Sequence record: OP557970.1
Origin: Escherichia phage ph0021
Direction: 5' to 3' (one strand)
Length of the DNA stretch: 64,000 nucleotides
Positions 1 through 64,000 of the stretch are shown in pieces. The notes under the pieces were generated by a model that worked only from the letters and a program-made list of their open reading frames with translations, was not told where the DNA came from and ran no database searches. The number at the start of each line of letters is the position of its first letter. Within the stretch, counting starts at the first letter, position 1. The position numbers were made by a program, and so were the translations under genes.

Positions 1-315
1 ATTAAATCTCGTAAAGAAATAGATGGTTATACTTATGATATTAATGACGTTTATGTATGCCAAAGATTGGAATTTCAATACCAAGGAAATACATTTTATT
101 TTAGACCTCCTGGAAAATTTGAACAATTTTTAACTGTAAGCGATATGTTATCCAAATGCTTGCTTAAGGTCAATGATGAAGTTAAAGAAATTAATTTTCT
201 TGAGATGCCAGCATTTGTTTTAAAATGGGCAAATGATATTTCTACAACTTTAGCAATTCCTGGCCCTAATGGTCCAATAACCGGAATTGGCAATATTATT
301 GGATTATTTGAATGA
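1..315 (+). CDS. 28: baseplate hub distal subunit gp28, 3' portion (gene enters from upstream of window)
   Basis: Frame open from position 1 into the 67..315 ORF; sits immediately upstream of gene 29 as in T4. Confidence 0.5.
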   Translation: MKSRKEIDGYTYDINDVYVCQRLEFQYQGNTFYFRPPGKFEQFLTVSDMLSKCLLKVNDEVKEINFLEMPAFVLKWANDISTTLAIPGPNGPITGIGNIIGLFE

Positions 316-2084
316 AAAAGCCACAAGAAATGCAAACGATGCGTAGAAAAGTTATTTCAGATAATAAACCAACACAGGAAGCGGCTAAATCCGCTTCTAA
401 CACTTTATCTGGACTTAATGACATATCTACGAAATTGGATGATGCTCAAGCTGCCTCTGAATTAATAGCTCAAACTGTCGAAGAAAAATCGAATGAAATA
501 GTTGGAGCAATTGATAACGTTGAAAGCGCAGTAAGTGATACTACTGCCGGTTCTGAGTTAATTGCTGAAACTGTTGAAATTGGCAACAATATTAATAAAG
601 AAATCGGTGAATCGCTCGGAAGCAAATTAGATAAATTAACAAGTTTACTGGAACAAAAAATTCAGACAGCTGGAATTCAGCAAACTGGAACGAGTTTAGC
701 AGTAGTCGAAAATGCTATTCCTGTTAAAGTCGTCGAGGATGATACAGCTGAATCTGTGGGTCCTTTATTACCGGCTCCTGAAGCAGTTAATAATGATCCT
801 GATGCTGATTTTTTCCCTACTCCTCAGCCAATTGAACCAAAACAAGAGTCTCCAGAAGAGAAGCAAAAAAGAGATGCATTTAACTTAAAATTATCTCAAG
901 CTTTAGATAAATTAACAAAGACAGTTGATTTCGGATTTAAGAAATCTATTTCAATTACTGATAAAATATCTAGCATGCTATTTAAGTATACCGTCAGTGC
1001 TGCTATTGAAGCTGCTAAAATGGTTGCATTGATAATGGCTGTTGTTATTGGAATAGACCTGCTGATGGTTCATTTTAAATACTGGTCAGATAAATTTTCA
1101 AAAGCCTGGGATTTATTTAGCACTGATTTTAAAACTTTCTCAAGCGAAACAGGAACTTGGGGCCCTTTATTACAAAGCATCTTTGAATCTATTGATGAAA
1201 TTAAAAAGTTCTGGGAAGCTGGAGATTGGGGCGGATTAACAGTAGCTATTGTTGAAGGGCTTGGAAGTGTTCTTTATAATTTAGGAGAGCTTATTCAATT
1301 AGGTATGGCTAAATTATCTGCAGCAATTCTTCGAGTCATTCCTGGCATGAAGGATACTGCTGATGAAGTAGAAGGAAGAGCATTAGAAAATTTCCAAAAT
1401 TCTACTGGAGCATCTCTTAATAAAGAAGACCAAGAAAAAGTAGCAAATTATCAAGATAAACGAATGAATGATGATCTTGGCCCAATAGCAAAAGGATTAG
1501 ACAAAATTGCGAACTGGAAAACTCGTGCATCTAACTGGATTCGTGGTGTAGATAATAAAGAAGCATTGACTACTGACGAAGAACGTGCAGCAGAAGAAGA
1601 AAAATTAAAACAACTTTCACCGGAAGAAAGAAAAAATGCTTTAATGAAAGCTAATGAAGCTCGTGCTGCGATGATTCGTTTTGAAAAATATGCTGATTCA
1701 GCTGATATGAGCAAAGACTCGACAGTTAAATCAATTGAAGCTGCTCATGAAGACCTTAAAAAACGAATGAATGATCCGGATTTAAATAATTCACCAGCAG
1801 TTAAAAAAGAACTTGCTTCTAGATTTGCTAAAATTGATGCCACTTATCAAGAGCTCAAGAAAAATCAACCTGAAGCAAAACCTGAAACTTCTGCTAAATC
1901 ACCAGAAGCAAAACAGGTCCAGGTGATTGAAAAGAACAAAGCACAACAAGCTCCTGTTCAACAAGCATCTCCTTCAATCAATAATACTAATAATGTTATT
2001 AAGAAAAATACTGTCGTTCATAATATGACACCTGTAACGAGCACGACTGCTCCTGGTGTATTTGGTGCGACGGGAGTTAATTAA
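312..2084 (+). CDS. 29: gp29 baseplate hub / tail-tube length determinant
   Basis: 590 aa, same length as T4 gp29; position 28-29-48-54; ATGA overlap with preceding ORF. Confidence 0.85.
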   Translation: MKKPQEMQTMRRKVISDNKPTQEAAKSASNTLSGLNDISTKLDDAQAASELIAQTVEEKSNEIVGAIDNVESAVSDTTAGSELIAETVEIGNNINKEIGESLGSKLDKLTSLLEQKIQTAGIQQTGTSLAVVENAIPVKVVEDDTAESVGPLLPAPEAVNNDPDADFFPTPQPIEPKQESPEEKQKRDAFNLKLSQALDKLTKTVDFGFKKSISITDKISSMLFKYTVSAAIEAAKMVALIMAVVIGIDLLMVHFKYWSDKFSKAWDLFSTDFKTFSSETGTWGPLLQSIFESIDEIKKFWEAGDWGGLTVAIVEGLGSVLYNLGELIQLGMAKLSAAILRVIPGMKDTADEVEGRALENFQNSTGASLNKEDQEKVANYQDKRMNDDLGPIAKGLDKIANWKTRASNWIRGVDNKEALTTDEERAAEEEKLKQLSPEERKNALMKANEARAAMIRFEKYADSADMSKDSTVKSIEAAHEDLKKRMNDPDLNNSPAVKKELASRFAKIDATYQELKKNQPEAKPETSAKSPEAKQVQVIEKNKAQQAPVQQASPSINNTNNVIKKNTVVHNMTPVTSTTAPGVFGATGVN

Positions 2085-2092
2085 GGAATAAT

Positions 2093-3187
2093 ATGGCAAT
2101 TGTTAAAGAAATAACTGCTGATTTAATTAAAAAGTCCGGTGAAACAATTTCAGCCGGACAGAGTACTAAATCAGAAGTAGGAACTAAAACATACACAGCC
2201 CAGTTTCCAACTGGGCGTGCTAGTGGTAATGACACTACAGGGGACTTCCAGGTAACAGATCTATATAAGAATGGATTATTATTTACTGCATACAATATGT
2301 CATCTAGGGATTCTGGAAGTCTTAGAACGATGAGATCTAACTACTCTTCTTCATCTTCGAGTATTTTACGTACAGCCAGAAACACTATCAGTAATACAGT
2401 ATCAAAACTATCAAATGGACTAATATCAGATAATAATTCAGGAACAATAAGTAAAGTTCCTGTTGCAAATATTCTTTTACCTAGATCTAAATCTGACGTC
2501 GATACGTCATCACATAGATTTAATGATGTTCAAGATAGTCTTATTACAAAAGGTGGAGGTACTGCTACTGGTGTGCTAAGCAATATGGCTTCAACCGCAG
2601 TATTTGGAGCGCTGGAAAGTATAACACAAGGTATAATGGCTGATAATAATGAACAGATTTATACGACAGCCAGAAGCATGTACGGCGGTGCTGAAAATAG
2701 AACTAAAGTGTTCACTTGGGATTTGACTCCGCGCTCAACAGAAGATTTAATGGCTATTATTAATATCTATCAGTATTTTAACTATTTTTCTTACGGTGAA
2801 ACTGGTAAATCTCAATATGCTGCTGAAATAAAAGGATATCTAGATGAGTGGTACCGTTCTACTTTTATTGAGCCGTTAACTCCAGAAGATGCAGTTAAAA
2901 ATAAGACGTTATTTGAGAAAATGACATCGAGTTTAACTAACGTTCTTGTAGTTTCAAACCCGACAATTTGGATGGTGAAAAACTTTGGTGCAACATCTAA
3001 GTTTGATGGAAAAACGGAAATATTCGGTCCATGTCAAATCCAGAGTATCAGATTTGATAAAACACCTAATGGTAACTTTAACGGATTAGCTATTGCTCCA
3101 AATCTCCCTAGTACATTTACTCTCGAGATTACTATGAGAGAAATTATCACGTTAAACCGTGCTTCTTTATATGCGGGGACTTTTTAA
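2093..3187 (+). CDS. 48: gp48 baseplate tail-tube cap
   Basis: 364 aa as in T4 gp48; conserved order. Confidence 0.85.
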   Translation: MAIVKEITADLIKKSGETISAGQSTKSEVGTKTYTAQFPTGRASGNDTTGDFQVTDLYKNGLLFTAYNMSSRDSGSLRTMRSNYSSSSSSILRTARNTISNTVSKLSNGLISDNNSGTISKVPVANILLPRSKSDVDTSSHRFNDVQDSLITKGGGTATGVLSNMASTAVFGALESITQGIMADNNEQIYTTARSMYGGAENRTKVFTWDLTPRSTEDLMAIINIYQYFNYFSYGETGKSQYAAEIKGYLDEWYRSTFIEPLTPEDAVKNKTLFEKMTSSLTNVLVVSNPTIWMVKNFGATSKFDGKTEIFGPCQIQSIRFDKTPNGNFNGLAIAPNLPSTFTLEITMREIITLNRASLYAGTF

Positions 3188-4152
3188 TGTATTCTTTAGA
3201 GGAATTTAATAATCAAGCAATAAACGCAGATTTCCAACGTAATAATATGTTTAGCTGCGTTTTTGCAACAACTCCATCAACTAAAAGCTCTTCGTTGATA
3301 AGTTCAATTAGCAACTTTTCTTATAATAACTTGGGCCTAAATTCAGATTGGTTAGGATTAACTCAAGGCGATATTAATCAGGGAATTACTACGCTAATTA
3401 CAGCTGGCACACAAAAACTGATAAGAAAATCAGGGGTTAGTAAATATCTTATTGGTGCCATGAGTCAACGTACAGTTCAAAGTTTATTAGGCTCATTTAC
3501 AGTTGGTACATATTTAATTGACTTCTTTAACGTGGCATATAACTCATCTGGATTGATGATATACTCTGTAAAAATGCCAGAGAATAGATTATCCTATGAA
3601 ACTGACTGGAACTATAATTCTCCTAATATTCGTATAACTGGGAGAGAATTAGACCCTTTGGTTATTTCATTCAGAATGGATTCAGAAGCTTGTAACTATC
3701 GTGCAATGCAAGACTGGGTTAACGCTGTTCAAGACCCAGTAACTGGATTGCGTGCTTTGCCGCAAGATGTCGAGGCAGATATTCAGGTTAATCTTCATTC
3801 TCGCAATGGATTACCACATACTGCGGTGATGTTCACTGGATGCATTCCAGTGTCCGTAAGCGCTCCTGAGTTATCATATGATGGAGATAACCAAATAACT
3901 ACATTTGATGTTACTTTTGCGTATAGAGTGATGCAGGCTGGAGCAGTTGATAGACAAGCTGCCCTTGAATGGCTTGAATCTGCTACTATAAATGGTATTC
4001 AAAGCGTTCTCGGAAATAGTGGAGGTGTTACTGGACTATCTAATTCGCTTTCACGACTTAGTAGATTAGGGGGAACTGCAGGAAGCATTTCAAATATTAA
4101 TACTATGACAGGAATTGTCAATTCGCAGAGTAAAATATTAGGAGCAATATAA
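3187..4152 (+). CDS. 54: gp54 baseplate tail-tube initiator
   Basis: 321 aa, T4 gp54-sized; start overlaps gp48 stop. Confidence 0.85.
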   Translation: MYSLEEFNNQAINADFQRNNMFSCVFATTPSTKSSSLISSISNFSYNNLGLNSDWLGLTQGDINQGITTLITAGTQKLIRKSGVSKYLIGAMSQRTVQSLLGSFTVGTYLIDFFNVAYNSSGLMIYSVKMPENRLSYETDWNYNSPNIRITGRELDPLVISFRMDSEACNYRAMQDWVNAVQDPVTGLRALPQDVEADIQVNLHSRNGLPHTAVMFTGCIPVSVSAPELSYDGDNQITTFDVTFAYRVMQAGAVDRQAALEWLESATINGIQSVLGNSGGVTGLSNSLSRLSRLGGTAGSISNINTMTGIVNSQSKILGAI

Positions 4153-4156
4153 CAAT

Positions 4157-4186
4157 GGGGACCGAAAGGTCCCCATATTTTTATTT
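4157..4186 (+). terminator. rho-independent terminator after gene 54
   Basis: Perfect hairpin ggggaccgaaaggtcccc followed by T-run atatttttattt. Confidence 0.7.
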
Positions 4187-4471
4187 ACGGAATGAAATGA
4201 AAGCAGAAACTGAAGCAACTAAACTGTCTTCAATATAAACTTCAATTTTTACCGGAGCTTCTGACTCAAATTTACCTGTTACTACACCTTGGAAAATACT
4301 TTCAGTCTGTTCTGGCTTTGAAAAATTTTCAGAAGGAAAAATTCCGAACTTTTTATCTGTTCCAAAAATTTTGATAAATTCATCGTAAACTGCTTCATTA
4401 AAAGCATTATCAGCAGGAATAACTCCTTCAACTACAAGTTCTTGACCTAAAAAGCGCAAAGAAGATTTCAT
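4181..4471 (-). CDS. hypothetical protein (alt-downstream small ORF)
   Basis: 96 aa ORF with GAGGA RBS and its own early promoter. Confidence 0.45.
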   Translation of the reverse strand: MKSSLRFLGQELVVEGVIPADNAFNEAVYDEFIKIFGTDKKFGIFPSENFSKPEQTESIFQGVVTGKFESEAPVKIEVYIEDSLVASVSAFISFRK

Positions 4472-4501
4472 TTTGTGTTCCTCATGTTATGTCAGTAAGA
4501 C

Positions 4502-4532
4502 TACTATAACACAACACGAGGGACTTGTAAAC
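4502..4532 (-). promoter_or_regulatory. T4-type early promoter
   Basis: Minus-strand GTTTAC -35 (4527..4532) and TATAGT-like -10; part of a repeat shared with the alc promoter. Confidence 0.6.
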
Positions 4533-6589
4533 TACATTTTGAACTTTTTAGACATTCCGTTGATGTTAACCAAAGAAGTCAAGATTTGAGAAACTTCATT
4601 TTCCTCTTCTTTTGATTCTTCTACAAGGAATTGATTAAATCCAGCCATTGGACGAACTTCACCAGTTTCCATTAGATGGTCTCCATCATATACTGATTCT
4701 TCTAATTGTTCAGAAGGAGGAACGATTGTACCTTCGATTAGATACTTGTTATAAGCAGTTTCTTTCATAAAGTACGTACTTACTTTATTAATCTTCAGTA
4801 AAATTCCACGTGGTAGAATAACTTCAGCTTCTGACGGAAATCCTGATAAATGACCTGGAACGATAACTTTGATTCGCTCAGCTCCTTTAATTACCATACC
4901 CACGCTAGTTTCTGCATCTTCATTAGCATATGTAGAATGACTACCCATATGCATCAAATCTTCTGCATCAACGGAACCTTCTCCTTCACCAGAAAATACT
5001 GCGCCGGAATCATCTAGAGCCATATAGTTTTTACCATGCTCACCGAAGATATTTGGTTTAAGCGATGTGGATACGAAGTTCTTGAAATAGAACATTTTAT
5101 TTTCAATGTTATGACGCAAAGTTTTAAAGGTAACTTCTTGCCCACGGTAAAGTGTAGTTCCTGGAGGAAGAACTGATCCTTTGGCAAAGGCAGAATCTAA
5201 CGTCTCGATGTGCTTAATAGCTCGTTCCATGTATTCTTCACGGGTAGAATCTGGTTTACCCAAAAGGAACGAGTTCATTTCAACATATGAATCTGCACAA
5301 TAATCTTCAATTACATCAGATTCAGCCTGAGTCAGTCCTTTTGGAGCTACTTCGGTGCTTGCGTATTCATATGCCTGGGCAGCAGATTCATTAATCAATT
5401 TATAAATGCCATTCATGACAAATTGAATAATAGCTGTCTTTTCATCTGGTGTGGTTTTAGAACCTTTAACTAAATCATTAATAATTTTCTTAATAACATC
5501 AAAGCTATTAGAAATATTAATGTCAGCAAGATCGCTTAAAATTTTATCAGTTTTATAATCAAAGAATTCTTTATTCTTTAAATATTCTTGAGAACCTTGA
5601 TATGTTATATCGCTCTGCAACTTGATAGATGGATCACGTAAACGTGCATGGGCTAATGCAATATGATTTCGGAAACTTTCTAGTTCATAATCGTTAGATT
5701 TAAAACGAAAAGCACTTCTCATACCACCGATAGCTCCTTTGCTGAAGTTTGAACCAATCTGAATAACGCCAGAGTTCATTGGTCCTTCTGCTTTATATAC
5801 CGGAACTTTAGATTCAAATTCTTGATATTTCTTAGCAGCGAAGCTATCACCCTGAAGTGAAGCATCAACAGTAGAATATTGAGCTTGTGCTGCTAATCGA
5901 CGACTAATTTTAGTTTTCTGAATAACAGCTTGATCCGTGCGCTTATCATTTTCTAAAGCAATAGAAGCAGCAACAGCAACAGCTTTAGGAACAGCATTAC
6001 CTGTTTTAACGTCTACATAAACATCACCAACCTTTGATTCAACTTTTGTGAATAACTCGGTTGAAATAGGAGGTACACCTGGAATGTCTTCTAAATTGGC
6101 ATTTTTACGGTAAACCATAATATATGCGTACTTTTTATCATAATCCCAGATTTCCTTTAAAAGAACATATCGACCTGCTCCTTTAGTACGTACTAAACGG
6201 TCAGCAATAACTTGCATTTGACGAGCTGCGCCATTTGTTTTACTTTTTAGTACGCGGAATAGGCATGCATCAATTTTATACTGCTTCATTGTTTGAAGAG
6301 CAGTATCAAAAACAGCATTAATGACGCCAATTGGATTTCCACCCAAGTTTTTAAGCTTAACTAATGATAGTTTCTCATTAACACCTATCATTACGATATG
6401 CATCATTTTGTCGCCTGGCTTAACGTTTTTATTCGTATCACCGCCAGAGGTGTATGTACAAAATCTAAATCCAGGAAGCACGCTTTCTTCACCTGCTTGA
6501 ATAGCAAAAATTTGAGGTATTTTATGCTTAGGATTTAAGTTAACAACCGGCGCCGAAGCGCCGTCAAATAATTCTGTAATAAGTTCCAT
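4532..6589 (-). CDS. Alt-like ADP-ribosyltransferase, paralog 2
   Basis: 685 aa; N-terminal ~230 aa and C-terminus (YDGDHLMETGE) closely match the adjacent Alt; ART motifs LYRG, FVSTSL, EAEVILPRG; central region diverged. Confidence 0.8.
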   Translation of the reverse strand: MELITELFDGASAPVVNLNPKHKIPQIFAIQAGEESVLPGFRFCTYTSGGDTNKNVKPGDKMMHIVMIGVNEKLSLVKLKNLGGNPIGVINAVFDTALQTMKQYKIDACLFRVLKSKTNGAARQMQVIADRLVRTKGAGRYVLLKEIWDYDKKYAYIMVYRKNANLEDIPGVPPISTELFTKVESKVGDVYVDVKTGNAVPKAVAVAASIALENDKRTDQAVIQKTKISRRLAAQAQYSTVDASLQGDSFAAKKYQEFESKVPVYKAEGPMNSGVIQIGSNFSKGAIGGMRSAFRFKSNDYELESFRNHIALAHARLRDPSIKLQSDITYQGSQEYLKNKEFFDYKTDKILSDLADINISNSFDVIKKIINDLVKGSKTTPDEKTAIIQFVMNGIYKLINESAAQAYEYASTEVAPKGLTQAESDVIEDYCADSYVEMNSFLLGKPDSTREEYMERAIKHIETLDSAFAKGSVLPPGTTLYRGQEVTFKTLRHNIENKMFYFKNFVSTSLKPNIFGEHGKNYMALDDSGAVFSGEGEGSVDAEDLMHMGSHSTYANEDAETSVGMVIKGAERIKVIVPGHLSGFPSEAEVILPRGILLKINKVSTYFMKETAYNKYLIEGTIVPPSEQLEESVYDGDHLMETGEVRPMAGFNQFLVEESKEEENEVSQILTSLVNINGMSKKFKM

Positions 6590-6592
6590 GAT

Positions 6593-8686
6593 TTATCCTT
6601 GAACGAACTTGTAAGGCATGTTTGTAATATCTATGCAAGACGCAATAATTCCAAGAGATGATTCTACTTTCTGTTTAATATTTGATGAAACAAATGATGC
6701 AAAGTCAACTCTGTCTTCTATTTCAATATCACCTGTCATTGCAACCAATTCACCAGTTTCCATTAAATGGTCTCCATCATAGATTACCGATTCGGTGAGC
6801 TCTTCCGTGGTCATAACTTCAGCTTGAATGAGTTTTGTATTATTAGATGTTGTTCCGTCATTATTAGAAGCATCGGTTATTTTATTAACTTTGACCATCA
6901 ATCCACGCGGTAGAATAACTTCAGCTTCTGTTGCTATTCCGAGACTTCCTGGATATACAACATTAACTTTATGAGCTCCATCAATTGCCCATCCTATTTG
7001 AACTTTAACATATTCAGGATTTTCTTTATACGCTCTTATTTCGTTTGGATTAATAGTTATTCCTTCTTCATTTTTATCAACTGTTAATTCATTGCGAGCT
7101 TCTGGTTCTAAAAGACCAATACCAGCATGTGTGATTCCAAAACGTCCAAAAATGATAGGAGTTAAAGAAGTAGATACAAAATTTCTGAAGTAGAACACTT
7201 TATTTTTAACTAACGCTTCATATATAGGAGCAGTCATACTTTGAGCACGATAAACTGTAATGCCTTCTGGTATACGGTCACCATTTTCAAAAGCTGAATC
7301 TAAGTTATTTATAGCAGATTCAATTTCTTTTTCACTCATTACATCGTATCGTTCTGGATTGTAACGACCTAAAAGAAGATTATTGATGTCAGTATATCCT
7401 GAACCGCAATATTCTCTAATGCCACGCTTTTGTGATGGAGTATATTTAGAACCATCGCGGGCAATAGTAATATCAATCATTGGACCAGCACCAATTCCAG
7501 AAAAACTGTAAATCATTCGTTTGAGGAATTTAGTTTTTGCTGCGTTCCAGGAATTTTTAGTTATTTCTTCCCAGACTTCATCTGGTTGTCCTTTACGATT
7601 TTTATTATGATTAGCAAGCCATTTATCTTTATAATCTTCAAAGAATTGATTTACAGCTGCTGCGTATTTCTCTAAACATTTTATTGAAGTAGTTGGTTCA
7701 TTTTTAATTGCATTAAAAATTACTTCTTTAATTTTTTCTGAAACTTCACCGACTTGACTCATTGGAAAGAATTTATAATCATAGTGAAGTTCATCTGCCG
7801 TTCCTTCAGCAATAATTTTTGCTGCCTTTGTTTTAGAAGCTAATGAATTAATTCCAATTTTCATTTCTTCTGCTTCGGGAATTAAAGGTGCAGTAGCTGG
7901 TTTATTAAAATTGGCTGCTGTAGATTCATACTTCTGGAATAATTCACTTTCAAATCTAGAAGATTCCAATGACTGACTTTGTGCAATTGCTCTACGGGAA
8001 ATTTTAACTTTAACGATTACAGCTTGGTCAGAACGTTTATCATTTTCTTGTGCAATAGATGCTGCAATTGCTTCATTTTTAGTTACTTGAGCTCCAGTAT
8101 CTTTATTGATATAAACATCACCGACCTTCGATTCAACTTTAGTAAAGAGTTCAGTGCTAATTTCTGGAACTCCTGGAATGTCTTCTAATGATACATTTTT
8201 GCGATGTATAAGAATATATGCATACTTTTTATCGTAATCCCAGAGTTCCTTAAGAAGGACGTATCTGCCACCTGAACGACTACGGATAAGTCTATCAGCA
8301 ATAACTTGAATTTGTCGAGCTTGGCCAGCAGTTTTAGACTTAAGAATACGAAGCATGCAGGCATCAATTTTATATTGACGCATCGTTTGCATTGCAACAG
8401 TAAAAACTGAATTGATATAATTAATTGGGCTTGGACCAAGACCTTTTAATTTAGCAATTGAGCCTTTAGCAGTTAATGTAAAAGGAACAATATGCATCAT
8501 TTTATCGCCCATCTTTAAATCGCGATTAGTATCACCTCCAGATGTATAGGTACATAAACGAAAGCCTGGTTGTTCAATTGCATCATCAACATGAACTGAA
8601 AAAATTTGTGGTATTTTCTTCTTTGGATTTAAGTTTGTAATCGGAAGAGTAGTATCTTCGTCAAATAATTCTGTAATAAGTTCCAT
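6593..8686 (-). CDS. alt: Alt ADP-ribosyltransferase (head-packaged, modifies host RNA polymerase)
   Basis: 697 aa starting MELITELFDEDTTLPITNL; ART R-S-E motifs; located between 54 and 30 as T4 alt. Confidence 0.85.
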   Translation of the reverse strand: MELITELFDEDTTLPITNLNPKKKIPQIFSVHVDDAIEQPGFRLCTYTSGGDTNRDLKMGDKMMHIVPFTLTAKGSIAKLKGLGPSPINYINSVFTVAMQTMRQYKIDACMLRILKSKTAGQARQIQVIADRLIRSRSGGRYVLLKELWDYDKKYAYILIHRKNVSLEDIPGVPEISTELFTKVESKVGDVYINKDTGAQVTKNEAIAASIAQENDKRSDQAVIVKVKISRRAIAQSQSLESSRFESELFQKYESTAANFNKPATAPLIPEAEEMKIGINSLASKTKAAKIIAEGTADELHYDYKFFPMSQVGEVSEKIKEVIFNAIKNEPTTSIKCLEKYAAAVNQFFEDYKDKWLANHNKNRKGQPDEVWEEITKNSWNAAKTKFLKRMIYSFSGIGAGPMIDITIARDGSKYTPSQKRGIREYCGSGYTDINNLLLGRYNPERYDVMSEKEIESAINNLDSAFENGDRIPEGITVYRAQSMTAPIYEALVKNKVFYFRNFVSTSLTPIIFGRFGITHAGIGLLEPEARNELTVDKNEEGITINPNEIRAYKENPEYVKVQIGWAIDGAHKVNVVYPGSLGIATEAEVILPRGLMVKVNKITDASNNDGTTSNNTKLIQAEVMTTEELTESVIYDGDHLMETGELVAMTGDIEIEDRVDFASFVSSNIKQKVESSLGIIASCIDITNMPYKFVQG

Positions 8687-8709
8687 GTTATCCTCTCTAG
8701 TGTTTATTC

Positions 8710-8717
8710 TATTTATA
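8710..8717 (-). promoter_or_regulatory. late promoter TATAAATA upstream of alt
   Basis: Reverse complement reads TATAAATA about 25 nt upstream of the alt ATG. Confidence 0.6.
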
Positions 8718-8722
8718 AAATT

Positions 8723-8740
8723 AAAGGCCCGAAGGCCTTT
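8723..8740 (-). terminator. UUCG-loop hairpin, terminator or RNA-stability element
   Basis: aaaggcccgaaggccttt palindrome followed on the transcript by a U-rich tract. Confidence 0.5.
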
Positions 8741-8742
8741 AA

Positions 8743-8928
8743 TTAATAGAGAGCTAAAAGAGTACGATATACTTCAAACTTTGGACCTTTTTCATATGGA
8801 TCAAATCTTTCCGTGAATTCATCATATGCTAGTTTATCTGGGAATTCAAGAATAACCTGCGATACCGCAGTGGAAACATCTCCACCTTCTTTTTGAGCCA
8901 CGACAATTGTTTCTAAGTAAGCTTTCAT
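8743..8928 (-). CDS. hypothetical protein
   Basis: 61 aa ORF, start overlaps ligase stop. Confidence 0.4.
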   Translation of the reverse strand: MKAYLETIVVAQKEGGDVSTAVSQVILEFPDKLAYDEFTERFDPYEKGPKFEVYRTLLALY

Positions 8929-10388
8929 AAACCAGTTACCTCATGAAAATCGCCAAATACATCTTCGAACGTATTAGCTTTAGTTTTATCTTCACGTAAA
9001 CGAATTGCAATTGGAAGAAATAGCTTAACGTAATCAGTACGTCCATCTAATTTTACCCAGCCGTTGCATTCGCACTCTAGAATTTTTCCAATATAATAAT
9101 TTTGGTTTTCCATAATGCGAGTACGATCAAGTTCATGCGATTTTATACCGGCTTTATCTTTTAAGCCTGAACCAGCATTTACTTTAATTTTTCCACACTC
9201 TGATTCAAGAATGAAACCACCTGCTTTAGTAGGGTCTTTACGGTGAGGATAAATTCCTACAATTTTTAAATCAACATCAATTACTTCTTTAAATTTATAA
9301 AGATTTTTTGAACGAGCATTTTCCCATAATCCATCGATATTTTTAAGAATAATACCTTCAAGACCTTGGTCAATATACTTTTTATAAATTACCTTAGCTT
9401 CATCTAGGTTATTTACTACTTGGTTTTCAATTAAAATTACTTTATCATAGCCTGATGTCATTTGTTCTAGTTTAGAAAAACGTACATCATATTTTAAACG
9501 AAATGCTGGAAGACCATATATTTCTACTAATGGAACATAGTCCCAGACCTGAAACTTCATGCATTGTGCTTCTTTTTCAGAAATGGTTCCCTTTAAAGAT
9601 TTATTAGCGATTCCATTAGAAGTAGTACGTGATTCAGCTACTTCGGCGAATTCTTTAGCTTTACTAATTTCAGGATAAGCATCAAAAAGAAAATCTAGGC
9701 CTTCTGGTTCCTTTTTAACTTGCTCATGGTATACCAATTCGCCATCAATTAACACACCTTCTGGATGAATCTGGCGAGCTTCTGCAGTCATTTTGATTAA
9801 CTCTTCCTTGAGAAGATCTAATCCTAGATATTCATTACCAGCTCGTGATAAAAGACGAACATCATCTAATTCATCACCTCTGACTTCAGCAAAACAGCGA
9901 GCTCCATCAGCTTTTAGCTGTGCAAAGGCTGGAAATTTGATATTCTTATTAATGCCTTTTTCGTCATAAGAACTTGCTAGCATTTGAGGTTGTTCAGGAA
10001 TTAAACCTGGCCAAACTTTGTTTGCAATAGATACTGATGCACCGCATTCAAGGTCTCGCATCATCACCCGACGCAAAACTTCAACATCATCTTTTTTACC
10101 GTCAGTAATATATCCAGTTAATTCCTCAATTGCCGCATTTCCAGTCAATTTCCGAGTAGCTAACGTGAATTCAATGAAGTCAAGCATATCGGTAAGAGTC
10201 AACATTCCAAAACTCTGGGTAGTAATACCCGGTTTAGGCCATTTCTTGATATAATACTGTAACCCACGAGAATAAGTCAGACGATATACTCGTTTAAGCA
10301 ATTCATTATCTTTATTCTTTTCAAGAATTGCTTGCTTCTGCTTAGTTGAACCAATAGATGCTATTTCGTTCAGAATTTTAAGAATCAT
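8925..10388 (-). CDS. 30: ATP-dependent DNA ligase gp30
   Basis: 487 aa, N-terminus MILKILNEIASIGSTKQKQAILEKNKDNELLKRVYRLTY matches T4 DNA ligase. Confidence 0.95.
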   Translation of the reverse strand: MILKILNEIASIGSTKQKQAILEKNKDNELLKRVYRLTYSRGLQYYIKKWPKPGITTQSFGMLTLTDMLDFIEFTLATRKLTGNAAIEELTGYITDGKKDDVEVLRRVMMRDLECGASVSIANKVWPGLIPEQPQMLASSYDEKGINKNIKFPAFAQLKADGARCFAEVRGDELDDVRLLSRAGNEYLGLDLLKEELIKMTAEARQIHPEGVLIDGELVYHEQVKKEPEGLDFLFDAYPEISKAKEFAEVAESRTTSNGIANKSLKGTISEKEAQCMKFQVWDYVPLVEIYGLPAFRLKYDVRFSKLEQMTSGYDKVILIENQVVNNLDEAKVIYKKYIDQGLEGIILKNIDGLWENARSKNLYKFKEVIDVDLKIVGIYPHRKDPTKAGGFILESECGKIKVNAGSGLKDKAGIKSHELDRTRIMENQNYYIGKILECECNGWVKLDGRTDYVKLFLPIAIRLREDKTKANTFEDVFGDFHEVTGL

Positions 10389-10654
10389 TGTTCATCCTTT
10401 AGAGTTTGGTTTACAGCTCTATTATAAATCAATTCATCATTAAGCTCAGTCAAAGACCTGTGATACGTGGTTCTAACTTTATTTCCTTGCATCCAGTGCT
10501 TGACATAAATGAAACCTTGCTCTACACATTTTTTAAAAATTCGTTCGTCTTTTTGAGCTCGGAATTCTGGATTGCATCTAAAAAATTGATTTACGTGACC
10601 GTAATCACGTGTAGTATTACCTTCATTTTCATAAATAGTGTGAACGACAAACAT
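10385..10654 (-). CDS. hypothetical protein (30.1 position)
   Basis: 89 aa ORF, coupled overlaps with neighbours. Confidence 0.4.
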   Translation of the reverse strand: MFVVHTIYENEGNTTRDYGHVNQFFRCNPEFRAQKDERIFKKCVEQGFIYVKHWMQGNKVRTTYHRSLTELNDELIYNRAVNQTLKDEQ

Positions 10655-11490
10655 TAGAATGCTCCTTGGAAAATATTATCACCACTAGTAGGTCTATTAT
10701 ACAAATACTCTATGCCACCGGGTTTAATATAGTTCCATGTCTGAAACGGATGCGTCTGATATGGATGATATAGATTATAAGGATTAAATCCAGGAGTTCT
10801 CCAGGTAGTGTTCCAAGGAAAAGAATCGTTTTTAATCATCTTTTCAATTACATCTTTTATAGCTTTTTCACTATCAAAACTTTCTTTATTTTCATTCGAT
10901 GGAAAAAGCTTATTCTCTACATCATTCCATGTATAAACTCGCTGTGCAGTTTTTGGAATATTGTCACGCTCTCCTCGAGCCATCCAATAAACAGGAACAT
11001 TTAATATTTCACTCGCATGATCGCAGTGGTGAGCGAGATCGTCAATATAACAAATTACGTTATATTTCTCTTTTGCCTTTTTGAACAACTCTTCTTTTGA
11101 AGAATCATGACCACACATCAATACTTCTGAGAAGGCACCAGGAAAAAGAGCATTCAAATTAAATTGACGATTCAGCAGAGCGTCAATAGAATCACCCAGT
11201 GCTGTAACAGCTACAAAATTATAATCTTCTTTTAATTTGTTAATTACACACAGGGCATCTTTATATGGAGACAAATAGCGAATAAAATCTGAACGATTAT
11301 ACTTTTCGATTAATTTAACACCAAGTTCTTCATCGCAATTAAAGAGCTTACCAGGAGAAATAAATTTTTCGTCCTGAATCATTTTTAAAATATGTTCCAA
11401 CGGAAGATTATATTTTTGGGCAAAATAAGGAAGGCCTGATTGCCAGCTTAAACATACACCATCAATATCAGTCAAAATAGTAGGCTTCAT
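10654..11490 (-). CDS. HAD-superfamily hydrolase, possible nucleotidase (30.2 position)
   Basis: 278 aa; motif I LTDIDGV near N-terminus and later YIDD motif typical of HAD phosphatases. Confidence 0.55.
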   Translation of the reverse strand: MKPTILTDIDGVCLSWQSGLPYFAQKYNLPLEHILKMIQDEKFISPGKLFNCDEELGVKLIEKYNRSDFIRYLSPYKDALCVINKLKEDYNFVAVTALGDSIDALLNRQFNLNALFPGAFSEVLMCGHDSSKEELFKKAKEKYNVICYIDDLAHHCDHASEILNVPVYWMARGERDNIPKTAQRVYTWNDVENKLFPSNENKESFDSEKAIKDVIEKMIKNDSFPWNTTWRTPGFNPYNLYHPYQTHPFQTWNYIKPGGIEYLYNRPTSGDNIFQGAF

Positions 11491-11951
11491 AGAGAGTCTC
11501 TTAATAGGTTTAACACATCAATAAATTCAACTTCGGTTAGTATTGTATCATCTTTTGTTAGACCACTAGCCATGCTATGCTTCAAAATTTTTCCTTTTGA
11601 GGCTTGTAAGGCATCACGAAACCCCTTGTTTTGGATCGCTGCTTCAAAATATGCATTTGTATACAATTCTTTCCACGCTGGGGAGTATCTTGAAAATGGA
11701 ACTCCGAGCCAGAAGAGGGTCCCACGGTCCGCAGCTCTTGCATAAGACCTTCCAGCTTGTTGGGCGGCAAGCCCGGATAACCCAAATATACGTCTTTGCT
11801 GCTCAACATTTTTCACCTTGCATCCTTGGAGGAATCCTTCAAGACCTCCGAATTGAATACCATCCATGACGAAAGGCCATTGGGCGAAATTACTTAATGC
11901 GCATGATGGCCATCTAAAATTGCTTCTAATCTCTAACTCAGACATTTTCAA
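11487..11951 (-). CDS. NADAR-domain protein (YbiA-like; 30.3 position)
   Basis: 154 aa; motif ALSNFAQWPFVMDGIQFGGLEGFLQGCKV parallels E. coli YbiA FSNFAAWPIKVDGKTWPTSEHYFQAQKF. Confidence 0.6.
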   Translation of the reverse strand: MKMSELEIRSNFRWPSCALSNFAQWPFVMDGIQFGGLEGFLQGCKVKNVEQQRRIFGLSGLAAQQAGRSYARAADRGTLFWLGVPFSRYSPAWKELYTNAYFEAAIQNKGFRDALQASKGKILKHSMASGLTKDDTILTEVEFIDVLNLLRDSL

Positions 11952-12144
11952 TACTTATAATTTCAACATCAGCCCAATGACCATAGCAAGGAAGACGAAA
12001 TTCAACTGGCCAGTTAGGGTCCTTTTCTAATATAATAGACTTAACTTGTGGTTCTTCATGTTCATCAGTATATGGATTTTTATCTGTTACTTTATATGTG
12101 ACCTTAATGTATTGAATTCCAAAAATCTTATTAATTATATTCAT
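11938..12144 (-). CDS. hypothetical protein
   Basis: 68 aa ORF in 30.x cluster. Confidence 0.35.
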   Translation of the reverse strand: MNIINKIFGIQYIKVTYKVTDKNPYTDEHEEPQVKSIILEKDPNWPVEFRLPCYGHWADVEIISIENV

Positions 12145-12338
12145 ACTAATTCCTTTAATCCGTAAATAGGAGACAATTCATCACCCATACGAAGGTCTTC
12201 ATTTCCATCTACCCAGGAAACAATATAAGCCTCTTTTATTTGAACACCACTCCATTTAAATGGAGGTAGAACCTTAGAAATTAATCCAGGTATACCAACT
12301 CCCTTTAATTCAACAGTTTGACCTAAAAAGAATTTCAT
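12141..12338 (-). CDS. hypothetical protein
   Basis: 65 aa ORF in 30.x cluster. Confidence 0.35.
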   Translation of the reverse strand: MKFFLGQTVELKGVGIPGLISKVLPPFKWSGVQIKEAYIVSWVDGNEDLRMGDELSPIYGLKELV

Positions 12339-12625
12339 TAGAACCTCATCTGAAAACCATGCGATTTAACATTACCGCCGCCAATATCAGAAATATTAAT
12401 TTCACGCGCAATCGAAGGATCGATGTCAATTTCACGATTAAGTTTAGCGATAGCTAAAGTATCACGCCCATTTACAGTACGGAACTCTAAAGGACAAACC
12501 ACATCAACGTAATTTTTAATCGATTCACTGGTAGGTTGCAAATGAGCAGGAAGGTCTTTGGGCGCCTTTGAGAAAACCACTTCACAGAAATTTTTACGGG
12601 TATCAAAATAAGTAGTCATAAACAT
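12338..12625 (-). CDS. hypothetical protein
   Basis: 95 aa ORF preceded by a UUCG hairpin and RBS. Confidence 0.4.
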   Translation of the reverse strand: MFMTTYFDTRKNFCEVVFSKAPKDLPAHLQPTSESIKNYVDVVCPLEFRTVNGRDTLAIAKLNREIDIDPSIAREINISDIGGGNVKSHGFQMRF

Positions 12626-12666
12626 AGTATTTTCCTCAGTAAGGGGCCGAAGCCCCTCATTTTATT

Positions 12667-13044
12667 TTAAATATCAAATTCATTAAGAACTACATCAAAG
12701 ATTGCTTCAAGATGCTCAGGTTTAGCTCTGTTACTCAGAATATGACGAATCCAAGTTTTAACCAAAAGCTTGCGATTATCACCATTCCAGCAAGGATGAG
12801 TCCCTAAATCGCGTTGACGAAAATCATCATCCAGAGCGATTTTAAAGTTGGAACCTTCCATTGTGATTGAAACCGTGATGCCATTTTCAAATCGCATATA
12901 AACGTAATTAGGAGTCATATACTGTTCAATTTCGCATACTGATCCATTTTGATGTTTCCAAAGGCAAATAGTATCAATAGAACCTGCAATACCATTAGAA
13001 ACATATTTACGTTCAAAGTTGATGTAGTTCATTTTATTCTCCAA
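12667..13044 (-). CDS. hypothetical protein
   Basis: 125 aa ORF with its own early promoter. Confidence 0.4.
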   Translation of the reverse strand: MENKMNYINFERKYVSNGIAGSIDTICLWKHQNGSVCEIEQYMTPNYVYMRFENGITVSITMEGSNFKIALDDDFRQRDLGTHPCWNGDNRKLLVKTWIRHILSNRAKPEHLEAIFDVVLNEFDI

Positions 13045-13063
13045 GATGTTTAATTGCGGTACA

Positions 13064-13097
13064 GGTATATAATATCATATCCTGTACCAAAGTAAAC
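13064..13097 (-). promoter_or_regulatory. T4-type early promoter
   Basis: GTTTAC -35 (13092..13097), 17 nt spacer, TATTAT -10 on minus strand. Confidence 0.55.
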
Positions 13098-13099
13098 AA

Positions 13100-13432
13100 T
13101 TATTTTACTACTTTCCAGTGTTGCATGTCAAGTTTACCGACTTTTTTCATCTTCTCAATTAAGCGTTCGGCGCGTTGGCGAGCTGTAACATAATGCCATT
13201 CGCCTAATTCATTTTGTTCAATTTTTCCAACGATTACTGTATTCAATTCATAAATCCAACCAGTAAAGAAATTATGAACTTGAATTGTAAAGGTGAAATC
13301 TGTTCCCATACCTTCTGTTGTTTCTACTTCAATAATATCACCTTCAACTGCCATTAAGAACCACATAGTTTCGTTATATTCACCATTGAAGCATTTAGCT
13401 TTAACTGCAGCGTTCAGATTAATCGTTTTCAT
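13100..13432 (-). CDS. hypothetical protein
   Basis: 110 aa ORF with its own early promoter. Confidence 0.4.
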   Translation of the reverse strand: MKTINLNAAVKAKCFNGEYNETMWFLMAVEGDIIEVETTEGMGTDFTFTIQVHNFFTGWIYELNTVIVGKIEQNELGEWHYVTARQRAERLIEKMKKVGKLDMQHWKVVK

Positions 13433-13457
13433 TTTATTCTCCTTTGTTTGTGTAAGA

Positions 13458-13489
13458 TAATACTATCACAAAGGAACCATACTGTAAAC
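13458..13489 (-). promoter_or_regulatory. T4-type early promoter
   Basis: GTTTACA -35 (13484..13489) and TAGTAT -10 on minus strand. Confidence 0.55.
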
Positions 13490-13509
13490 AACTTTATGCA
13501 ATCTTTGGA

Positions 13510-13537
13510 AAATAAAAAAGGACTCCCGAAGGAGTCC
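13510..13537 (-). terminator. rho-independent terminator
   Basis: Hairpin ggactcccgaaggagtcc (UUCG loop on transcript) followed by U-run. Confidence 0.65.
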
Positions 13538-13542
13538 TCAAC

Positions 13543-13719
13543 TTATGCTTTCTGCTTACCAAAACGAGAAGCATCATCTCGAAGAACCGCACGTGCTCGG
13601 CGCATGATCTTCTCAACAGTTTGATTGATACGAGAGTTCGACCCACGCTTGTAGCCAGCGCGTTTAGAATCACCAACTTTCTTTTCAACTGCTTTCTTTG
13701 CTTTAGCTTGTTTTGCCAT
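13543..13719 (-). CDS. small highly basic protein (about 58 aa from MAKQAKAKK)
   Basis: Lys/Arg-rich ORF; the internal start with upstream RBS is preferred over the longer 72 aa reading. Confidence 0.4.
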   Translation of the reverse strand: MAKQAKAKKAVEKKVGDSKRAGYKRGSNSRINQTVEKIMRRARAVLRDDASRFGKQKA

Positions 13720-13964
13720 TATAAATTCTCTTTTAAATGAAAATGCAGGACTTATTGGCATTGCCTGCGCAAGCCCTCAAGGGGAACATAGGTTTTTGGG
13801 TATTTAACGACCAGGATAACCATAAACCCGTCATCATTCACATTCAAGAGGTACACCATAAAACTGCCGGGGTCTTAAAACTATAATGATTCGCAAATCA
13901 TTAATCAGACAGTTCGATGGCTCCTCGATTTTAGCTCACACTAAGGCAGTGAATCTCCAATAAA

Positions 13965-14213
13965 TTACTTCAATGTTACCACAAAGTGACGAACTGCTTT
14001 TCGTGCAGCAGAAGCCAGAGGCTTAGCATACTTAAGTTCATCTTTTTCCTGAAGCTCAGCAGCTAATGCAGTTTGAGCAGGATTTAGATGTTTGAAATAA
14101 CGCAGGATTTCAAGAGCTTCGGCTTCAACATCAATAGATGCGCCATAGTTTTCGTGACCATTATTCCATGCGTTTCGTTGCAGTTCAAGAGCGTGTTGTA
14201 ATTGTTTAATCAT
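13965..14213 (-). CDS. rIII: rIII lysis-inhibition accessory protein
   Basis: 82 aa, same length and position (beside gene 31) as T4 rIII. Confidence 0.8.
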   Translation of the reverse strand: MIKQLQHALELQRNAWNNGHENYGASIDVEAEALEILRYFKHLNPAQTALAAELQEKDELKYAKPLASAARKAVRHFVVTLK

Positions 14214-14360
14214 TTAAAAATTCTCGTTAGAGATTAAAACTCGGTAGTCACGTTCTTCTGAATTTCATCTTCTTTCGACAGATCTCTCAGTTGTAGACTA
14301 CCACATAGAATTGTTCGGTTAACTTATTATTCCGACACCCAATTCATATTATTATTTATA

Positions 14361-14696
14361 TCACTTATAAAGACATGGAATAGCTTTATAGTGGCAAGTG
14401 ACGAATTTTTGTTTAATTTCTTTTGGCTGCTTAAGACCCAGAGCTACAAAAGGATGCGGAACATTTCGAATTTGACCAACTGGAAGAGAAGTCAAATCAC
14501 CAACTTCGCAGAAACCTTCAGGAACATCAGGACCAACAGAGTGAACTACACACAGTTCAGGAACTTCACCTTGAACACGTTTACCGATAATAAGTCCTGA
14601 TTCTGTAACTTCTTCATCACCAGCTTGTGCAGGTTCAGAAACTAAAATAACATATTCACCGACAGCACGAATTGGTAGCTGTTGTACTTCAGACAT
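14361..14696 (-). CDS. 31: gp31 co-chaperonin (GroES analogue for capsid folding)
   Basis: 111 aa starting [19 protein letters not shown], matching T4 gp31. Confidence 0.9.
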
Positions 14697-14724
14697 CGTT
14701 TTTCCTTTTTGTTAACAGATGAAT

Positions 14725-14755
14725 TAATAATAACAAATAATTCTTAAAGCATTTA
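14725..14755 (-). promoter_or_regulatory. candidate MotA-dependent middle promoter for gene 31
   Basis: Minus-strand TGCTTTA (MotA-box-like) about 12 nt upstream of a TATTAT -10. Confidence 0.4.
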
Positions 14756-15061
14756 TTTACCAATAAATTGAAGCAAATGCTCAACTTTCATACCATTAAC
14801 AGAAATCAATTTGCCAATAGAAAAACCTCGCCATGCGCCAAGTTCAACATCAAATACTGGAATCATGTCAGTAGATTCTTTCCGAGTAGATTCAGTCAAT
14901 TTACCAGTTTGCATGGTTGGCATAAAGTCTGCATCACGAGTACCTTTCATAGTACGAATAGTACCATCAGACTTTTCAAAAACTACGTTTGAAACACCCA
15001 TGGACAATTTGGTTTTCAAAATTTCGCGAATTGCTACTTTCTGCTCAGTTGTCAGTTTCAT
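14753..15061 (-). CDS. hypothetical protein (31.1 position)
   Basis: 102 aa ORF. Confidence 0.4.
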   Translation of the reverse strand: MKLTTEQKVAIREILKTKLSMGVSNVVFEKSDGTIRTMKGTRDADFMPTMQTGKLTESTRKESTDMIPVFDVELGAWRGFSIGKLISVNGMKVEHLLQFIGK

Positions 15062-15298
15062 TTATTTACCTATTACAGTTTTAATATGAGTTGTTCCACG
15101 TTCTTTAAGGGTGGAAAGTAATTTTTGGCATTTTTCTAAATCAGATTTCCAACTATATGGTCTATCAATACTAGTCCAATCAGTTTTATAATACTGTTTC
15201 CATTTAGAGAAAAAATATTTCTTATACTCTACAGCAAACGAGATGTTCTCGTTAGAATAAGAACTAATTGCTGTAAGCTTTACCAAACGAAATTTCAT
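15062..15298 (-). CDS. hypothetical protein (31.2 position)
   Basis: 78 aa ORF. Confidence 0.4.
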   Translation of the reverse strand: MKFRLVKLTAISSYSNENISFAVEYKKYFFSKWKQYYKTDWTSIDRPYSWKSDLEKCQKLLSTLKERGTTHIKTVIGK

Positions 15299-15879
15299 TA
15301 TTCACCACAGAATTCGTTGATATTTTCCCAGTTTAACTTATTCAAGTTTTTCTTAGGAACATTAAACACTTCAATACCTGCATTTCGCAGAATATCATCC
15401 CAGCCAGGTTTATTTTTATCGTATGTTTCACAATAAACCAACTTTTTAATTCCAGATTGAGCTATTGCTTTTGCACAATCTGGGCAAGGAGAAAGTGTTA
15501 CATACATAGTAGCACCTTCAATTGAAGAACCATTTCGTGCAGCAAACAAAATCGCATTTAGTTCAGCATGAATTTCATTTTTAGACGACCATTCAGAGTG
15601 AGCGCTACGATGTTCTTTCGCCAAGACAAAACGATCAGTTGAACCAAATGATACACATTCGGGTTTATGACCTTGGATAATAGTATGTTTAGGTTTATTC
15701 AGCAACCAACCTTGCTCGGCAGCATAATCACAGCAGTTCACACCACCAGCAGGTGAACCATTATATCCGGTAGAAATAATACGTCCATTCTTTTCAATTA
15801 CTGCTCCTACCTTCCAGGAGCAACATTTTGATTCTTGTGATACTAAATATGCAATTTGAAGTACTGTACTCGCTTTCAT
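15298..15879 (-). CDS. cd: dCMP deaminase
   Basis: 193 aa; zinc-binding deaminase motifs HAELNAI and SPCPDCAKAI. Confidence 0.95.
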   Translation of the reverse strand: MKASTVLQIAYLVSQESKCCSWKVGAVIEKNGRIISTGYNGSPAGGVNCCDYAAEQGWLLNKPKHTIIQGHKPECVSFGSTDRFVLAKEHRSAHSEWSSKNEIHAELNAILFAARNGSSIEGATMYVTLSPCPDCAKAIAQSGIKKLVYCETYDKNKPGWDDILRNAGIEVFNVPKKNLNKLNWENINEFCGE

Positions 15880-16214
15880 TTCATAATCACCAGATAAGCA
15901 GATTTAGCAGTTTCAACACGATAAATTTCATGACGAAGTTTAGTTATACTTTTAATAACAGAACTAATTATATTCTGCCCATCTTTAAAGCGGTTTTTCT
16001 TATCAATAAAAATTGCACCAGTCATCTTTTTGTGAAGCTCAACTGGATACTTCGTCACAATAATAGCATCATACACAGAAGGATGAATACTATTCACCAG
16101 AGTATCATTCATTAAAGTTATTCTAATGAACTTTGCTGTTTCAGAGTCAAGCGCTCTATGATCGCCAGTATCATTTTCAAGACAATTATCAATTATATCA
16201 GTTAAATTCATCAT
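15876..16214 (-). CDS. hypothetical protein (cd.x)
   Basis: 112 aa ORF. Confidence 0.35.
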   Translation of the reverse strand: MMNLTDIIDNCLENDTGDHRALDSETAKFIRITLMNDTLVNSIHPSVYDAIIVTKYPVELHKKMTGAIFIDKKNRFKDGQNIISSVIKSITKLRHEIYRVETAKSAYLVIMK

Positions 16215-16447
16215 AGTACGCCATACACCCTTTGTGCTTCAACTAATCCATCAAAATCCAATTTAAGATGCGATATTTGATCGCCATCACCTGGATTCAC
16301 AATTACTAATACTGAACGAGGAGTTTCGGTAATAACACGAACCGATGTTTCAGGAAATCGTTCAGAAACCTTATTTACTAATTCCTGCGCAAATAGTTTA
16401 ACTTTTTCTTGAAATTCTTTAACAGTAATTGGTTTTTCACTTAGCAT
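16211..16447 (-). CDS. hypothetical protein (cd.x)
   Basis: 78 aa ORF. Confidence 0.35.
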   Translation of the reverse strand: MLSEKPITVKEFQEKVKLFAQELVNKVSERFPETSVRVITETPRSVLVIVNPGDGDQISHLKLDFDGLVEAQRVYGVL

Positions 16448-16983
16448 GTTGATCCCAGCTCCTTACTTTCAACGTTTTTAACTAATTTGACAGAAACTAA
16501 TTCAGCATCTTGGGTAATCATTACTGGACCTTCTTCATACTCTTCAAGATATTCTAGAGCTTTCTTTTTAGCTTCTTCCTTCGTATCAGTTTGAGCATAG
16601 ATATAAAACATACAACCAGTAATACCTACTACTTTCCATTTAATTTCTTTATCAGTTTTAATTTCAAATTTACTGACAGAATCATCTTTTTGAACTTCTT
16701 CGAAAAAATAATATTCTGACATATAAGTAATTGAAAACAACGGGCTATCTTTATAGCATTCGCCCATTACATCAACAGCTTTATACCAGTAATCGTCAAT
16801 TTCGCGTTTAATGCTAATAACATTCTTCGCAGGATCAATTTTTACTTTAAATGAATTTTCATCAATAAACTGGGCAATTCGTTTATTAGCCCCACAGGTT
16901 TCATTAAAAATATCTTTATATCCAGCTTTAAAGCGATAAACCTTATCTTCTTCAAACCATTCGCTCATTTTCAATTTCCTCAT
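16441..16983 (-). CDS. hypothetical protein (cd.x)
   Basis: 180 aa ORF with its own early promoter. Confidence 0.4.
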   Translation of the reverse strand: MRKLKMSEWFEEDKVYRFKAGYKDIFNETCGANKRIAQFIDENSFKVKIDPAKNVISIKREIDDYWYKAVDVMGECYKDSPLFSITYMSEYYFFEEVQKDDSVSKFEIKTDKEIKWKVVGITGCMFYIYAQTDTKEEAKKKALEYLEEYEEGPVMITQDAELVSVKLVKNVESKELGSTC

Positions 16984-16996
16984 TTGTTTGGTAGAG

Positions 16997-17028
16997 CTAT
17001 AATATCACAACTCTACCGTAAAGTAAAC
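16997..17028 (-). promoter_or_regulatory. T4-type early promoter
   Basis: GTTTAC (17023..17028) plus TATTAT -10 on minus strand. Confidence 0.55.
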
Positions 17029-17030
17029 TA

Positions 17031-17306
17031 TTAAATTGCTTTGAATTCTGATGTCTGTGATTCAAAGCGAATGTCGCCTTTGATGACTAGCTCAGCATCA
17101 AGACCGAATACGACAATGATATGCGCGGAACCTGGATACAGCGTAATTGCAATAGAATCCACTTGGTCTGGAAGCAAAGCGTTCAATACATGAGTCACTT
17201 GAGCATGGATTCGAAGTTCAGCTGCGTTATCAAGCTTTTCAAACATATTATTAGCGATAATTTGACTAAACACTACTTCTACGATTTTAGAATAAGTCGG
17301 AAACAT
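17031..17306 (-). CDS. hypothetical protein (cd.x)
   Basis: 91 aa ORF. Confidence 0.35.
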   Translation of the reverse strand: MFPTYSKIVEVVFSQIIANNMFEKLDNAAELRIHAQVTHVLNALLPDQVDSIAITLYPGSAHIIVVFGLDAELVIKGDIRFESQTSEFKAI

Positions 17307-17308
17307 AT

Positions 17309-17509
17309 TTACCTCACATAATTTTCTTCAAGCCAATCAATAACATCCAACGCATTATCAAAAGTTGAACCATCTACTTTGTCTTCTGTTTCATAATCAA
17401 GAACATCTAAACCTACTCTTCCATTAACAATAGGCCATAAACAAAACAGGTATTTCTTTTCTTTTTCAATTTTATCGCAAAGATGATAAATTTTTTCTAT
17501 GTTATTCAT
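17309..17509 (-). CDS. hypothetical protein (cd.x)
   Basis: 66 aa ORF. Confidence 0.35.
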   Translation of the reverse strand: MNNIEKIYHLCDKIEKEKKYLFCLWPIVNGRVGLDVLDYETEDKVDGSTFDNALDVIDWLEENYVR

Positions 17510-17698
17510 AAGTTTTCCATGGTAAAGGCAGTTTAGTTTTCTTTACTGTTAGTTCAACATCAGGATTCTTTTCTCTTAATTTAAGGCATTCCTCCCAAGC
17601 TCTGATTTCACTAGTGAATACACAAAATTGCCCATTACTAGTACCGACTAAACCACTATTTACAATAATAATAGCCCAAGTTTCATGATGCCACGCCA

Positions 17699-17699
<1 letters not shown>
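17502..17699 (-). CDS. hypothetical protein (cd.x)
   Basis: 65 aa ORF. Confidence 0.35.
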
Positions 17700-18792
<1,093 letters not shown>

Positions 18793-18888
18793 TTAATACT
18801 ACCCCACGGTCCAAATCCATATATACTGCACCATTGCATGCATCAATGTAACGGTCTGAACATTCAATATAACGTTCTAACAGAGCTT

Positions 18889-19119
18889 TCATTTATTTTT
18901 CTCAACTAATGATTGAATATAATCATGCAGATCTTTAGACGCCTTAGCCCAATTATTTTGATATTCATTTTTAAGATTAGCACGTGATTGAGCTAATAAA
19001 ACATCATTAGTTGGAGGTAAAGATTCTAACCGCTGAATCTGGCGTCCGTAAATCATTGCAGCCATCTCGGATTCATAAATCAATCCTTTGAGATGTTCAA
19101 ATTGATGCCATGAAATCAT
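18889..19119 (-). CDS. hypothetical protein (pseT.1 position)
   Basis: 76 aa ORF. Confidence 0.4.
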   Translation of the reverse strand: MISWHQFEHLKGLIYESEMAAMIYGRQIQRLESLPPTNDVLLAQSRANLKNEYQNNWAKASKDLHDYIQSLVEKNK

Positions 19120-19415
19120 TTACATTTATCCTCTTTTAACTCTTGACGATAATAACATATCATAGTTTTTTGATCATGTACATATCGTTTTACATCATTA
19201 AGCCAAATACGAAATTCCTGGGAATCTTCAAATGGCATACCGACCCAAGCTTTACCATCAATAACTTTAACTTGCCAAGATAGTTTAGCTTCGTCATATG
19301 ACTTTATTTGTACAGGCCAATTAGGATGAACTGTTTCTTTCTTTACTTCTAGAGGCTTTGTCGAACAACCAACTAGAAGACCAATAGATAATATTACTGC
19401 TGATAGTTTAATCAT
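19116..19415 (-). CDS. o-spanin (outer-membrane lipoprotein; pseT.2 position)
   Basis: 99 aa; signal peptide with lipobox LLVGCS; paired with upstream type-II membrane protein. Confidence 0.7.
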   Translation of the reverse strand: MIKLSAVILSIGLLVGCSTKPLEVKKETVHPNWPVQIKSYDEAKLSWQVKVIDGKAWVGMPFEDSQEFRIWLNDVKRYVHDQKTMICYYRQELKEDKCK

Positions 19416-19765
19416 TTAGAAAGGTCCTGGATGTCTTCTGCGAACTTGTTGAAGGAGTTGTTGATTTGTTTTTCAACCAATCCTGGCTTACGAGCCACCA
19501 CATCCGCCTTCTTTGCGTCTTTGCGCAGTTTTTCATTTTCACGCTCAATAGCAGCAATCGCCTCACGATTTTTATTATTCATCGCATCAATATAATTATA
19601 TTGATTTTTTAAATCATTTAATGCTAAAGCGTTTTCATTGGCCGTTTTTGTAATTTCTACAACAGACGTTTCTAATCCTTCAATTTTATTTTTTAAAATT
19701 AAAGAAGTTCCGCCTAATGCAATTACAATTAATAGCAAACCTGCTGTCGTATTACTTAATTGCAT
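19412..19765 (-). CDS. i-spanin (pseT.3 position)
   Basis: 117 aa; N-terminal TM helix AGLLLIVIALGGTSLIL then coiled-coil-like periplasmic domain. Confidence 0.7.
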   Translation of the reverse strand: MQLSNTTAGLLLIVIALGGTSLILKNKIEGLETSVVEITKTANENALALNDLKNQYNYIDAMNNKNREAIAAIERENEKLRKDAKKADVVARKPGLVEKQINNSFNKFAEDIQDLSK

Positions 19766-20262
19766 AAAGTTTTAATAACCTCTATAATATCGTCTTGAGA
19801 AAGACCGTTAATTAAAATATGATGTTCAGCTGGAGATTTAGAAATTTTAAAGCATGCCTCAACATCTTCTGCCATATCCGATGCACTACGATTTGGATTA
19901 CTAACCCCAAGGCGGTGTTTTCCCGTCAAAGGATTAACGATGATATAGCATTTGCAGCTATTGATATGAACATTGGGTTGAGTCTGATTAATGAACACTT
20001 CACAATCATACTTAGCGAGTTGATTTTCTAAAAAGACTTTCATCTCCTCAACCGCATCAGGAAGCATATCACGGGCTTGCTCAAGACGACGATTTCGATA
20101 TTCTTTAATGGTCGTTTTCCGCTTGACTTGCTTAGCTAAATCTTTCTTAAGATCGGTGATATATCCAACTCGACGATTTCCTTTGAATACAGAAATCCCA
20201 TCTGTAGTATCACCGTATGCTTCAACGACCATTTCAGTAGTAATAAGCTGCAAATCCATCAT
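19756..20262 (-). CDS. alc: Alc-like transcription unfolder/terminator
   Basis: 168 aa ORF at the T4 alc position between rnlA and pseT.3, T4 Alc size. Confidence 0.6.
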   Translation of the reverse strand: MMDLQLITTEMVVEAYGDTTDGISVFKGNRRVGYITDLKKDLAKQVKRKTTIKEYRNRRLEQARDMLPDAVEEMKVFLENQLAKYDCEVFINQTQPNVHINSCKCYIIVNPLTGKHRLGVSNPNRSASDMAEDVEACFKISKSPAEHHILINGLSQDDIIEVIKTLCN

Positions 20263-20291
20263 AAAGTCCTCATGTTATGTCAGTAAGACTA

Positions 20292-20320
20292 CTATAACAC
20301 AACATAAGGAACGTGTAAAC
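20292..20320 (-). promoter_or_regulatory. T4-type early promoter (alc)
   Basis: GTTTAC (20315..20320) and TATAGT-like -10; a 38 bp core is identical to 4479..4516. Confidence 0.6.
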
Positions 20321-20323
20321 AGC

Positions 20324-21911
<1,588 letters not shown>

Positions 21912-21938
21912 AATAAAATGGGCCTTGCGGCCCACTCC

Positions 21939-23117
21939 TTAAAAGTATTTTTTAAAACTCATCATAACTTTATCATCAACATCATTATCAATCTGTGCAA
22001 CAAGGTAAGATGACAATTCTACTTCTTGTGGCGCAGATTGAACATTATCAGAATTAAGATATTCACGAATCCAAGGATATGGATGTTTAACCGGAGCATC
22101 GGTAATTGGGCATGGAAGACCACACTGTTTCATACGAGATACAGTTAAGTAATCAATAAAGCTCCACATGCTATTTGTATTTAATCCAGGAACATCGCCA
22201 TCTTTAAATAAATGAACTGCCCAGTCTTTTTCCTGGCGGTTAACTTCCATGAAAATATCAACTGCTTCTTGTTCACACTCTTGAGCAATTTTAACCCATT
22301 CATCGCCATCAGTACCGGATTGAAGCTGACGAATAATATATTGGGTGCCTTTAAGGTGAAGCTGCTCATCACGTGCAATGAACTTCATAATCTTGGCATT
22401 ACCTTCCATGATTTCCATGTTCTTATGGAAGTTAAAGGTACATGCAAAAGATACATAAAAACGAATAGCTTCCAATGCGTTGATTACATGCAAACAGAGG
22501 TAAAGAGATTTCATTAGCTCACGCTTCCAATATGTCTCATGCTCAATAGCATCTTCAATAACGTCTTCGTCTGCATTAATTTCTTTTTGGTATTCGATAT
22601 CAGCTTTAGCGTTTTCCCAATAACGAGTTTTAGTCAGAACATCATCATAATAACGTCCAATGGATTCAGCACGTTTCATAATAGCTTCATCTAATACAAT
22701 CTCATCAAATACCTTTGACGGATCAGTATAAAGATTTCGCATGATATGGGTATATGAACGGCTGTGAATAGTTTCACTAAAAGTCCATGTAGCAACCCAT
22801 GTATCAAGACTTGGGTCTGAAATTAACGACATAAGTACAGCAGACGGTGCACGACCTTGAATGCTATCTAGAAGTGATTGATACTTCAGGTTATTAGTAA
22901 AAATATCTTGCTGATATTGAGGAAGCTTGTTAAATTGCGCAGCATCCATCATTAAGTTTACTTCTTCAGGACGCCAGAAAAATGACAACTGCTTTTCGGT
23001 TAAATCTTCAAAAACTTTATGACGTTGAATATCGTAACGCGCAATACCAAGACCTGAACCGAAGAACATAGGTTCTTTTAAAACATCAACTGGATTTGTA
23101 TTAAAAACTGTAGACAT
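21939..23117 (-). CDS. nrdB: ribonucleotide reductase small subunit
   Basis: Continuous ORF with ferritin-like R2 fold residues; likely start MSTVFNTNPVD; no intron interruption visible. Confidence 0.9.
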   Translation of the reverse strand: MSTVFNTNPVDVLKEPMFFGSGLGIARYDIQRHKVFEDLTEKQLSFFWRPEEVNLMMDAAQFNKLPQYQQDIFTNNLKYQSLLDSIQGRAPSAVLMSLISDPSLDTWVATWTFSETIHSRSYTHIMRNLYTDPSKVFDEIVLDEAIMKRAESIGRYYDDVLTKTRYWENAKADIEYQKEINADEDVIEDAIEHETYWKRELMKSLYLCLHVINALEAIRFYVSFACTFNFHKNMEIMEGNAKIMKFIARDEQLHLKGTQYIIRQLQSGTDGDEWVKIAQECEQEAVDIFMEVNRQEKDWAVHLFKDGDVPGLNTNSMWSFIDYLTVSRMKQCGLPCPITDAPVKHPYPWIREYLNSDNVQSAPQEVELSSYLVAQIDNDVDDKVMMSFKKYF

Positions 23118-23848
23118 TAATTTTTCCTCTTTAAAATTCTGCCGCGTTTCCAACCTGGCGGTATAATATCATCTTTACCTATAAGCGTGCATTCACTTCC
23201 ATTATTAATCCATTTCTTACCGCGGATTCCTTTATAATCTCTTGGCTGTATTTTGTCAAACTTTGCGTCAAGCTGATATGCCCATCGAAATCCATAGGCA
23301 TATTGAAATTTACCCTCAGCACAATATTTGATATTTGACCCGTTTCCATTAACTGACCTGGACGCTGCGGCAATAGAGTGAAAGGTTTCTATGAAATCCC
23401 CATCTAATGAGAATTTATGTATTTCGATAGATGGGCATGCATACCTATTCACATTTGATACATGTTGTTTAGTTTCGTTTTTATGATGCTTGCCTAACAT
23501 TCCTCTAGGATGAGGATTATTTTTCCAATATTTCTTAAAGAAATCAGAATTAGCTTTAGCAAATAATTTTCTGTGCAAGCTATACAATCTGTTATTAATT
23601 CTATTACCAGCTTTATCTGTTGCCATTAACGTTAACGCAGAGGCAAGACCAAAATGGCCTTCATTTATCTTGCATAGTAATAGATGCGCTATAAAATGTT
23701 CTCTAGCTGTTAATTCAACTAAATTTTCTTTATCATCAGAACCTCCCATGCATTTAGGGACTATATGATGTGTCTCTTTATATTCGGATAAAGGTTCCCG
23801 AGCCTGAGCTCGGGAAATTAGGTCATTATAGATTTTTTGATAATTCAT
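23117..23848 (-). CDS. HNH homing endonuclease (MobE-like)
   Basis: 243 aa; His-Me finger motif HHIVPKCMGGSDDKENLVELTAREHFIAH; sits between nrdA and nrdB where T4 carries mobE. Confidence 0.75.
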   Translation of the reverse strand: MNYQKIYNDLISRAQAREPLSEYKETHHIVPKCMGGSDDKENLVELTAREHFIAHLLLCKINEGHFGLASALTLMATDKAGNRINNRLYSLHRKLFAKANSDFFKKYWKNNPHPRGMLGKHHKNETKQHVSNVNRYACPSIEIHKFSLDGDFIETFHSIAAASRSVNGNGSNIKYCAEGKFQYAYGFRWAYQLDAKFDKIQPRDYKGIRGKKWINNGSECTLIGKDDIIPPGWKRGRILKRKN

Positions 23849-26112
23849 TACAATTTACACGCTGCACAATCGTCGGCTTTAGGAGTTTCTATTTCATAAT
23901 CATCAGTACCAGAACCATCACGGGTATTATGATAATAGAAATTTTTAATGCCATAATACCATCCGTATAGCATGTCATCAATCATTATTGACATTGGAAC
24001 CTTTCCTTTTGGAAAAATCTGCGGGTCATAATATGTATTCGCTGAAGCTGATTGACATACCCATTTCAGCATAATAGCTACCTGCGTAAGATAAGGTTTA
24101 TTACCTTTCTTAGCTAATTTCCATGTATAATCATAGAGGTCTATGTTATGCTCAATATTGGGCACGACTTGATTAAAGGAACCCTCTTTTGATTCTTTAA
24201 CAGAGACTGGTCCACGTGGAGGCTCGATACCGTTTGTACTGTTAGAAACTTGGGAAGATGACTCACATGGCATAAGTGCTGATAATGTGCTATTACGGAT
24301 GCCAAAGAGCTTAAGGTCTTCCCGCAGCGCCGACCAGTCACAAACGTATTTTGGAGCTGCGATTTGGTCAATCTTTTTATTGTACCAGTCGATAGGTAAT
24401 TCGCCTCGAGACCAACGAGTGTCTGAATAATATTCGCAAGGTCCTTTTTCTTTGGCGAGCTTAATGGATGCTTTAATGAGTCCATACTGTAATCTCTCAA
24501 ATAGTTCATGTGTTAAATCGTTAGCATCTTCATAAGAAGCAAAGTTACTTGCCAGCCAAGCTGCATAGTTAGTAACACCTACACCGAGGTTACGACGCTT
24601 TTTAGCTTTTTCTGCTTCAGGAACTGGATATCCTTGGTAATCCAAAAGATTATCAAGAGCACGAACTTGGACTTCTGCCAATTCATTAATTTTATCTTGG
24701 TCTTGCCAGTCAAAATTATCCAGTACGAATGCAGAGAGAGTACACAATCCAATTTCAGCATCAGGACTATTCACATCATTTGTTGGAATAGCAATTTCAC
24801 AACACAAGTTACTCTGACGAATAGGTGCCTTTTCACGAATAAACGGAGTATAATTATTCGTATTATCGATGAACTGCACATAAATCCTTGCTGTTCCTGA
24901 GCGTTCAGTCATGAGCAATTCAAATAGTTCACGGGCTTTAATGCGCTTTTTACGAATATTAGGGTCTTTTTCTGCTGCTTCGTATAATTCGCGGAAACGG
25001 TCTTGGTCTTTAAAATAAGAATAATAAAGCTCGCCACCCATTTCATGCGGACTGAACAAAGTAATGTAGTCGTTCTTTCCAAAACGTTCCATCATCAAAT
25101 CATTCAGCTGGACGCCATAATCCATATGACGGATACGGTTTTCTTCTACACCTTTGTTATTTTTCAAAACGAGAAGATTTTCAACTTCCAAATGCCAAAT
25201 AGGATAATAAGCAGTAGCAGCGCCGCCACGAATTCCACCCTGTGAGCATGATTTAACAGCAGTCTGAAAATGTTTCCAAAAAGGAATAACACCAGTATGG
25301 CGTACTTCACCCATGCCAATCTTGGAACCTTCGGCACGAATCATACCAACGTTAATACCAATTCCAGCACGTTTGGAGATATATTCAACAATTGAAGCGG
25401 AAGCCTTATTGATAGACTTTAATGAATCACCTGCCTCAATAACAACACATGAACTAAACTGTCGAGTCGGAGTACGACAACCAGCCATAATAGGAGTTGG
25501 TAATGAAATCTGTCGAGTAGATACTGCTTCATAAAAATGAATAACATGTTTTAATCTATCAACAGGTTCATCTTGATGCAATGCCATTCCAATAGTCATA
25601 AATGCAAACTGTGGAGTTTCATAAATTTGACCAGTGGTTTTATCTTTAACTAGATATTTTTCTTTTAATTGCATCGCCCCGGAATAAGTAAATTCCATAT
25701 CCCGCTCATGCTTAATTTTTGATTCTAAAAATGTAATTTCTTCTGCTGAATATTTTGACAATAATTCAGGGTCATATTTACCTTCATTTACACAGTAAGA
25801 AATATGGTCAATAAATGAACATGGTTCATACTGTCCGTACACATGTTTACGAAGAGCGAACATTAGACAACGTGCAGCTACATATTGATAATCAGGCTCT
25901 TCAACCGAAATAGAATTCGCAGCGGCCTTAATGACAATAGTCTGAATATCATCAGTTGTCATTCCATCACGGAGATAAGATTTAATATTTTCATATAATT
26001 CATAAGGATCGACTGATGTTCCTTCAGCTGCCCAAGATAAAACTTTAATAATTTTTTGTGGGTCAAAGCTCTGAGAAACACCACTACTTTTGATAACATT
26101 AATTAATTGCAT
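23848..26112 (-). CDS. nrdA: ribonucleotide reductase large subunit
   Basis: 754 aa, same as T4 NrdA; class I RNR motifs. Confidence 0.95.
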   Translation of the reverse strand: MQLINVIKSSGVSQSFDPQKIIKVLSWAAEGTSVDPYELYENIKSYLRDGMTTDDIQTIVIKAAANSISVEEPDYQYVAARCLMFALRKHVYGQYEPCSFIDHISYCVNEGKYDPELLSKYSAEEITFLESKIKHERDMEFTYSGAMQLKEKYLVKDKTTGQIYETPQFAFMTIGMALHQDEPVDRLKHVIHFYEAVSTRQISLPTPIMAGCRTPTRQFSSCVVIEAGDSLKSINKASASIVEYISKRAGIGINVGMIRAEGSKIGMGEVRHTGVIPFWKHFQTAVKSCSQGGIRGGAATAYYPIWHLEVENLLVLKNNKGVEENRIRHMDYGVQLNDLMMERFGKNDYITLFSPHEMGGELYYSYFKDQDRFRELYEAAEKDPNIRKKRIKARELFELLMTERSGTARIYVQFIDNTNNYTPFIREKAPIRQSNLCCEIAIPTNDVNSPDAEIGLCTLSAFVLDNFDWQDQDKINELAEVQVRALDNLLDYQGYPVPEAEKAKKRRNLGVGVTNYAAWLASNFASYEDANDLTHELFERLQYGLIKASIKLAKEKGPCEYYSDTRWSRGELPIDWYNKKIDQIAAPKYVCDWSALREDLKLFGIRNSTLSALMPCESSSQVSNSTNGIEPPRGPVSVKESKEGSFNQVVPNIEHNIDLYDYTWKLAKKGNKPYLTQVAIMLKWVCQSASANTYYDPQIFPKGKVPMSIMIDDMLYGWYYGIKNFYYHNTRDGSGTDDYEIETPKADDCAACKL

Positions 26113-26429
26113 AAGTCCTCAACTTGAAAATCGTCTTTAAACAATCGGTTAACTATATGAGCTATTATATCACCATGACACGGCTTTGGTTTACATGTGC
26201 ATCCTAGCCTCATTCCACGTAAAGGCTCTAAATGTGCTTTAGTTATTTCTCCGGATTTAATTCGACGTATAAAATCTTTTTTGAATAATTCAATGGCAGC
26301 CTCCCGGCTGCCAGCATCTTTACCGACGTAATTTCCCCAAAATGTACCACGGTGAATATTAACATCAAAGTCGGATTTATATTTATTCACTACTCGGCAT
26401 ATACGGCCTGCGCGGTTGTAGGTGTTCAT
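26103..26429 (-). CDS. hypothetical Cys/His-motif protein (nrdA.1 position)
   Basis: 108 aa; C-terminal [13 protein letters not shown] motif. Confidence 0.4.
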
Positions 26430-26646
26430 ATTGTTCTTCCGTTAAAACAGTAATATCGTAGTAACAGTCAGAAGAAGTTTTAACTGTGGAAATTTTATTA
26501 TCAAAATACTCACGGGTCATTTTATGAGTATAATATTTTTTGCCATAAATGATAATAGGCTGATTTGGTCCTGGAACTTCTAACTCGCTTGGGTTAGGAA
26601 GTGTAAAAAGAACTACACCAGAAGTATCTTTAAATCGTAAAATCAT
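26383..26646 (-). CDS. hypothetical protein (nrdA.2 position)
   Basis: 87 aa ORF. Confidence 0.35.
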
Positions 26647-26669
26647 AAATCCTCACAATTAAATTAAAA

Positions 26670-26984
26670 TTACACCGCCATTTTTCCTTTCAAGACGCCG
26701 TGGGACTGATAATCTTTGAGAACGAAATCTTTAGGCCTGAGTTTAAGAATGTATTCCAATTGTTCTTTAGTAGAAAGATAGCGGAATTTATAAGGCAATC
26801 CGCCTATTATCAGTTCACAAAGCTCTTTAGGTTCACGACGCAAAATTTCTTTACATTGTTCTACGTGATTCATATAGATATGAGTATTACCGCCAGAAAA
26901 TATCAAATCTCCAGGAATAAGATTACACATCTTAGCTACAATATGAACTAACGCAGCATATGATGCAATATTAAATGGAAGCAT
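26670..26984 (-). pseudogene. td: thymidylate synthase exon 2 only (td remnant)
   Basis: Translation LPFNIASYAALVHIVAKMCNLIPGDLIFSGGNTHIYMNH is the TS C-terminal third; the apparent start ATG lies in intron-derived sequence; no exon 1 found in the window. Confidence 0.75.
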
Positions 26985-27128
26985 TATGTTCAGATAAGGT
27001 CGTTAATCTTACCCCGGAATTATATCCAGCTGCATGTCACCATGCAGATCAGACTATATCTCCAACTTGTTAAAGCAAGTTGTCTATCGTTTCGAGTCAC
27101 TTGACCCTACTCCCCAAAGGGATAGTCG
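26985..27128 (-). mobile_element. 3' portion of td group I intron (remnant)
   Basis: Non-coding, structured GC-rich segment between the td exon 2 splice junction and an ORF ending in the I-TevI C-terminus. Confidence 0.55.
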
Positions 27129-27380
27129 TTAGGCATTTATGTAGAACCAATTCCATTTATCAGATTTTACACGATAAGTAACTAATCCAGACGAAATTTT
27201 AAAATGTCTAGCTGCATCTGCTGCACAATCAAAAATAACCCCATCACATTCATCTTCCCATCCCATATCACGTAAAAGATGTTCAGCTTTTTCAACGAGT
27301 TCAGAATCTTTACCAATGATATTAAAATACCATTTACCTCTAACTTCTGAATCTTTGATGCTCTGACGTTGTAATCTCAT
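27129..27380 (-). CDS. chimeric ORF carrying the I-TevI C-terminal HTH DNA-binding domain
   Basis: 83 aa; last ~39 aa CDGVIFDCAADAARHFKISSGLVTYRVKSDKWNWFYINA match the I-TevI C-terminus; N-terminal 44 aa unrelated; own early promoter and AAGGAG RBS. Confidence 0.6.
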   Translation of the reverse strand: MRLQRQSIKDSEVRGKWYFNIIGKDSELVEKAEHLLRDMGWEDECDGVIFDCAADAARHFKISSGLVTYRVKSDKWNWFYINA

Positions 27381-27399
27381 TTTATTCTCCTTAGTTGAT

Positions 27400-27435
27400 A
27401 GGGTAATAGTATCACACTACTACCCTTCCGTAAAC
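27400..27435 (-). promoter_or_regulatory. T4-type early promoter
   Basis: GTTTAC (27430..27435) and GATACTAT -10 on minus strand. Confidence 0.55.
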
Positions 27436-27800
27436 TACTTTTTGAAAGTTTTTCGCAAAAGTTCAATGATTTCATCTACATTGTTTTCGTCTACAATGCA
27501 GTGAATTTTTGTTACGCCAGAAATCTTGTCTTCGACTTCATCTTCTTCAAAAGTCGATTCTTTATACTCACGAAAACAATGAAATTCATCTTCACAGACG
27601 TTGAAGTAAAAATGCTTTCCATTTGCGCATTTAATGTGTTTTATTACTCTAAATCCATCAGCAGAGAAAGCTTCTTTAACTTCAAACCATCCGCCATTAT
27701 CTCGAATAATTTTAACTATTGATGAATTAGAACGTGGGCGATAATTAATAAATGTATCAATAAGTCTTGGAACAAGCTCATACTTTTTGCCAATATACAT
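27435..27800 (-). CDS. hypothetical protein (frd.2-like position)
   Basis: 121 aa ORF. Confidence 0.4.
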   Translation of the reverse strand: MYIGKKYELVPRLIDTFINYRPRSNSSIVKIIRDNGGWFEVKEAFSADGFRVIKHIKCANGKHFYFNVCEDEFHCFREYKESTFEEDEVEDKISGVTKIHCIVDENNVDEIIELLRKTFKK

Positions 27801-27844
27801 TACGTTTTCCTCATTTTAATAGGGGCTTTATAGCCCCTTAATAA

Positions 27845-28096
27845 TTATTGTTCAATCAGTCCCATGTAAAATTCTGCGTCTTCAGAATCCATGCCATCAC
27901 AATATTCATTAGCCATAAAGCGGGTGAGGTCTTCAAGAGGACCTTCAATGACAATAGAAAAATTGCAATAATTGGGATCATCATGAATACTTGTGATACT
28001 AAGTTCAGGATAACGATTACGAATAATTTCTTCAATATATTCAAAATCAACGATGTCAATATCAACTTTAGCCATATTATTTTCCTCTTTAATCAT
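27845..28096 (-). CDS. hypothetical acidic protein (frd.3-like position)
   Basis: 83 aa ORF with its own early promoter. Confidence 0.4.
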
Positions 28097-28114
28097 CAGC
28101 AGTATTGCCGATAG

Positions 28115-28148
28115 TTGTATAGTACCATAAAGCTTTATGCTTGTAAAC
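28115..28148 (-). promoter_or_regulatory. T4-type early promoter with A/T-rich UP element
   Basis: GTTTACA (28143..28148), TATACA-like -10, upstream ttttgtgaaaaaattttgaaataaaaaa; near-repeat of 45390..45450. Confidence 0.55.
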
Positions 28149-28164
28149 CGTTTTGTGAAAAAAT

Positions 28165-28197
28165 TTTGAAATAAAAAAGGGGACCTCTAGGGTCCCC
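28165..28197 (-). terminator. rho-independent terminator after gene 32
   Basis: Hairpin ggggacctctagggtcccc followed by U-run on the minus-strand transcript. Confidence 0.65.
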
Positions 28198-28219
28198 AAT
28201 TAATTAGTAATATAATCTA

Positions 28220-29128
28220 TTAAAGGTCATTCAAAAGGTCATCCAGGTCCGTGTCATCAGCACTAGATGAACTGCCAGAGCTTGAGCTCATAAAATCATC
28301 TTCAGTTTTTGTTTTGAAGTCATCAACATTGAATGCATCCAAATCATCAGCAACTTTATCAGCTTTCTTAGCGGCAGTTGCTGCGGCACCACCCATAGCA
28401 GCAGTTCCCATAACTTGACTGAACTTAGTGCTCAGTTCTTCAAACGATTTGAATTTATCTTTAGAAGTCATTTCAGAAAGGTCAACCATTTGTTCGAACA
28501 GTTCTTTCTGGAAAGATTCATCATCAATGTTTGGAATCGCAGATTGATTCAGGAATTTAGATTCGTCGTAGTTACTAAAACCAGAAACTTGTTTAACTTT
28601 CAGTACAAAGTTAGCACCTTCCCACGGACAAGTTACATCAACCGGAGTTTCACCCATTTCAACATCAACTGCAATCATTGCATTGATTTTATCCCAGATT
28701 TTCTTACCGAAACGGTATTTAAATACTTTGCCTTCATTTTCTGGAGCAGCTGGGTCTTTTACTACAAGAATGTTAGCCCAGTAAGAAGTTTTACGTTTAA
28801 CAAGACCGTACTCTTTATTGTCAGTATTATACAAATCATTTTTACTGATGTACTGACATACTGGACAAGAATCGTAATCACCGTAGGTAGATGAGCATGT
28901 TTCGATATACCATTTACCATTTTTCTTGAAACCGTGATTTACAAGAAGTGCAAATGGTGCTTGTTCATCATTTTTAGACGGAAGAAAACGAATTACTGCT
29001 TGACCGTTACCCGCATTATCGAGTTTCAGTTTCCACTCGCCTTTATCTTCAGAAGAAAAACCACCTTTATTTCCAGCCAGTTTAGCCATTTGTGCAGCGA
29101 GTTCAGCAGTAGATTTACGTTTAAACAT
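28220..29128 (-). CDS. 32: single-stranded DNA-binding protein gp32
   Basis: 302 aa; [18 protein letters not shown]-terminus and acidic C-terminal tail [22 protein letters not shown] as in T4 gp32. Confidence 0.95.
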
Positions 29129-29190
29129 TTTTATTTCCTTTTTAATTTAATTAACAGTTGGTGCTATGACACTTTACCTCATAGCTGGCA
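29129..29190 (-). promoter_or_regulatory. gene 32 autoregulatory translational operator (AU-rich leader plus pseudoknot)
   Basis: Leader reads uuaauuaaauuaaaaaggaaauaaaaAUG, preceded by pseudoknot-forming gccagcuaugagguaaagugucauagcacc. Confidence 0.6.
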
Positions 29191-29811
29191 TAATTCACAA
29201 TACTCTGGGTCTTCGAGAGGTATCCAACCTGAGTTGAAATACTTTACCATCGATTTAGCAGTTGTATCAGTTATATTTATATTACCCTTAACTCTTCGCC
29301 ATCCAGGAGTTTTACCGTACAGATTAGAGGATAATAATAACACATAATTCTCGTAAGCAATATGAGATAATTTCCAAGACTCTATATTAGCTCGTGATGT
29401 TTTCCAAGGTCTAAAATCGTCACGGTTCATATAATTAGCCAATCTCATATGCTCTCTAACTTCCGGGTCTTTGGCTGGATGAGTTTCACCACTCACACCA
29501 AATCCGCCGCCAGCATATACCAGATTAAAATAGTCTGGATTATCTCTGGCATTTACTTCAAGTTGGTATTTTCGCTCTGCTTCAATAACATCCAAATCAT
29601 CATCAATTTGAATTATTTTAACGCTCGGTTTTTGAAGCATTACCGCATTTAAAAATCTTTTTTGTTTACATGAGCTCCAGTATTCCTTTCCGGAAGAGTC
29701 ATATATTATTCCATTCTCAAATGAGCAATTTAATTTACTACCGATATAGTAGTACGGCGGAGTCTTATTTTTGACACGGTCTTCAAATGTAAACCAATAT
29801 ACTATATTCAT
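29179..29811 (-). CDS. GIY-YIG homing endonuclease (SegG-like)
   Basis: 210 aa; N-terminal IVYWFTF...YYIGSK resembles a GIY-YIG motif; located between 32 and 59 where T4 has segG. Confidence 0.55.
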   Translation of the reverse strand: MNIVYWFTFEDRVKNKTPPYYYIGSKLNCSFENGIIYDSSGKEYWSSCKQKRFLNAVMLQKPSVKIIQIDDDLDVIEAERKYQLEVNARDNPDYFNLVYAGGGFGVSGETHPAKDPEVREHMRLANYMNRDDFRPWKTSRANIESWKLSHIAYENYVLLLSSNLYGKTPGWRRVKGNINITDTTAKSMVKYFNSGWIPLEDPEYCELCQL

Positions 29812-29812
29812 A

Positions 29813-30466
29813 TTAATACTTACAGGATTTCACAGTTTCAATGAAAACACTTTTGGCTTTCTGTGAATCAATATTTAAAATTTTTCTATAAGCTTTTAAC
29901 TTTATAGAATAATTATTCCAGACTAAATTATCAGTCTGTTCATCATGTTTATCAATTATATTTAAAAACGAATCAAGCAAGATAAACGTCTCAAACGAAA
30001 TTATATTCGATTGAAGTAGTTTAAAAATATAACTTGATTGAACTTTTGGATTATACTCAAAGATTTCTTTAAAAGCAGAAACTTCAACTTTTTTACTAAA
30101 ATAATAAATGTTGCGAATATCTTCTTCAAACTTAAATTTAATTTGCTTTAAGCGTCCGATATATTCACGATAAAACACAAGTGCATCAGCGTCAGAGATG
30201 TCACCAATCCAAGCATCTTGGTTAGCAACCAGATTGCTTATAAAGATTAAAGCAAGTTCCTTTAATTTATATTTTTCTGATAACTTCTGGAAAAAATACT
30301 TATCCCTTCGCTTTTGATAAGCGGCATCAGACACCCGCATGCACCAATTATACTTAATTACATCATACTTTCCATTCATATGTTGTTTTATCATTAAGTA
30401 TAATTTATAAACTGATTTACCATCAATATATCTTTCACCACCAGCAGGCATGCGGAGTTTAATCAT
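29813..30466 (-). CDS. 59: gp59 helicase loader
   Basis: 217 aa, T4 gp59 length and position. Confidence 0.85.
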   Translation of the reverse strand: MIKLRMPAGGERYIDGKSVYKLYLMIKQHMNGKYDVIKYNWCMRVSDAAYQKRRDKYFFQKLSEKYKLKELALIFISNLVANQDAWIGDISDADALVFYREYIGRLKQIKFKFEEDIRNIYYFSKKVEVSAFKEIFEYNPKVQSSYIFKLLQSNIISFETFILLDSFLNIIDKHDEQTDNLVWNNYSIKLKAYRKILNIDSQKAKSVFIETVKSCKY

Positions 30467-30801
30467 AGTAGAAAATCTAATGTATTAGTTTTTTCACAAC
30501 GAACAACAGAAGGACGTAAAAGATTTTCGTCAATAGCTTCTGACTGAATTTTTTCAATTATACCCGAAGGAATAAATTTAGCAAATTGAGTTTCAGGAAT
30601 AGAATTTTCTTCTAAAAATGCTGTTGTAGCTTCAAGATAACTCATTCCAAACTCTTCTACCATTTTTTCAATAATAAATCCATTTTCTTGACGATCAAGA
30701 AGCTTTGCTATTTCATCCTTTTCTTTCTTAATTGAAAGTTCTTTTTCTGAAAGACCGGTCTCATCGACCGGACGAATATCATTTAGAGAAAACTGTGTCA
30801 T
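30463..30801 (-). CDS. 33: gp33 late-transcription co-activator
   Basis: 112 aa from MTQFSLND; conserved position 59-33-dsbA. Confidence 0.75.
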   Translation of the reverse strand: MTQFSLNDIRPVDETGLSEKELSIKKEKDEIAKLLDRQENGFIIEKMVEEFGMSYLEATTAFLEENSIPETQFAKFIPSGIIEKIQSEAIDENLLRPSVVRCEKTNTLDFLL

Positions 30802-31048
30802 AAAGTTCAACTACCTCTTCGGTTTCAGCTTCAAACACATCACGGTTATCTTTATGATACAAAGCTAATAGACGATTAAACATCTTACCATCAACGCCAA
30901 GTTCATCTTTGGCACGAATTCGAATATCTTTAATCAGTTCATTATAACCGGAAATTTTCAGTTTATGATCAGATGCTTCTTTGATAAATTTAGCCAAGTC
31001 TTCGCCGTGGATAGCTTCATCAAATTCAACCATTTCTTTTTTAGCCAT
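30779..31048 (-). CDS. dsbA: DsbA dsDNA-binding late transcription protein
   Basis: 89 aa, T4 DsbA length and position. Confidence 0.75.
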   Translation of the reverse strand: MAKKEMVEFDEAIHGEDLAKFIKEASDHKLKISGYNELIKDIRIRAKDELGVDGKMFNRLLALYHKDNRDVFEAETEEVVELYDTVFSK

Positions 31049-31056
31049 TATTCACC

Positions 31057-31974
31057 TCAAAATTCATTAATGCTATTAGTTAATTTAGAAAGACCCGCTT
31101 TTACAAAATATGAATAAATTTTGCCACGCGGTGGTAATTTATATGAATTATAGTAATTCACAATGTTTGAAGCAATATTATCAGGAATATAATCAAAATC
31201 AATTAGAACTAAATTTTCTTTATATCGATTATATTCAGATTCAGTGAGAAGCACCTTAGCTTGCTCACGGTCATTAGCAATAGCTTCAACAATAGAGGTT
31301 TTCATTGAAGGAGTTCGTTCACCTTCAACTCTGGTAAACCAAAAGTCAGATCGTACTTTAACTGAAGCAACGTTATCCTTTTTGTCGCCTTTAAGGATTT
31401 TAGTCATACAGTCAATTTCAGCAGAACCACTTTTAATTTTAACCCATTTCTTGTGCATCGGTGACCATTGCTTAACATTTGGGTATTTATGAAGTTGAGT
31501 AAAGTCACCATCTGATGAAATGATTAAAATCTTATGTCCTTCTAAAGAGAACTTTTTAACAAGAACAGCAATGTGGTCATCTGCTTCATACTTATCAATA
31601 TCCATAACAATGTATGGCATATAAGCTTTCAATTCATCTATAACTTTATGACTGGATTCAAAATAACCTTCCCAGTCCCAAGTAGATTCTTCTCGTGCTT
31701 TTCCACGGTTTTTCTTGTAATAGTAAGCGAAATCACGACGCCAGTATCCAGATTTCGCGTTATCAATACACAGCACAATTTTAGTGTATCCAAGCGTTTT
31801 TGCTTTTTTGACATTAAACTTAATTGAGTTCAATATCAAATGACGAACCATTGATAAATTAATTTTTTCTTTATTTGGGAAGTTTACAAGAGCAGTTGAA
31901 AGTGCAATTTGACTAAAATCAATAAAGCAAATTCCTTCTTTATAATCTTCATCCAGCATCATTTCTAAATCCAT
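31057..31974 (-). CDS. rnh: RNase H (5'-3' exonuclease / flap endonuclease)
   Basis: 305 aa from MDLEMMLDEDYKEGICFIDFSQIALS; FEN-family acidic residues. Confidence 0.9.
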   Translation of the reverse strand: MDLEMMLDEDYKEGICFIDFSQIALSTALVNFPNKEKINLSMVRHLILNSIKFNVKKAKTLGYTKIVLCIDNAKSGYWRRDFAYYYKKNRGKAREESTWDWEGYFESSHKVIDELKAYMPYIVMDIDKYEADDHIAVLVKKFSLEGHKILIISSDGDFTQLHKYPNVKQWSPMHKKWVKIKSGSAEIDCMTKILKGDKKDNVASVKVRSDFWFTRVEGERTPSMKTSIVEAIANDREQAKVLLTESEYNRYKENLVLIDFDYIPDNIASNIVNYYNSYKLPPRGKIYSYFVKAGLSKLTNSINEF

Positions 31975-32036
31975 ATGAACCTCGTTCAATTAGTGAGATT
32001 TCTATTATATACTATCCAAATCTTAAAGTAAACAAG

Positions 32037-32044
32037 TATAAATA
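32037..32044 (+). promoter_or_regulatory. late promoter TATAAATA for gene 34
   Basis: Exact TATAAATA 35 nt upstream of the gene 34 ATG. Confidence 0.7.
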
Positions 32045-32078
32045 CTTATTATTGAAAACACAATAGGAGCCCGGGAGA

Positions 32079-35000
32079 ATGGCCGAGATTAAAAGAAAGT
32101 TCAGAGCAGAAGATGGTCTGGACGCAGGTGGCGATAAAATAATCAACGTAGCTTTAGCTGATCGTACCGTAGGAACTGACGGTGTTAACGTTGATTACTT
32201 AATTCAAGAAAACACAGTTCAGCAATATGATCCAACTCGTGGATATTTAAAAGATTTTGTAATCATTTATAATAATCGTTTTTGGGCAGCAACGGATAAT
32301 ATTCCAAAACCTGCTGGAAATTTTAATAGAATTCGTTGGAAAGCATTACGTACTGATGCTGTATATACAACTGTATCATCTGGACCATATCAATTAAAAT
32401 CCGGAGAAGCAATTTCAGTAGATACATCAGTTGGCAATGACATTGAGTTTACTTTACCACCTTCTCCACTTGATGGAGAAACCGTAATAATTCAAGATAT
32501 CGGTGGAAAACCTGGCATAAATCAGGTTAAAATAAATTCTTCAAATCAGAGTATTGTCAATTTTAGAGGTGAACAGGTACGTTCAGTTCTAATGACTCAT
32601 CCAAAGTCACAGATGATATTCATTTTTAATAATCGTTTGTGGCAAATGTATGTTGCTGATTATAGCAGAGAAGCTGCGATTGTTACTCCATCGACTGCAT
32701 ATCAAGCACAATCTAATGATTTTATCGTGCGTAGATTTACTTCCGCTGCGCCGATTAATGTTAAGCTTCCAAGATTTGCTAATCATGGCGATATTATTAA
32801 TTTCGTTGATTTAGATAAATTAAATCCACTTTATCATACAATTGTCACGACATATGATGAAACAACTTCAGTACAAGAAGTTGGAACTCATTCTATTGAA
32901 GGCCGTGCATCGATTGACGGTTTCTTGATGTTTGATGATAATGAAAAATTATGGAGATTGTTTGACGGGGATAGTAAAGCACGTTTACGCATTATAACAA
33001 CTAATTCTAATATTCGTCCAAATGAAGAAGTTATGGTATTTGGTGCGAATAACGGAACAGCCCAAACAATTGAACTTCAGCTTCCAACCGATATTTCCAT
33101 TGGTGATACTGTTAAAATTTCCATGAATTACATGAGAAAAGGACAAACAGTTAAAATCAAAGCTGCCGGTGAAGATAAAATTGCTTCTTCAGTTCAATTA
33201 CTGCAATTCCCAAAACGCTCAGAATATCCGCCTGAAGCTGAATGGGTGACTGTTCAAGAATTAGTTTTTAACGGTGAAACTAATTATGTTCCGGTTTTAC
33301 AACTTGCTTATATAGAAGATTCTGACGGAAAATACTGGGTTGTACAGCAAAACGTTCCAACAGTTGAAAGAGTCGATTCTTTAAATAATTCTACTAGAGC
33401 AAGATTAGGCGTAATAGCTTTAGCTACACAAGCTCAAGCAAATGCTGATTTAGAAAATTCTCCACAAAAAGAATTAGCAATTACACCAGAAACATTAGCT
33501 AACCGTACTGCTACAGAAACTCGCAGAGGTATTGCAAGAATAGCAACTACTGCTCAAGTAAATCAGAACACCACATTCTCTTTTGCAGATGACCTTATCA
33601 TCACTCCTAAAAAGCTGAATGAAAGAACTGCTACAGAAACTCGTAGAGGTGTCGCTGAAATTGCTACGCAGCAGGAAACTAATACAGGTACTGATGATAC
33701 TACAATCATCACTCCTAAAAAGCTTCAAGCTCGCCAAGGTTCTGAGTCATTATCTGGTATTGTAACCTTTGTATCTACGGCAGGTGCTACTCCAGCTTCT
33801 AGTCGTGAATTAAATGGTACAAATGTTTATAATAAAAACACTAATAACTTAGTTGTTTCACCTAAAGCCTTGGATCAGTATAAAGCTACTCCAACACAGC
33901 AAGGTGCAGTAATTTTAGCAGTTGAAAGTGAAGTAATTGCTGGACAAAGTCAGGAAGGATGGGCAAATGCTGTTGTAACGCCAGAAACGTTACATAAAAA
34001 GACATCAACTGATGGAAGAATTGGTTTAATTGAAATTGCTACGCAAAGTGAAGTTAATACAGGAACTGATTATACTCGTGCAGTCACTCCTAAAACTTTA
34101 AATGACCGTAGAGCAACTGAAAGTTTAAGTGGTATAGCTGAAATTGCTACACAAGTTGAATTCGACGCAGGCGTCGACGATACTCGTATCTCTACACCAT
34201 TAAAAATTAAAACTAGATTTAATAGTACTGATCGTACTTCTGTTGTTGCTCTATCTGGATTAGTTGAATCAGGAACTCTCTGGGACCATTATACCCTTAA
34301 TATTCTTGAAGCAAATGAGACACAGCGTGGCACACTTCGTGTGGCTACACAGGTTGAAGCTGCTGCAGGAACATTGGATAATGTTCTAATAACTCCTAAA
34401 AAGCTTTTAGGTACTAAATCTACTGAAGCGCAGGAAGGCGTTATTAAAGTTGCAACTCGGTCTGAAACTGTAGCTGGAACGTCAGCAAATACTGCTGTAT
34501 CTCCAAAAAATTTAAAATGGATTGTGCAGAGTGAACCTACTTGGGCAGCGACTACTGCGATAAGAGGTTTTGTTAAAACTTCGTCTGGTTCAATTACATT
34601 CGTTGGTAATGATACAGCTGGTTCAACACAGCCATTAGAATCATATGAGAAAAATGGTTATGCAGTATCACCATATGAATTAAATCGCGTATTAGCAAAT
34701 TATTTGCCGTTAAAAGCAAAAGCCGTAGATAGTAATTTACTGGATGGTCTAGATTCGCTCCAGTTCATTCGTAGGGACATTGCACAAACAGTTAATGGTT
34801 CACTAACCTTAACACAACAAACGAATCTGAGTGCCCCTCTTGTATCATCTAGTACTGCTACGTTCGGTGGATCAGTTTCAGCAAATAGTACACTAACTAT
34901 TTCTAATACTGGAACAGCAACTCGTCTGATTTTTGAGAAAGGACCTCAAACTGGAACAAACCCGGCTCAAACGATGACAGTCAGAGTGTGGGGAAATCAA

Positions 35001-35948
35001 TTTAGTGGGGAATCAGACACAACACGTTCTACCGTATTTGAAGTTAGTGATGAAACGTCTAGTCATTTTTATTCTCAGCGCAATAAAGCTGGAAATATAA
35101 CATTTAATATCAACGGTACAGTAACACCGATAAATGTTAATGCTTCAGGAACATTGAATGCAAATGGTGTAGCAACATTTGGTAATTCAGTCACTGCAAC
35201 TGGTGAAATTATTTCTCGAAGCGCAAATGCTTTCCGTGCTATTAACGGAAATTATGGTTTCATTGTTCGCAATGATGGGTCAGTAACGAATTTTATGCTT
35301 ACTGCATCGGGTGATCAGACTGGTGGATTTAATGGATTACGTCCTTTAGCTATTAATAATGCATCTGGTCAAGTAACGATTGGTGAAAGCTTAATCATTT
35401 CCAAAGGTGCTACTATAAGTTCAGGTGGTTTAACTGTTAACTCGAGAATTCGTTCTCAGGGTACTAAAACCTCTGATTTATATACCCGTGCGCCAACATC
35501 TGATACAGTAGGATTCTGGTCAATCGATATTAATGATTCAGCCACTTATAACCAGTTTCCGGGTTATTTTAAAATGGTTGAAAAAACTAATGAAGTTACT
35601 GGACTTCCATACTTAGAACGTGGTGAAGAAGTTAAATCTCCTGGTACATTGACTCAGTTTGGTAACACACTTGATTCACTTTACCAAGATTGGATTACTT
35701 ATCCAACGACTCCAGAAGCACGTACCACTCGCTGGACACGTACATGGCAGAAAACCAAAAACTCTTGGTCAAGTTTTGTTCAGGTATTTGACGGAGGTAA
35801 CCCTCCTCAACCTTCAGATATAGGAGCGATCCCATCTGATAACGGAATAATAGGTAATCTTACTATTCGCGATTTCTTGCGAATTGGTAATGTTCGCATT
35901 ATTCCTGACCCAGTGAATAAAACTGTTAAATTTGAGTGGATTGAATAA
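32079..35948 (+). CDS. 34: gp34 long tail fibre proximal subunit
   Basis: 1289 aa (T4 gp34 length); repetitive beta-rich fibre sequence. Confidence 0.95.
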   Translation: MAEIKRKFRAEDGLDAGGDKIINVALADRTVGTDGVNVDYLIQENTVQQYDPTRGYLKDFVIIYNNRFWAATDNIPKPAGNFNRIRWKALRTDAVYTTVSSGPYQLKSGEAISVDTSVGNDIEFTLPPSPLDGETVIIQDIGGKPGINQVKINSSNQSIVNFRGEQVRSVLMTHPKSQMIFIFNNRLWQMYVADYSREAAIVTPSTAYQAQSNDFIVRRFTSAAPINVKLPRFANHGDIINFVDLDKLNPLYHTIVTTYDETTSVQEVGTHSIEGRASIDGFLMFDDNEKLWRLFDGDSKARLRIITTNSNIRPNEEVMVFGANNGTAQTIELQLPTDISIGDTVKISMNYMRKGQTVKIKAAGEDKIASSVQLLQFPKRSEYPPEAEWVTVQELVFNGETNYVPVLQLAYIEDSDGKYWVVQQNVPTVERVDSLNNSTRARLGVIALATQAQANADLENSPQKELAITPETLANRTATETRRGIARIATTAQVNQNTTFSFADDLIITPKKLNERTATETRRGVAEIATQQETNTGTDDTTIITPKKLQARQGSESLSGIVTFVSTAGATPASSRELNGTNVYNKNTNNLVVSPKALDQYKATPTQQGAVILAVESEVIAGQSQEGWANAVVTPETLHKKTSTDGRIGLIEIATQSEVNTGTDYTRAVTPKTLNDRRATESLSGIAEIATQVEFDAGVDDTRISTPLKIKTRFNSTDRTSVVALSGLVESGTLWDHYTLNILEANETQRGTLRVATQVEAAAGTLDNVLITPKKLLGTKSTEAQEGVIKVATRSETVAGTSANTAVSPKNLKWIVQSEPTWAATTAIRGFVKTSSGSITFVGNDTAGSTQPLESYEKNGYAVSPYELNRVLANYLPLKAKAVDSNLLDGLDSLQFIRRDIAQTVNGSLTLTQQTNLSAPLVSSSTATFGGSVSANSTLTISNTGTATRLIFEKGPQTGTNPAQTMTVRVWGNQFSGESDTTRSTVFEVSDETSSHFYSQRNKAGNITFNINGTVTPINVNASGTLNANGVATFGNSVTATGEIISRSANAFRAINGNYGFIVRNDGSVTNFMLTASGDQTGGFNGLRPLAINNASGQVTIGESLIISKGATISSGGLTVNSRIRSQGTKTSDLYTRAPTSDTVGFWSIDINDSATYNQFPGYFKMVEKTNEVTGLPYLERGEEVKSPGTLTQFGNTLDSLYQDWITYPTTPEARTTRWTRTWQKTKNSWSSFVQVFDGGNPPQPSDIGAIPSDNGIIGNLTIRDFLRIGNVRIIPDPVNKTVKFEWIE

Positions 35949-35956
35949 GAGGTATT

Positions 35957-37072
35957 ATGGAAAAATTTATGGCAGAGTTTGGACAAGGATACGTCCAAAC
36001 GCCATTTTTATCGGAAAGTAATTCAGTAAGATATAAAATAAGTATAGCGGGTTCTTGCCCGCTTTCTACAGCAGGACCATATGTTAAATTTCAGGATAAT
36101 CCTGTCGGAAATCAAACATTTAGCGCAGGTCTTCATTTAAGAGTTTTTGACCCTTCAACAGGAGCATTAGTTGATAGTAAGTCATATGCTTTTTCTACTT
36201 CAAACAATACAACATCTGCCGCTTTTGTTAGTTTCATGAATTCTTTGTCAAACAATAGACTTGTTGCTATATTAACTAGCGGAAAGGTTAATTTTCCTCC
36301 TGAAGTGGTATCTTGGTTAAGGGGAGCAGGAACTTCAGTTTTTCCATCAGATTCAGTATTGTCAAGATTTGACGTATCATATGCTGCTTTTTATACTTCT
36401 TCTAAAAGAGCTATTGCATTAGAGCATGTTAAACTAAGTAATAGAAAAAGCACAGATGATTATCAAACTATTTTAGATGTTGTATTTGATAGTTTAGAAG
36501 ACGTCGGAGCTACGGGATTTCCTAAAAGAACATATGAAAGTGTCGAGCAATTTATGTCAGCGGTTGGTGGAACTAATAATGAAATTGCGCGTTTGCCAAC
36601 TTCATCCGCGATAAGTAAATTATCTGATTATAATTTAATTCCTGGTGATGTTCTTTATCTTAAAGCACAGTTATATGCTGATGCTGATTTACTCGATCTT
36701 GGAACTACAAACATATCCATTCGTTTTTATGATGCATCAAATGGATATATTTCCTCTACCCAAGCTGAGTTTACTGGGCAAGCTGGGTCTTGGGAATTAA
36801 AGGAAGATTATGTAGTTGTTCCTGAAAATGCAGTCGGATTTACTATATATGCGCAGAGAACTGCTCAAGCTGGTCAAGGCGGAATGAGGAATTTAAGCTT
36901 TTCTGAAGTATCAAGAAATGGCGGCATTTCAAAACCTGCCGAATTTGGCGTCAACGGTATTCGCGTTAATTATGTCTGTGAATCGGCTTCACCTCCAGAT
37001 ATAATGGTACTTCCTACACAAGCCTCTTCTAAAACTGGCAAAGTGTTTGGGCAAGAATTTAGAGAAGTTTAA
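35957..37072 (+). CDS. 35: gp35 long tail fibre hinge
   Basis: 371 aa; position after gene 34. Confidence 0.85.
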   Translation: MEKFMAEFGQGYVQTPFLSESNSVRYKISIAGSCPLSTAGPYVKFQDNPVGNQTFSAGLHLRVFDPSTGALVDSKSYAFSTSNNTTSAAFVSFMNSLSNNRLVAILTSGKVNFPPEVVSWLRGAGTSVFPSDSVLSRFDVSYAAFYTSSKRAIALEHVKLSNRKSTDDYQTILDVVFDSLEDVGATGFPKRTYESVEQFMSAVGGTNNEIARLPTSSAISKLSDYNLIPGDVLYLKAQLYADADLLDLGTTNISIRFYDASNGYISSTQAEFTGQAGSWELKEDYVVVPENAVGFTIYAQRTAQAGQGGMRNLSFSEVSRNGGISKPAEFGVNGIRVNYVCESASPPDIMVLPTQASSKTGKVFGQEFREV

Positions 37073-37075
37073 ACT

Positions 37076-37100
37076 GAGGGAGCCTTCGGGTTCCCTTTTT
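37076..37100 (+). terminator. rho-independent terminator after gene 35
   Basis: Hairpin gggagccttcgggttccc followed by tttttcttt. Confidence 0.6.
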
Positions 37101-37103
37101 CTT

Positions 37104-37111
37104 TATAAATA
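37104..37111 (+). promoter_or_regulatory. late promoter TATAAATA for gene 36
   Basis: Exact TATAAATA 24 nt upstream of the gene 36 ATG. Confidence 0.7.
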
Positions 37112-37134
37112 ATATTAAAATAAAGGGGCATATA

Positions 37135-37785
37135 ATGGCTGATTTAAAAGTAGGTTCAACTGTAGGTGGATCTGTCATTTGGCATCAAGGAAATTTTCCA
37201 TTGAATTCAGCCGGTGACGATGTACTCTACAAATCATTTAAAATATATTCAGAATATAATAAACCACAGGCAGCTGATAACGATTTCGTTTCTAAAGCTA
37301 ATGGTGGTACTTACACCGGTCCAATTACTATTAATTACGGGGTAAATAGTTATCTTCAATTAAGTAATAATGAAACCCCCATTCGAATTCGTTCTGGTGG
37401 CGGTACCGGTAATACTCTTGTAGTTGGCGGCTCTTCCGGTGGTATTAGTTTTAGACCTGCAGGTAGTGAAATCACTACTGGACAAATTACCATTACGCCA
37501 GAAGGTTTGACAACATTTACCAGGGCTGTAACGGCTCCATCGGTAACTGTTACATCTACTCCTTCCGCAGCATCTGATGTTACTCGTAAAGATTATGTTG
37601 ATGGAGCAATAAATACTGTTACAGCAAATGCAAACTCTAGGGTATTACGCTCTGGAGACACTATGACAGGAAATTTAACTGCGCCAAACCTTTTTTCACA
37701 GAATCCTGCATCTCAACCTTCACACGTTCCACGATTTGACCAAATCGTAATGAAGGATTCTGTTCAAGATTTCGGCTATTATTAA
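37135..37785 (+). CDS. 36: gp36 long tail fibre distal connector
   Basis: 216 aa; position and Gly/Thr-rich fibre composition. Confidence 0.85.
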
Positions 37786-37793
37786 GAGGACTT

Positions 37794-40760
37794 ATGGCTA
37801 CTTTAAAACAAATACAATTTAAAAGAAGCAAAACTGCAGGTCAACGTCCTGCTGCTTCAGTATTAGCCGAAGGTGAATTGGCTATAAACTTAAAAGATAA
37901 AACAATTTTCACAAAAGATGACTCAGGTAGTGTTATAGAATTAGGTTTAAAATATGGAGGAACAATTGATGGTTCTTTAACTGTTAATGGAAACATAATT
38001 GGAAATTTAACAGGTAACGCTGCAACTGCAACGAAATTAAAAACAGCACGAAAAATTAATGGTATATCCTTTGATGGGTCAAAAGATATCACGCTAACTC
38101 CATCTGACATAAATGTCAATAGCACAACGTTTATAAAAAATAACGGCGAATTACCTGTTGATGCTAATTTAGATGAGTATGGGCCTGTTGAAGAATATCT
38201 TGGAGTTTGGTCGAAAGCAACTTCAACCAACGCTCAACCAGCAAATAAATTTCCAGAAGAAAATGCTGTAGGTGTTCTAGAAGTATTTGTGGCCGGTCAA
38301 TTTGCTGGTACTCAGAGATATACAACTAGATACGGAAATGTTTATATTCGTTCCTTGACTGCTACATGGAACGGAGTAAATGGTCCGTGGAGTGTGTGGC
38401 GAAATATTCAATCCGGTACTCGTCCACTGTCAACAACAATTGATCTTAATGATCTAGGAGGCGCTGAACACCTTGGTTTGTGGCGAAATAGTTCAAATTC
38501 CATTGCTACCTTTGACAGAAATTTCCCAGAAGAGGGGTCGTCAGCTCAAGGTCTTTTGGAAGTATCTGAAGGTGGAAACTATTCTCGTACACAAAGATAT
38601 ACAACCAGATTTGGAGTTGTTTATACTCGCTGTCTTACTGCTGCATGGGATGCATCTGCGCCTAAATGGGGACCGTGGCAACAAGTCGGTAATGTCACAC
38701 CGGCGACTTTCTATGATGGAGATCTGAATGATTTTAAAACTCCTGGGTTATATAATATTTTAGGCACTGATGCCGTTATTAACTGTCCTACAGGTGAAGG
38801 TTTGCCGACTGTTATTGTTGGTTTGCTGGAAGTTAAACAGCGTGCTTCTGGCGGTGCTATTTTCCAAAAATTTACTACTGCCGGAACAGGTGCAACTACT
38901 CGCGATCGTATTTTTGAGCGTGCATATACTGGTGGTGCGTGGGGTGCATGGAACGAAGTATATACATCTTATTCTCTGCCAATTACTTTGGGTATGGGTG
39001 GTATTAAAGCTCAATTAGCGGAGTTAGATTGGCAAACCTTTGATTTTGTCCCTGGTAGTATGTTTAGTGTTCCTTTGAACAAAATAAAGAATATGCCCGC
39101 AAATATGGATTGGGGCACGATTGATGGAAACCTGGTTATGTTTTCCGTTGGTCCTAGCGAACACACTAGCACAGGACGTACTGTTCAGATTTGGCGTGGT
39201 ACTGTATCCCAGACAAACTACCGTTATTTTGTCGTTCGTGTATTCGGTAATTCAGGAAATAGAACTTGCACAGTTCGTCGTGTTGTTCTTGAAGACGGAT
39301 CACATACTTGGACTGCTAAACAAGATTTTAATGGCGCAGTTAACTTTAACTCTACTGTTAACCTTAATAACACTACCACATTTAAAACAGAAGTTAAATT
39401 TCGCTCATTGAATGCATTCCGTATGTATGGCGGAAAATTTGGTACATTTTTACGTAATGATGGAGAGAGTCTTTATATTCTTTCCACCGACGAAGATGAT
39501 CAAGATGGAAACTTTAATACAAATAGACCTTTCCGTTATGAATTAAGAACTGGTGATGTTACTTTAGGTGGTATTAGTGGTGCTAACGTTTTAAAATTAA
39601 AACGTGATTCTCTCACCGCATTTTTTGGTGGTGATATTAACATGAAAGGCTTGATGACTTTTGACGCCGGACGTTTAGGATCACGAGATTATTTTAAATT
39701 TAACCATTGGGGTGATAGTAATAATGCGCGTGATAACATTATTCAGTTAGAAGACAGCAAAGGCGCTCATTTTTCCACTGAACGTACTTTAGCGACTGGT
39801 GCAATTAAGACTAAATTTTTTGGTGAAATTGAATCCGATGGTAAATTGGTTATTAAACGTCCGGGTGATTCTATTGTATTATCAGCACCTGCTAATAATT
39901 CTTTGCATATTCGCGGTGATATAGACGGGACTGGTAACTGGTATATTGGTAAAGGTGGTACTGATAATGGATTAGCGTTCTATAGTTATGCTACTAATGC
40001 TGGTGTATACATTACAAACGCAGGAGATATCTCGCTAAGTCCAAAGGGTGCCGAAATGGCTCAGGTCAATAACGTTCGATTATATGTTCATGGTGAACGT
40101 TGGACCGCTAGTCAACCAGGTGATTGGGGCAGTCAGTGGCAAGTGGAAGCGCCAATATTCGTCGATCATGGTTATGTTGGATCAGATAGCTATTATCCAA
40201 TTATTAAAGGAAGAAGTGTAGTCACCAATCAAGGGTTTGTAACTGCCGTCGATCTTGGTATTCGTCGTGTCAATAACAATTGGGGACAAGCAATTATTCG
40301 TGTTGGATCTGCGGAGGCATCGCCAGCGGCTGGACACCCTAACGCGGTATTTGAATTTCATTACGACGGTACTTTCTATTCTCCTGGTAATGGTAACTTT
40401 AACGATGTGTATATTCGTTCCGATGGTCGTCTTAAGATTAATAAAAAAGAGCTAGAAAACGGAGCACTTGAAAAAGTATGCCGACTGAAAGTTTATATTT
40501 ACGATAAGGTTAAGTCTATTAAAGACCGTAGTGTTATTAAACGCGAAGTTGGTATTATTGCTCAGGATCTTGAAAAAGAATTACCGGAAGCTGTGTCTAA
40601 AGTTGAAGTTGATGGATCTGATGTTCTGACAATTTCTAACTCCGCTGTGAATGCTCTTTTAATTAAGGCTATCCAAGAAATGAGCGAAGAAATTAAAGAA
40701 TTAAAAACGCCTTTCTTCACTAAAATTGCTCGCAAAATTAGTAAATATTTTAAATTCTAA
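37794..40760 (+). CDS. 37: gp37 long tail fibre distal subunit with C-terminal chaperone-like tail
   Basis: 988 aa fibre protein; last ~110 aa switch to a charged helical segment ([12 protein letters not shown] ... EEIKELK). Confidence 0.9.
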
Positions 40761-40763
40761 CAA

Positions 40764-40790
40764 CAAGGGGCAACGCCCCCTTTGGAGATA
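40764..40790 (+). terminator. hairpin between genes 37 and 38 (attenuator-like)
   Basis: aaggggcaacgccccctt hairpin immediately before the gene 38 RBS. Confidence 0.4.
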
Positions 40791-40794
40791 AATT

Positions 40795-41595
40795 ATGGCA
40801 GTAGTTGGTGTTCCTGGTTGGATTGGTAGTTCATCCGTAAATGAAACAGGACAACGATGGATGAGTCAAGCGGCTGGTCAATTAAGATTGGGTGTTCCTT
40901 GCTGGATGAGTCAATTTGCAGGTCGCTCACGAGAAATTATTCATACACTTGGAGCAGACCATAACTTCAATGGTCAATGGTTCCGAGATAGATGTTTTGA
41001 GGCCGGTAGTGCACCTATAGTGTTTAATATTACAGGTGATTTAGTATCATATTCTAAAGATGTTCCTTTATTCTTCATGTACGGGGATACGCCTAATGAA
41101 TATGTTGTTCTTAATATTCATGGTGGTGTTCATATGTGGGGTCGTGGTGGTAATGGTGGATACACTCACTCAGGAGGCGACGGTAACGGTACACAAGGCG
41201 GTCATGTTATTCAAAATGATATCGGCGGACGGCTTCGTATTTGGAACTACGGTGTTATAGCTGCTGGCGGTGGCGGTGGCGGTGGTATTGCATATCGTCC
41301 ACACTCAGGGGCAAACTGGCAAGATATCGGTGGCGGTGGTGGTCGACCTTTCGGTGGCGCTGGCGGTGGCGGTTATTCCGGTGGTGCTGCTTCGTATGAA
41401 GGTCCGGGTGGTGGTTATGACTATGGTAACGCACACTCCGGCGCTGGTGGTAATGCTGGTGCTGCTGGTCAGAATGCATGGTCTGACGGCGGTAAAGTTC
41501 TTAAAGTTGGTGTTGGTGGTGCGTCTGGTCATGCAGTGTTTGGATCTTCTCCAACTTGGGGTGTTGTTGGAACAATTTACGGACCAAGAGTATAA
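40795..41595 (+). CDS. 38: gp38 receptor-binding adhesin, T2-type with glycine-rich motifs
   Basis: 266 aa; N-terminus [13 protein letters not shown] and multiple poly-Gly blocks (GRGGNGG, GGGGGGG, GGAGGGG) separated by variable segments. Confidence 0.9.
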
Positions 41596-41625
41596 TGTGA
41601 ATAAATACCCTTAAAAGGAGGGTCT

Positions 41626-42282
41626 ATGGCAGCACCTAGAATATCATTTTCGCCCTCTGATATTCTATTTGGTGTTCTAGATCGCTTGTTCAAAGATAAT
41701 GCTACCGGGAAAGTTCTTGCTTCCCGGGTAGCTGTCGTAATTCTTTTGTTTATAATGGCGATTGTATGGTATAGGGGAGATAGTTTCTTTGAGTACTATA
41801 AGCAATCAAAGTATGAAACATACAGTGAAATTATTGAAAAGGAAAGAAATGCACGCTTTGAATCTGTCGCCCTGGAACAACTCCAGATAGTTCATATATC
41901 ATCTGAGGCAGACTTTAGTGCGGTGTATTCTTTCCGCCCTAAAAACTTAAACTATTTTGTTGATATTATAGCATATGAAGGAAGATTACCTTCAACAATA
42001 ACTGAAAAATCACTTGGAGGATATCCTGTTGATAAAACTATGGATGAATATACAGTTCATTTAAATGGACGTCATTATTATTCCAACTCAAAATTTGCTT
42101 TTTTACCAACTAAAAAGCCTACTCCCGAAATAAACTACATGTACAGTTGTCCATATTTTAATTTGGATAATATCTATGCTGGAACGATAACCATGTACTG
42201 GTATAGAAATGATCATATAAGTAATGACCGCCTTGAATCAATATGTGCTCAGGCGGCCAGAATATTAGGAAGGGCTAAATAA
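41626..42282 (+). CDS. t: holin T
   Basis: 218 aa; MAAPRISFSPSDILFGVLDRLFKDN and single TM helix as in T4 holin. Confidence 0.95.
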   Translation: MAAPRISFSPSDILFGVLDRLFKDNATGKVLASRVAVVILLFIMAIVWYRGDSFFEYYKQSKYETYSEIIEKERNARFESVALEQLQIVHISSEADFSAVYSFRPKNLNYFVDIIAYEGRLPSTITEKSLGGYPVDKTMDEYTVHLNGRHYYSNSKFAFLPTKKPTPEINYMYSCPYFNLDNIYAGTITMYWYRNDHISNDRLESICAQAARILGRAK

Positions 42283-42555
42283 TTATTTGTTCGTATACAT
42301 CTCTAGATATCGATATACACCCTCAAAACCCTCGTTGAATTCGTCGATGAGGGTTTTCTTATCTTCTTGAGTTAATTCAGAAACAATTTTACGGAATGAA
42401 TTCTGATTTAACTTTCTACCTTCATGCGTTACTCCAATCTCATTCAGAAATGCAATAAAATTAGCACGATTCTCAACAATATCTTCTCTGGAAAATTTAA
42501 TCAAAATAGACGCAACAGTAATAATTTCACGAACTGTATCAATATTTTTATTCAT
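42283..42555 (-). CDS. asiA: AsiA anti-sigma70 factor
   Basis: 90 aa starting MNKNIDTVREIITVASILIKFSREDIVENRANFIAFLNEIG. Confidence 0.9.
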   Translation of the reverse strand: MNKNIDTVREIITVASILIKFSREDIVENRANFIAFLNEIGVTHEGRKLNQNSFRKIVSELTQEDKKTLIDEFNEGFEGVYRYLEMYTNK

Positions 42556-42584
42556 TAACTATACCACTCAATTAGTTGACTTTG

Positions 42585-42616
42585 TTATAATATCATCAGA
42601 CGTTTGTTTTGTAAAC
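42585..42616 (-). promoter_or_regulatory. T4-type early promoter for asiA
   Basis: GTTTAC (42611..42616) with TATTATAA -10 on minus strand. Confidence 0.55.
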
Positions 42617-42716
42617 TGGTCTGTGTTATTTTCTTCAAAAATTTTTTCTACGAATTCCTTGAACGACTCACGTTCCTGAGCTACATTATGCTCGATTACC
42701 ATTTCAAGATTATGAC

Positions 42717-42995
42717 TCATTCGAAATAATCTTCAATTTCGTAATCATGGACGTAAATCATTATAGTTTTTAATACATCATCAATACTTTTTCCTGGAGC
42801 TGGAATTACGTAAAAATATCCTGCTTTTGAGAGGTCTTTATAAGTTCCAACCAAGAAATCATTATTCTCGAGATGTAATTCTTCAACTAATTCATTAACA
42901 ATTGAATGGTATAAATTTGGTAGAAACTTATATAGCTTTTCTAGAATATCAATTTTGATTGTATATTGAACCACAGATTGAGAATCAATAATCAT
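42717..42995 (-). CDS. arn: Arn-like anti-restriction protein (McrBC inhibitor)
   Basis: 92 aa acidic protein at the T4 arn position between asiA and motA. Confidence 0.6.
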   Translation of the reverse strand: MIIDSQSVVQYTIKIDILEKLYKFLPNLYHSIVNELVEELHLENNDFLVGTYKDLSKAGYFYVIPAPGKSIDDVLKTIMIYVHDYEIEDYFE

Positions 42996-43078
42996 AGACC
43001 TTCCCCTTATGTTTCTGTTTGCGATTAGATTCTTTAAACGCTTTCTTCTTATCCTTATGAACAGAAGCTTTATTAAAA

Positions 43079-43297
43079 TTATGTTTTGCGACTAAATTGT
43101 TCATAGTGCTGAATTACCTCTCTCAAACATTTGCATGTGAATGAAAACTTTTTAGCTACACCACATTCAAATATGTGTTCTCTTAAATCACGTGTATCAG
43201 TATATCCCATCTCAACAATAAAATGCCGTATTAGATTTTTATCTTTATCATTGAGAGAATTAAAATAATCGGATTTTGAATTAATTTCCCTGGCCAA
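43079..43297 (-). CDS. hypothetical protein
   Basis: 72 aa ORF. Confidence 0.35.
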   Translation of the reverse strand: MAREINSKSDYFNSLNDKDKNLIRHFIVEMGYTDTRDLREHIFECGVAKKFSFTCKCLREVIQHYEQFSRKT

Positions 43298-43577
43298 ATT
43301 GAATCACCTTCAGTTGACGTTTTAATTCTTTTATCATCTCTTCGTTCATCGCAATATAAAGATCGCGTAAAGCAGGTTTTAACATTCCATTTACTGGAGA
43401 ACTAAATGGACATACATAATCTTTTCCTACGAGCTTTTTGGTGAATTCCATATCACAGAACTGAAATGCCGGTTCATTGGCATAAATTCCCCAATTAGTT
43501 GACATCATTTTATTGGCATATTCCAACGCCTGGATTTGATTCTTAATTCCATCAATTTGAAACTTTTTAATATTCAT
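43281..43577 (-). CDS. hypothetical protein
   Basis: 98 aa ORF. Confidence 0.35.
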   Translation of the reverse strand: MNIKKFQIDGIKNQIQALEYANKMMSTNWGIYANEPAFQFCDMEFTKKLVGKDYVCPFSSPVNGMLKPALRDLYIAMNEEMIKELKRQLKVIQFGQGN

Positions 43578-44038
43578 TAGTAAAGGTCCTCAGAGTAAAG
43601 TTCTTTTTCACTACCACCGTGTTCAATACGTACTTGTCCGGCGTAAGTTGCAATAATCATTGCTTCTTCACGTGTCCAGTAATTGCTATACTGATCAATA
43701 AACCCTTGGTCATCATCACAAACTTGCTGAGTAACTAATTGGGGTTTAACTACATCTAAAACTTCTGCCATATCTTTAGAATAATGACGAGCACCTGGAA
43801 TAACAAGAGTTCGTCCATCTTTTAATTTAAAACGGTTGGCGGCACAAACAATTCGTCGTTGATACTTTTGGTTTTCATCCCAGTATGCGGTCTGCCAACA
43901 GATTTCAGGAACTTCTTTCAGAATATCTTCTTCTGTGCATTTATAACCATGTGCTTTAAATTTTTCAACAAGACTTTCTGGAGTTTCACGAGATAAAGGA
44001 ACATTCAGCATTTTTAAACGATTAATAAATGGGTTCAT
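43577..44038 (-). CDS. hypothetical protein
   Basis: 153 aa ORF; no motif recognised. Confidence 0.4.
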
Positions 44039-44364
44039 TTAAACCATCCTTTAATACGCTGCCACAGAGTTTTCTGTTGAGCTTTGTTAACACCAATTGA
44101 GCGAATAACTGGTTGAGATTCCTGGAATTCTTTATAATCAGCAAGGTAAATTTCGTAAGCCGATTGAACAAAGGTACTAATCGCTGCCATGAAGTTCTTG
44201 CGAATTCCCATAGAGGCTTCAGAACCACCACGGATGATTAAATATTTACCAGTCTTAATCTTTACGATAGTTCCAAGATAAGCTCCATGGTACCAGATGT
44301 CCCACCCCTCTTGAGTGGGTTCTGCACAACGACGAAGTTCATTAACAATTTCTAACTTGTTCAT
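44035..44364 (-). CDS. hypothetical protein (motA.1 position)
   Basis: 109 aa ORF. Confidence 0.4.
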
Positions 44365-44374
44365 TATTTATTCC

Positions 44375-45010
44375 TCACAGTTCAGATGCTACGGTGATTA
44401 CCGCTTCAATGTTTTCTGCCGAGCGTTTAATGTCAAGATACACATTACCGTTTTTAGCGATTTTACATGACATTCCGATATCAATAAATTTCTGAATATG
44501 ATGTTCCATCATTTTGTATCCAAAAATTCGCATATTTCCATTATTGTTAATTTCAAAATTACGAATTCCGTGAGTGCGTTTTTCTAAAATAGCGAGATAG
44601 TTACTACGATAAGTTTCAACCTTTTTAAGAACAAATCCATTTTCATCTAAAAGTTTTAGCATAAGGTCTTTATCTTCTTCCATATCGGAAGTAATCTCAC
44701 GAGCTTTACGAGTTGCTCGTTTTTTCAGTAGTTCAGGAGCATTTTCCTGTGCATATAAAGTTGCTGCATTTGAAATAATATCCTGAGCTTCTCCTGTAAT
44801 GATTAATCCATCACCAGATTTCTCTACCAGACCTTTTTTAATCAATACCCCAATATTACTATTAACTACTGCATTACCTAAATCTGGATGCACCTCACGA
44901 ACTTCTGCGGCTGTAATGAAATCTTTCTTAGCAATGGTAATTAAAATCGCAGCAGTTTTTTCATTCAGAACATCGTTAGAAGCTTTGATGATGTAAGTTA
45001 CTTTAGACAT
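44375..45010 (-). CDS. motA: MotA middle-transcription activator
   Basis: 211 aa starting MSKVTYIIKASNDVLNEKTAAILITIAKKDFITAAEV. Confidence 0.9.
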   Translation of the reverse strand: MSKVTYIIKASNDVLNEKTAAILITIAKKDFITAAEVREVHPDLGNAVVNSNIGVLIKKGLVEKSGDGLIITGEAQDIISNAATLYAQENAPELLKKRATRKAREITSDMEEDKDLMLKLLDENGFVLKKVETYRSNYLAILEKRTHGIRNFEINNNGNMRIFGYKMMEHHIQKFIDIGMSCKIAKNGNVYLDIKRSAENIEAVITVASEL

Positions 45011-45045
45011 TTTAATCTCCGTTTCAGTTCATTTATTTGATAGGT

Positions 45046-45076
45046 CTATAGTATCATGTTTAAAGCAGAAGTAAAC
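45046..45076 (-). promoter_or_regulatory. T4-type early promoter for motA
   Basis: GTTTAC (45071..45076) and GATACTATAG -10 region on minus strand. Confidence 0.55.
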
Positions 45077-45115
45077 ACTTTTTTGCACTCTTTTTCAAGA
45101 GCTCTAATAAAGTAC

Positions 45116-45343
45116 TTACTTAATGTTCAGATTACGAACTTCGATTTCGTCTTCATGGGCAAAATCAAACTGTTTGAATTCTGTGTCACCTTTAAATTTA
45201 AAAATCATTGTGAAGAAAGTCAGAACACCAGGTTTTTCTTCACGAACTCCACAGATATCATATTCAATACCATCTACAACCAGTTTGTTAGCAGTCAGAG
45301 CATTTTTAGCTTTAACGATTTCGTTTTCGATTTTAAATTTCAT
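45116..45343 (-). CDS. hypothetical protein
   Basis: 75 aa ORF with its own early promoter. Confidence 0.4.
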   Translation of the reverse strand: MKFKIENEIVKAKNALTANKLVVDGIEYDICGVREEKPGVLTFFTMIFKFKGDTEFKQFDFAHEDEIEVRNLNIK

Positions 45344-45389
45344 TTTTTGTATCTCCGGGTTGTTTGTTTCAGTTCATTTATTTGATAGT

Positions 45390-45422
45390 TGTATAGTACC
45401 ACAGTATGCTTTGGTTGTAAAC
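45390..45422 (-). promoter_or_regulatory. T4-type early promoter with UP element
   Basis: GTTTACA (45417..45422), TATACA-like -10, upstream ttttgtgaaaaaatttttgaaataaaaaa. Confidence 0.55.
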
Positions 45423-45439
45423 CGTTTTGTGAAAAAATT

Positions 45440-45472
45440 TTTGAAATAAAAAAGGGAGAGCCTCGGCTCTCC
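45440..45472 (-). terminator. rho-independent terminator
   Basis: Hairpin gggagagcctcggctctccc followed by U-run on the minus transcript. Confidence 0.6.
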
Positions 45473-45477
45473 CTAAA

Positions 45478-45627
45478 ATTACTGCATGACTGTGATAACT
45501 GTCATGATAACACGTTGAATTCCGAACGCAAGAAGACCTCCTGCTACGGCAGGAACAACACCTAAACCCGCCAGTAAAATGCCACCAGATACTAATGCAG
45601 CGCTTGTAATACCTATGAATGGACTCA
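45478..45627 (-). CDS. small hydrophobic membrane peptide (~49 aa), translationally coupled to gene 52
   Basis: MSPFIGITSAALVSGGILLAGLGVVPAVAGGLLAFGIQRVIMTVITVMQ; ATG overlaps the gene 52 stop (ATGA); below the ORF-track size cut-off. Confidence 0.45.
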
Positions 45628-46953
45628 TTTGATTTCCTCTAAATCTTTGGTGTATTCTGTAACTACATCAGTAGTTTTCCAATATTCGTTTTCTTCTTTT
45701 TTAGCTTTAGCTTCTTCAGCAAGTTTCTTTGCTTCGTCGGAAGTCATATGAAAAATATTCATTCCGACTAGTTTATCAACATAAGAAGAATACATCTCAA
45801 TTTTAGAAAGTTCTTCAGTCAGTTCTTTGCGAGTTTTACCCTGTACAACGATTTCACCTGAAATTACTTTCTTAATGAAATGTGCCTTGGCAAAAGCTAA
45901 ACGAAAAGCTGACTCAGTTTCTTTAATTTTATTATCAATTCGTTTTTGGACATAAGTTTTACGAACTTCAACGAAGTCTTTGATTAAATCAACTACGTTA
46001 TCGTAAACTTGTAGTTTTCCTTTCTCATTAATAACCGTAATATTCTGAGAACGACGCTCAATCAACCCGAAGTCTTTCATAATTTTTGCATGGCGTTCTT
46101 CTTCATTATCGCTCAAAGAGTATTCTTTTCGGAATTTAACTTTGAATCCAAAACCATGCTCACCACAAGCATCATCCCATGTAATGAAGCCTTTATCTTC
46201 AAGTGGGTCTAAGATTTTACTCACATAAATTTCACGATCATACTTATACGGAATCTCAGTGATATGCATTTGAGTTCGTGAAGTAAACTTATATGTTCCA
46301 CGAATTTCATATTGCCCATCAATTTCAACGACTTCACCACGAAATTCTGGGAATTCTACCTTCGGTTTAGTTACTTTCTTTCCTTGAAGAGCTTGTAATA
46401 CAGCTTTCTTGACAGAAGAAACACTATGAGGAAGAATGTAAGTTGCATAACCAGTTGCAATACCGGAAACGCCATTAAGAAGAACAGTAGGAATAATAGG
46501 CAAATAGAAAGCAGGCGGAATGTGTTCTTTATCTTGATGTACCGGAGCATATTCAGTATCTTTATATACGTTATAGAAATTTTTACTTACACGAGCAAAA
46601 ATATAACGACTTGCTGCTGCCTTTTGGACAGTACGAGAACCAAAGTTTCCTTGACCGTCTAACAGAGGAAAGTTATTATTCCAAGTGTTAGCCATCAAAG
46701 CACCTGCGTCTTGCGCAGAGTTTTCACCATGATGATATCCAAGGTCCGCTACACCGCCTGCGATAGAAGCGAGTTTGTGAAACTTATCTTTATTTCCTCG
46801 TGCCAAATCAAGAGCTCGAGCAATAACAAATCGTTGAACTGGCTTAAATCCGTCAATCATATTTGGAATGGCACGATTTTCAACCGTGTACATAGCATAA
46901 GCCAATGCTTCATTATCAATGATACTTTTTAAATCGCGATTATTCAGTTGCAT
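45625..46953 (-). CDS. 52: topoisomerase II medium subunit gp52
   Basis: 442 aa; GyrA/ParC-like N-terminus MQLNNRDLKSIIDNEALAYAMYTVENRAIP. Confidence 0.95.
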   Translation of the reverse strand: MQLNNRDLKSIIDNEALAYAMYTVENRAIPNMIDGFKPVQRFVIARALDLARGNKDKFHKLASIAGGVADLGYHHGENSAQDAGALMANTWNNNFPLLDGQGNFGSRTVQKAAASRYIFARVSKNFYNVYKDTEYAPVHQDKEHIPPAFYLPIIPTVLLNGVSGIATGYATYILPHSVSSVKKAVLQALQGKKVTKPKVEFPEFRGEVVEIDGQYEIRGTYKFTSRTQMHITEIPYKYDREIYVSKILDPLEDKGFITWDDACGEHGFGFKVKFRKEYSLSDNEEERHAKIMKDFGLIERRSQNITVINEKGKLQVYDNVVDLIKDFVEVRKTYVQKRIDNKIKETESAFRLAFAKAHFIKKVISGEIVVQGKTRKELTEELSKIEMYSSYVDKLVGMNIFHMTSDEAKKLAEEAKAKKEENEYWKTTDVVTEYTKDLEEIK

Positions 46954-46957
46954 AAAT

Positions 46958-47098
46958 TTACCATACTAGTGAATGTAGTGCCATAATAACATCAGAAATG
47001 AAAAGCACGACTTGAATTAATCCGAACATTACTCCATAATATAGTGCTACCAATAAAGTAGCAAGGGCTAATGAATAGCCCAAGATTTTCTTAATCAT
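46958..47098 (-). CDS. small hydrophobic peptide (~46 aa)
   Basis: MIKKILGYSLALATLLVALYYGVMFGLIQVVLFISDVIMALHSLVW; hand-translated. Confidence 0.35.
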   Translation of the reverse strand: MIKKILGYSLALATLLVALYYGVMFGLIQVVLFISDVIMALHSLVW

Positions 47099-47249
47099 TA
47101 GTAGATAACAACACAAATGTTAAATATGCACACATACCCTGGGCTAAAGCTTGTGAAAACACACTGCTAGCATCGATACAGATAGTTAAAACACATGCTA
47201 CTATCCAACAAATAAATGAAATAACTCCTAATAATTTTGCGATATTCAT
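47091..47249 (-). CDS. small membrane protein (~52 aa), Ac-like by size and position
   Basis: MNIAKLLGVISFICWIVACVLTICIDASSVFSQALAQGMCAYLTFVLLSTND; preceded by UUCG hairpin and RBS. Confidence 0.35.
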   Translation of the reverse strand: MNIAKLLGVISFICWIVACVLTICIDASSVFSQALAQGMCAYLTFVLLSTND

Positions 47250-47336
47250 ATTTTCCTCACTGGCGTCCGAAGACGCCTTTAGTTTTAAGATTATTACGAT
47301 AGAACTGCATCACATGTTCGTTATGGAAATTACTCA

Positions 47337-47795
47337 TTAATATGCCTGCAAAACGAATTTAAAATTATCAGCCAACATACGGTTCATTTCTTCAAGTGTT
47401 TGATACTCAGAATGATGATTACGAGTAAACGCTAAAGCTAACTGTCCTTTTCCAAATCCCGTCGTCAGAGGTTTCATCTTAGAAGCAGGCAGATAAAATA
47501 CTGCGTATGGAACATTGTTATTTGCAATAGTACGTGCAAGCTGAGACCGACGTTGACGAATATGACTTAGAACTGCACTGAATCCTTGCTTAGAACGCTG
47601 ATTACCTACATAAAATCGTGCAGACACGCATGGATTACTAAATGGACGACCATCTAATTTACTCACTAAAAAGTAAAATCCAGGTTTAGATAAAAAGTCT
47701 TTATGCGGAGTTCCCAAAAACCATTCACCGTTCTTGATTGTACCAATAACGGTAGCGCCAGCATTATTCAGATCAGTAGCAGTCATATATTTCAT
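47337..47795 (-). CDS. ndd: Ndd nucleoid disruption protein
   Basis: From internal Met [29 protein letters not shown]4 Ndd-like, ~152 aa. Confidence 0.85.
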
Positions 47796-47855
47796 ATTAA
47801 TTTCCTCTAAATTATTTTCTACTCCAAGGCCGCATGAATACACGCGGCCATTAAA

Positions 47856-48071
47856 TTAATCGTCGCAGTCGACGCTCAATTCCCAAAACTCTTCTACGGT
47901 ATAAGTTTCAGTATCATTTTCAATACAGAAACGTTCATTACTATTATTTGCTAAAGTAGCGTTAACTGTCATTTTCTCGCTGGTGCTCTTAAGAGGTGAA
48001 ATACGAATTAACTGATCACCACTATCCAAGCAAAAAATTTCACCAACTTTTACATCTTTAAAGATTTTCAT
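47856..48071 (-). CDS. hypothetical protein (ndd.x)
   Basis: 71 aa ORF. Confidence 0.35.
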   Translation of the reverse strand: MKIFKDVKVGEIFCLDSGDQLIRISPLKSTSEKMTVNATLANNSNERFCIENDTETYTVEEFWELSVDCDD

Positions 48072-48186
48072 AATTCACCTCAAGGAGTATAAAATCCAAA
48101 TGCAGTTGTTGACCATCCCATCCAATATGGAAAATTTGCGCCAATGTAAAACATAAGAATATAAAACCAACCACTCAGCAAATTCA

Positions 48187-48384
48187 TCATTTTACACCAT
48201 TCCAAATTGTTTCAACCACGGATTTTAAACCATTTTGATGAATATCCATTCCGACTACCGTCATCAAATAAATTCCAACTACAACTGAACCTAAGGCAAA
48301 AATCAGCATGAAAATGAATAAAGCCGGAAAAATATTATCGAAAAACCATTCAATAAATGTAAAAGCACTGCGTTTACGCTTCAT
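48187..48384 (-). CDS. small membrane protein (ndd.x)
   Basis: Hydrophobic core FPALFIFMLIFALGSVVVGIYLMTVV; likely start MKRKRS after a GAGGA RBS. Confidence 0.4.
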   Translation of the reverse strand: MKRKRSAFTFIEWFFDNIFPALFIFMLIFALGSVVVGIYLMTVVGMDIHQNGLKSVVETIWNGVK

Positions 48385-48391
48385 ATTTTCC

Positions 48392-48505
48392 TCACATAAA
48401 TCCAAAGTAAACGTTTAATACATCAATCATTAAAACGATTGGGAATATACTCAAAACTATTAGTATTATAACTACATTCCATATAGCTTTAACAATCTTT
48501 TTCAT
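48392..48505 (-). CDS. small membrane peptide (~37 aa)
   Basis: MKKIVKAIWNVVIILIVLSIFPIVLMIDVLNVYFGFM directly downstream of a promoter and GGAGG RBS. Confidence 0.4.
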   Translation of the reverse strand: MKKIVKAIWNVVIILIVLSIFPIVLMIDVLNVYFGFM

Positions 48506-48530
48506 TTTCTGTTCCTCCGTAGTTGATAGG

Positions 48531-48564
48531 GTAATAGTACCACGGAAGAACAGTCTTGTAAACA
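48531..48564 (-). promoter_or_regulatory. T4-type early promoter
   Basis: GTTTAC (48559..48564) and TACTAT -10 on minus strand. Confidence 0.55.
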
Positions 48565-48748
48565 ACTTTTTTAAAAATATTCGTAATAAATGTGAATACC
48601 AATCACTACTGCCGAAACTTGTGCAACCCACCATGCACACGCAATAAGTACAGAATTCAAAATTTTCATAATAACCTCATCACAAAAGTAAATGTTAAAC
48701 AAATTACTGGAATACTAATTAACCAAACAAAACACCAACATAATGAAC

Positions 48749-49012
48749 TCATAGTTCAATCTCAACGATTTCCAAGTGTTTTTGTTTTATTGCCTTTTTA
48801 ACACAATCATGGACTAAATATGACCATGAATCATTATATTCTCCATTAACTAATCGTTGGAGATCTTCACGTGATGATAAGTAAGGTTGATCTGATTCCC
48901 ATTTTGATAAAAATACTGCAGTAAAAATATCTCCTTCATCTGTAGTTGAAGTCGTAAATGCAATAAATTCACCGGTAATTTTATGTTTAGCGTAATAAAA
49001 TTTAAATTTCAT
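48749..49012 (-). CDS. hypothetical protein (~87 aa from MKFKFYYAK)
   Basis: Promoter and GGAGG RBS lie inside the longer ORF-track reading, so the internal start is preferred. Confidence 0.4.
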   Translation of the reverse strand: MKFKFYYAKHKITGEFIAFTTSTTDEGDIFTAVFLSKWESDQPYLSSREDLQRLVNGEYNDSWSYLVHDCVKKAIKQKHLEIVEIEL

Positions 49013-49038
49013 TTTTACTCCTCCGTAGCTGATAGTTG

Positions 49039-49069
49039 TATAGTACCACGGTCCTTGTGGTATGTAAAC
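49039..49069 (-). promoter_or_regulatory. T4-type early promoter
   Basis: GTTTACA (49064..49069) and TACTATACA -10 region on minus strand. Confidence 0.55.
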
Positions 49070-49086
49070 TGTTTTGTGAAAATTTT

Positions 49087-49644
49087 TTAAATGGAAAGAT
49101 ACCATCCATTGTAGTTGCTTTTTCTTACAACCTTACGAAGGTCTTCTCTGTCACCGATGAACTTCGGAGTGTACTGGATGACACCTGGATGAATTTCTTT
49201 AGTGTTGAATATAATTATACAGTCAGCGACTTGATGATTTAGAATGGGCCCTAGATTTATTCCAGAACCGTATGGATACTCTCCGCTGCATCCTGTTGTT
49301 ACAGAAATCCAACGTGAGCCAGTTTGATGTGTCTTAACTTCTACACGAAGCCCACAGTATTTTGGATGTGCTAAAACATCCCACGCGTATGTATATGGAT
49401 CATCGACATCTTCTTGACCTTTATTAACATACCCGCTTAGCCAATCTGCTACAAAAAACTCTGCGTATACAGCAATACGACATCTTTCAATAACTTCTGC
49501 TTTATCCTGGTTCGGGTTTTGTTTTAAAGAGTATCTTGCAGTATCAGCAATTTTGACCTTCATTTCACTAGTCAAGTCACTGTTCGATAGGGTAAATGTC
49601 GGAATCTGAAATAGTCTCTGTAAACCCGGATTCGTTTTCTGCAT
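49087..49644 (-). CDS. denB: DenB-like endonuclease IV
   Basis: 185 aa (T4 DenB size) located between ndd and rIIB. Confidence 0.55.
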   Translation of the reverse strand: MQKTNPGLQRLFQIPTFTLSNSDLTSEMKVKIADTARYSLKQNPNQDKAEVIERCRIAVYAEFFVADWLSGYVNKGQEDVDDPYTYAWDVLAHPKYCGLRVEVKTHQTGSRWISVTTGCSGEYPYGSGINLGPILNHQVADCIIIFNTKEIHPGVIQYTPKFIGDREDLRKVVRKSNYNGWYLSI

Positions 49645-49906
49645 TTAGACTTTCCTTTTTACCACTGAGATAAGCGTTATATACTTTAAGAGTGCCGTAA
49701 TAAATTCGGTCATTTTCATCTAAAGACTCGCGGTCAAGTTCATCAAGCTCCTTTTTATCCATGACTATAACATCATTACAGTAAAGAAACCCAAGTTTTT
49801 CGTGACCAAACTCAAATTTATTACAGTACACAATATTAGCGTGATGATTTCCGTGCAGTTTAATCTCTTTTATGTCGGAATCACCGATATTCATACAATA
49901 AATCAT
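49577..49906 (-). CDS. hypothetical protein
   Basis: 109 aa ORF, partly overlapping denB in another frame. Confidence 0.3.
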   Translation of the reverse strand: MIYCMNIGDSDIKEIKLHGNHHANIVYCNKFEFGHEKLGFLYCNDVIVMDKKELDELDRESLDENDRIYYGTLKVYNAYLSGKKESLNAENESGFTETISDSDIYPIEQ

Positions 49907-49944
49907 AATTTTTCCTTAAAACAAAAGGGCCGAAGCCCTTTATT

Positions 49945-50139
49945 TTACTTGAATTGTGCAATTCTTTTCTCTAGACATTCAGCATAAGATTTCATTGAGA
50001 TGAACTGTGAAAGTAGCAGTTCTTGCTCAACTACACTAACTGTTAGAAACTTTGCGCTTTCTAAAAATTTACTCAGTGCATTAATTTTGAGCATTAATTG
50101 ATCGTATTCTTCTTTTACTCGTGCTTGATAACCTAACAT
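49945..50139 (-). CDS. hypothetical protein
   Basis: 64 aa ORF flanked by GNRA/UUCG hairpins. Confidence 0.35.
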   Translation of the reverse strand: MLGYQARVKEEYDQLMLKINALSKFLESAKFLTVSVVEQELLLSQFISMKSYAECLEKRIAQFK

Positions 50140-50167
50140 AATTTTCCTTAGTTAAGGGCCGAAGCCC

Positions 50168-51106
50168 TTATTTAAATTGTTCAGTAACGTCTTCAACTAC
50201 TTCGTATTGGCAGGTACGCATTTTAGCGTCGTTATAATCAATCGGAATTGATACCACATCGCGAGGATGCACTTTAACTTTTACGACTCGGCTGGTTGAA
50301 CTGCCAAAGTGACGAATATAAGATTTAGAACACACATGCAGACCACGAGAACAAGTTTGTGTATCATCGTCATTCACACGAGTACGTGGCATTTTAACTA
50401 CTTTACCCGGACTGTTATCAAAGGTATTTGAGTGACAGTCAAAGTAATTGCTGCGAACTACTTTCCAAGCATAGAAGTAGCCATCTTCTGTAATTTCAAT
50501 ATCGTTTGCTACCAAGAAATCAAAGAGTCGAGATACCGCTTTTTGGCTTGGGTTTTCCAGCAGATTTTCCAAGAACGGAAAATAAAATTCAAAGTTTTCG
50601 CCTTTTTCCATCGAGTCAAGAATACGATCAACCAAACCAGACCGCAATTCAATATTTTGATAGAACAAGCTTCCACCTTCAATTCGAACATCGCCGGAAA
50701 TATATTTTTCAACAGCGCGACGAACATTAATTTTTTGTGCTGCTTCTTCCAGCTTATCCGCTACAAGCAGATTAAGAATTTCCTGGAAGTTTGAATGAGT
50801 ATTAGGAGTTGCGTTATAAGTTACACCGTCAACAGTAATTGAAATGAATTTTTTAGATGCATTCCAAATAATGTCAGATTTAGCAACTGGAGCAATAACT
50901 GCATCGCTATTAACTTTAACTGTAATATCACCACTAATAGTAACTTTAGAGCGTTCTGCTTCTTCAGCATTTTTCAAAACACGACGGATTGTGTCAACCG
51001 ATACACCTTGCCAATCAGCCAATTCCTGCTGGGTGTAATTACCACTTGAATACAGTTTAACAATTTCAGCTTGTTCGTTTTTGGTCAGGCATTTAATATT
51101 GTACAT
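50168..51106 (-). CDS. rIIB: rIIB
   Basis: 312 aa, T4 rIIB length, directly downstream of rIIA. Confidence 0.9.
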   Translation of the reverse strand: MYNIKCLTKNEQAEIVKLYSSGNYTQQELADWQGVSVDTIRRVLKNAEEAERSKVTISGDITVKVNSDAVIAPVAKSDIIWNASKKFISITVDGVTYNATPNTHSNFQEILNLLVADKLEEAAQKINVRRAVEKYISGDVRIEGGSLFYQNIELRSGLVDRILDSMEKGENFEFYFPFLENLLENPSQKAVSRLFDFLVANDIEITEDGYFYAWKVVRSNYFDCHSNTFDNSPGKVVKMPRTRVNDDDTQTCSRGLHVCSKSYIRHFGSSTSRVVKVKVHPRDVVSIPIDYNDAKMRTCQYEVVEDVTEQFK

Positions 51107-51117
51107 AATTTTCCTTA

Positions 51118-53295
51118 TTAGGCCGCAAGGGCCTTCATAGTTTTAGCGATTTGAGAAACTTCATCATCACTTAAAGAGTTGCGATAACCGATGAAGTCGG
51201 AAACAATACGGAATTTCTTGGTAAACTCAGCAACCATTTTATCACTGTTTTTTGAAGCATTATTTGACAATACATCAAAAAGATTAGTTACTGTCCAGAT
51301 GTCATGACCAATGGTATCTTTTCCACCATTAAAATATACACCGCGCAATGAACTAACTATATTAGCGAGTCGTGTATATTCTTCAGAAACTTCATCTGTA
51401 CTGAAGTACTTCATCATAAAATCTAACTCAGGATACTTGATAATTTTATCAATATATCGTTGAGCTGAACTTGAATAACCTACGTACTTATCATAATCTA
51501 CATCATCAAAAGCATCTACATATAAATCACGCAAAGCTTCAAAAATACACTGGCACTGACCGAGTTCTTTTACCTTTTTCTGTAAAAGCGGACGAATAAC
51601 ATAAAATTCATTAATGCCAATAAGATTAGCCATACGAATCAAAATATTCATAGATGGATGACAAAGAGATGTAGTACCATCCATAGAGAAAATATCAGAA
51701 CGATGCATATACGCTACATAACCAGTAATTTCATCTGCTTCTGATGTGAGCGTAAATAATTCCTCTTTTTCCCAGCGCCCGTCTTTAATTTCAAACTTAA
51801 ATGCTGTAGCAGCTTTAGGACGAGGAGCTTTACTTTTAACTACCTTTGGAATATAGCTTTTAACTAAAGCTTCGATTTCTGACAAATAATGAATGTTAAC
51901 TTCATCACTTTCAAACATCGCCATAATATCAGGGAGTAAATCAATCTGCGATTCTACTTCTGGGTTAATAAACAGAAGGCGTTCGTTATGATGAATATTC
52001 AAAGTGTTATTAAATTCACTATCATCTAACGCTCGTGCTAATCCACGAACAATATTAACACGATTTTTAATATTATCAATAACGATATTAATTTTTGTTG
52101 TATTAATACCAAACAGACGATAACTTGATGCAACGGCTGAAGTTTCATGACTTTGCTTAATGCGTTTCAGTCGAGGGTCAAGATTTACTTCATACACAAC
52201 TCCTGCATTGCATAACTTACTATCAGGTTCAAACATGCTTTGCATCTTTTTATATGACAGATTTTTAGTCGTGAATTTAACTGAATTACTAATCATATAA
52301 TCTCGAGCAGAATACCCCATCTTCATCAATTCACGATATGTGTGACGAGGAGATGTGGATTCTTTAAATCGTTTTACATCTTCATTAAATGCTTTCTCAC
52401 TGAGTTCTTTAACTCGTTCAATAATATTTTTACGAGTACGATCATCCAGTGAAAGAGCCTCGCGAGATGGAGCAATATCAAGTGAACCCATTGGAAACTT
52501 AATGTAATTCACTTCATTGCGAATGCTTAGCCAGTTACGGTCTCTAATAACACCATCGATAGGATAAACAATACCGCCATAGATAGCATATAATCCACCA
52601 CGATCAGGCCAGTATCTTTCTGGATTTACACCGTAATAGTCATCAAAATCCGGAAAATAATCAATTTCGCGGTCAAGACCATTAATGATAGCCAAATCTT
52701 TGAATGGTCGCATGATATAAGAAACTTCATAAGCAAAGTTTCTAAAGTCTTTTTCTTCAACTGGAACTACGATTTCAATACCAGTTTTATCATCTGGACC
52801 CATTTCTTTTACGAATGTAGGTTTAATCTGTGGACCATCACCATCCATGTAAGCTACATAACCACGAATTTCGCCTTTATGATATGAAGTAATACTAAAT
52901 GTATCAGTATAACTAAACGGAGATTTAGAACCTAAACCAAATCCACCAATGAAATCGTTAGATTCAGCCTTAGATGAACTAAAGTATGAATTATACAACC
53001 CAGGAGAATTATCATCACCCTGAATATCAAAATCGCTCATACCTGGACCAAAATCACGACAAACAAATCGCGGATCTAATCGTCCTGGAACTTGAATGAT
53101 AAATTTTTCAGGATTTCCATTGAGAGCATGGGCATCAATCATATTGGTAATCAATTCACGGACTACTGCGCGAATCTTGTTTGTATACAAATCAGATGAC
53201 AGAATTTTAAATACTTTAGGAGATGCTGTGATGCTAAATGCTTTTGATTTAGAACCATTGCCAAGAATTGTTTCTTTTTCAGTGGTGATAATCAT
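51118..53295 (-). CDS. rIIA: rIIA
   Basis: 725 aa, T4 rIIA length; N-terminus [26 protein letters not shown]. Confidence 0.95.
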
Positions 53296-53305
53296 AATTT
53301 CCTCA

Positions 53306-53509
53306 TTAATTCATATTGCGTTTAATAACTTCAGCGACTTCTAGTAGTTCATCTTTAGTTGCAGTGTCAGATTGAATTTTATCTCTAATATCCTTAAAGC
53401 GGTTTTTAAACTCTTCAGCTTCTCCCATATCGAAAAAGCGTTGAATGATTCTATATTCTCGATGAACTGCTTTATCAAAAAGTTCTAAATTTACTTTATA
53501 TGATTTCAT
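53306..53509 (-). CDS. hypothetical protein (rIIA.1 position)
   Basis: 67 aa ORF with its own early promoter. Confidence 0.4.
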
Positions 53510-53535
53510 TTCAATATCCTCATTTGCCCAATTAA

Positions 53536-53565
53536 TTATACCACATCCTTGTGGTAAAGTAAACT
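53536..53565 (-). promoter_or_regulatory. T4-type early promoter
   Basis: GTTTAC (53560..53565), 17-18 nt spacer, TATAAT on minus strand. Confidence 0.6.
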
Positions 53566-55384
53566 ACTGGCTCATCCATTCTTTACGAAGGTCAGCATTA
53601 TCTCCCATGAGCATTTCAAAAAGCTCTTTCCAATTCTCAGGAAGTTTAACAACATCATATACTGGGTTTTGAATCATCTCACGATATTCAGATTTTTCCA
53701 AAGAGCCAAGTCCTTTAATATAACGGATGCTATGTTTAGGTAGAGCATCTTTGGCACTCTCATATTCAGCGACTGTATAAAACCATTCTTGTTTTTTACC
53801 AATTTGAGCGATGATTACAGGAGTTTTGACAAAACGAATTCGTCCTTGCTCAAACAATTCTGGCCAATTACTAAAAAATCCGAGCAAAGAAGGATAAATG
53901 CTTCCTAGACCATCATGGTCGGCATCAGTCATAATAGCAATATTATGATAATTTAAGTTTTCAGCCTTTTCACCGAGAACTAATCCAGTGATTGCGCAAA
54001 TATCAAATAGTTCTTTGTTTTTAAGCATATCTGCATAAGACATACCCCAACTGTTGAGAACTTTACCGCGCAATGGATAACCACCGTGAAGTTCTTTATC
54101 ACGAACATCAATAAGATATCCGATAGCCGAATCACCCTCAGTTAAGAATAGTGTAGTGTCAGCATCTTTACCGCAAAGATTCGCTTTAATATGTTTATGA
54201 ACCTTAGCTTTAGAAGCCTTTTTAGCTGCTTTAGTTTCTGCTGCTTTTTCTGCTGCCAATTTACGGGCCAAGGCAGCTTCAATAATCGGCATTAAAATTG
54301 CTTCATTATTTAGAATAGCGCGTGAAATCTTTTTAGCATCAAGTTGAATATGACTACGAATTTCGCCAAATGGAGAAGTCAAACGCTCTTTAGTTTGAGA
54401 ATCAAATCGCATGTTTTTCATATCACGGACAAACATAACGATAGTCAAACATTCTTTGACACGTGCTTTAGTCACATCAATTTTGAACTTACGTTTGATT
54501 TGCGGAATAAGGTCTTCACAAATATCATCCATAACACAGTCAATGTGATGGCCACCATTCTTAGTGTGAATGTTATTGACGTATGTTAATTGACGAAAAC
54601 CATCCGGTGAACGACCAACCGCAATAGAACAATTTTCTTGTTCTTGAACAATAGCATGCTCATCATATTGGCGTGCATATTTCTTAAAATTGCCCTGAAC
54701 CTTTTTACCATTAAAGGTAAATTGAATATCAGGATAAACTACTGCAAGTGTCTGGAGACGATCTAGTGTAATGTCAAGATAAACTTGAGATAGCTCATTA
54801 GTTTCAAATGACATAAAATCAGGAATGAAAGTAACACGTGTTCCTTTCCATTTTCCAGGAATATCTTCCCATGATTTATTTTCCATACCATTTGAACAAC
54901 GAACTACAATATTATTTTGACCGTCGCCAGTTTCACCAACAAACATCACAGAAAAAATGTTTGTCAAACTAGAACCAACACCGTTCATACCGCCAGTGAC
55001 GCGTTCTTTATCATCACCGAAGTTACCACCTGCTTTTGGAATAGTCCATGCAGCAACAGGACCAGGAATTTCTTCACCGGTAGGTGTTTTGACCATCGCT
55101 TGTGGAATACCACGACCGTTATCTTCAACTGTTACTTGATTGTTTTTAATAGTAACATTAATTTTATTCGCGAATTTAAACTTAGTACGAATACCTTCAT
55201 CTACTGAGTTATCGATAATTTCATCAATAAGCTTAACAAGACCAGGTACATACTGAACACTTTCCCATTTACCAAACAGAAAGCGCTCATGCATTTCATT
55301 AGCAGAAGAGCCAATGTACATGCCACTACGCTTTTTGATATGTTCAATATCGCTCAGAATTTTAATTTCATTCTTAATCATCAC
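53564..55384 (-). CDS. 39: topoisomerase II large (GyrB-like ATPase) subunit, single uninterrupted ORF
   Basis: 606 aa with GHKL ATPase motifs (IEVEDNGRGIP-like), no interruption or bypass element visible. Confidence 0.9.
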   Translation of the reverse strand: MMIKNEIKILSDIEHIKKRSGMYIGSSANEMHERFLFGKWESVQYVPGLVKLIDEIIDNSVDEGIRTKFKFANKINVTIKNNQVTVEDNGRGIPQAMVKTPTGEEIPGPVAAWTIPKAGGNFGDDKERVTGGMNGVGSSLTNIFSVMFVGETGDGQNNIVVRCSNGMENKSWEDIPGKWKGTRVTFIPDFMSFETNELSQVYLDITLDRLQTLAVVYPDIQFTFNGKKVQGNFKKYARQYDEHAIVQEQENCSIAVGRSPDGFRQLTYVNNIHTKNGGHHIDCVMDDICEDLIPQIKRKFKIDVTKARVKECLTIVMFVRDMKNMRFDSQTKERLTSPFGEIRSHIQLDAKKISRAILNNEAILMPIIEAALARKLAAEKAAETKAAKKASKAKVHKHIKANLCGKDADTTLFLTEGDSAIGYLIDVRDKELHGGYPLRGKVLNSWGMSYADMLKNKELFDICAITGLVLGEKAENLNYHNIAIMTDADHDGLGSIYPSLLGFFSNWPELFEQGRIRFVKTPVIIAQIGKKQEWFYTVAEYESAKDALPKHSIRYIKGLGSLEKSEYREMIQNPVYDVVKLPENWKELFEMLMGDNADLRKEWMSQ

Positions 55385-55450
55385 TTATCCTCGTTTGGTT
55401 TCGGGAATATTATACTCCGGTAATCATAAAGCTAAAGGCCCGAAGGCCTT

Positions 55451-55711
55451 TTATTTAAAACGAATAGTTGAATCCTTAAAGAACAGTCCAGAACATACTG
55501 TTCCTTCTACTTTCTGCCCAGTAGGTCCAATAGCACGAAATCCAGTATGTTGGAAATCATTTTCAGAGCAACCGAACCAGTTATATCCAGTGATTTCAAT
55601 ATTAGTAAAACCGCTTGAAGACAAAACTTTGGTTGCATTATCAGCATCAGTACATCCTACTAAAGACACTACTAATACTAATGCTGCAATAGAACGATTA
55701 ATATATTTCAT
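55451..55711 (-). CDS. small lipoprotein
   Basis: 86 aa; signal peptide with lipobox LVGC. Confidence 0.5.
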   Translation of the reverse strand: MKYINRSIAALVLVVSLVGCTDADNATKVLSSSGFTNIEITGYNWFGCSENDFQHTGFRAIGPTGQKVEGTVCSGLFFKDSTIRFK

Positions 55712-55713
55712 AA

Positions 55714-55890
55714 TTACCCTTTAAGCAAGTCGTAAAATCCGCCATTCACATGCTTAGGAGCGGAAACTAACCGAATAGCAATCCGATGACAATCAGGACA
55801 TACATCAGTATCCCTTTCAGAAATTTTCTTGATTTTTTCATATTCATGTCCGCAATCTTCGGATTGGCATTTATAATCATACATTGGCAT
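55714..55890 (-). CDS. FmdB-like zinc-ribbon protein (~58 aa)
   Basis: MPMYDYKCQSEDCGHEYEKIKKISERDTDVCPDCH: two CxxC pairs; hand-translated, below ORF-track cut-off. Confidence 0.45.
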   Translation of the reverse strand: MPMYDYKCQSEDCGHEYEKIKKISERDTDVCPDCHRIAIRLVSAPKHVNGGFYDLLKG

Positions 55891-55892
55891 AA

Positions 55893-56312
55893 TTATTCCT
55901 TAAAGTGTGCTTTCAACATCTGATACAAGGACCATGCTTGTTCATTATTTTCAATAATAACTTTCATGATCGGGAATTCTGTGAAATCTTCTATTTGTTC
56001 TTGCTCTTCCTGCTCTTGTTCTTCAGCTGCCTGATATGGATTTTCCACTTCATTAAAGAACTCAGCTTCGCTCGTTGAAAGCCAAATAAAATCTTCATCC
56101 AAAATATCTTTACCGGAGGATAACGCCAATCTTCCAGTAGATGTCACAATTTTAGTAGGACGACCAAGATGGTCAATATCTATAACTTTAAAAGGTTCCA
56201 TACCTAAACGCCGCGCATAGATTCCGTTATCAGTATGGTCTTTAATAAAATTTTCTTGAGCTTGTTTATTTTTAAATTGATACCATTTATTAACTTCGAA
56301 TTTAATAGCCAT
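55893..56312 (-). CDS. hypothetical protein with acidic repeat (goF-like position)
   Basis: 139 aa; [10 protein letters not shown] tract. Confidence 0.35.
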
Positions 56313-56530
56313 TAATAAATTTCCTTCCAGTAAGTTGTGCCATCTTCAGTAATTTCACGAAATACACCGTAAATTGGTTGTTTATCCCCAACCTTTTCAT
56401 ACACATAAACCGAAGTCAAGTGAGTAAACTTAGCAGTGTGTTCCTTTTGAACTACTACCAAATCTGGATCGAATAATACATCTTCAAATTCATCATTAGT
56501 GCAATTCTGAACAATTTTACGTTTCATCAT
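56312..56530 (-). CDS. hypothetical protein (cef-like position)
   Basis: 72 aa ORF. Confidence 0.3.
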
Positions 56531-56701
56531 AATTTCCTCATTAATTGAACATTGGAGCGATGCGTTTCAGAAGAGTATCAGCGCACCTTTAACGAATTAT
56601 CCATTTTATTCTTCAAGTTGTTTTCTGTATCAGTAGTTGATATTGATATAGTACCATAATCAACTACTGATGTATATAGTTTTATGAAAAAATTTTAAAC
56701 T

Positions 56702-57193
56702 TTATGCATAGCGAGCTTTGCTGTAGTGTTTAATCCAACTTTCAGGAATGACTTTGTATGTTCCTAAAAATACCGCGTTGTATAACTTAACGCCATCTTC
56801 TACCCATTGATCAGTAATGTATGCACACATAGCGCGAGTACGCTGAGGAAGTGGTTGTCCACCTTCGGTAAATTCAAACTCATAAGGAGCAATGAACTTG
56901 ATAGCTTGACCAAGTTTCCACTTAAAGTCTACACCTACATGCGAAGTATCAATCGTTTCAATTCCTTTAGCAGGAACAGCTTTCAAAAACGCAGGCTCAA
57001 GAAATTTCCATCGAACATAACCAAACTGGGGCTTAGACATTCCATCTTTAGCAATGATACGTACTTTTACTTCAGAATCTTCATCTTTAACACCGTGTTT
57101 AAGCTGAATGCTTACAACTTCGACCAATTTTCCTGCTGCTTTAGAACGGGATTTATCAGATACACGAGCAATTTCACCGATATTAATATTCAT
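56702..57193 (-). CDS. motB: MotB-like protein
   Basis: 163 aa at the T4 motB position upstream of dexA. Confidence 0.5.
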   Translation of the reverse strand: MNINIGEIARVSDKSRSKAAGKLVEVVSIQLKHGVKDEDSEVKVRIIAKDGMSKPQFGYVRWKFLEPAFLKAVPAKGIETIDTSHVGVDFKWKLGQAIKFIAPYEFEFTEGGQPLPQRTRAMCAYITDQWVEDGVKLYNAVFLGTYKVIPESWIKHYSKARYA

Positions 57194-57237
57194 AATTATC
57201 TCTCACTTGTTAAAAAGATTTTATACTCCACAGGACC

Positions 57238-57267
57238 ATTATACTCTGGTCCCAAGAGTTTGTAAAC
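57238..57267 (-). promoter_or_regulatory. T4-type early promoter
   Basis: GTTTAC (57262..57267) and GTATAAT -10 on minus strand. Confidence 0.55.
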
Positions 57268-57815
57268 TAGCTTACACGAACATTAATCACTGCGCTACGA
57301 GGAACTACAGAGTATTCTCCAGCATGAACTACGTTCAGAAGTTCAACACCATCTTCAATCCACTGGTCTGTTACCCAACCACAGATAGGATTATCAAAAG
57401 GACGACGGATAGACACAGCAGCACACAACAAGTCTGTAGGGTCTTGTTCTTCAACTTCTTGGAACAGGATGAACTCATCTTCATAAACCAGGTTTTTCTT
57501 TATTTTGTTATTATCTAACCGGCGACCGTGGATGACGTAAGATTTGTCAAACCACTCACTTTTGGCAAATTCTTCAACAATAAATTCGCCTTCGCCAAAA
57601 ACATCAGTCAGAGTTTTATGACCAGAAATCAAGGCATTAGTTTTAATTTTAGGTTCAACCAGTTTGTAGGTTTTGCCGATTTCAATAGCGGTAGTCATAG
57701 TAGTTTCCTTAATTTCCAGTGGTTTAACAGGGCATACATAAGTGCTTACAACATCAAAATCAATCAGTTTAGCTACTGGATTTGGTGTGTATTCAGGATT
57801 ATAATTAAATTTCAT
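57267..57815 (-). CDS. MotB paralog
   Basis: 182 aa; C-terminal ~45 aa (WVTDQWIEDGVELLNVVHAGEYSVVPRS) parallels the neighbour (YITDQWVEDGVKLYNAVFLGTYKVIPES). Confidence 0.5.
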   Translation of the reverse strand: MKFNYNPEYTPNPVAKLIDFDVVSTYVCPVKPLEIKETTMTTAIEIGKTYKLVEPKIKTNALISGHKTLTDVFGEGEFIVEEFAKSEWFDKSYVIHGRRLDNNKIKKNLVYEDEFILFQEVEEQDPTDLLCAAVSIRRPFDNPICGWVTDQWIEDGVELLNVVHAGEYSVVPRSAVINVRVS

Positions 57816-57817
57816 AA

Positions 57818-58318
57818 TTATCTCATTTCAATAAAATCTACGAGTTCAGCATGGGATTTACGGAACATTACTTGATGTCCACCAATGATAACTTCATCTT
57901 CAGGAACTTCATATACAGCGAGATAAAATCCTTTAGAAGCTAATTCTTCACGCTCTTCTCGTGTGAACCATCTCATCATATCATATTCACTAGCGAAAGC
58001 AAAATGATAAAGACCTATAAACCATCCGGGAATATGATATTCTACTCCAACATAATCTTTCTTGAACTTAGTATTAATTACTATATTAGCGTTTTTAACT
58101 AATAGTTTATCTTCGTGCGGTAAAGGAATTCTTTTATTATTATCGCTATGATGCATAAAATTAGGTCTGTCATAACCTACGTGTAATAGCCACTCTTCGC
58201 TCCATGAATCTATTATACTCCTGTACGGCGTTATTTGAACACAAAGATTTCGACGTATTGTTATAGCATCTTCATAATCAAGAATACTAAACGATGATTC
58301 AACACGATAAATTTTCAT
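57818..58318 (-). CDS. hypothetical protein
   Basis: 166 aa ORF with its own early promoter. Confidence 0.4.
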   Translation of the reverse strand: MKIYRVESSFSILDYEDAITIRRNLCVQITPYRSIIDSWSEEWLLHVGYDRPNFMHHSDNNKRIPLPHEDKLLVKNANIVINTKFKKDYVGVEYHIPGWFIGLYHFAFASEYDMMRWFTREEREELASKGFYLAVYEVPEDEVIIGGHQVMFRKSHAELVDFIEMR

Positions 58319-58344
58319 TTTATTATCCTCGGTTAGCTATGGTG

Positions 58345-58377
58345 TTATAATACCATAACTAACCGAGGAAGTAAACA
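58345..58377 (-). promoter_or_regulatory. T4-type early promoter embedded in an inverted repeat
   Basis: GTTTAC (58372..58377), TATTATAA -10 flanked by ggttagctatggt / accataactaacc. Confidence 0.5.
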
Positions 58378-58382
58378 ACTTT

Positions 58383-59066
58383 TTATCGTTTAGTTGGAAG
58401 AGATAGAGGATCGCATTCTTCCTCTGATGGAGCGTCTTCAAGACCCATAGCATACCGCAAAGCATACTTCATCATCAGGATGTCTTTCGCACAGTCATGA
58501 ATGGAATCATGTGCAACAAATCCATCCAAGGTTCCTTTTGGAAGAGGACATGTGGTCATATCACGAACGAGTAGAAGTGCTTCAATTCTGGTACGAATAT
58601 CACGCTGATTCCAGAATTTACATGGTTCTAACTTAAATGTGTCAAGTTCATTCTCAGAAACGCCATTAAAACGTTGAATATCGCGAATGAGATCGACTAA
58701 AATTGGAAAATCAAACGACATTCCACGGCACCAGCCTTGAGATTTCCAAGGATCGATATTATGCGCATTGATGTAATCATTAAATTTTGCAATACCGTCA
58801 ATAGTGCTTACATCTTCATCGGATGGTGCAATATTTTTTCTAGCTTCAGGGGATTGATTCTTCCACCATTCGATAGTGCTTTTAGTAAAAAGACGATGTC
58901 CTTTTTGGCTTTTTAAATCAAATTTGATTTTAATGCCGCGTGAAACTAATTCATCAAATGTTTCAACTACTTCTGGGTTAGGGTCAAAAGCAATTACAGC
59001 TAAATCAATAACAGCTGCTTTTTCACCGCTTCCCATTGTTTCAAAATCTATAATAAAATCAAACAT
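58383..59066 (-). CDS. dexA: exonuclease A (DEDD 3'-5' exonuclease)
   Basis: 227 aa; N-terminal FDFIIDFETMG exo motif I; T4 DexA size and position. Confidence 0.85.
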   Translation of the reverse strand: MFDFIIDFETMGSGEKAAVIDLAVIAFDPNPEVVETFDELVSRGIKIKFDLKSQKGHRLFTKSTIEWWKNQSPEARKNIAPSDEDVSTIDGIAKFNDYINAHNIDPWKSQGWCRGMSFDFPILVDLIRDIQRFNGVSENELDTFKLEPCKFWNQRDIRTRIEALLLVRDMTTCPLPKGTLDGFVAHDSIHDCAKDILMMKYALRYAMGLEDAPSEEECDPLSLPTKR

Positions 59067-59341
59067 TAAATTTTCCTCGCTAAATCACGAATTTGGCCTA
59101 CAGTATAATCTTGAATATAAACTATATTAATAGGTTCATCAATAAATTTTGCCATAGATTCAATATCTTTTTGTATTTCTTCAAGACTGTATATTATCTT
59201 TAAAGCTTTTTCGCGAATAGTAACATTATCAGGTCCTGGATTTTCCTCAATGACAGCTTTGACATTTGTCATAAGAGATTTAAACTGATGCAAACTTAAT
59301 TCAATCATTAATAATCGCCTTATAAAGATGGCTAATTTCAC
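59066..59341 (-). CDS. hypothetical protein
   Basis: 91 aa ORF. Confidence 0.35.
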   Translation of the reverse strand: MKLAIFIRRLLMIELSLHQFKSLMTNVKAVIEENPGPDNVTIREKALKIIYSLEEIQKDIESMAKFIDEPINIVYIQDYTVGQIRDLARKI

Positions 59342-59561
59342 CTAAAACATAATCACTGATTGTAACAGTTTTTACTTCACCACAAAAGAATTCTAACGCA
59401 ATCAAATCTCGTTCAATTTCTTCCAATTGAAGCATTAACTTGCCTGATTCAGTTTTCACATTTTTGCGATTTTTGCTATAAGCTATTTCATAAATTTCGC
59501 TTATTTTATCTTGAAGAAGATAAAACTGATCTTTAGTTATTTCCACGAATAGCTTCCTCAA
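59301..59561 (-). CDS. hypothetical protein
   Basis: 86 aa ORF. Confidence 0.35.
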   Translation of the reverse strand: MRKLFVEITKDQFYLLQDKISEIYEIAYSKNRKNVKTESGKLMLQLEEIERDLIALEFFCGEVKTVTISDYVLGEISHLYKAIIND

Positions 59562-59793
59562 ATTTAATCAATAATTTACAGACGCTTTCATCTAATGTAA
59601 TTACCGTATCTGTATTACTATGATATGATTGTTTTTCAATTCGTTTAATTGCTAATATAGTATCACTTATAAGATAAAGCTTATGAAGCAGCTCAGCTCC
59701 TGTTACCATAACATTAAGATTATCTTGCTTATTAGTATGCTTCCTTATACCATCTATTAAACGATTTAAATATTTTGAATTGATGTTAATCAT
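59533..59793 (-). CDS. hypothetical protein
   Basis: 86 aa ORF. Confidence 0.35.
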   Translation of the reverse strand: MININSKYLNRLIDGIRKHTNKQDNLNVMVTGAELLHKLYLISDTILAIKRIEKQSYHSNTDTVITLDESVCKLLIKFEEAIRGNN

Positions 59794-59799
59794 ATATCC

Positions 59800-61119
59800 T
59801 CACACATAAAATACGTCATAACGACCACGGGTAACACCAACATAAAGAAGTTGTTGAGCCAATTCAGCATCTGCATAATGAATACAAGGCGTATAGATGA
59901 AAGCACGATCTACAGACATACCCTGAGCTTTATGGAATGTTGATGCAGGAAGTGCTTTCACTTTACTAAACTGTGATTTAGCATCCCAAAAATCACTCCA
60001 CGGAGCTTTTCCGCCTTTATTCCAGTTCTTATAAGTTTCTGCCGTTTTACCTAAAAATAGGTTAAACTTATATAGCTCTTCATCAGATGAAATTATTTTA
60101 ATCTTTTCGCGATAATATTCATCATCGCCGTAAGTTTCTACTGTTAAATCCCAATGACGAATTAAGTATTCTCCAGGAACACCACGAGCTTTAACAAATG
60201 TTGATGTATATTCTGCTTCTATAATACGAACTAATTGTCCATTATTAAAAATAATTTCTGACACAGGCTTTCCATCAATTTTATATGTTTTAATTAATGG
60301 TTCCTGCATTACAATAATTTCACCGACAATAAAATCTTTATCAGTTTCAAAAATCTTTTTACGAATAATGCTATTTAACTTGTCAACAGATTTATTCGTA
60401 AATGCCATTACGCGATTTTCAAACAAATCATCTAGAGATTTGACGATTGAAAAATAATTTACCATAAAATCGCGTAAAGCGGTATCACCAGTAAATCCAC
60501 GTACTCCATGCCCGTCAACAATTTTATCATAAATCCACTTACCGTTACGAACGTCAGTAGCTACATCAATAATAGGAGCATTACTGCGTTTAACTTCAGT
60601 GAGTTCACACTGATAAAAATCTTTATGTGTAAAGAATGGACTGATATAAGCAGTGTTTTCTCCTGGGTCAACAGGTCTAATTTGCTTATTATCACCTATT
60701 CCAATTATAGTACACCACGGCGGGATAGTTGAAAGCAGAATTTTAAATAGCTTTCTATCATACATTGACACTTCGTCACAGATTAATACCCTGCATTTAG
60801 CTAAATCTGGTACTTCCTTCTGTTCAAAAAGAACATTTTCTTCATATGTTACTGGGTTAATTTTAAGAATACTATGAATAGTACTCGCTTCTTTTCCTGA
60901 TAGTTTTGAAAGAATCTTTTTAGCTGCATGAGTAGGAGCTGCTAAAATAATACCAGTTTCACCTGTAGATATTAGGGCTTCAATAATAAACTTAGTAAGA
61001 GTAGTCTTACCGGTACCAGCAGGTCCATTAATAGTTACATGATGTTTCTTTTCTTTAATAGCCTTCATAACGATGTTAAAGGCATTTTTCTGGCCTTCGG
61101 TCAAATCATCAAATGTCAT
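59800..61119 (-). CDS. dda: Dda DNA helicase (SF1B)
   Basis: 439 aa; Walker A GPAGTGKTT; T4 Dda length. Confidence 0.95.
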   Translation of the reverse strand: MTFDDLTEGQKNAFNIVMKAIKEKKHHVTINGPAGTGKTTLTKFIIEALISTGETGIILAAPTHAAKKILSKLSGKEASTIHSILKINPVTYEENVLFEQKEVPDLAKCRVLICDEVSMYDRKLFKILLSTIPPWCTIIGIGDNKQIRPVDPGENTAYISPFFTHKDFYQCELTEVKRSNAPIIDVATDVRNGKWIYDKIVDGHGVRGFTGDTALRDFMVNYFSIVKSLDDLFENRVMAFTNKSVDKLNSIIRKKIFETDKDFIVGEIIVMQEPLIKTYKIDGKPVSEIIFNNGQLVRIIEAEYTSTFVKARGVPGEYLIRHWDLTVETYGDDEYYREKIKIISSDEELYKFNLFLGKTAETYKNWNKGGKAPWSDFWDAKSQFSKVKALPASTFHKAQGMSVDRAFIYTPCIHYADAELAQQLLYVGVTRGRYDVFYV

Positions 61120-61427
61120 CGTAAATTCCCTGCAATTGGTATACTAACAATACGCCCAGTATCTAAAATTCGCTGATATAATCTTTGTGTGTCTACGTCA
61201 GGCTTAACATGTTTAACTTCTATTTTATTAAACCAAAACTTGCGTGGAGTCTCAACTAATCTTGGAATTCCCTTACCTAAAGCTAATCGATACTGCTCTT
61301 TAAGAGTAGTAAATACTTTATCAGCAATATTCCATTCAAAAAATACAGCAGGACGATGTTCATCAAGCGGAACTGGCGCCGTAAATCCGTCTTTGTCTCG
61401 GTAAACTATCGCATATACATAAACCAT
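61116..61427 (-). CDS. hypothetical protein (dda.1 position)
   Basis: 103 aa ORF. Confidence 0.4.
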   Translation of the reverse strand: MVYVYAIVYRDKDGFTAPVPLDEHRPAVFFEWNIADKVFTTLKEQYRLALGKGIPRLVETPRKFWFNKIEVKHVKPDVDTQRLYQRILDTGRIVSIPIAGNLR

Positions 61428-61428
61428 A

Positions 61429-62175
61429 TTATCCTCGGATAAGTTTAAAAATTGAACAATTTAGCGGATATCCTCTTTTCAGTTTAAGTTTATCAATAAA
61501 AGACAAATTTTGATACCGCTCTACACCTTGAATAATTTTATCACACATATCATATTGCATTTCTGCTTCTGACAGCTTTTTCACAATTTTCCAATCCGAG
61601 CCTTTAAGAAGAACGTTCAATTTAACAACTTCAGCGCCTTCTGCTATACGAGAACCATCAATACGAGCTTTAAGTGCTATAATCGTTAGCTTAACGTCAG
61701 AAGTTTGTTTTGATTTAGAAAGCTGAGAAATGTGCTCAATTCGGTTTTCACGTTTTTTCTGTATAGCTTTAATTTGATTATAAGTCTTTTTGATTTTAGC
61801 CCATTTCTTTTCATCTAAATTTAGTTTATGAACTTTTTTCGCAGATGAACGACCAATTCGCAAAGCAAATAAATCACGCTTTTCAATCAACTCTTCTAAA
61901 GTATAATCAGAACGAAATGTATTATACTTTTTCTTTACTGCAATAACATTCCCTTTAATGTATCCAACGTTATTATCAAAACGTTCTAATGATAATTTCT
62001 CTCCTTCAATACGATTATCAAAAGGTTCTCCCGAGTAAGCACAAACTTTCTGATCTAAAATGTTCTTAATGTAATTGAAGTCTAAGTTAAAATCTTTAGA
62101 ACGTCTTTTTGCAGATGCCTGAGTATGCTCTAGACGACGTTTAATTTTACGAATTTGGTTATTAGACAGCTTCAT
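61429..62175 (-). CDS. srd: Srd-like protein
   Basis: 248 aa basic protein at the T4 srd position between dda and modA. Confidence 0.45.
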   Translation of the reverse strand: MKLSNNQIRKIKRRLEHTQASAKRRSKDFNLDFNYIKNILDQKVCAYSGEPFDNRIEGEKLSLERFDNNVGYIKGNVIAVKKKYNTFRSDYTLEELIEKRDLFALRIGRSSAKKVHKLNLDEKKWAKIKKTYNQIKAIQKKRENRIEHISQLSKSKQTSDVKLTIIALKARIDGSRIAEGAEVVKLNVLLKGSDWKIVKKLSEAEMQYDMCDKIIQGVERYQNLSFIDKLKLKRGYPLNCSIFKLIRG

Positions 62176-62206
62176 ATTTTTCTCACATCTTACGGACGGT
62201 TAACTA

Positions 62207-62241
62207 CTTATACTATAACATTTTTACCTTAACTTGTAAAC
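62207..62241 (-). promoter_or_regulatory. T4-type early promoter
   Basis: GTTTACA (62236..62241) and TATAGTAT -10 on minus strand. Confidence 0.55.
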
Positions 62242-62298
62242 AACTTTATGTAAAAATGCTTTAAAACTTTCATGGTATAATGAATCTAAGTCCTTCCA

Positions 62299-62901
62299 TT
62301 ATAGATTAAATCCTTCAAAGTCAAGAGTATAGATAGTGTATGTTGAATACTTTTTATACTCATATCTATCTGCAATTCTAAATACACTTCCAGCCGGTAT
62401 CATTACTTCTTGTTCATCTGAAACTAATTCCATATTACGATAACGATGACTATCCGGAAACTTAAAGTTTGGATTGTATTCTTTACAGCGTAGAGCTTTT
62501 ATAGCATACTCCTGGAAATTGAATACCATAGGAGCTTTGAATTCAAAAATAACCTGTGTGTTATACTCTAAACCGGAAGCAAAATGTAGAGCTATATTTT
62601 TATCATATGAAGCTGATACGACTTTATCAAATGTAATAATATCAATTCCTTGATTTAATACTTGCTTAGTCTCAGCTGGAACACCTCTCCAAAGAGGTTT
62701 ATCGTTTGGAACCAAACGAGATTTGATTATTTCATTTAACCAAGTATGGTCATCTGGCTTATTAGTAATACAATGAATTAAAAGTTCAATTTCAGATAAA
62801 TTAAACCCTTCAGAAAGTAATTCTTCACGAATAGAAGCACGCACCGATGCATCCATTGATTTTATTTTAAAATCTTTTAGTTGCATTACTGAGTATTTCA
62901 T
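62299..62901 (-). CDS. modA: ModA ADP-ribosyltransferase
   Basis: 200 aa; ART R-S-E motifs (LWRGV, SASYD, EQEVMIP). Confidence 0.8.
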   Translation of the reverse strand: MKYSVMQLKDFKIKSMDASVRASIREELLSEGFNLSEIELLIHCITNKPDDHTWLNEIIKSRLVPNDKPLWRGVPAETKQVLNQGIDIITFDKVVSASYDKNIALHFASGLEYNTQVIFEFKAPMVFNFQEYAIKALRCKEYNPNFKFPDSHRYRNMELVSDEQEVMIPAGSVFRIADRYEYKKYSTYTIYTLDFEGFNL

Positions 62902-63521
62902 TCAACTACCTCAATATCATAAACTTTAAATATTCCAAACGAATCGTGTAATTTTTCTTTTGAAATAGAAGTTATTTTATACTTTCCAATTGGAATCATC
63001 CATTCTTGTTCACGCACAATCATCATTAAGTTATCAGTACGCTCTGAATCTAATCCATCAGTATCTTCATACGTGTACTTAAACTCAGTATTAGGAGAAG
63101 AAAGTATAATATCGCTGATATGGTCAGAATAATTAAAAGCTTTATCAGTTTTTAAGCGAAATATTATTTCAGTGAAATACTCAACATAAGAAAAACCGCA
63201 TGCTGTGTGCAAACTAGTAGTAAATGAATCTACCCTGTTCGTTGAAAACACTTCTCCAACTTGTAAATCTTTAATAAGTTCTTCTGTTGATTTTGATATA
63301 CCACGATATAACTGATATGGTGATTTAGTTAAATGCTTTTTAATGATTTTATTCAACTGCTGATGAAGAGATTCATTCTTTTTGGCTTCCATACATTGCC
63401 AAAGAATTGACTGTTCAAAGTCAGTAAATTTTTCACAGACCTTTTTATACATATCATATTGAAAATCAACGCTTTCAGCTTTTATAGATAACTGTTCAAC
63501 ATCTGCAAGATTAATAATCAT
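62898..63521 (-). CDS. modB: ModB ADP-ribosyltransferase
   Basis: 207 aa; ART motifs (LYRGI, FSTNRV, EQEWMIP); tandem with modA. Confidence 0.8.
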   Translation of the reverse strand: MIINLADVEQLSIKAESVDFQYDMYKKVCEKFTDFEQSILWQCMEAKKNESLHQQLNKIIKKHLTKSPYQLYRGISKSTEELIKDLQVGEVFSTNRVDSFTTSLHTACGFSYVEYFTEIIFRLKTDKAFNYSDHISDIILSSPNTEFKYTYEDTDGLDSERTDNLMMIVREQEWMIPIGKYKITSISKEKLHDSFGIFKVYDIEVVE

Positions 63522-63545
63522 GATAGCCTCCGTATACTTCAGAAG

Positions 63546-63577
63546 CTATCATATCACCGTTAGAAAGGAAAGTAAAC
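63546..63577 (-). promoter_or_regulatory. T4-type early promoter for modB
   Basis: GTTTAC (63572..63577) and TATGAT -10 on minus strand. Confidence 0.5.
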
Positions 63578-63588
63578 AACTTTTTGAA

Positions 63589-63771
63589 TTATTTTGCCCA
63601 GGGAGCCCAGGGCGGAGGGTCAAGATGGTATGAAGCTAGTTCTTCTAGAAGAGCATCTGGGGCTTCAATTCCATAATTCTGTAATACTATACGGTATTCT
63701 TTCTTATAATCACTAGAATCATTCTGGTTATTCGTAGAATGATTATCTTCTAACATCTCAAATAAATCCAT
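63589..63771 (-). CDS. hypothetical protein
   Basis: 60 aa acidic ORF. Confidence 0.35.
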   Translation of the reverse strand: MDLFEMLEDNHSTNNQNDSSDYKKEYRIVLQNYGIEAPDALLEELASYHLDPPPWAPWAK

Positions 63772-63780
63772 ATTAATTCC

Positions 63781-64000
63781 TAGCGATAAAAACCAAATTG
63801 ACGATTAGCTTCAATAATCTTTCTTTCTTCTTCGGACATTCTCCAGCGTAGTCCAACATCAAAATGGGCCCAGACCATCTTAACAAATGCATTTATGTCT
63901 TTAATATCTTCAATGATGAATGTTTTACTTTTAAAAGGCTGACTCGCTAATTTAACTTTATCATCTTCAAACAGGTCAAAAAGACCATATTCATGAGCTC
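63781..64000 (-). CDS. hypothetical protein, partial (continues beyond window end)
   Basis: Open frame on minus strand from the window edge, ending ...RKIIEANRQFGFYR at a TAG stop at 63781. Confidence 0.35.

Follow-up and report, generated by a model that had tools for sequence, protein, structure and literature searches.

What does a sequence that stands, letter for letter, before two genes 15.8 kb apart do there, and what has kept it the same at both places? The DNA analysed here (the window) is a 64,000-nt stretch of the Escherichia phage ph0021 record OP557970.1, and the original prediction described in it an exact 38-bp repeat at 4479..4516 and 20267..20304. The repeat was borne out by sequence search, by shuffles and by a repeat search. 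The 38-mer (TCCTCATGTTATGTCAGTAAGACTACTATAACACAACA) has exactly two plus-strand copies in the window, arranged as a direct repeat, with no third copy there even when 3 mismatches were allowed, and 100 dinucleotide-preserving shuffles gave 0 matches. In the repeat search the pair grew to 54 nt (93% identity; 4479-4532 and 20267-20320; family D13), the extension running through GTAAAC, which is GTTTAC on the minus strand. The genes around the two copies are as follows.

4181..4471, minus strand: alt.-3, served by copy 1; 96 aa, function unknown, PHROG 1739; start codon at 4469-4471
4155-4176: bidirectional terminator 3' of alt.-3
4532..6589, minus strand: second full-length Alt-like ADP-ribosyltransferase gene (alt paralogue), upstream of copy 1
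19756..20262, minus strand: alc, served by copy 2; 168 aa, inhibitor of host transcription
20324..21484, minus strand: rnlA (RNA ligase 1), upstream of copy 2; stop codon TAA at 20324-20326

Copy 1 had been assigned to an open reading frame downstream of alt. The gene that it precedes is indeed alt.-3, but the upstream neighbour is the second full-length alt paralogue and not alt itself; in T4 the counterpart of this paralogue has decayed to alt.-1/alt.-2. The alt.-3 gene adjoins a variable alt-paralogue region, of which only remnants are left in T4, and alc is conserved across genera. The terminator scan found no terminator-like site between rnlA and copy 2.

As had been proposed, the repeat spans the -35 element, spacer, extended -10, -10, leader and Shine-Dalgarno sequence (SD) of a minus-strand early promoter before each gene. 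Read on the minus strand, both copies have the order GTTTACA, 17 nt, TGt, TATAGT, agtctt, A (the predicted +1) ctgacataacat, GAGGA, 4-7 nt and ATG, with the elements placed as listed below.

4526..4531, minus strand: -35 TTTACA of the alt.-3 early promoter (GTTTAC at 4527-4532; the TAG stop of the alt paralogue, 4532-4534, overlaps)
4503..4511, minus strand: extended -10 (TGt) and -10 TATAGT of copy 1 (hexamer at 4503-4508)
4496, minus strand: predicted transcription start of copy 1, an A 7 nt after the -10, from promoter geometry; 25-nt leader
4479..4483, minus strand: Shine-Dalgarno GAGGA of alt.-3
20314..20319, minus strand: -35 TTTACA of the alc early promoter (GTTTAC at 20315-20320)
20291..20299, minus strand: extended -10 (TGt) and -10 TATAGT of copy 2 (hexamer at 20291-20296)
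20284, minus strand: predicted alc transcription start, from promoter geometry; 22-nt leader
20267-20271, minus strand: SD GAGGA of alc

In a sigma-70 consensus scan both copies scored 10/12, with a 17-nt spacer and an extended -10 TGn, and the same architecture was found at 16 other sites in the window. The record of Yersinia phage fPS-65 labels both positions 'predicted early promoter'. Time-resolved omics data for T4 place both genes in the class of early RNA and early protein, with rnlA as early RNA and late protein and alt, alt.-1 and alt.-2 as middle RNA (PMC9697503 supplement), and no mapped T4 early transcription starts or TSS data set were found in the accessible literature. From these features, each copy is almost certainly a T4-type early (sigma-70) promoter cassette with leader and SD, before alt.-3 and alc, respectively. 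The A-tracts upstream of the -35 elements (taaaaagttcaaaatgt; aaaaaatttatccc) lie within the upstream coding sequence and are not common to both copies. In Rfam, the whole window was without a match at gathering score, and at the cassette only a meaningless miRNA match (E 0.3) was returned. A RegB cleavage site at the cassette was also considered and set aside on a reading of the sequence and of a review (PMC3014915), since an SD of the form GAGGA without GGAG does not implicate RegB in Tequatrovirus.

Between the -35 element and the SD, the two copies are 86% identical, compared with a mean of 45% (sd 8) over the 153 pairs that can be formed from the 18 early-promoter-like sites of the window and with 69% for the second-best pair. 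Their likeness reaches 28 nt beyond the -10, through the SD. Such likeness of promoter and leader is not unique in kind within the window. The promoters at 45053 and 45398 show 89% identity in the 28 nt after the -10, and other related promoter groups make up the repeat families D1, D3 and D7.

The age of the repeat could be read from its occurrence. With hundreds of Tequatrovirus genomes from Escherichia, Shigella and Yersinia phages the window shares 97-99% identity, and its source is a T4-like phage of this genus. In T4 itself (NC_000866) both cassette copies are present and 53/54 identical. A blastn search with the cassette returned 588 phage records with 1086 places, that is, about 498 Tequatrovirus genomes with two copies; two copies were also found in metagenome contigs, in T2, in T6-like phages and in further Tequatrovirus genomes that had been sequenced independently. 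GenBank OR584013 ('Pseudomonas phage PsgM02F') matches the window with 100% identity at both loci. The recent copying suggested at the outset therefore did not hold, and an assembly error, named there as what could overturn the observation, is contradicted by the same genomes: with both copies across the whole genus, the repeat is a fixed feature, neither recent nor an artefact. The view that it is a recent duplication, a chance match or an error in a single genome draws on the high identity alone; against the shuffles (0/100) and the presence of both copies in T4, T2, T6-like phages, some 500 genomes and metagenome contigs, it is already refuted and retains practically no probability.

The shared segment was then considered as RNA. 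The spacer and -10 (CCCUCGUGUUGUGUUAUAGUA) are complementary to the leader and SD (UACUGACAUAACAUGAGG), so that a transcript reading through the promoter can fold into a long hairpin with the following elements.

4480..4521, minus strand: hairpin element of copy 1; 18 bp with one 2-nt bulge; 5' arm 4502-4521, loop 4498-4501, 3' arm 4480-4497
4518..4521, minus strand: anti-SD CCUC in the promoter spacer of copy 1, pairing with GAGG of the SD in the read-through RNA (MFE, pair table)
20267..20310, minus strand: hairpin element of copy 2, in which the spacer variant UUCCUUAUG still pairs with CAUGAGGA

The predicted stabilities of the 64-nt sense RNAs, each compared with 200 shuffles, were as follows.

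Window copy 1: -23.0 kcal/mol; z -4.95; 0/200 shuffles as stable
Window copy 2: -21.4 kcal/mol; z -3.94; 1/200 shuffles as stable
T4 alt.-3 copy: -23.0 kcal/mol; z -5.7; 0/200 shuffles as stable
T4 alc copy: -24.4 kcal/mol; z -5.0; 0/200 shuffles as stable

Among all natural 64-nt windows of the same strand, copy 1 falls in the 0.16th and copy 2 in the 0.29th percentile. The helix is weaker in antisense RNA (-17.2 and -12.3 kcal/mol for copies 1 and 2, respectively) and in DNA (-9.6 and -9.0), because it contains G-U pairs, and this suggests a role in the sense RNA. The predicted +1 (4496 and 20284) is the second base of the 3' arm. With the 5' arm lying upstream of the predicted start, the hairpin should form only in RNAs that start upstream of the promoter. 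In line with this, the predicted probability that the SD is unpaired was 0.001 in a read-through RNA starting 200 nt upstream, as against 0.2 (alt.-3) and 0.7 (alc) in the RNA from the own promoter, the value of around 20% for alt.-3 being due to weak pairing with codons 3-5. A structure in the shared leader RNA, one of the cis-regulatory elements first proposed, was not found: the leader alone (18 nt) folds at 0 kcal/mol, the first 62 nt of each own-promoter mRNA are less structured than shuffles, and the actual pairing joins the spacer and -10 to the leader and SD.

These foldings suggest how the cassette may act. A polymerase starting at the cassette promoter would begin inside the hairpin, and its mRNA would lack the 5' arm and keep the SD open. 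RNAs arriving from upstream, that is, from rnlA or the alt paralogue, would carry both arms, and the 18-bp hairpin would bury the SD. Translation of Alc and Alt.-3 would then be limited essentially to their own immediate-early transcripts, and it would come to an end with the shut-off of the early promoters although read-through RNA persists. Promoter-gated translation of alc and alt.-3 is thus a plausible model.

Whether the hairpin is meaningful is decided mainly by the alc promoters of other lineages. In six of them, alc is preceded by GTTTACA-N17-TAnnAT within a hairpin that sequesters the SD, with different stem sequences.

Karamvirus: 5' arm UCUCCAUUUGG, 3' arm CCAAAUGGAGA
Jiaodavirus: 5' arm UCCUCAUCAG, 3' arm CUGAUGAGGA
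Dhakavirus: 5' arm UCUCCUCAU, 3' arm AUGAGGAGA
Kagamiyamavirus: 5' arm UCCUCAUUUUGUUG, 3' arm CAACAAAAUGAGGA
Klebsiella phage Clarke_MM3 (unclassified): 5' arm CCUCGUUUGUU, 3' arm AACAAACGAGG
Marfavirus: the same design, more weakly

The hairpin z scores of these alc cassettes range from -2.85 to -7.07, and at least 9 helix positions, anchored at the SD, have changed on both sides across the lineages. These pair counts come from per-sequence folds anchored at the SD, a MAFFT alignment having been set aside for its mis-registered 3' arms. The end of the 3' arm coincides exactly with the SD in each of the seven alc lineages, all of which also have an anti-SD (CCUC or CUCC) just after the -35 element. 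In Marfavirus and Clarke_MM3, the SD is paired also in the predicted own-promoter RNA. The design is missing before alc in Mosigvirus, in which the alc start overlaps the rnlA stop, and in Acinetobacter phage Ac42; since both express alc without such a cassette, gating is not indispensable.

Within Tequatrovirus, we compared 33 cassette copies, representing 17 haplotypes, with 13 genomes or contigs that supplied both loci. Scans with leader patterns added 7 loci from IMG/VR and 8 from a metagenome collection, which supplied extra haplotypes but were too few for a large population test. Over the 33 copies, 98% of pair cells in the helix are paired. Five pairs change on one side with pairing kept (C-G to U-G, G-U to A-U or G-C). 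In a minority of haplotypes two pairs are disrupted, in one case by a change that improves the -10 to TATAAT, and the loop or bulge holds four variable sites. No double-sided change in the helix was seen in the 33 copies, so that a covariation test within the genus has little power by itself.

The same set bears on the relation between the two loci. Polymorphism affects 14/54 positions, and yet the commonest 54-mer is the same at both loci, no difference between them is fixed, and 4 polymorphic sites are shared with the same alleles. The mean number of differences is 2.36 between loci, against 2.54 and 1.69 within them. The shared polymorphisms are all transitions, and coincidence of position alone has P = 0.03. 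A linked 3-site spacer haplotype, TTCCTTA, belongs to the alt.-3 locus of T2 and of one metagenome phage, but the window has it at alc; PE37 has CTCA at both loci, and a change of AGT to AAT just after the -10 is found at either locus. Judging from these shared polymorphisms, the two copies are likely homogenised by continuing ectopic gene conversion. The repeat had been predicted to be a substrate for recombination. The shared alleles fit such an exchange of sequence between the copies, but of rearrangement there was no sign, about 500 genomes showing neither a deletion nor an inversion between the repeats. Genes 30 and 31, which are essential in T4, would be lost through a crossover between the copies. 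A reciprocal exchange would therefore be lethal, and only conversions would survive.

A requirement for the exact sequence, for example because some phage or host protein uses it as its operator or because it is needed as a specific initial transcribed sequence, could in principle keep the copies alike by purifying selection, without any conversion. This would suit the 3' arm (leader and SD), which is almost invariant in the 33 copies, and the related leaders (TATAGTAGTCCTACTGA..AACATGAGGAACACAAAATG) found before an unrelated gene in Mosigvirus. It fits poorly with the number of polymorphic positions in the genus, with one 3-site haplotype turning up at different loci in different phages, and with the alc cassettes of other genera, which keep the same pairing with different stem and loop sequences; nor is there a palindromic operator-like motif beyond the RNA-biased, G-U-containing stem. 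We regard this explanation as very improbable. The protein-binding site that had been suggested as a further cause of the identity is likewise not supported by the alc cassettes of other genera, where the architecture is kept and not the sequence.

With regard to the origin of the pair, the alt.-3 promoters of Dhaka-, Mosig-, Marfa- and Kanagawavirus carry a spacer hairpin that is short and of another kind, without an anti-SD hairpin or SD sequestration. With the anti-SD design being ancestral at alc and not found at alt.-3 elsewhere, the events are explained most economically if the alt.-3 promoter was overwritten by a cassette of the alc type. This may have happened in the Tequatrovirus ancestor, with a patch copied between the conserved GTTTACA and CATGAGGA motifs, and short-patch gene conversion would have kept the alc and alt.-3 copies homogenised afterwards. 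We also tried to identify the donor locus from sequence identity, but the outgroup cassettes, all with 67-74% identity to the Tequatrovirus 54-mer, do not discriminate; it is the architecture that points from alc to alt.-3. A related cassette (87% over 46 nt) stands in Mosigvirus before a 66-aa gene next to ndd. Its product was considered as an Alt.-3 homologue and proved unrelated, and the Tequatrovirus homologue of the 66-aa gene (window 47856-48071) is without such a promoter, which indicates that the unit has moved between gene contexts.

Taken as a whole, our account is that of a composite T4 early cassette, with overwriting from alc to alt.-3 followed by conversion, and with gating of the SD in read-through RNA. 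We give it a rough probability of 0.6. Its extension, according to which immediate-early genes of T-even-type phages, alc being the clearest case, are commonly under promoter-gated translation, with only the RNA born at the cassette promoter being translatable, is put forward tentatively, as a possibility somewhat short of even chances.

Two other roles for the hairpin have to be weighed against SD gating. It might serve as a transcriptional attenuator or terminator, or as a stabiliser of the 3' end of the upstream RNA, with the SD in the stem being incidental. Such a role was proposed for the stem-loops of the published promoter-early stem-loop (PeSL) cassettes, which in RB49 and phi1 sit between the -35 and -10 elements or overlap the latter, and one of which cut downstream lacZ as strongly as rrnB T1 in a transcriptional fusion (PMC2839356). 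It also agrees with the change of temporal class across each cassette in T4 and with the finding that hairpins of this kind occur at 9/18 early promoters of the window, four of the clearest (27411, 17004, 13074, 57243) excluding the SD. Yet neither hairpin of the repeat pair is followed by a U-run, and the terminator scan was empty at both cassettes. Moreover, a 3' arm that ends on the SD, together with an anti-SD after the -35 in all seven alc lineages, would be unexpected for a mere terminator, and we consider this role unlikely.

Alternatively, the hairpin could couple translation, the SD of read-through RNA becoming accessible only when a ribosome that completes rnlA or the alt paralogue opens the stem at its base, so that output would be proportional to upstream translation. 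In every lineage a distance of 6-10 nt separates the upstream stop codon from the anti-SD that follows (e.g., as a TAG overlapping GTTTACA, or as TAAnnGTTTACA), and, given the size of the ribosome footprint, a terminating ribosome would reach the anti-SD helix. Such close spacing may, however, simply reflect genome compaction, and the T4 proteomic classes, early for Alc and Alt.-3 and late for RnlA and Alt, argue against tight coupling. We find this possibility decidedly improbable.

The repeat as such is ordinary for T4-type phages, consisting of two known T4 early promoters of the published PeSL class; the noteworthy part is the conserved complementarity of anti-SD and SD around an early promoter. 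Two 54-bp cassettes lying 15.8 kb apart without fixed differences would provide a natural example of ectopic gene conversion, of interest for the way in which regulatory modules are shuffled and made uniform in T4-type phages. The complementarity between spacer and SD, which other genera retain before alc although their sequences differ, suggests that translation, and not transcription alone, confines some immediate-early proteins to the early phase. The shut-off of early gene expression in T4 is still described as incompletely understood (PMC2988021). If gating by the promoter is true, compensatory changes would have preserved it before alc in at least seven lineages, it would mirror the late-only switch of the lysozyme gene (e), and it would explain why promoter and leader have to be copied as one unit.

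With ordinary T4 early promoters (UP, -35 GTTTAC, TGn, -10; PMC2988021), the cassette shares the -35, the spacer length, the TGn and the -10, and the genes served are likewise of the early class; the repeat pair differs in being 86% alike, where the mean for early promoters of the window is 45%. The closest published relatives are the PeSL, promoter-early stem-loop cassettes of T4-type phages (Arbiol et al. 2010, PMC2839356; Comeau et al. 2014, PMC4122927), whose copies recombine at crossover points that map between -10 and SD/ATG (PMC2839356). Like these, the alt.-3/alc cassette occurs at several loci and has a sigma-70-type early promoter, with a stem-loop within or overlapping it, followed by an SD and ATG; it fits the published T4/PST consensus TTTACW-N17-TAYWAT, its SD stands at the 3' end of the repeat (GAGGA, 4-7 nt before the ATG), and its 18-bp helix, with -21 to -24 kcal/mol and z scores of -3.9 to -5.7, encloses the -10. 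As it fits the published definition, we assigned it to the PeSL class. It differs in having only two copies, 15.8 kb apart with essential genes between them, so that exchange would show as conversion and not as mini-circle excision or gene shuffling, and in that one copy serves a conserved gene, alc, and not an ORFan. Furthermore, the stem is a long one of 18 bp with the SD as its 3' arm, and there is no U-tract, features that fit a translational role better than the terminator role of PeSLs.

A second comparison is with the hairpins of e, soc, 49 and I-TevI in T4, which contain an internal promoter and sequester the SD (reviewed in PMC3014915, section 29). None of the accessible reviews describes early promoters inside such hairpins; older subscription literature may mention the dyad symmetry or the promoter pair. 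In this family, as predicted for the cassette, long transcripts bury the SD, and the DNA for the 5' arm contains the proximal promoter, whose own transcript is therefore without the arm and translatable. The difference is in timing: in e, soc, 49 and I-TevI the internal promoter belongs to the late (or middle) class and translation is delayed, whereas the cassette promoter is immediate-early, and the predicted effect would be the mirror image, with translation confined to the first minutes. Because its proximal promoter is early and not of a later class, the cassette may be said to work like the e/soc/49/I-TevI family and is not itself a member.

Besides the cassette (an early promoter, leader and SD occurring in two copies, upstream of alt.-3 and alc), strong hairpins enclosing the -10 element were also observed at many further early promoters of the window. 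Those with a hairpin as determined by folding are identified here by the position of the -10 element:

-10 at 63553, 58352, 57243, 48539, 27411, 17004 and 13074, minus strand: early promoters with a hairpin

When natural 64-nt windows were ranked by MFE, half of the early promoters, the two cassette copies included (9 of 18), were among the lowest 5%, and 5 of the 18 among the lowest 1%. The strongest hairpin of these promoters was that at 58352 (-30.6 kcal/mol), in which UCCUCGGUUAG..., located directly 3' of the -35 element, pairs with ...CUAACCGAGGA, the latter including the SD. Among the genes 3' of hairpin-bearing early promoters, one (63521) encodes a Mod-like ADP-ribosylase and another (57193) a MotB-like protein.

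A second pair of promoter-plus-leader repeats, separated by 345 bp, was also present:

45021-45056 and 45366-45401, minus strand: promoter-plus-leader repeat, -10 at 45053 and 45398, respectively

Over the 28 nt past the -10 element, both copies were 89% identical (TACTATa.a.ctatcaaataaatgaactgaaac), and no strong hairpin was found at this repeat when the early promoters of the window were folded.

With regard to the leaders themselves, an AUGAGGA motif, whose AUG overlaps the SD, was recurrent in many early leaders of the window, as well as in those preceding alc and alt.-3 in other genera. In the cassette, it was noted at:

4484-4486 and 20272-20274, minus strand: AUGAGGA motif, cassette copies

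In the case of alc, the motif begins a 4-codon mini-ORF (AUG AGG ACU UUA UGA) which overlaps the start codon. AUGAGGA was also seen in the leaders of the promoters with -10 at 53540 and 17004.

In the Mosigvirus loci L009-L011, a 66-aa ndd.1-like gene is preceded by a cassette relative (TATAGTAGTCCTACTGAAACATGAGGAACACAAAATG), at locus positions ~1500-1560. The altered spacer of this relative results in a shorter hairpin, GUAGGA/UCCUAC (-13.6 kcal/mol), which leaves the SD uncovered. The 15-nt sequence running from the SD to the ATG is common to this relative and the Tequatrovirus alt.-3 copy, although the genes downstream are unrelated.

Several hairpins and other repeats were also recorded:

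4155-4176: GC-rich hairpin with a perfect 9-bp stem, ATGGGGACC gaaa GGTCCCCAT, in the intergenic region on which genes 54 and alt.-3 converge
8710-8744, 12629-12666, 49911-49949, 50141-50178 and 55421-55455: GGGCC-GAAG-(G)CCC / GGCCC-GAAG-GCC hairpins (repeat families D8 and D9)
33507-34405: direct repeats (families D6 and D14; length 29-41 nt), inside a large plus-strand coding region

Since T-runs flank the 4155-4176 hairpin on both strands, it is likely a bidirectional terminator, and alt.-3 would therefore constitute an early unit of one gene. The D8/D9 hairpins, with A/T runs on their flanks, presumably serve phage ph0021 as its standard intrinsic terminators. The D6/D14 repeats (63-80% identity, in-frame-looking, at spacings of ~110-680 nt) probably reflect a motif that recurs within a tail-fibre gene.

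The best database match of the whole window was GenBank OR584013.1, titled 'Pseudomonas phage PsgM02F', with Pseudomonas coronafaciens as its stated host. This host looks doubtful; the sequence is that of a typical Tequatrovirus, with 97-99% identity to coliphages. Across its ends, the record apparently carries a surplus of ~127 bp relative to the window, which suggests a terminal overlap of the deposited assembly.

Finally, the window harbors two tandem genes encoding full-length Alt-like ADP-ribosyltransferases, ~72-84% identical in patches:

4532-6589, minus strand: Alt-like gene, 685 aa
6593-8686, minus strand: Alt-like gene, 697 aa

In T4, only the remnants alt.-1/alt.-2 correspond to the downstream gene; both genes are present in T2, HY01, PE37 and others.

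Follow-up and report, generated by a model that had tools for sequence, protein, structure and literature searches.

Two tandem Alt ADP-ribosyltransferase genes in Escherichia phage ph0021, a common state of the alt locus among relatives of T4

The presence of two full-length alt-like genes in tandem, where phage T4 has a single alt, raises the question of whether the second gene is a peculiarity of the phage that carries it or a regular component of the locus, and what its product may do. In the analyzed window, which is a stretch of 64,000 nucleotides from Escherichia phage ph0021 (sequence record OP557970.1), the alt locus consists of two head-to-tail open reading frames (ORFs) on the minus strand that are separated by 3 nt (TAA-atc-ATG). 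Their lengths of 697 and 685 amino acids are exactly those given in the sequence-only reading that had drawn attention to this region.

6593..8686, minus strand: alt-up, 697-aa Alt ADP-ribosyltransferase, positional ortholog of T4 alt
4532..6589, minus strand: alt-down, 685-aa second Alt paralog, starting 3 nt past the alt-up stop codon

The pair is flanked by genes 54 and 30, as had been described, but its immediate neighbors are alt.-3 (4181-4471) and alt.1 (8743-8928), which lie inside these two genes. Both ORFs occupy the genomic position of the Alt family (gene 30/alt.1 to alt.-3/gene 54, behind a late promoter). The region is regarded, with a probability of roughly 0.7, as the Tequatrovirus alt locus in its common two-gene state, a reading that includes the expression, delivery, and target divergence proposed below.

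The relationship of the two predicted proteins is evident from a direct comparison (BLASTP, E 2e-158), and both match PHROG 802 (“Alt-like”) over their full length and the Pfam family PF03496 (ADPrib_exo_Tox; E 1e-37 for alt-up and 4e-20 for alt-down). Their parts can be delimited as follows.

8669..8686, minus strand: N-terminal propeptide MELITE of alt-up with the gp21 site ITE-6 (read from the sequence; cleavage known in T4)
6806..7555, minus strand: catalytic ART domain of alt-up, aa 378-627, with the YR, STS, and EAE motifs (PF03496, E 9.6e-38; alignment)
6596..6790, minus strand: predicted C-terminal propeptide of alt-up, aa 633-697, after LTE-632 (aligned to LTE-619 of T4 Alt), containing YDGDHLMETGE
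6572..6589, minus strand: N-terminal propeptide MELITE of alt-down, within the 29-nt stretch that is identical at both gene starts
5879..6571, minus strand: N-terminal alpha/beta domain of alt-down, aa 7-237, 68% identical to alt-up (PF26846 Tevenvirinae_ADPRT, as assigned in the precomputed annotation of orthologs)
5354..5878, minus strand: central all-helical region of alt-down, aa 238-412, helical in the structural model and without detectable homology to the alt-up region of equal length
4730..5353, minus strand: catalytic ART domain of alt-down, aa 413-620, with R482, S507-T-S509, and E587-A-E589 (Pfam, E 4.2e-20; invariant columns; Foldseek)
4535..4696, minus strand: predicted C-terminal propeptide of alt-down, aa 632-685, after LEE-631, with YDGDHLMETGE and a terminal KF (conservation of E631; homology of the C-terminal tails)

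The similarity is distributed unevenly along the proteins. The N-terminal segments had been taken to be near-identical over about 230 aa, but they share only 68% identity over 237 aa; at the nucleotide level, the identity between the gene starts extends over 29 nt (6562-6590 and 8659-8687). Homology of the N-terminal domain across Alt proteins (hhalign probability 100%) and of the C-terminal tails of the two paralogs (99%) is clear. A central stretch without detectable similarity does exist (17% identity; hhalign probability 0.5%), but it encompasses about 170-180 aa (residues ~238-420) and not the ~250 aa first assumed. The catalytic domains are clearly homologous with 36% identity, whereas the segment from the STS motif to the ARTT loop has an identity of 13-16% and contains indels, and the ARTT-loop residues differ between the paralogs (HLSGFPSEAE versus SL-GIATEAE). 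All motifs previously listed as shared, namely the start MELITELFD as well as YDGDHLMETGE, Y-R, FVSTSL, and EAEVILPRG, were found in both proteins, and the catalytic triad (R / S-T-S / E-x-E), whose integrity in the second ORF had been marked as a point to verify, is as intact in alt-down as in alt-up. No variation was seen among 20 family members at R482, S507/S509, and E587/E589 or at the cleavage-site residues E6 and E631, and across 57 members the conservation of these positions was at least 90%. The N-terminal domain of alt-down, which was modeled with a pLDDT of 83, is of a type seen only at the N-terminus of Alt-like proteins and is fused to an ART domain in 55 of 57 cases; since it is found only in this fusion, a role of this domain in delivery gains no support from the diversity of domain architectures.

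T4 Alt is present in about 40 copies in the prohead core and the mature head and is ejected into the host (PMC9026906). It is cleaved by gp21 at ITE-6, a site also annotated in X15811, and at LTE-619, the latter established by mass spectrometry (PMC5694885). The corresponding motifs occur in both ph0021 proteins (MELITE in both, LTE-632 in alt-up, and LEE-631 in alt-down) and are to be read as sequence motifs, actual cleavage having been demonstrated for T4 Alt alone. The conserved ends coincide with the mapped propeptide cleavage sites of T4 Alt, which agrees with the earlier suggestion that they may reflect shared packaging into the capsid.

The signals bordering the two genes are compatible with a single late transcription unit.

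8723..8740, minus strand: terminator-like GC-rich hairpin aaaggcc-ttcg-ggccttt with a trailing T run, located after alt.1; read from the sequence
8710..8717, minus strand: TATAAATA, the T4 late-promoter consensus, directly past the hairpin and 24 nt 5' of the alt-up ATG
4503..4531, minus strand: T4-early-type promoter TTTACA-17-TATAGT for alt.-3, directly after the alt-down stop codon, where the alt unit ends

The same hairpin occurs in T4, and a conserved terminator upstream of alt has been reported (Nolan 2006, PMC1524935); in ph0021, this terminator-like element would shield the alt operon from upstream early transcription. The late promoter arrangement before alt-up, which has a Shine-Dalgarno sequence (GAGG) at about 8692-8695, is also identical in T4; the promoter is a consensus match only, with seven TATAAATA matches in the 64-kb window, a number not above chance. 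In the intergenic DNA, alt-down has no promoter of its own, and its ribosome-binding site (AGGA) sits within the final codons of alt-up. The assertion that only the upstream copy has a late promoter holds for the intergenic DNA but is limited to it, because a second TATAAATA is located within alt-up (7306-7313, minus strand), 717 nt ahead of the alt-down ATG, and is kept in phage UFV-AREG1. Judging from this layout, alt-up and alt-down are probably co-transcribed and expressed as one late operon from TATAAATA at 8710-8717.

The earlier statement that T4 carries one alt plus small ORFs at this place is correct according to the T4 record, and these ORFs connect T4 to the two-gene arrangement. 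T4 alt.-1/alt.-2 match alt-down over its first 348 nt (95.7% identity), and their PHROG families score 138 and 131 bits on alt-down versus 78 and 70 bits on alt-up. In T4 the reading frame is split by a 1-nt indel and 1,699 bp are missing, whereas the ph0021 gene is whole. In the T4 stump, alt-down nt 1-348 continue directly into nt 2039-end at CTAAAAAGT; it arose by the loss of 1,699 bp of the second gene between two 9-bp repeats with this sequence.

6242..6250, minus strand: CTAAAAAGT copy 1, alt-down nt 340-348, left breakpoint of the T4-type deletion
4543..4551, minus strand: CTAAAAAGT copy 2, alt-down nt 2039-2047, right breakpoint of the T4-type deletion

T4's own annotation states that alt.-1/alt.-2 derive from a duplicated alt, and the comparison indicates that the derived state is that of T4 and not that of ph0021.

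At least 401 phage records, among them those of T2, RB5, RB14, and RB51, contain an intact alt-down-type gene, and the 90% cluster of alt-down comprises 772 sequences; the T4-type deletion was found in 91 records (T4 and 90 others). The arrangement had been considered notable unless a T4 reference carried an identical one. Strictly, T4 itself does not, but the many other phage records do, RefSeq annotates such genes as alt_1/alt_2, and the paralogs have appeared in print: Alt paralogs were mentioned by Nolan 2006 (PMC1524935), and a 2026 paper (PMC13600099) described the paralogs of 6phi13/SHFML-11 as 43% identical and proposed diverged targets. The tandem alt pair is an already known, common state in T4 relatives. 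Gene number at the locus varies among phages (one, one plus stump, two, or three), and catalytic bodies are shuffled between the alt loci of different phages. The distant phage fDHCT2, with no more than 63-64% identity in the flanking ligase and gp54, has a three-gene array in which alt-down-type and alt-up-type genes stand in the same relative positions, and the split between the two types is therefore old. In L004, a locus naturally collapsed to a single gene retained the alt-down body and not the alt-up body.

Each product would have the same layout, in which a MELITE propeptide of 6 residues precedes the Alt-specific alpha/beta N-terminal domain, a helical middle of ~170 aa, an R-S-ExE ADP-ribosyltransferase domain of the C3/VIP2 type, and a C-terminal propeptide of 54-65 aa that starts directly past the conserved L-x-E. 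If they follow the course of T4 Alt, the two proteins would be incorporated into the prohead core, lose both termini to gp21 cleavage, and enter the host with the DNA; there, each would transfer single ADP-ribose units from NAD+ to arginines of host proteins. Alt-down most likely encodes a second arginine ADP-ribosyltransferase that is packaged and injected and whose host targets differ from those of alt-up. Packaging and injection are suggested because the gene is under purifying selection and keeps both prohead-protease motifs. Since the paralogs share the parts for delivery and processing and differ in the middle, the STS-ARTT stretch, and the ARTT loop, different host targets are most likely. 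That the alt-down protein is packaged, cleaved, enzymatically active, and directed at targets of its own is inferred from these features; in the literature searched, no experimental evidence on virion presence, activity, or target of a second Alt protein was found.

Three other explanations were weighed. Redundancy or decay of the second gene, which would then have no function of its own and be heading to the pseudogene state of T4, is highly improbable. T4 and 90 other records did lose about 1.7 kb, leaving a frameshifted stump, and T4 Alt is non-essential (PMC9026906); because the phages with this deletion are viable and common, the second gene must be dispensable on at least some hosts. However, alt-down is under strong purifying selection, with a dN/dS of 0.059 overall (at a dS of 0.17) and 0.034 for its catalytic domain; none of the catalytic or cleavage residues has been lost, and the at least 401 intact records face 91 deleted ones. 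Moreover, the alt-down type is conserved as a lineage of its own in a phage with only ~64% identity in the flanking core genes, and the body kept by the collapsed L004 locus is that of alt-down. An active but unpackaged protein, which would act late in the producing cell or exist as a precursor only, would fit the distal position of alt-down in the operon and the lack of reports of its presence in virions, and the role of the Alt propeptides is itself debated (targeting, tethering, or activity control; PMC5694885). This explanation is nevertheless unlikely given what alt-down has retained: the MELITE sequence and the identical first 29 nt of both genes, the L-x-E site with a homologous C-terminal propeptide (hhalign 99%), and the Alt-specific N-terminal domain at 68% identity, which are the features shared with T4 Alt, whose packaging and processing are established. 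If both enzymes had the same targets, the duplication would merely raise the dose of injected enzyme, as the arginine-type E-x-E motif and overall architecture common to both would allow. A dose duplicate would be expected to be similar throughout, whereas the central 170 aa lack detectable homology, the STS-to-ARTT segment is 13-16% identical with indels, the ARTT-loop residues differ (HLSGFPSEAE versus SL-GIATEAE), and the divergence is ancient and maintained across genera, all of which makes this explanation very unlikely.

A broader reading of the preferred one, to which we give somewhat less than an even chance, is that the alt locus represents a modular array of injected effectors in which a genome-specific scaffold is shared, the bodies are swapped, and alt-down has its own targets, possibly in counter-defence. 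The scaffold, comprising the N-terminal domain and the two propeptides, is 68% identical within ph0021 and 67-88% within fDHCT2, but only 41-45% between these phages. In contrast to its flanks, which are saturated, the ART domain of alt-up is 95% identical to that of fDHCT2 alt_3 (dS 0.47). According to the modular reading, at least four ancient catalytic bodies would have been exchanged by recombination, even between genera. If this is true, T4-based work would have missed alt-down entirely because T4 deleted the gene. T4 has its limits as a model: of the two ADP-ribosyltransferases, both presumably capsid-delivered, that most of its relatives carry, it lacks one, and the catalytic body of its remaining Alt differs from the commoner allele. 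The host targets established for Alt, with RNA polymerase alpha among them, may therefore not be representative of what is injected by most T-even phages. As a discovery the pair matters little, given its annotation in hundreds of genomes and its mention in publications from 2006 onward. The second enzyme, conserved and intact as it is, makes a reasonable focus for biochemical study, since the literature searched yielded no functional work on it.

Among known systems, C3bot, Vis, iota Ia, CDTa, and VIP2 have the same catalytic fold and R-S-ExE active site as the Alt proteins, and the modeled catalytic domain of alt-down yielded Foldseek matches to Vis, C3, CDTa, and iota Ia at sequence identities of 13-20%. 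The C3-like and binary toxins differ in being secreted or pore-delivered and in lacking the Alt N-terminal domain and gp21-cleaved propeptides. The Mod proteins of T4 are small early products whose genes lie elsewhere in the genome. ModA and ModB are ADP-ribosyltransferases of the same phage group within the Alt/VIP2 clade (PMC5512222), and Alt, unlike these paralogs, is injected from the head with the DNA (PMC5512222). T4 Alt (NAD+--arginine ADP-ribosyltransferase, gene alt, 682 aa) shares its architecture, the R-S-ExE motifs, and the ITE-6 and L-x-E processing motifs with both alt-up and alt-down, and alt-up occupies the same position in the same late-promoter/terminator context. The first 246 aa of T4 Alt and alt-up differ at one residue (the N-terminal segment of 237 aa is 100% identical) and the C-terminal tails are 96% identical, whereas the body between them is a different allele, with amino acid identities of 34% in its central and 65% in its catalytic part; dS is about 1.2-1.3 in the body and 0.09-0.13 in the ends. 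Overall, alt-down shares only 41% identity with T4 Alt, rising to 68% in the N-terminal segment of 237 aa, and its catalytic body likewise differs from that of T4 Alt. The known targets of T4 Alt are not simply transferable to alt-up or alt-down. The closest counterparts are the alt_1/alt_2 pairs of other Tequatrovirus members (for example UFV-AREG1 NC_031030, Sf23, MLF4, T2, RB51, and 6phi13/SHFML-11), which have the same order and 95-98% nucleotide identity; they show no substantive difference from the ph0021 pair, which is one more instance of this arrangement.

The window carries two tandem alt paralogues, as the sequence-only reading had reported. Their open reading frames encode proteins of 697 and 685 amino acids (here alt-up, the positional counterpart of T4 alt, and alt-down, the second paralogue), both of which match PF03496 and, end to end, PHROG 802 ('Alt-like RNA polymerase ADP-ribosyltransferase'). 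The alt-up stop codon is separated from the alt-down start codon by 3 bases (TAA atc ATG), and an AGGA is located 7 nt 5' of the latter. Genes 54 and 48, downstream of alt-down on the plus strand, are convergent to this gene group.

Features of the alt locus, from ligase to gene 54
8925-10388, DNA ligase gene 30, upstream of alt-up
8743-8928, alt.1 (Pfam Phage_blade), upstream of alt-up
8723-8740, GC hairpin after alt.1
8710-8717, TATAAATA after the hairpin, followed by GAGG and the alt-up ATG
6593-8686, minus strand, alt-up, 697-aa open reading frame read from the window
4532-6589, minus strand, alt-down, 685-aa open reading frame read from the window
4531-4503, minus strand, T4-early-type promoter TTTACA-17-TATAGT after the alt-down stop, serving alt.-3
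4181-4471, minus strand, alt.-3 (96 aa, DUF5498), downstream of alt-down
4155-4176, bidirectional terminator 3' of alt.-3, common to gene 54

A second perfect TATAAATA (7306-7313, minus strand) lies inside alt-up, 717 nt 5' of the alt-down ATG, where it provides the codons for A-I-N-N of an AINNLDSAF motif and is kept in UFV-AREG1; it may serve alt-down as a late promoter within alt-up, or the coding sequence may match by coincidence. In T4, mutations that extend the C-terminus of alt.-3 lead to escape from the CmdTAC defence system (PMC11618068); the window has the same hairpin region after the alt.-3 stop codon.

The two Alt proteins share 41% identity overall (BLASTP, E 2e-158), distributed by region as follows.

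Identity between the alt-up and alt-down proteins (alt-down numbering)
Residues 1-237: 68%
Residues 238-420: 17%
Residues 421-625, catalytic: 36%
Residues 632-645, YDGDHLMETGE: 86%
C-terminal tail: 27%

With 68% identity, the N-termini had been described too generously as near-identical, and the central part lacking relationship, put at about 250 amino acids, was overestimated as well. Profile-profile comparison of the paralogue types gave homology probabilities of 100% for the N-terminal and the catalytic domain and 99% for the C-terminal tail; homology was not detected (probability 0.5%) for about 170 central amino acids, a segment equally long in both types (171 and 172 aa). The catalytic residues R482, S507-T-S509, and E587-x-E589 (alt-down) show no variation among 20 family members; across 57 representatives with only 18-40% identity to alt-down, their conservation is 90% or higher. 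In an AlphaFold model of the alt-down product (pLDDT 74), the N-terminal domain is alpha/beta and the middle region (about residues 250-470) all-helical, the ADP-ribosyltransferase (ART) domain resembles Vis, C3, CDTa, iota Ia, and VIP2, and the tail is disordered. A 29-nt exact direct repeat (6562-6590 = 8659-8687) comprises the base preceding each gene and the gene's first 28 nt (MELITELFD). The DNA of the N-terminal regions is otherwise about 72% identical, and the repeat suggests that either gene conversion has occurred or the propeptide and translation start are strongly constrained.

The T4 prohead core houses about 40 copies of Alt, which the phage ejects into the host (PMC9026906). According to mass spectrometry, the prohead protease gp21 cleaves T4 Alt after ITE-6 and after LTE-619, the latter cut taking off 63 C-terminal residues, and mature T4 Alt has 68.2 kDa (PMC5694885); the X15811 record annotates the N-terminal cut too. 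Both window proteins open with MELITE, and the C-terminal site aligns with LTE-632 in alt-up and LEE-631 in alt-down. The P1 glutamates E6 and E631 are, beside the catalytic residues, among the few positions conserved to at least 90% family-wide. Based on the T4 cut and this alignment, YDGDHLMETGE is predicted to fall at the beginning of the C-terminal propeptide and thus outside the mature enzyme. These data support the view that both proteins are probably packaged and processed like T4 Alt, and an alt-down enzyme that stays outside the capsid is regarded as unlikely.

We propose that alt-up and alt-down form one late operon, both products of which would enter the prohead core, be trimmed by gp21 at their two ends, and be injected. 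Both would be arginine-specific (E-x-E) mono-ADP-ribosyltransferases with differing substrates. Different substrates are expected because the helical middle regions are unrelated, identity between the STS motif and the ARTT loop is 13-16%, with indels, and the loops themselves have different sequences (HLSGFPSEAE vs. SL-GIATEAE; GGSLAPSNEME in T4); that the duplication has a pure dosage effect is given little weight. Little is also given to alt-down being a decaying duplicate. Compared with UFV-AREG1, alt-down has a dN of 0.010 and a dS of 0.171 (ratio 0.059; 0.034 for the ART domain), and 772 sequences fall into its 90%-identity cluster. The low ratios, this cluster size, and the intact catalytic residues therefore indicate that alt-down is kept by selection in the lineages retaining it.

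At about 95-98% identity, 356 phage records cover at least 80% of the 4.9-kb locus, and many of them annotate two ADP-ribosyltransferases (e.g., alt_1 and alt_2 in RefSeq UFV-AREG1). The body of alt-down alone (middle region plus ART domain) was found in at least 401 records, T2 and RB5 among them, and the window-type alt-up body (at least 90% identity) in about 318, including RB14, RB51, and T2; many other records have a T4-type alt-up body (about 46% identity). A T4-like phage (P0005; Logan SRR24155011 contig L004, 5001-7055) has a single chimeric alt, whose N-terminus is that of alt-up (94% identical) and whose body is that of alt-down (98-100% identical), the expected outcome of unequal crossover in the paralogues' common N-terminal region. 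Other conversion tracts occur in P0003 and P0006. The alt-down body (4600-6240) is 100% identical in Pseudomonas phage PsgM02F (OR584013.1, locus L005), with Pseudomonas coronafaciens pv. garcae and coffee leaves as recorded isolation. By its sequence, this phage is an ordinary Escherichia-type Tequatrovirus, and the host assignment appears odd; the record starts within the alt-up gene, annotated there as a truncated misc_feature.

Escherichia phage fDHCT2 (OR427838.1), whose flanking ligase and gp54 share 64 and 63% identity with those of the window, has three alt genes in tandem (694, 681, and 707 aa; locus L003, 5263-11523). Their N-terminal domains share 67-88% identity with one another and 41-45% with those of the window. 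An alt-up-type body is found in the ligase-proximal alt_3 (67% identity in the middle region and 95% in the ART domain; dS against alt-up 0.47 in the ART domain, saturated in N-terminus and tail), and an alt-down-type body in the gp54-proximal alt_1 (45 and 58%). Hence, N-terminal domains follow the genome and bodies follow the paralogue type, with gene order kept; the duplication is therefore older than these genera and was followed by exchange of bodies or ART segments. The middle gene, alt_2, is 12-21% (middle region) and 35-42% (ART domain) identical to alt-up, alt-down, and T4 Alt, and constitutes a fourth body type. The Alt N-terminal domain, always in N-terminal position, was found in 69 representative clusters out of 1.84 billion proteins; 55 of the 57 long proteins with it contain an ART domain, and it is confined to Alt-like proteins. 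Two distant matches (P0183, 485 aa; P0184, 541 aa; 25-27% identity over about 135 aa) have no recognisable ART or other Pfam domain outside it and may represent this domain fused to unknown effectors, or Alt proteins that have diverged strongly.

Nolan et al. (2006; PMC1524935) listed T4 alt.-1/alt.-2 as paralogous duplications of alt and mentioned a full-length alt duplicate in phage 44RR, and a 2026 genome paper described 'two paralogous Alt-like proteins' (43.29% identity) with proposed diverged targets in 6phi13 and SHFML-11 (PMC13600099). The tandem arrangement is already known. The earlier interpretation, shared packaging with different targets, is biologically sensible, but the arrangement is not notable, being the ordinary, annotated state of the genus. 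A literature search found no functional study of the second Alt paralogue, and the residual value lies in this predicted second injected enzyme, apparently never characterised.

In T4, the gene order is alt (682 aa), alt.-1, alt.-2, alt.-3, and a RefSeq note traces alt.-1 and alt.-2 to an old duplication in which the first part of alt was copied. By position, alt-up is the orthologue of T4 alt, whose 5' side has the identical order of hairpin, TATAAATA, GAGG, and ATG. Residues 1-246 of the two proteins contain one difference and their tails are 96% identical, whereas identity falls to 34% in the middle region and 65% in the ART domain. Synonymous divergence is 0.13 and 0.09 in the ends and about 1.2-1.3 in the body, a pattern pointing to a replaced cassette. 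The alt-down protein is 41% identical to T4 Alt. The T4 alt.-1/alt.-2 DNA corresponds to alt-down nt 1-348 (95.7% identity, one indel) joined to nt 2039-end, with the junction at the 9-bp CTAAAAAGT, which is found at both positions of intact alt-down. As judged from this joint, T4 is a deletion derivative, in which a microhomology deletion has removed 1,699 bp from a gene intact in the window. An 89-nt probe spanning the T4 junction is fully matched in 91 records, and all four combinations of alt-up body and alt-down state occur: window-type with intact alt-down (this window), T4-type with intact alt-down (SHFML-11), T4-type with deleted alt-down (T4), and window-type with deleted alt-down (T4_ev151).

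Follow-up and report, generated by a model that had tools for sequence, protein, structure and literature searches.

The DarTG1 resistance of phages T2 and T4 has been mapped to gene 30.3, since renamed adfN after its product AdfN (anti-DarT factor NADAR; Johannesman et al., Nat Commun 2025, PMC11825919). Once adfN is deleted, neither T4 nor T2 plates on DarTG1 hosts, and in RB69 a frameshift that removes the last 15 residues of the protein makes the phage DarTG1-sensitive, a defect that is rescued by adfN supplied in trans (PMC11825919). Purified AdfN strips ADP-ribose from DarT1-modified DNA, which an E36A variant does not, being inactive in vitro, and a K43A exchange weakens rescue; the protein does not bind DarT1 and has no effect on DarTG2 (PMC11825919). 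AdfN is the first orphan antitoxin homologue of a lytic phage shown to reverse DNA ADP-ribosylation. In a HIDEN-SEQ transposon screen of T4, gene 30.3 was dispensable on K-12 (insertions at 27/28 sites), while its insertions were severely depleted on DarTG1 (log2FC -7.25, adjusted p 0) and neutral on DarTG2 (0.03) (10.1101/2025.11.20.689424). A phage NADAR has also been reported to hydrolyse guanine-ADPr and not thymine-ADPr in vitro (Toxins 2024, PMC11125620). The T4 construct of that study is described as residues 1-208, at odds with a protein of 152 amino acids, and for this reason we weight its result less; the in vitro evidence of PMC11825919 is cleaner.

T4 AdfN cannot replace the antitoxin DarG1 in uninfected cells: it does not rescue uninfected Escherichia coli from DarT1, and outside the T-even group it gives only weak help to T5 and Bas25. 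The picture of a simple stand-alone DNA-repair enzyme is therefore incomplete, and from both observations a T-even factor is suspected behind AdfN activity.

DarG1 itself, represented by the E. coli C7 NADAR and the Geobacter lovleyi NADAR (PDB 8bat), is encoded beside the DarT1 toxin gene. AdfN-Bas32 and AdfN-Bas60 (T5-like phages and Vequintavirinae) are, like gp30.3, guanine-specific orphan NADARs of phages that counter DarTG1, but they fall in NADAR clades other than that of the T4 type and represent independent acquisitions; no infection is needed for them to neutralise DarT1, whereas T4-type AdfN is fully active only during T-even infection. AdfM (T4 tk.4), directed against DarTG2, follows the same strategy as an antitoxin-like hydrolase proposed to reverse DNA ADP-ribosylation, but it is a macrodomain with a fold unrelated to that of AdfN, and its target is the thymine-ADPr made by DarT2. 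YbiA of E. coli is a housekeeping enzyme of the riboflavin pathway. Its sequence (PDB 2b3w) and that of another NADAR of the YbiA family, from Phytophthora (PDB 8bau), are ~19-21% identical to gp30.3.

Identity and context of the locus

The window analysed here, the whole stretch of 64 000 nucleotides of Escherichia phage ph0021 (OP557970.1), is Tequatrovirus DNA. The 2.4 kb around adfN are 100% identical to phages PsgM02F, AugustSocin (BASEL Bas38) and KMB40, and the last 25 kb of the window are 100% identical to PsgM02F. An earlier note, drawn from the sequence alone, had singled out the reading frame at 11487..11951 on the minus strand as a NADAR-domain protein of the gene 30 accessory cluster and a candidate factor for anti-defence or self-protection. 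The frame exists as claimed, with 154 amino acids when counted from a TTG in the ORF listing, and it is not a chance one, matching Pfam PF08010 (Phage_30_3) at E 2.5e-68 (228.6 bits against a cut-off of 36, with model positions 1-138 of 138 covered). It is T4 gene 30.3, or adfN, of a T4-like phage, and as such already known and characterised.

The window protein shares 148/152 residues (97%) with T4 gp30.3, colinearly and with no gaps, and 152/152 with gp30.3 of Bas38. All four differences from T4 (Q72A, V120I, I125M and A138V, from T4 to window) are conservative, and none of positions 72, 120, 125 and 138 is a conserved column in the alignment of 59 full-length relatives of gp30.3 that we gathered from 5.8 billion proteins. 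At the DNA level the adfN allele is identical to those of Bas38/AugustSocin, KMB40 and PsgM02F, and not to that of T4. The protein resembles its T4 counterpart further in its length, its flanking genes 30.2 and 30.4, the residues E36, K43 and H123, and its C-terminal helix. From the full length of the product, the retained helix and only four differences from T4, all at non-conserved positions, we infer that the window allele is probably active, as T4's is, and we predict that the phage is DarTG1-resistant. All the Tevenvirinae Bas35-Bas47 are DarTG1-resistant, Bas38 with its window-identical protein among them, a link that is one of correlation only.

The ORF listing begins each frame at the first ATG, GTG or TTG, and the 154 amino acids of the earlier note include two codons upstream of the annotated start. 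The T4 orthologue is annotated with 459 nt and 152 amino acids, equivalent to the ATG at 11945 here, and the annotation of Bas38 places the start of gene 30.3 at the same ATG. Because the published residue numbers E36 and K43 fit only this codon (PMC11825919), the start of adfN is the annotated ATG at 11945 and not the TTG at 11951, and the two extra codons are probably not translated.

The gene order is as in T4 (30, 30.1, 30.2, 30.3, 30.4 onward, all on the minus strand). The order of the window's reading frames and the T4 and Bas38 annotations agree in placing adfN in the T-even gene-30 accessory cluster, flanked by 30.2 and 30.4, so that the cluster context proposed for it holds. The overlaps of adfN with both neighbours (Table 1) recur in the Gaprivervirus, Dhakavirus and Mosigvirus loci, and direct reading of the sequence finds no Shine-Dalgarno-like sequence before the adfN ATG. 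Unlike the DarG1 gene, which lies beside that of DarT1, adfN in the window is an orphan: neither 30.2 nor 30.4 gave a Pfam family match or a DarT-type match. Plus-strand reading frames across the locus (57, 90 and 54 amino acids) had no support and were treated as chance.

Table 1. Coordinates of adfN, its functional sites, its neighbours and the ADP-ribosyltransferase genes in the window.
Feature	Coordinates	Strand	Remarks
Alt paralogue	4532..6589	-	685 aa
Alt paralogue	6593..8686	-	697 aa
Gene 30.2	10654..11490	-	278 aa; ATG overlaps adfN stop by 4 nt; no Pfam family
adfN (gene 30.3) CDS	11487..11945	-	152 aa plus stop; orphan DNA ADP-ribosylglycohydrolase assigned to the NADAR superfamily
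C-terminal helix, codons of last 15 residues (138-152)	11490..11534	-	Intact here; absent from the inactive RB69 allele
His123 codon (CAT)	11577..11579	-	Directly after last beta-strand; replaces the catalytic Glu (YbiA family) or Asp (DarT-linked)
ORF 30.3'	11582..11809	-	75 codons inside adfN, +1 frame; Pfam DUF2883
Catalytic Lys43 codon (AAG)	11817..11819	-	Read from sequence; aligns to YbiA K55
Catalytic Glu36 codon (GAA)	11838..11840	-	Read from sequence; aligns to YbiA E48
Ser18-Asn19-Phe20 codons	11886..11894	-	N-terminal SNF motif common to YbiA; aligned to YbiA S30-N31-F32
Gene 30.4	11938..12144	-	68 aa; end overlaps adfN start by 8 nt; PHROG 2042, no Pfam family
Two extra codons (TTG AAA)	11946..11951	-	Mechanical ORF extension in the earlier coordinates
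Putative sigma-70-type promoter upstream of 30.7	13102..13131	-	Near-consensus (TTGACA, 18 nt, TAAAAT); consensus match only
Putative terminator after 30.9	13518..13539	-	Strong hairpin plus T-run; consensus match only
ModA	62299..62901		99% identical to T4
ModB	62898..63521		95% identical to T4

NADAR fold and active site

A direct profile search, the check put forward in the earlier note, does not bring out the NADAR assignment. The window protein alone has no match to Pfam PF08719 (NADAR, formerly DUF1768) at E<=1 and none in NCBIfam, and a single-sequence search of the PDB with it found no NADAR; Pfam holds the phage gp30.3 proteins in the separate model Phage_30_3. The assignment stands through relatives, profiles and a structural model. 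PF08719 is matched by 20 of the 59 gp30.3 relatives (best E 1.5e-7), the gp30.3 family profile places YbiA at the top of the PDB sequences (E 0.0098), and hhalign aligns the family with E. coli YbiA over 91 columns at 93.8% probability (E 1.8e-7). An AlphaFold2 model built on the family alignment (pLDDT 93, pTM 0.89) matches NADAR structures only and displays the NADAR alpha+beta fold. Together, the profiles, the intermediate sequences and the predicted structure support membership of gp30.3 in the NADAR superfamily.

The phage motif to which the earlier note had pointed, ALSNFAQWPFVMDGIQFGGLEGFLQGCKV, is present in the adfN translation, and the string compared with it, FSNFAAWPIKVDGKTWPTSEHYFQAQKF, is true E. 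coli YbiA sequence (PDB 2b3w). In characterised NADARs a glutamate and a lysine (E43/K50 in the Phytophthora NADAR, E88/K95 in the E. coli C7 NADAR) bind the distal ribose and phosphate and are required for activity, and the counterpart of K43 is K95 in the E. coli C7 NADAR and K50 in PnNADAR (PMC11543638). YbiA E48 and K55, to which Glu36 and Lys43 of gp30.3 align, are aligned in turn with the catalytic residues of PnNADAR. Conservation is high at these positions: E36 is invariant in the 59 relatives and a Glu in 145 of the top 149 cluster representatives, whereas K43, at least 90% conserved in the relatives, is a Lys in 144 representatives and an Arg in 3. The SNF motif is likewise invariant in the relatives (S in 142/149 and N in 144/149 cluster representatives), and hhalign also pairs Q40 with YbiA Q52.

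The third catalytic position is a Glu in the YbiA family, an Asp in the DarT-linked family and a His in phage gp30.3 (PMC11543638; PMC11125620). The hhalign alignment stops at K122, paired with YbiA V124, which puts H123 opposite E125, the Glu on the last strand that is characteristic of the YbiA family; in the DarG1/BC4488 family the catalytic Asp (D171 in E. coli C7) takes this place. H123 is invariant in the 59 relatives and a His in 142 of the top 149 cluster representatives. The catalytic residues of YbiA are thus shared as regards the Glu and the Lys, but not the third residue, and in this position gp30.3 differs from both described families.

Further features set gp30.3 apart from its homologues. 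It lacks the N-terminal extension of the DarG1 type, its domain starting at residue 1 of 152 amino acids as against 219 amino acids for 8bat, and the missing extension of T4 AdfN has also been remarked on previously (PMC11825919). Compared with YbiA, residues 76-85 form an additional beta-hairpin, and the D-x-x-W-G segment of YbiA is replaced in the gp30.3 family by a conserved T134-x-L136-T137-x-x-E140 motif. The AlphaFold model has a helix at residues 138-151, within the segment that is missing from the RB69 protein.

Function of AdfN and alternative explanations

The anti-defence role suggested by the earlier note has been confirmed experimentally for the T4 orthologue (PMC11825919; 10.1101/2025.11.20.689424); it is correct but already known, and not new. 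We consider it highly probable that the product of adfN is a free-standing NADAR glycohydrolase that reverses the DarT1 guanine ADP-ribosylation of phage DNA. Our own analysis shows which gene this is, that the allele is full length and intact, and which fold and catalytic residues its product has, while activity and phenotype come from the work of others on the T4 protein. AdfN would be made early in infection. On a DarTG1 host, the DarT1 toxin puts ADP-ribose on guanine of the phage DNA and blocks replication, and AdfN would cut the guanine-ADP-ribose N-glycosidic bond by means of Glu36, Lys43 and His123 of its NADAR active site, whereupon the DNA would be restored and the phage could replicate. 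It would act like the host antitoxin DarG1, but as a phage-borne orphan, and would neither bind the toxin nor act on the thymine-linked ADP-ribose made by DarTG2.

The other suggestion in the earlier note, self-protection, started from the ADP-ribosyltransferases of the phage, and all four of those named (Alt twice, ModA and ModB) were located in the window. Both tandem, full-length Alt paralogues match the ADP-ribosyltransferase Pfam model and are called Alt and Alt2 in Bas38, whereas T4 has a single alt and the short remnants alt.-1 and alt.-2. AdfN would then clean off-target ADP-ribosylation by the phage's own Alt, Alt2, ModA and ModB, and a comparative survey found the NADAR genes of T4-like phages to be expressed early together with the transferases (PMC9503650). 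Yet NADARs act on guanine-ADPr, whereas the T4 annotation gives proteins (RNA polymerase, S1 and EF-Tu) as the targets of Alt and ModA/ModB. Gene 30.3 of T4 is dispensable on plain K-12 (27/28 sites) despite the transferases, and disruption of alt, modA or modB by insertion leaves fitness on DarTG1 unchanged (log2FC -0.01, 0.11 and 0.13, respectively; 10.1101/2025.11.20.689424). Self-protection against Alt, ModA and ModB found no support in these data, and we give it hardly any credence. A role in scavenging soluble immune signals or toxins derived from ADP-ribose (cyclic ADPR variants etc.), proposed for phage NADARs from comparative genomics before any tests (PMC9503650), would suit the distant family members that neighbour Nudix and PRPP-synthetase genes on jumbo-phage-like contigs, as well as the 39 of the top 149 family representatives that exceed 260 amino acids, maybe as fusions or tandem copies. 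We judge it very unlikely, given that the demonstrated substrate and phenotype are DNA guanine-ADPr and DarTG1, which would leave scavenging at best as a second activity, and that the data do not link gp30.3 to TIR/Thoeris-type signals.

The kinship with YbiA raises a further reading, in which gp30.3 would be a housekeeping N-glycosidase that removes reactive intermediates of the riboflavin pathway. The Glu125 that defines the YbiA family is a His in gp30.3, the published phylogeny sets the gp30.3 cluster nearest to the DarT-linked NADARs and not to YbiA, and the phenotype is DarTG1-specific; the probability of such a role is close to nil. For annotation, the window product, a "hypothetical protein" in Bas38, KMB40 and PsgM02F, becomes AdfN, from an intact and presumably active allele, and a guess made at the level of a motif in raw sequence can evidently recover a real counter-defence gene.

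Neighbouring genes and transcription signals

Insertions in T4 gene 30.4, immediately upstream of adfN, lose fitness on DarTG1 (log2FC -1.79, p 1e-4, adjusted p 0.014) and not on DarTG2 (-0.03); on DarTG1, insertions in the more distant upstream genes 30.6 and 30.7 have no effect (10.1101/2025.11.20.689424). Among the HIDEN-SEQ Data S6 rows from gene 26 onward, the part of the table to which this statement applies, 30.4 is the only significant DarTG1 gene besides 30.3. The neutrality of the 30.6 and 30.7 insertions disfavours simple transcriptional polarity as the cause. Since 30.4 overlaps the adfN start and the adfN ATG lacks a preceding Shine-Dalgarno-like sequence, the simplest reading is that the effect probably reflects translational coupling to adfN. 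That gp30.4 is, beyond such coupling, a T-even-specific factor required by T4-type AdfN for full activity seems to us unlikely. Phage records with a recognisable gp30.4 number 720, and most of these phages have E. coli or its close enteric relatives as hosts, a host range that resembles that of adfN from a DNA-level search, the two sets of records being compared by host range only.

On the other side of adfN, gp30.2 is a predicted HAD-superfamily hydrolase with a disordered C-terminal tail, as judged from its conserved residues and modelled structure. The residues D8, D10, K132, D150 and D151 of its DxD, K and DD motifs do not vary, and the AlphaFold model (pLDDT 82) exceeds 90 to about residue 200 and falls below 50 over the last ~55 residues. 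Its Foldseek matches (E about 1e-8) were HAD hydrolases as well as 5'(3')-deoxyribonucleotidases, the latter being its closest compact structural matches. We considered gp30.2, whose gene lies downstream of adfN and is translationally coupled to it, as the missing cofactor of AdfN and rejected it, since transposon insertions in 30.2 of T4 do not alter fitness on DarTG1 (log2FC -0.12; 10.1101/2025.11.20.689424). The gene downstream of one distant gp30.3 homologue is unrelated to 30.2. As far as current data show, 30.2 is a neighbour of adfN and not its functional partner.

A second reading frame, 30.3', lies inside adfN (Table 1), and the T4 annotation lists it as a product of internal translation. 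As a stretch of 76 codons the frame is open in T4, Dhakavirus, an unclassified phage and Gaprivervirus (where the start ATG is lost). Overall it is open in five of six diverged genes, with a stop breaking the Mosigvirus copy, and the rest of the frame is full of stops.

The putative promoter upstream of 30.7 and the putative terminator after 30.9 would together frame an early transcription unit from 30.7 to 30 that includes adfN. Our promoter scan of positions 8800-15200 yielded 23 sites against 23.0 expected from shuffled sequence, with no excess, and an Rfam scan of 9000-15000 found nothing.

Distribution and natural alleles of adfN

An exhaustive HMM search recovered 1683 clusters of the gp30.3 family at 50% identity, 474 of them at E<=1e-30, and the family is present in 1510 phage records from many host genera. 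Of the 39 representatives above 260 amino acids, several have the domain in duplicate or triplicate or carry long additional regions, and the profile of PHROG 652 spans 296 positions. Among the distant family members, the contigs examined resemble large phages; the possibility that these relatives are bacterial or DarT-linked was rejected, as the contigs were phage-like with no DarT nearby.

Many natural adfN alleles are damaged, as seen in the aligned relatives P0007, P0014-P0017, P0020, P0045 and P0065, with sequencing errors a possible cause. In some, such as P0014 and P0016 (phage NR1), a frameshift enters or leaves the 30.3' frame; in others, for instance P0045 of phage RPN226, a deletion has joined the C-terminal part of gp30.3 to the beginning of 30.4, 30.7, 30.8 or 30.9. 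Complete phage genomes are the source of some damaged alleles, and RB69 may not be the sole T-even phage with a dead adfN.

One of the records closest to the window, OR584013.1 (PsgM02F), is labelled as a Pseudomonas coronafaciens phage, although it is 100% identical to the coliphage-type window over at least 25 kb, and its Pseudomonas host label looks doubtful.

Follow-up and report, generated by a model that had tools for sequence, protein, structure and literature searches.

Introduction

Mob endonucleases encoded by free-standing genes have been known from the nrd locus for some 20 years, and the comparative paper of Sandegren et al. from 2005 (NAR 33:6203) may have described the two classes of mobE already. 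The only characterized MobE is that of phage T4, for which alone an HNH-dependent nick and preferential inheritance in crosses have been shown (Wilson and Edgell, 2009; PMC2790892). The nick was mapped at nt 122-126 of nrdB, T2 being a sensitive substrate; a hairpin within T4 mobE terminates 30-50% of the transcripts, and T4 has a known nrdB middle promoter (PMC2790892). Aeh1 MobE and the Hef endonuclease of phage U5 also target aerobic ribonucleotide reductase genes of T4-like phages (PMC2988022). A further mobE gene (mobE/nrdB.2, RB3_226) is present in RB3, as well as in RB5, RB6, RB7, RB9, and RB10; a literature search found no biochemical characterization of RB3 MobE or of the protein presented here.

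The DNA analyzed in this work, hereafter the window, is a 64,000-nt stretch of Escherichia phage ph0021 (OP557970.1), a Tequatrovirus, and is 100% identical to GenBank OR584013. Its nrd locus differs from that of Aeh1, where nrdA is split by an inserted mobE, and from the Hef system, where an unrelated protein takes the place of mobE.

The mobE Gene and the Intron-Free nrdB

The locus comprises the following features:

23848-26112, minus strand: nrdA, large subunit of class Ia ribonucleotide reductase, 754 aa (Pfam ATP-cone, RNR large N and barrel domains)
23117-23848, minus strand: mobE, RB3-type allele, a free-standing HNH homing endonuclease ORF of 243 aa with an ATG start (ORF listing)
21939-23117, minus strand: nrdB, small subunit, uninterrupted, 392 aa from the ATG at 23117 (Pfam Ribonuc_red_sm, 4e-37)
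22441-22442, no strand assigned: empty insertion site of the nrdB group I intron, between nt 676 and 677 of nrdB (splice-junction reconstruction against T4 and RB3)

The earlier note, made from the letters of this DNA, had described a 243-aa ORF with an HNH motif (HHIVPKCMGGSDDKENLVELTAREHFIAH) that lies between nrdA and nrdB and touches both, and the locus bears this out: the nrdA stop and the mobE ATG, like the mobE stop and the nrdB ATG, share TAATG overlaps. For nrdB the ORF finder gave a TTG start at 23153, which is an upstream extension. The gene sits on the same strand as its two neighbors and between them, as it does in RB3 and T4. RB3 mobE has the same length, position and TAATG overlaps, is about 98% identical in DNA and differs at 1 amino acid in 243, while the ORF also matches PHROG 655 "homing endonuclease" (1e-57). 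It is therefore the RB3 form of mobE, real and intact, beside an ordinary intron-free nrdB. The gene itself is already known, being annotated in the phage's own record and in those of dozens of relatives; elements of this kind are familiar, and the finding as the note stated it adds little.

That nrdB is one continuous frame, also claimed earlier, was confirmed. An Rfam scan at gathering thresholds detected no RNA family, group I introns included, in the whole 64 kb, and nrdB is colinear with T4 and RB3 nrdB once their exons are spliced; the scan and the splice-junction reconstruction together rule out a cryptic intron. The note had presented the intron-minus state as a contrast with T4, whereas it is the usual one: the intron occurs in only 129 of about 650 related records, so with some 80% of relatives lacking it the intron-free state here is ordinary, and exactly this colinear arrangement was found in at least 28 records. 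The note had called the configuration relevant to trans-homing and marker exclusion; trans-homing of an intron does not apply, since none is present. RB3 differs in this respect, as its nrdB bears a group I intron in which I-TevIII is intact. FriedrichMiescher (Bas39), another phage with the RB3-type gene, has an intron-free nrdB like the window. The ORF of the window is not intron-encoded, being flanked by two complete genes with no Rfam intron in the window, and its identity to RB3 I-TevIII is only about 23%.

Domain Architecture of the Protein

Three modules were located in the protein:

23684-23779, minus strand: HNH (His-Me finger) catalytic core, aa 24-55 (invariant residues, AF2 fold and fold match)
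23318-23410, minus strand: DNA-binding module of the NUMOD1 helix-turn-helix type, aa 147-177 (Pfam NUMOD1 at 25.9 bits, gathering score 22.8)
23129-23227, minus strand: small C-terminal beta module, aa 208-240, containing KKWINNGSECTLIGKDDIIPPGWKRGR (AF2 strands 211-215 and 220-224, pLDDT about 90)

The HNH catalytic residues are intact, with H27, H28, N42, H51, and H55 invariant in an alignment of 42 sequences that reaches relatives down to about 32% identity. The Pfam HNH model scores 19.3 bits on the window protein against a gathering score of 21.4, and exceeds that cut-off in its close relatives T6 MobE (24.4 bits) and P0018 (24.1 bits). In the AF2 model (mean pLDDT 88.7 for the whole protein) the core consists of strands 25-28 and 43-46 followed by helix 48-61 (pLDDT about 95), a predicted beta-beta-alpha-metal fold. 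The NUMOD1 module is modeled with strands 143-146 and 152-156 and helices 159-165 and 170-177 (pLDDT about 95). At the C-terminus, an IPxGW motif is kept in the alignment consensus, and the equivalent position matches Pfam I-HmuI_NUMOD-like in some relatives; full-length relatives carry NUMOD1 with or without that domain. The small module is presumed to provide an extra DNA contact.

Searching the PDB with the single sequence returned nothing significant, and a profile search gave weak matches to HNH motifs (group II intron maturase, McrA, Cas8-HNH; E between 0.013 and 0.2), so a fold search was needed to reach I-HmuI. This HNH nicking endonuclease of Bacillus phage SPO1 (PDB 1U3E) is the best fold match of the AF2 model, with a probability of 0.98 over 182 columns at 11% sequence identity. 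The TM-score is low (0.22-0.29) owing to the flexible arrangement of the modules. I-HmuI likewise begins with an HNH domain, continues in extended helices and ends in a helix-turn-helix, although it is intron-encoded and the gene of the window is free-standing. The layout is thus modular and I-HmuI-like, with an N-terminal His-Me finger, a linker helix, the NUMOD1 helix-turn-helix and the small C-terminal module. T4 MobB shows 38% identity to the protein over 191 aa; its gene lies at a different locus (the alpha-gt region). The relative of the window ORF in Salmonella phage Melville is annotated as "MobB-like."

Comparison with the T4/T6-Type MobE

The proposal of a MobE-type free-standing endonuclease holds as far as the HNH domain, the mobE position and the annotation of the RB3 gene go, but the enzyme is not of the T4 type. 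T4 mobE is about 97% identical in DNA over codons 1-55, a stretch that covers the HNH core and the internal terminator hairpin, and its DNA homology stops at codon 55. T6 MobE is homologous over the N-terminal 100 aa or so (66% identity); toward the C-terminus no homology to T4/T6 MobE was detected, in DNA after codon 55 or in protein after about residue 100. The C-terminal modules differ accordingly in kind, being NUMOD1 in the window and NUMOD3 plus a zinc finger, without NUMOD1, in T6 and T4. The T6/Lutter-type MobE, of 213 aa and at the same locus, combines HNH, NUMOD3 and a Cys4-type finger and is the intact form of T4 mobE plus nrdB.1; in T4 itself the NUMOD3-type repeats are in mobE and the zinc finger is split off as nrdB.1. 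By sequence, then, the gene belongs to the RB3 class of mobE and not to the T4/T6 class. At least two modular enzymes go by the name mobE, and what experiments have shown for T4, the only data of that kind, should not be assumed for the RB3 class.

Expression Signals

Two candidate regulatory features lie within mobE:

23795-23816, minus strand: internal terminator-type hairpin in the 5' coding region, with a 9-bp stem, a 4-nt loop and a weak U tract (fold energy -19.1 kcal/mol, z = -3.5)
23163-23186, minus strand: candidate middle promoter of MotA type for nrdB (GCTTATA-N11-TATTAT), lying 46 nt before the nrdB ATG (loose pattern match)

The hairpin is identical in sequence in the window and T4, and its pairing is preserved through a compensatory change in RZ and FelixPlatter. 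A scan for sigma-70 promoters and terminators gave no enrichment over shuffles; it missed the hairpin because of the short U tract. The candidate promoter, a weak one, has the position of T4's known nrdB middle promoter. The MotA-type pattern as such was rejected as evidence because it is too loose (60 matches in the window, with 42 expected), and the candidate is not conserved in RZ. An nrdB Shine-Dalgarno sequence (AGAGGA) lies inside mobE.

T4 mobE resembles the gene also in its position between nrdA and nrdB and its UAAUG coupling to nrdA. By this identity with T4, mobE would have neither a promoter nor a ribosome-binding site of its own and would be translated from nrdA transcripts through stop/start coupling. 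The hairpin, 33 nt into the coding region, would hold its expression low, while nrdB would be re-supplied by the promoter and the Shine-Dalgarno sequence in the 3' end of mobE.

Distribution and Selection

The RB3-type allele was found in 54 of about 650 related phage records, and closely related mobE-less phages have a clean 51-nt spacer between nrdA and nrdB. Such patchy presence and absence is the signature of a mobile element and not of a fixed host function. Four relatives at 48-73% identity, in T4-like phages of Yersinia, Salmonella and Vibrio, all lie exactly between nrdA and nrdB. The ORF was intact in 10 of the 10 close alleles checked, and dN/dS is 0.02-0.13 over the whole protein, also against relatives at 48-78% identity, values that point to a putative functional homing endonuclease.

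An inactive relic of a homing endonuclease, persisting only for the nrdB expression signals that it contains, would be conceivable at this position, since in T4 the region has come apart into mobE and nrdB.1 and I-TevIII is nonfunctional, so that decay is common here. Because every allele checked has a full-length ORF, the catalytic residues are all invariant and purifying selection acts across the whole protein, we regard such a relic as very improbable. The same strong selection, together with long-term retention at a single locus across genera and with the regulatory signals for nrdB carried inside the gene, would fit an HNH protein that has been domesticated for a role other than homing. 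It might tune nrdA and nrdB expression through the terminator and promoter, or serve as a weapon or regulator in competition between phages, excluding markers without spreading itself; that MobE regulates another nuclease was left open by Wilson and Edgell (PMC2790892). The patchy distribution, with clean spacers in close relatives, and the diverged flank that travels with the gene speak against domestication, and we hold it to be unlikely. A functional, mobile endonuclease accounts for the locus better, and we turn to where it may cut.

Linked Polymorphisms and Putative Target

The positions that bear on the target are these:

22992-22996, no strand assigned: equivalent of the T4 MobE nick sites, nt 122-126 of nrdB, identical to T2 (alignment to T2; nick from PMC2790892)
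23849-23875, minus strand: last 28 nt of nrdA, a block of fixed differences and part of the proposed target or co-conversion zone (mobE-bearing against empty loci)
23947-23973, minus strand: dimorphic patch of NrdA, MLYGWYYGI here and LLYFWYFGG in most mobE-less phages (all RB3-type loci; RZ against VR7)

Nine RB3-type mobE-bearing loci were compared with 14 empty ones, and the last 28 nt of nrdA, with seven fixed differences, proved to be the only block with fixed differences between the two groups. NrdA ends in ADDCAACKL-TAA in the RB3-type phages and in AEDCSSCKL-TGA in the mobE-less ones; among the latter, T2 joins the AEDCSSCKL end to the patch MLYGWYYGI, while RB18 and AR1 join it to LLYFWYFGG. 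Over nt 1-670 of nrdB there were no fixed differences (nine RB3-type against 13 empty loci), and nt 4-6 vary even among mobE-bearing phages. T4/T6-type loci, used as a positive control, gave the reverse picture, with 20 fixed differences in nt 6-123 of nrdB, ending at the mapped nick, and only one in nrdA. The linked flanking DNA is thus on the nrdB side in the T4/T6 type and on the nrdA side in the RB3 type. RZ (gene present) and VR7 (empty), compared with each other, are 96% identical over nrdB and 69% identical over the last 120 nt of nrdA. This pair comes from another genus and stands as a replicate. The linked-polymorphism argument draws on nine related mobE-bearing loci and one cross-genus pair, which are not independent homing events.

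These population patterns suggest that the target of the RB3-type MobE probably differs from that of T4 MobE, which is the one new point of this work. The putative target is most likely the 3'-terminal part of nrdA or the junction, and would lie somewhere within the final 30-125 nt or so of nrdA and the 51-nt spacer that empty phages have.

The opposing view is that both enzymes share mechanism and target, the RB3 type also nicking the non-coding strand of nrdB near nt 122-126 in mobE-less phages, with a different C-terminal domain reading the same conserved stretch that encodes FFWRPEE. Locus, HNH core and terminator are indeed common to the two genes, HNH homing enzymes can act on targets that vary in sequence, and Wilson and Edgell placed RB3 among the mobE-containing phages (PMC2790892). 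However, the DNA-binding modules are unrelated, and no nrdB polymorphism is linked to the gene. Moreover, nrdB of the window is identical to that of sensitive T2 over nt 91-180, carrying none of the protective polymorphisms that T4-type phages have at nt 96-135, including those of the nick region (nt 114-131). Since the nick site is of the sensitive, T2-like kind, the T4 target is not simply transferable to the window protein. Identity to T2 is not a strict exclusion, as self-nicking at such a site might be tolerated, yet a shared target seems to us improbable.

The explanation that we favor, with some reserve, is that the RB3-type mobE encodes a functional, free-standing, modular HNH homing endonuclease directed at the 3' end of nrdA or the junction. 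When the phage shares a host cell with a relative whose junction is empty, MobE would nick or cut the genome of that relative, and repair would then copy mobE and the adjoining 3' end of nrdA into it.

A wider reading, toward which we are almost evenly disposed while leaning to doubt, is that two lineages of homing endonucleases compete for the one nrdA-nrdB junction. They would have a recombining 5' module (HNH core and terminator) in common but differ in their DNA-binding domains, and would cut on opposite sides of the junction, the RB3 type at the 3' end of nrdA or the junction and the T6/T4 type at nt 122-126 of nrdB, each leaving its own "immunity" flank. T4 and T6, which combine an RB3-like nrdA end with a T6-like nrdB start, would then be doubly resistant mosaics produced by this competition, and the phage of the window would still be sensitive to the T4/T6-type MobE. 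If the two classes truly cut opposite sides of one junction, the locus would offer a compact natural system for competition between selfish endonucleases. It would equally suit the study of how domain swapping retargets an HNH nuclease, and of how elements of this kind mold the mosaic borders within essential genes of phages. Pattern scans for further junctions in IMG/VR and the metagenome contigs yielded only 11 loci, which serve as extra samples and are too few for statistics.

The dimorphic NrdA patch was fixed in the first sample and was considered as an immunity mark of the endonuclease of the window. It was rejected in that role, as a 61-nt search found it in 182 records, including mobE-less T2 as well as T6 and T4, and it is therefore not specific to this gene. 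As the patch tracks the gene in RZ against VR7, it may fall inside the co-conversion zone.

The nrdA–nrdB Junction of ph0021

The nrd region of phage ph0021 follows the T4 gene order on the minus strand (pseT ... rnlA - denA - nrdB - mobE - nrdA - nrdA.1 - nrdA.2), according to the ORF listing of the window. The features concerned are:

21501-21935, minus strand: denA (GIY-YIG endonuclease II), next after nrdB
21939-23117, minus strand: nrdB, 392 aa counted from the ATG at 23117 (Pfam Ribonuc_red_sm, 4e-37)
22518-22652: hypervariable patch of nrdB (nt 466-600)
23117-23848, minus strand: 243-aa ORF with ATG start, mobE of the RB3 class
23848-26112, minus strand: nrdA, 754 aa, with the ATP-cone and both RNR large-subunit domains (Pfam)
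23947-23973: dimorphic patch in a conserved part of NrdA (aa ~709-717)

An earlier note had described a 243-aa ORF with an HNH motif filling the position between nrdA and nrdB and touching both, and this was borne out: the quoted motif is present and TAATG stop/start overlaps occur at both ends. Inspection of the junction sequence revealed no Shine-Dalgarno sequence belonging to the ORF itself, while the AGAGGA Shine-Dalgarno of nrdB sits within its 3' end. As the gene and its exact arrangement are already public and annotated, the observation in itself is neither new nor unusual. What interest is left lies in a likely target difference between the two mobE classes, which was not found in PMC2790892, PMC2988022 or PMC5238451 and may be covered by Sandegren et al. 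(2005).

For the 4.8-kb nrd stretch, GenBank OR584013 ('Pseudomonas phage PsgM02F') is a 100% match, and at least 28 Tequatrovirus records of E. coli, Shigella, Yersinia and Salmonella are colinear with it at 96-98% identity; their counterparts of the ORF are annotated as 'homing endonuclease'. The RB3 counterpart, annotated mobE (nrdB.2), also has 243 aa, with one amino-acid difference. OR584013 lists Pseudomonas coronafaciens as host, yet the nrd stretch has 96-98% identity to many E. coli, Shigella and Yersinia Tequatroviruses, and a second 'Pseudomonas' record (PV654520) has the same mobE allele; the host assignment of OR584013 may be worth checking. Using the allele-specific part of the gene as query led to 54 records, and a junction-spanning query to 649 related records, most of them empty (51 nt between nrdA and nrdB). 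At least four further states were detected besides the empty and RB3-type ones:

213-aa HNH gene: T6, Lutter, FelixPlatter
mobE (141 aa) plus nrdB.1 (83 aa): T4 (L003, 6717-7417, corresponding to T4 139716-140416)
263-aa ORF whose fold is that of a D12-class N6-adenine methyltransferase (Pfam PF02086, 1e-23): T4_ev240 (L005, 1954-2745) and LR990704
1608-nt insertion (~1.6 kb): IMG/VR contig 2974742932_000001 (L024)

The methyltransferase ORF may be the counterpart of 'hef' in phage U5. Additionally, in HY01 and fPS-90 (L014 and L015, 2949-3659) a homing endonuclease gene lies within nrdA, leaving two nrdA ORFs, an arrangement resembling the 'genes-in-pieces' of Aeh1 mobE.

The Encoded Endonuclease

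Pfam analysis placed a NUMOD1 domain at aa 147-177, above cut-off, and an HNH domain at aa 21-44 with 19.3 bits, slightly below the 21.4 cut-off, while PHROGs matched family 655, 'homing endonuclease' (1e-57). One database search returned 791 relatives. Four relatives from T4-like phages of Yersinia, Salmonella and Vibrio, 48-73% identical to the ph0021 protein, are likewise encoded in the nrdA-nrdB junction. The HNH catalytic residues, for which the earlier note had proposed an alignment, are not mutated, H27, H28, N42, H51 and H55 being invariant among 42 of the 791 relatives. With this alignment as input, AlphaFold gave a confident model (mean pLDDT 88.7) that combines a beta-beta-alpha core and long helices with a helix-turn-helix and, at the C-terminus, a small beta module. 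Of the solved structures, I-HmuI, an HNH homing endonuclease, matches the model best (probability 0.98), and the mode of action would be best described as that of a modular HNH homing endonuclease of the I-HmuI kind. The protein is under selection and no decaying relic, because the ORF is intact in all ten close alleles and dN/dS is 0.02-0.13 against these and relatives at 48-78% identity.

Comparison with T4 and T6 MobE

T4 MobE is the sole experimentally studied member (Wilson and Edgell, 2009; PMC2790892). Its gene has no promoter and is co-transcribed with nrdA, an internal terminator just past the AUG stops 30-50% of transcripts, and nrdB is driven by a middle promoter in the mobE 3' end (PMC2790892). 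The enzyme makes an HNH-dependent nick in T2 nrdB at nt 122-126, and polymorphisms surround this site in mobE-containing phages (PMC2790892). The window is ~97% identical to T4 from the nrdA end through codon 55 of the ORF, a stretch including the HNH core and the terminator hairpin (-19.1 kcal/mol, z = -3.5), whose pairing is kept by compensatory change in the diverged alleles of RZ and FelixPlatter. Past codon 55, up to the nrdB ATG, the two are unalignable; T6-type MobE there bears NUMOD3 repeats and a Cys-rich finger, whereas the ph0021 protein has its NUMOD1 helix-turn-helix. The name 'mobE' therefore covers at least two modular enzymes, which have a catalytic and regulatory 5' module in common but different DNA-binding parts. 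The T4 reference mobE is itself a broken copy of the 213-aa form, since nrdB.1 is identical at 82 of 83 positions to the C-terminal zinc-finger part of T6 MobE; T4 mobE and nrdB.1 lie in different reading frames, as pieces of a MobE intact in T6, Lutter and FelixPlatter. The MobE-type identity proposed earlier stood as regards name, position, N-terminal domain and regulation, which make the gene a mobE of the RB3 class, but did not extend to the C-terminal homology and protective nrdB polymorphisms of the T4/T6 class.

nrdB and Its Intron Site

That nrdB is uninterrupted, as previously claimed, was confirmed: it aligns colinearly to the T4 and RB3 exons once these are joined, and an Rfam scan of the whole window detected no RNA family. 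Splice-junction comparison with T4 and RB3 placed the empty group I intron site between nrdB nt 676 and 677. The RB3 intron sequence was found in 129 records (~20% of relatives), so intron-free nrdB is the usual state; among the 54 records with RB3-type mobE, at least 12 contain the intron as well, the remainder being like the window. The hypervariable patch precedes the intron site by 75-200 nt, contains indels and has 63-77% identity to other phages versus ~97% across the remaining gene. It varies inside every junction class and may have been left by a different endonuclease, e.g., I-TevIII or Hef.

Predicted Target

Nine RB3-type, 13-14 empty (including T2 and metagenomic contigs) and four T4/T6-type loci were compared over the final 450 nt of nrdA and the initial 670 nt of nrdB. 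T4/T6-type and empty loci are separated by 20 fixed differences in nrdB nt 6-123 and only one in nrdA; this block stops where experiment had placed the nick, validating the approach. The RB3-type pattern is the opposite, with no fixed difference from empty loci in the first 670 nt of nrdB, where even nt 4-6 vary among RB3-type loci, and seven in the terminal 28 nt of nrdA (ADDCAACKL-TAA vs AEDCSSCKL-TGA). In the window, nrdB nt 91-180 is identical to that of T2, the sensitive substrate of T4 MobE. A second genus repeats this pattern: the gene is present in Gaprivervirus RZ (78% DNA identity to the window over the junction query), the VR7 junction is empty, and the two are 96% identical in nrdB and up to 100% in parts of upstream nrdA, with only 69% in its last 120 nt. 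These patterns suggest, with moderate confidence, that the RB3-class enzyme homes into the empty junction by nicking or cutting the nrdA side or the junction, and not nrdB.

The NrdA dimorphism MLYGWYYGI/LLYFWYFGG (nine substitutions, 100-126 nt ahead of the nrdA stop) looked diagnostic in the first sample. It was rejected as a specific mark of this gene, the patch being present also in mobE-less T2, in T4 and T6, and in 182 records. It tracks the gene again in RZ versus VR7, and the dimorphism is common to Tequatrovirus and Gaprivervirus. T4 and T6 join an RB3-like nrdA end with a T6-type nrdB start, a mosaic that would fit recombination between the two mobE classes inside their shared 5' module.

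Elsewhere in the window, a 2.05-kb deletion relative to T4 was located at 26670-27394 (T4 143814-145865 absent). Lost with it are td exon 1 together with the 5' portion of the td intron, the greater part of I-TevI, and both frd and the 3' portion of frd.1, so that the phage appears to be without thymidylate synthase and dihydrofolate reductase. Two remnants are left:

26670-26984: td exon-2 ORF
27129-27380: 83-aa fusion ORF of DUF5417 (frd.1 N-terminus) and the I-TevI DNA-binding domain

Follow-up and report, generated by a model that had tools for sequence, protein, structure and literature searches.

Remnants of the frd-td locus

The window, by which we mean the whole 64,000-nucleotide stretch of Escherichia phage ph0021 that was analyzed, carries on its minus strand a series of genes in the order known from phage T4: 32, frd.3, frd.2, a hybrid open reading frame (ORF), an intron remnant, td exon 2, nrdA.2, nrdA.1, nrdA, a gene for an HNH endonuclease, and nrdB (Table 1). 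The side that holds frd.2 and frd.3 is colinear with phage RB3 at 96.4% identity, and the side that holds nrdA.2 and nrdA.1 is colinear with phage T4_ev151 at 97.5% identity.

Table 1. Features of the remnant frd-td locus and its neighbors, in window coordinates.
Feature	Coordinates	Strand	Evidence
td exon 2 (103 codons + stop), pseudogene fragment	26670-26981	minus	Pfam; BLAST against T4 and T4_ev151
3' end of td group I intron, noncoding, 147 nt, ending …CAUAAUG	26982-27128	minus	Match to T4 intron
Hybrid ORF, 83 aa: frd.1 codons 1-47 + I-TevI codons 207-245 + stop	27129-27380	minus	
Deletion junction, single copy of 10-bp direct repeat ATGTGATGGG	27240-27249	minus	Flank alignments overlap
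AAGGAG ribosome-binding site, 6 nt before hybrid ATG	27387-27392	minus	
Promoter-like element GTTTAC … TGTGATACT	27430-27435 … about 27408-27416	minus	Conservation
frd.2, intact	27435-27800	minus	Pfam FRD2, 106 bits
frd.3, intact	27845-28096	minus	Pfam Phage_FRD3, 129 bits
nrdA.2, intact	26383-26646	minus	Pfam DUF5496, 181.7 bits
nrdA.1, intact	26103-26429	minus	Pfam DUF4326, 78.7 bits

The only td coding sequence present is exon 2, as the preliminary description had recognized. Gene callers stretch this ORF to position 26984 by way of the intron's terminal AUG, and translation of 26670-26984 gives 104 aa (MLPFNIASYA…KGKMAV); because that ATG consists of the last three nucleotides of the intron, the exon proper is 26670-26981. 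Against the Pfam profile for thymidylate synthase (Thymidylat_synt, PF00303), the ORF matched positions 176-266 of 266 only, which is the C-terminal third, and its scores against the NCBIfam thymidylate synthase models reached at most 79.6 bits compared with cut-offs of 108-576. The fragment is 89% identical to residues 184-286 of T4 Td and 99.7% identical to exon 2 of T4_ev151. The catalytic cysteine (Cys156 in the PPCH motif, T4 numbering) sits in the missing exon 1, and what is left falls short of a full-length enzyme. With this residue and two-thirds of the protein gone, no thymidylate synthase can be made.

Upstream of exon 2 lies the 3' end of the td group I intron, which had been estimated at about 145 nt and proved to be 147 nt long. 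Together with the adjoining 121 nt of ORF sequence (27129-27249), it corresponds to nucleotides 750-1017 of the T4 td intron, with 267 of 268 positions identical (99.6%), and the homology runs up to the 3' splice site, where …CATAATG is followed directly by the CTT… of exon 2. The Rfam model for group I introns (Intron_gpI, RF00028) gave a partial match at 27030-27211 with a score of 39.3 bits (E = 2.8e-8), below the gathering score of 50; posterior probabilities in this alignment were high in the 3' core only, and 5' model positions were forced onto coding sequence. The remnant covers just part of the catalytic core (the P7/P3'/P8/P9 region) and is not a complete group I intron, that is, one with a core and splice-site helices at the gathering score. 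The 165,155-bp genome yielded no significant match to nucleotides 1-749 of the T4 intron, and the 5' splice site is missing with them. Because the 5' part is gone, the remnant cannot splice.

The intron-encoded homing endonuclease, I-TevI, is likewise reduced to its tail. Pfam detected no GIY-YIG domain (PF01541) in the 83-aa ORF, and in the whole genome tblastn recovered residues 207-245 of I-TevI only. Residues of about 93-206, which include the linker, the zinc finger, and the minor-groove helix, are absent, and identity with the crystallized DNA-binding domain (PDB 1i3j) starts at chain residue 78. The operator and the promoters of the I-TevI gene have gone as well, and without the catalytic GIY-YIG domain, the linker, and the zinc finger, no endonuclease can be made.

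Exon 1 of td, the 5' half of the intron, the GIY-YIG domain, and frd had been reported as missing from the interval, and they are missing from the rest of the genome as well. We searched the rebuilt genome of 165,155 bp by tblastn and blastn with T4 Frd, Td exon 1, full Td, I-TevI, frd DNA, exon 1 DNA, and the intron; nothing significant emerged beyond the remnants at the locus, and neither Td exon 1 nor frd was recovered. T4 Frd produced one tblastn match at 26% identity (E = 0.005), which lies antisense to annotated genes and which we judged to be due to chance. No ORF is annotated as dihydrofolate reductase (DHFR; PF00186) in the genome record, and the ThyX motif RHRxxS is absent from all open frames of at least 100 aa in the whole genome. 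A second gene annotated as "thymidylate synthase" (98794-99534) was considered as a spare Td and rejected, as it is gp42, dCMP hydroxymethylase (PDB 1b49, E = 1e-165).

These searches also bear on an alternative in which td is split and not lost. Exon 1 and the 5' half of the intron could reside elsewhere in the genome, with the two halves trans-splicing to give a working thymidylate synthase. Exon 2 and the 3' intron remnant are undamaged, and split halves of the td intron have been reported to trans-splice in vitro. Yet the genome-wide tblastn and blastn searches returned neither exon 1 nor the 5' intron, the best chance matches having E values of at least 0.12. With both parts absent from the genome, trans-splicing of a split td is ruled out here, and we give the idea practically no weight.

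Deletion endpoints and two records of the junction

A single deletion of about 2 kb had been proposed from the sequence, and alignment to the corresponding T4 region located its breakpoints. The left flank (window 27385-27241) aligns to T4 146009-145865, within frd.1, and the right flank (window 27249-26649) aligns to T4 143814-143217, which takes in the I-TevI tail, the end of the intron, and exon 2. Their overlap falls in the repeat at 27240-27249 and amounts to 9 nt with T4 and to the exact 10-mer ATGTGATGGG with T4_ev151; with T4 it is 9 and not 10 because T4 frd.1 reads ATGCGATGGA. For T4_ev151, the left-flank alignment stops at 27240 and the right-flank alignment begins at 27249. More generally, the right-flank match begins exactly at 27249 in every relative, and the listed left-flank matches run to about 27240-27241.

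The intact T4_ev151 carries ATGTGATGGG at both endpoints, with one copy in frd.1 and another in the I-TevI gene (positions 1849 and 4501 of the aligned stretch), 2,652 bp apart, while the window has it once. Retention of one copy out of two points to a deletion between short direct repeats, whether by slippage or by illegitimate recombination. The repeat is not unusually long, given that it is 1 of 11 direct 10-bp repeats listed in the 3.6-kb T4_ev151 region. How much is missing depends on the reference: T4 has 2,059 bp more than the window at this place, T4_ev151 has 2,652 bp more, and RB3, whose interval has two extra small ORFs, has 3,005 bp more. The flanks are mosaic: RB3-type phages are nearest on the left, and T4_ev151 is the closest intact relative on the right (99.8% over 603 nt).

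The intact loci of T4 (NC_000866), RB3 (KM606994), and T4_ev151 (LR597660), in which the td intron encodes I-TevI, have the same flanking genes in the same order. The flanks in our window are 96-97.5% identical to theirs, and the last 268 nt of the T4 intron are preserved at 99.6%, but the 2.06-3.0 kb between the ATGTGATGGG repeats are absent. The segment that distinguishes the intact loci comprises the 3' end of frd.1 (40% of that gene), frd, td exon 1, the 5' part of the intron, and I-TevI codons 1-206, and in RB3-like relatives it includes up to two small ORFs. The ancestral order would have been frd.1, then possibly small ORFs, then frd, and then td, with exon 1, a group I intron containing I-TevI, and exon 2. 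Illegitimate recombination or replication slippage probably joined the two copies of ATGTGATGGG, one at codons 44-47 of frd.1 and the other at codons 206-209 of I-TevI, with the loss of all of the sequence between them. The deletion appears to be recent, since the exon 2 and intron remnants are 99.6-99.8% identical to intact relatives and contain no stop codons.

The same junction is found in a second deposited genome. Positions 26300-28300 are 100% identical to GenBank OR584013.1, "Pseudomonas phage PsgM02F," a Tequatrovirus, and BLAST comparisons of the window with that record gave 100% identity over 2,001 and 5,001 nt. The ends of OR584013.1 (165,282 bp) overlap by 127 bp, which yields a circle of 165,155 bp, and the window crosses the end join without mismatch in scripted comparisons of 858, 8,487, and 10,001 nt. 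The 83-aa protein is identical to WAE77568.1 and the 104-aa exon 2 ORF to WAE77567.1, both from the deposit of Escherichia phage ph0021. The two GenBank records, ph0021 (2022) and PsgM02F (2023), have in common the junction protein and an exact circular length of 165,155 bp. According to the published reports, ph0021 (vB_EcoM_Uniso21, OP557970) came from sewage and was isolated on E. coli in 2021, PsgM02F came from coffee leaves in 2022, and both originated in one laboratory (PMC9692438, PMC10815195). The records are probably a duplicate deposit of one genome under two names with incompatible host claims, which affects host-range inferences.

An argument can be made that the junction does not reflect the phage itself. 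The phage might retain an intact frd-td region, with the observed junction having arisen in the assembler or in a minority sub-population. Both records are short-read assemblies produced with the same pipeline (Shovill/SPAdes/Pilon), and with one laboratory behind them the confirmation is not fully independent. In addition, the junction occurs in no other public sequence. Hundreds of related records stop matching exactly at this point, without exception; in a search with 5 kb, 447 records covered at least 80% of the query, and among the matches listed only this genome was matched without a break. Collections of viral contigs and metagenome contigs contained no exact match to the junction, and a search with the hybrid protein returned only that of ph0021 as identical. 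Nevertheless, the junction was recovered in two sequencing efforts and in two separately deposited genomes that share its protein and their circular length, which argues against an artefact, and the reported sequencing coverage was very deep. The 127-bp end overlap is taken to be the assembler's k-mer size, and with k-mers up to 127, a repeat of 10 bp is too short to collapse the assembly graph. Furthermore, reads from frd or td exon 1 would have formed a contig, yet neither is in the assembly, and a biological deletion is expected to leave just one copy of a direct repeat, as is seen here. An artefact or minority variant is therefore improbable.

We conclude that the locus very probably reflects a real deletion, recent on the evolutionary scale, in a Tequatrovirus whose frd-td order was formerly the standard one. 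The core of the preliminary description, namely, a deletion that left exon 2, a 3' intron remnant, and a chimeric ORF, is supported by the breakpoint mapping, the domain scans, and the whole-genome search.

The hybrid reading frame

The 83-aa ORF had been described as the helix-turn-helix tail of I-TevI joined to an unrelated N terminus of 44 aa. The assignment of the tail was borne out. Residues 45-83 are 100% identical to I-TevI 207-245 (tblastn) and to chain residues 78-116 of PDB 1i3j, the crystallized I-TevI DNA-binding domain; the HMMER match to that chain is slightly longer, placing hybrid residues 43-83 on chain residues 76-116. The Pfam family I-TevI_DNA-bd (PF20987) was detected at residues 45-80 with 83.7 bits (cut-off 27) and an alignment to profile positions 16-51 of 51. 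The hybrid retains the C-terminal 39 residues of the crystallized domain, without its zinc finger and minor-groove helix. The N terminus, in contrast, is not unrelated: residues 1-47 are 100% identical to residues 1-47 of T4 frd.1 (tblastn), and they contain a Pfam match above cut-off (54.7 bits) to DUF5417 (PF17438), the frd.1 family. Judged by these alignments, homology to frd.1/DUF5417 is certain. The domain is truncated, however, with positions 1-59 of the 91-position profile matched and 47 residues left of a full-length domain of about 80.

The N terminus had also been credited with an early promoter and ribosome-binding site of its own. An AAGGAG and a conserved promoter-like element are indeed present, but both belong to frd.1 and neither is new. 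The stretch GTAGTTTAC…GGGTAGTAGTGTGATACTATTACCCTATCAA upstream of the ORF is invariant in the window, T4, RB3, and T4_ev151 except for three bases just after GTTTAC, and GTTTAC…TGTGATACTAT hardly varies among T4, RB3, and T4_ev151. A simple sigma-70 scan did not score this element upstream of frd.1 and the hybrid, and we call it promoter-like on the basis of its conservation and its likeness to T4 early promoters. Because the conserved element and the AAGGAG have been kept, the hybrid is probably expressed from the frd.1 signals.

Expression alone would not imply function, and the alternative that the hybrid is a selected protein deserves consideration. On this account, an early-expressed I-TevI helix-turn-helix would serve as an anti-homing factor or repressor, whose possible targets are, in co-infecting relatives, the td homing site or the I-TevI operator or, in the phage's own genome, the start of exon 2. 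The ORF is intact and in frame, it lies behind the promoter-like element and a strong ribosome-binding site, and it keeps I-TevI residues 207-245 of the crystallized DNA-binding domain. Moreover, the complete domain is a known repressor in its own right (PMC2988022). Yet that self-sufficient domain also has the zinc finger and the minor-groove helix, both absent from the hybrid, and the frd.1 part has been cut to 47 of 80 residues. An AlphaFold2 model of the hybrid was unconfident, with a pLDDT of 43 (14-sequence alignment). The in-frame fusion itself is not evidence for selection. The junction repeat spans the last base of codon 44 and codons 45-47 (C-D-G) of the hybrid, and it stands in the same codon phase in both parental genes (…E-C-D-G… in frd.1 and …S-C-D-G-V… in I-TevI), so that a deletion between the two copies joins the frames automatically. 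Finally, the allele is found in one genome only, and thus shows no sign of spread or selection. A selected function for the hybrid is accordingly very improbable. The more specific proposal, in which the early-made protein uses its helix-turn-helix to bind co-infecting T-even phages at their td homing site or I-TevI operator, is highly improbable; if true, a decayed homing endonuclease would have been domesticated as an anti-homing or repressor weapon in competition between phages. Most likely, the hybrid protein is a functionless by-product of the deletion.

Decay of a homing endonuclease and loss of its host gene

Truncation of a homing endonuclease gene by deletion has been seen before in T-even phages. 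One such case is mini-I-TevI, a 55-aa ORF that occurs on at least 24 contigs (for example, in Escherichia phage vB_EcoM_F1, MG867727). It likewise derives from an in-frame deletion between short direct repeats (CATTTTAAA), in that case of 570 bp, which kept the C-terminal tail. The mini-I-TevI deletion is confined to the intron ORF, however, and leaves both td exons (called as 183 and 104 aa), frd, and the remaining intron in place, whereas the deletion described here leaves the intron and destroys the host gene td along with its neighbors. Another example is the defunct I-TevIII of the T4 nrdB intron, a homing endonuclease gene that was also truncated by deletion after fixation (PMC1865063, PMC2790892, PMC2988022). 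In the classical life cycle of a homing endonuclease, the enzyme decays, the intron is later lost precisely, and the host gene still works. Such decay usually spares the host gene; here the loss was imprecise and td was inactivated with it.

Joint loss of frd and td is metabolically coherent, because DHFR mainly recycles the dihydrofolate made by thymidylate synthase. Other genes of nucleotide metabolism are annotated as present, including cd, 56, 42, 1, tk, nrdAB, and nrdDG. The phage would most likely depend on the host's ThyA for dTMP and on the host's FolA for tetrahydrofolate, a prediction drawn from gene content. This predicted physiology is the same as that of laboratory T4 td and frd mutants, which in classical T4 genetics are viable on thyA+ hosts and need the host's enzymes. 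Unlike those laboratory deletions, the one described here is from an environmental sewage isolate and also creates an frd.1'-'I-TevI hybrid ORF. Since the host can supply both enzymes, the gene loss is real but unremarkable.

The preliminary description had attached significance to the locus through reported roles of Td and Frd in dTMP synthesis and in the baseplate, and this significance was overstated. The viability of td and frd mutants on thyA+ hosts makes the baseplate argument a weak one, as do the current baseplate structures, which to our knowledge contain neither protein. In T4-like phages, frd and td have been assigned to the dispensable "Quasicore" genes of auxiliary metabolism (PMC2993671).

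Published phenotypes offer little guidance. The burst sizes reported under the two names conflict: for ph0021, grown on E. coli, the figure is 10 per cell, and for PsgM02F, grown on Pseudomonas, it is 124. Being contradictory, they are unusable as a phenotype. The papers on ph0021 and PsgM02F make no mention of thymidylate or dihydrofolate (PMC9692438, PMC10815195). In the PsgM02F record, the 104-aa ORF and gp42 are both labeled "thymidylate synthase," although the phage has no working thymidylate synthase. Among related phages, 533 records matched td exon 1, 528 matched frd, and 473 matched exon 2, but exon 2 makes a shorter and less sensitive query, and these counts are not decisive on whether other relatives lack the genes.

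The allele itself is real and previously undescribed, while the type of event that produced it is well known and the genes involved are known to be dispensable. More than 500 related records match td exon 1 and frd; this Tequatrovirus, isolated from sewage, propagates without a thymidylate synthase and DHFR of its own. Its loss of these genes agrees with the view that frd and td are auxiliary to T4-like phages and not structural necessities.

Gene content around the td locus

Coordinates of the features described here are given in the table. The endonuclease gene between nrdA and nrdB is larger than mobE (141 aa) plus nrdB.1 of T4; T4_ev151 has the same 732-nt gene. The nrdB gene of the window is itself free of an intron. 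In T4 and T4_ev151, the space between frd.2 and frd.1 holds a hydrophobic mini-ORF of 22 codons (MFAPYIMAAVMLVCLYLLIKAC), which has a ribosome-binding site of its own. When these sequences were compared, the mini-ORF was missing from the corresponding interval of the ph0021 window and from that of RB3. The strong terminator hairpin that lies downstream of gene 32 (GGGGACCCTAGAGGTCCCC, then a T-run) is overlapped by an ORF listed in OR584013.1 as "hypothetical protein" (CDS0236); this gene call is probably spurious.

Another rearrangement of I-TevI, which we refer to as mini-I-TevI, was found on at least 24 contigs. Its ORF joins the GIY-YIG start to the final 21 residues of I-TevI, an arrangement that arose when 570 bp were lost through deletion between repeats of CATTTTAAA. 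In this allele, frd and the td exons are intact.

Coordinates of features discussed in the text (L-numbered stretches have their own internal numbering)
Feature	Source	Position	Strand	Length
HNH + NUMOD1 endonuclease gene, between nrdA and nrdB	ph0021 window	23117–23848	minus	243 aa
Mini-ORF region	T4 (L002)	7006–7143		22 codons
Mini-ORF region	T4_ev151 (L010)	about 1632–1703		22 codons
Corresponding frd.2–frd.1 interval	ph0021 window	27381–27434		
ORF CDS0236	ph0021 window	28089–28199	minus	36 aa
Mini-I-TevI ORF	vB_EcoM_F1, MG867727 (L012)	2501–2668		55 aa
Mini-I-TevI ORF	L013			55 aa

Annotated thymidylate synthases

PsgM02F has no working thymidylate synthase, even though its record, OR584013.1, names two. 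The first (98794–99534, outside the window) matches PDB 1b49 with an E value of 1e-165, and its product scores below every thymidylate synthase cut-off; despite the label, this gene is gp42, dCMP hydroxymethylase. The second is the 104-aa ORF of td exon 2. In other phage records, too, gene callers routinely take the terminal AUG of the intron (window 26982–26984, minus strand) as the start codon of exon 2 and report an ORF of 104 aa. Within the same protein cluster, several entries of 104 aa labeled "thymidylate synthase" come from intron-containing phages. Because such phages also yield these calls, a 104-aa thymidylate synthase annotation alone is no sign of the deletion.

Two records and their reported hosts

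The ends of OR584013.1 overlap by 127 bp, positions 1–127 being identical to 165156–165282 (around 8361–8487 of the window). This looks like an assembler k-mer overlap, and with it the genome circularises to 165,155 bp, contrary to the report that "Pseudomonas phage PsgM02F" could not be circularised (PMC10815195). This circular length is shared with ph0021 (vB_EcoM_Uniso21, OP557970), as are the junction protein (WAE77568.1) and the exon 2 ORF (WAE77567.1). PsgM02F, formerly labeled ph002F (PMC10815195), and the earlier E. coli phage, both from one laboratory, therefore appear to have one and the same genome. Yet, the published host results conflict. Strain IBSBF-158 of Pseudomonas syringae pv. 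garcae was not lysed by ph0021 in the 2022 study (PMC9692438), while growth of PsgM02F on the same strain was reported in 2024 (PMC10815195). Opposite outcomes for apparently identical phages suggest that samples were cross-contaminated or mixed up.
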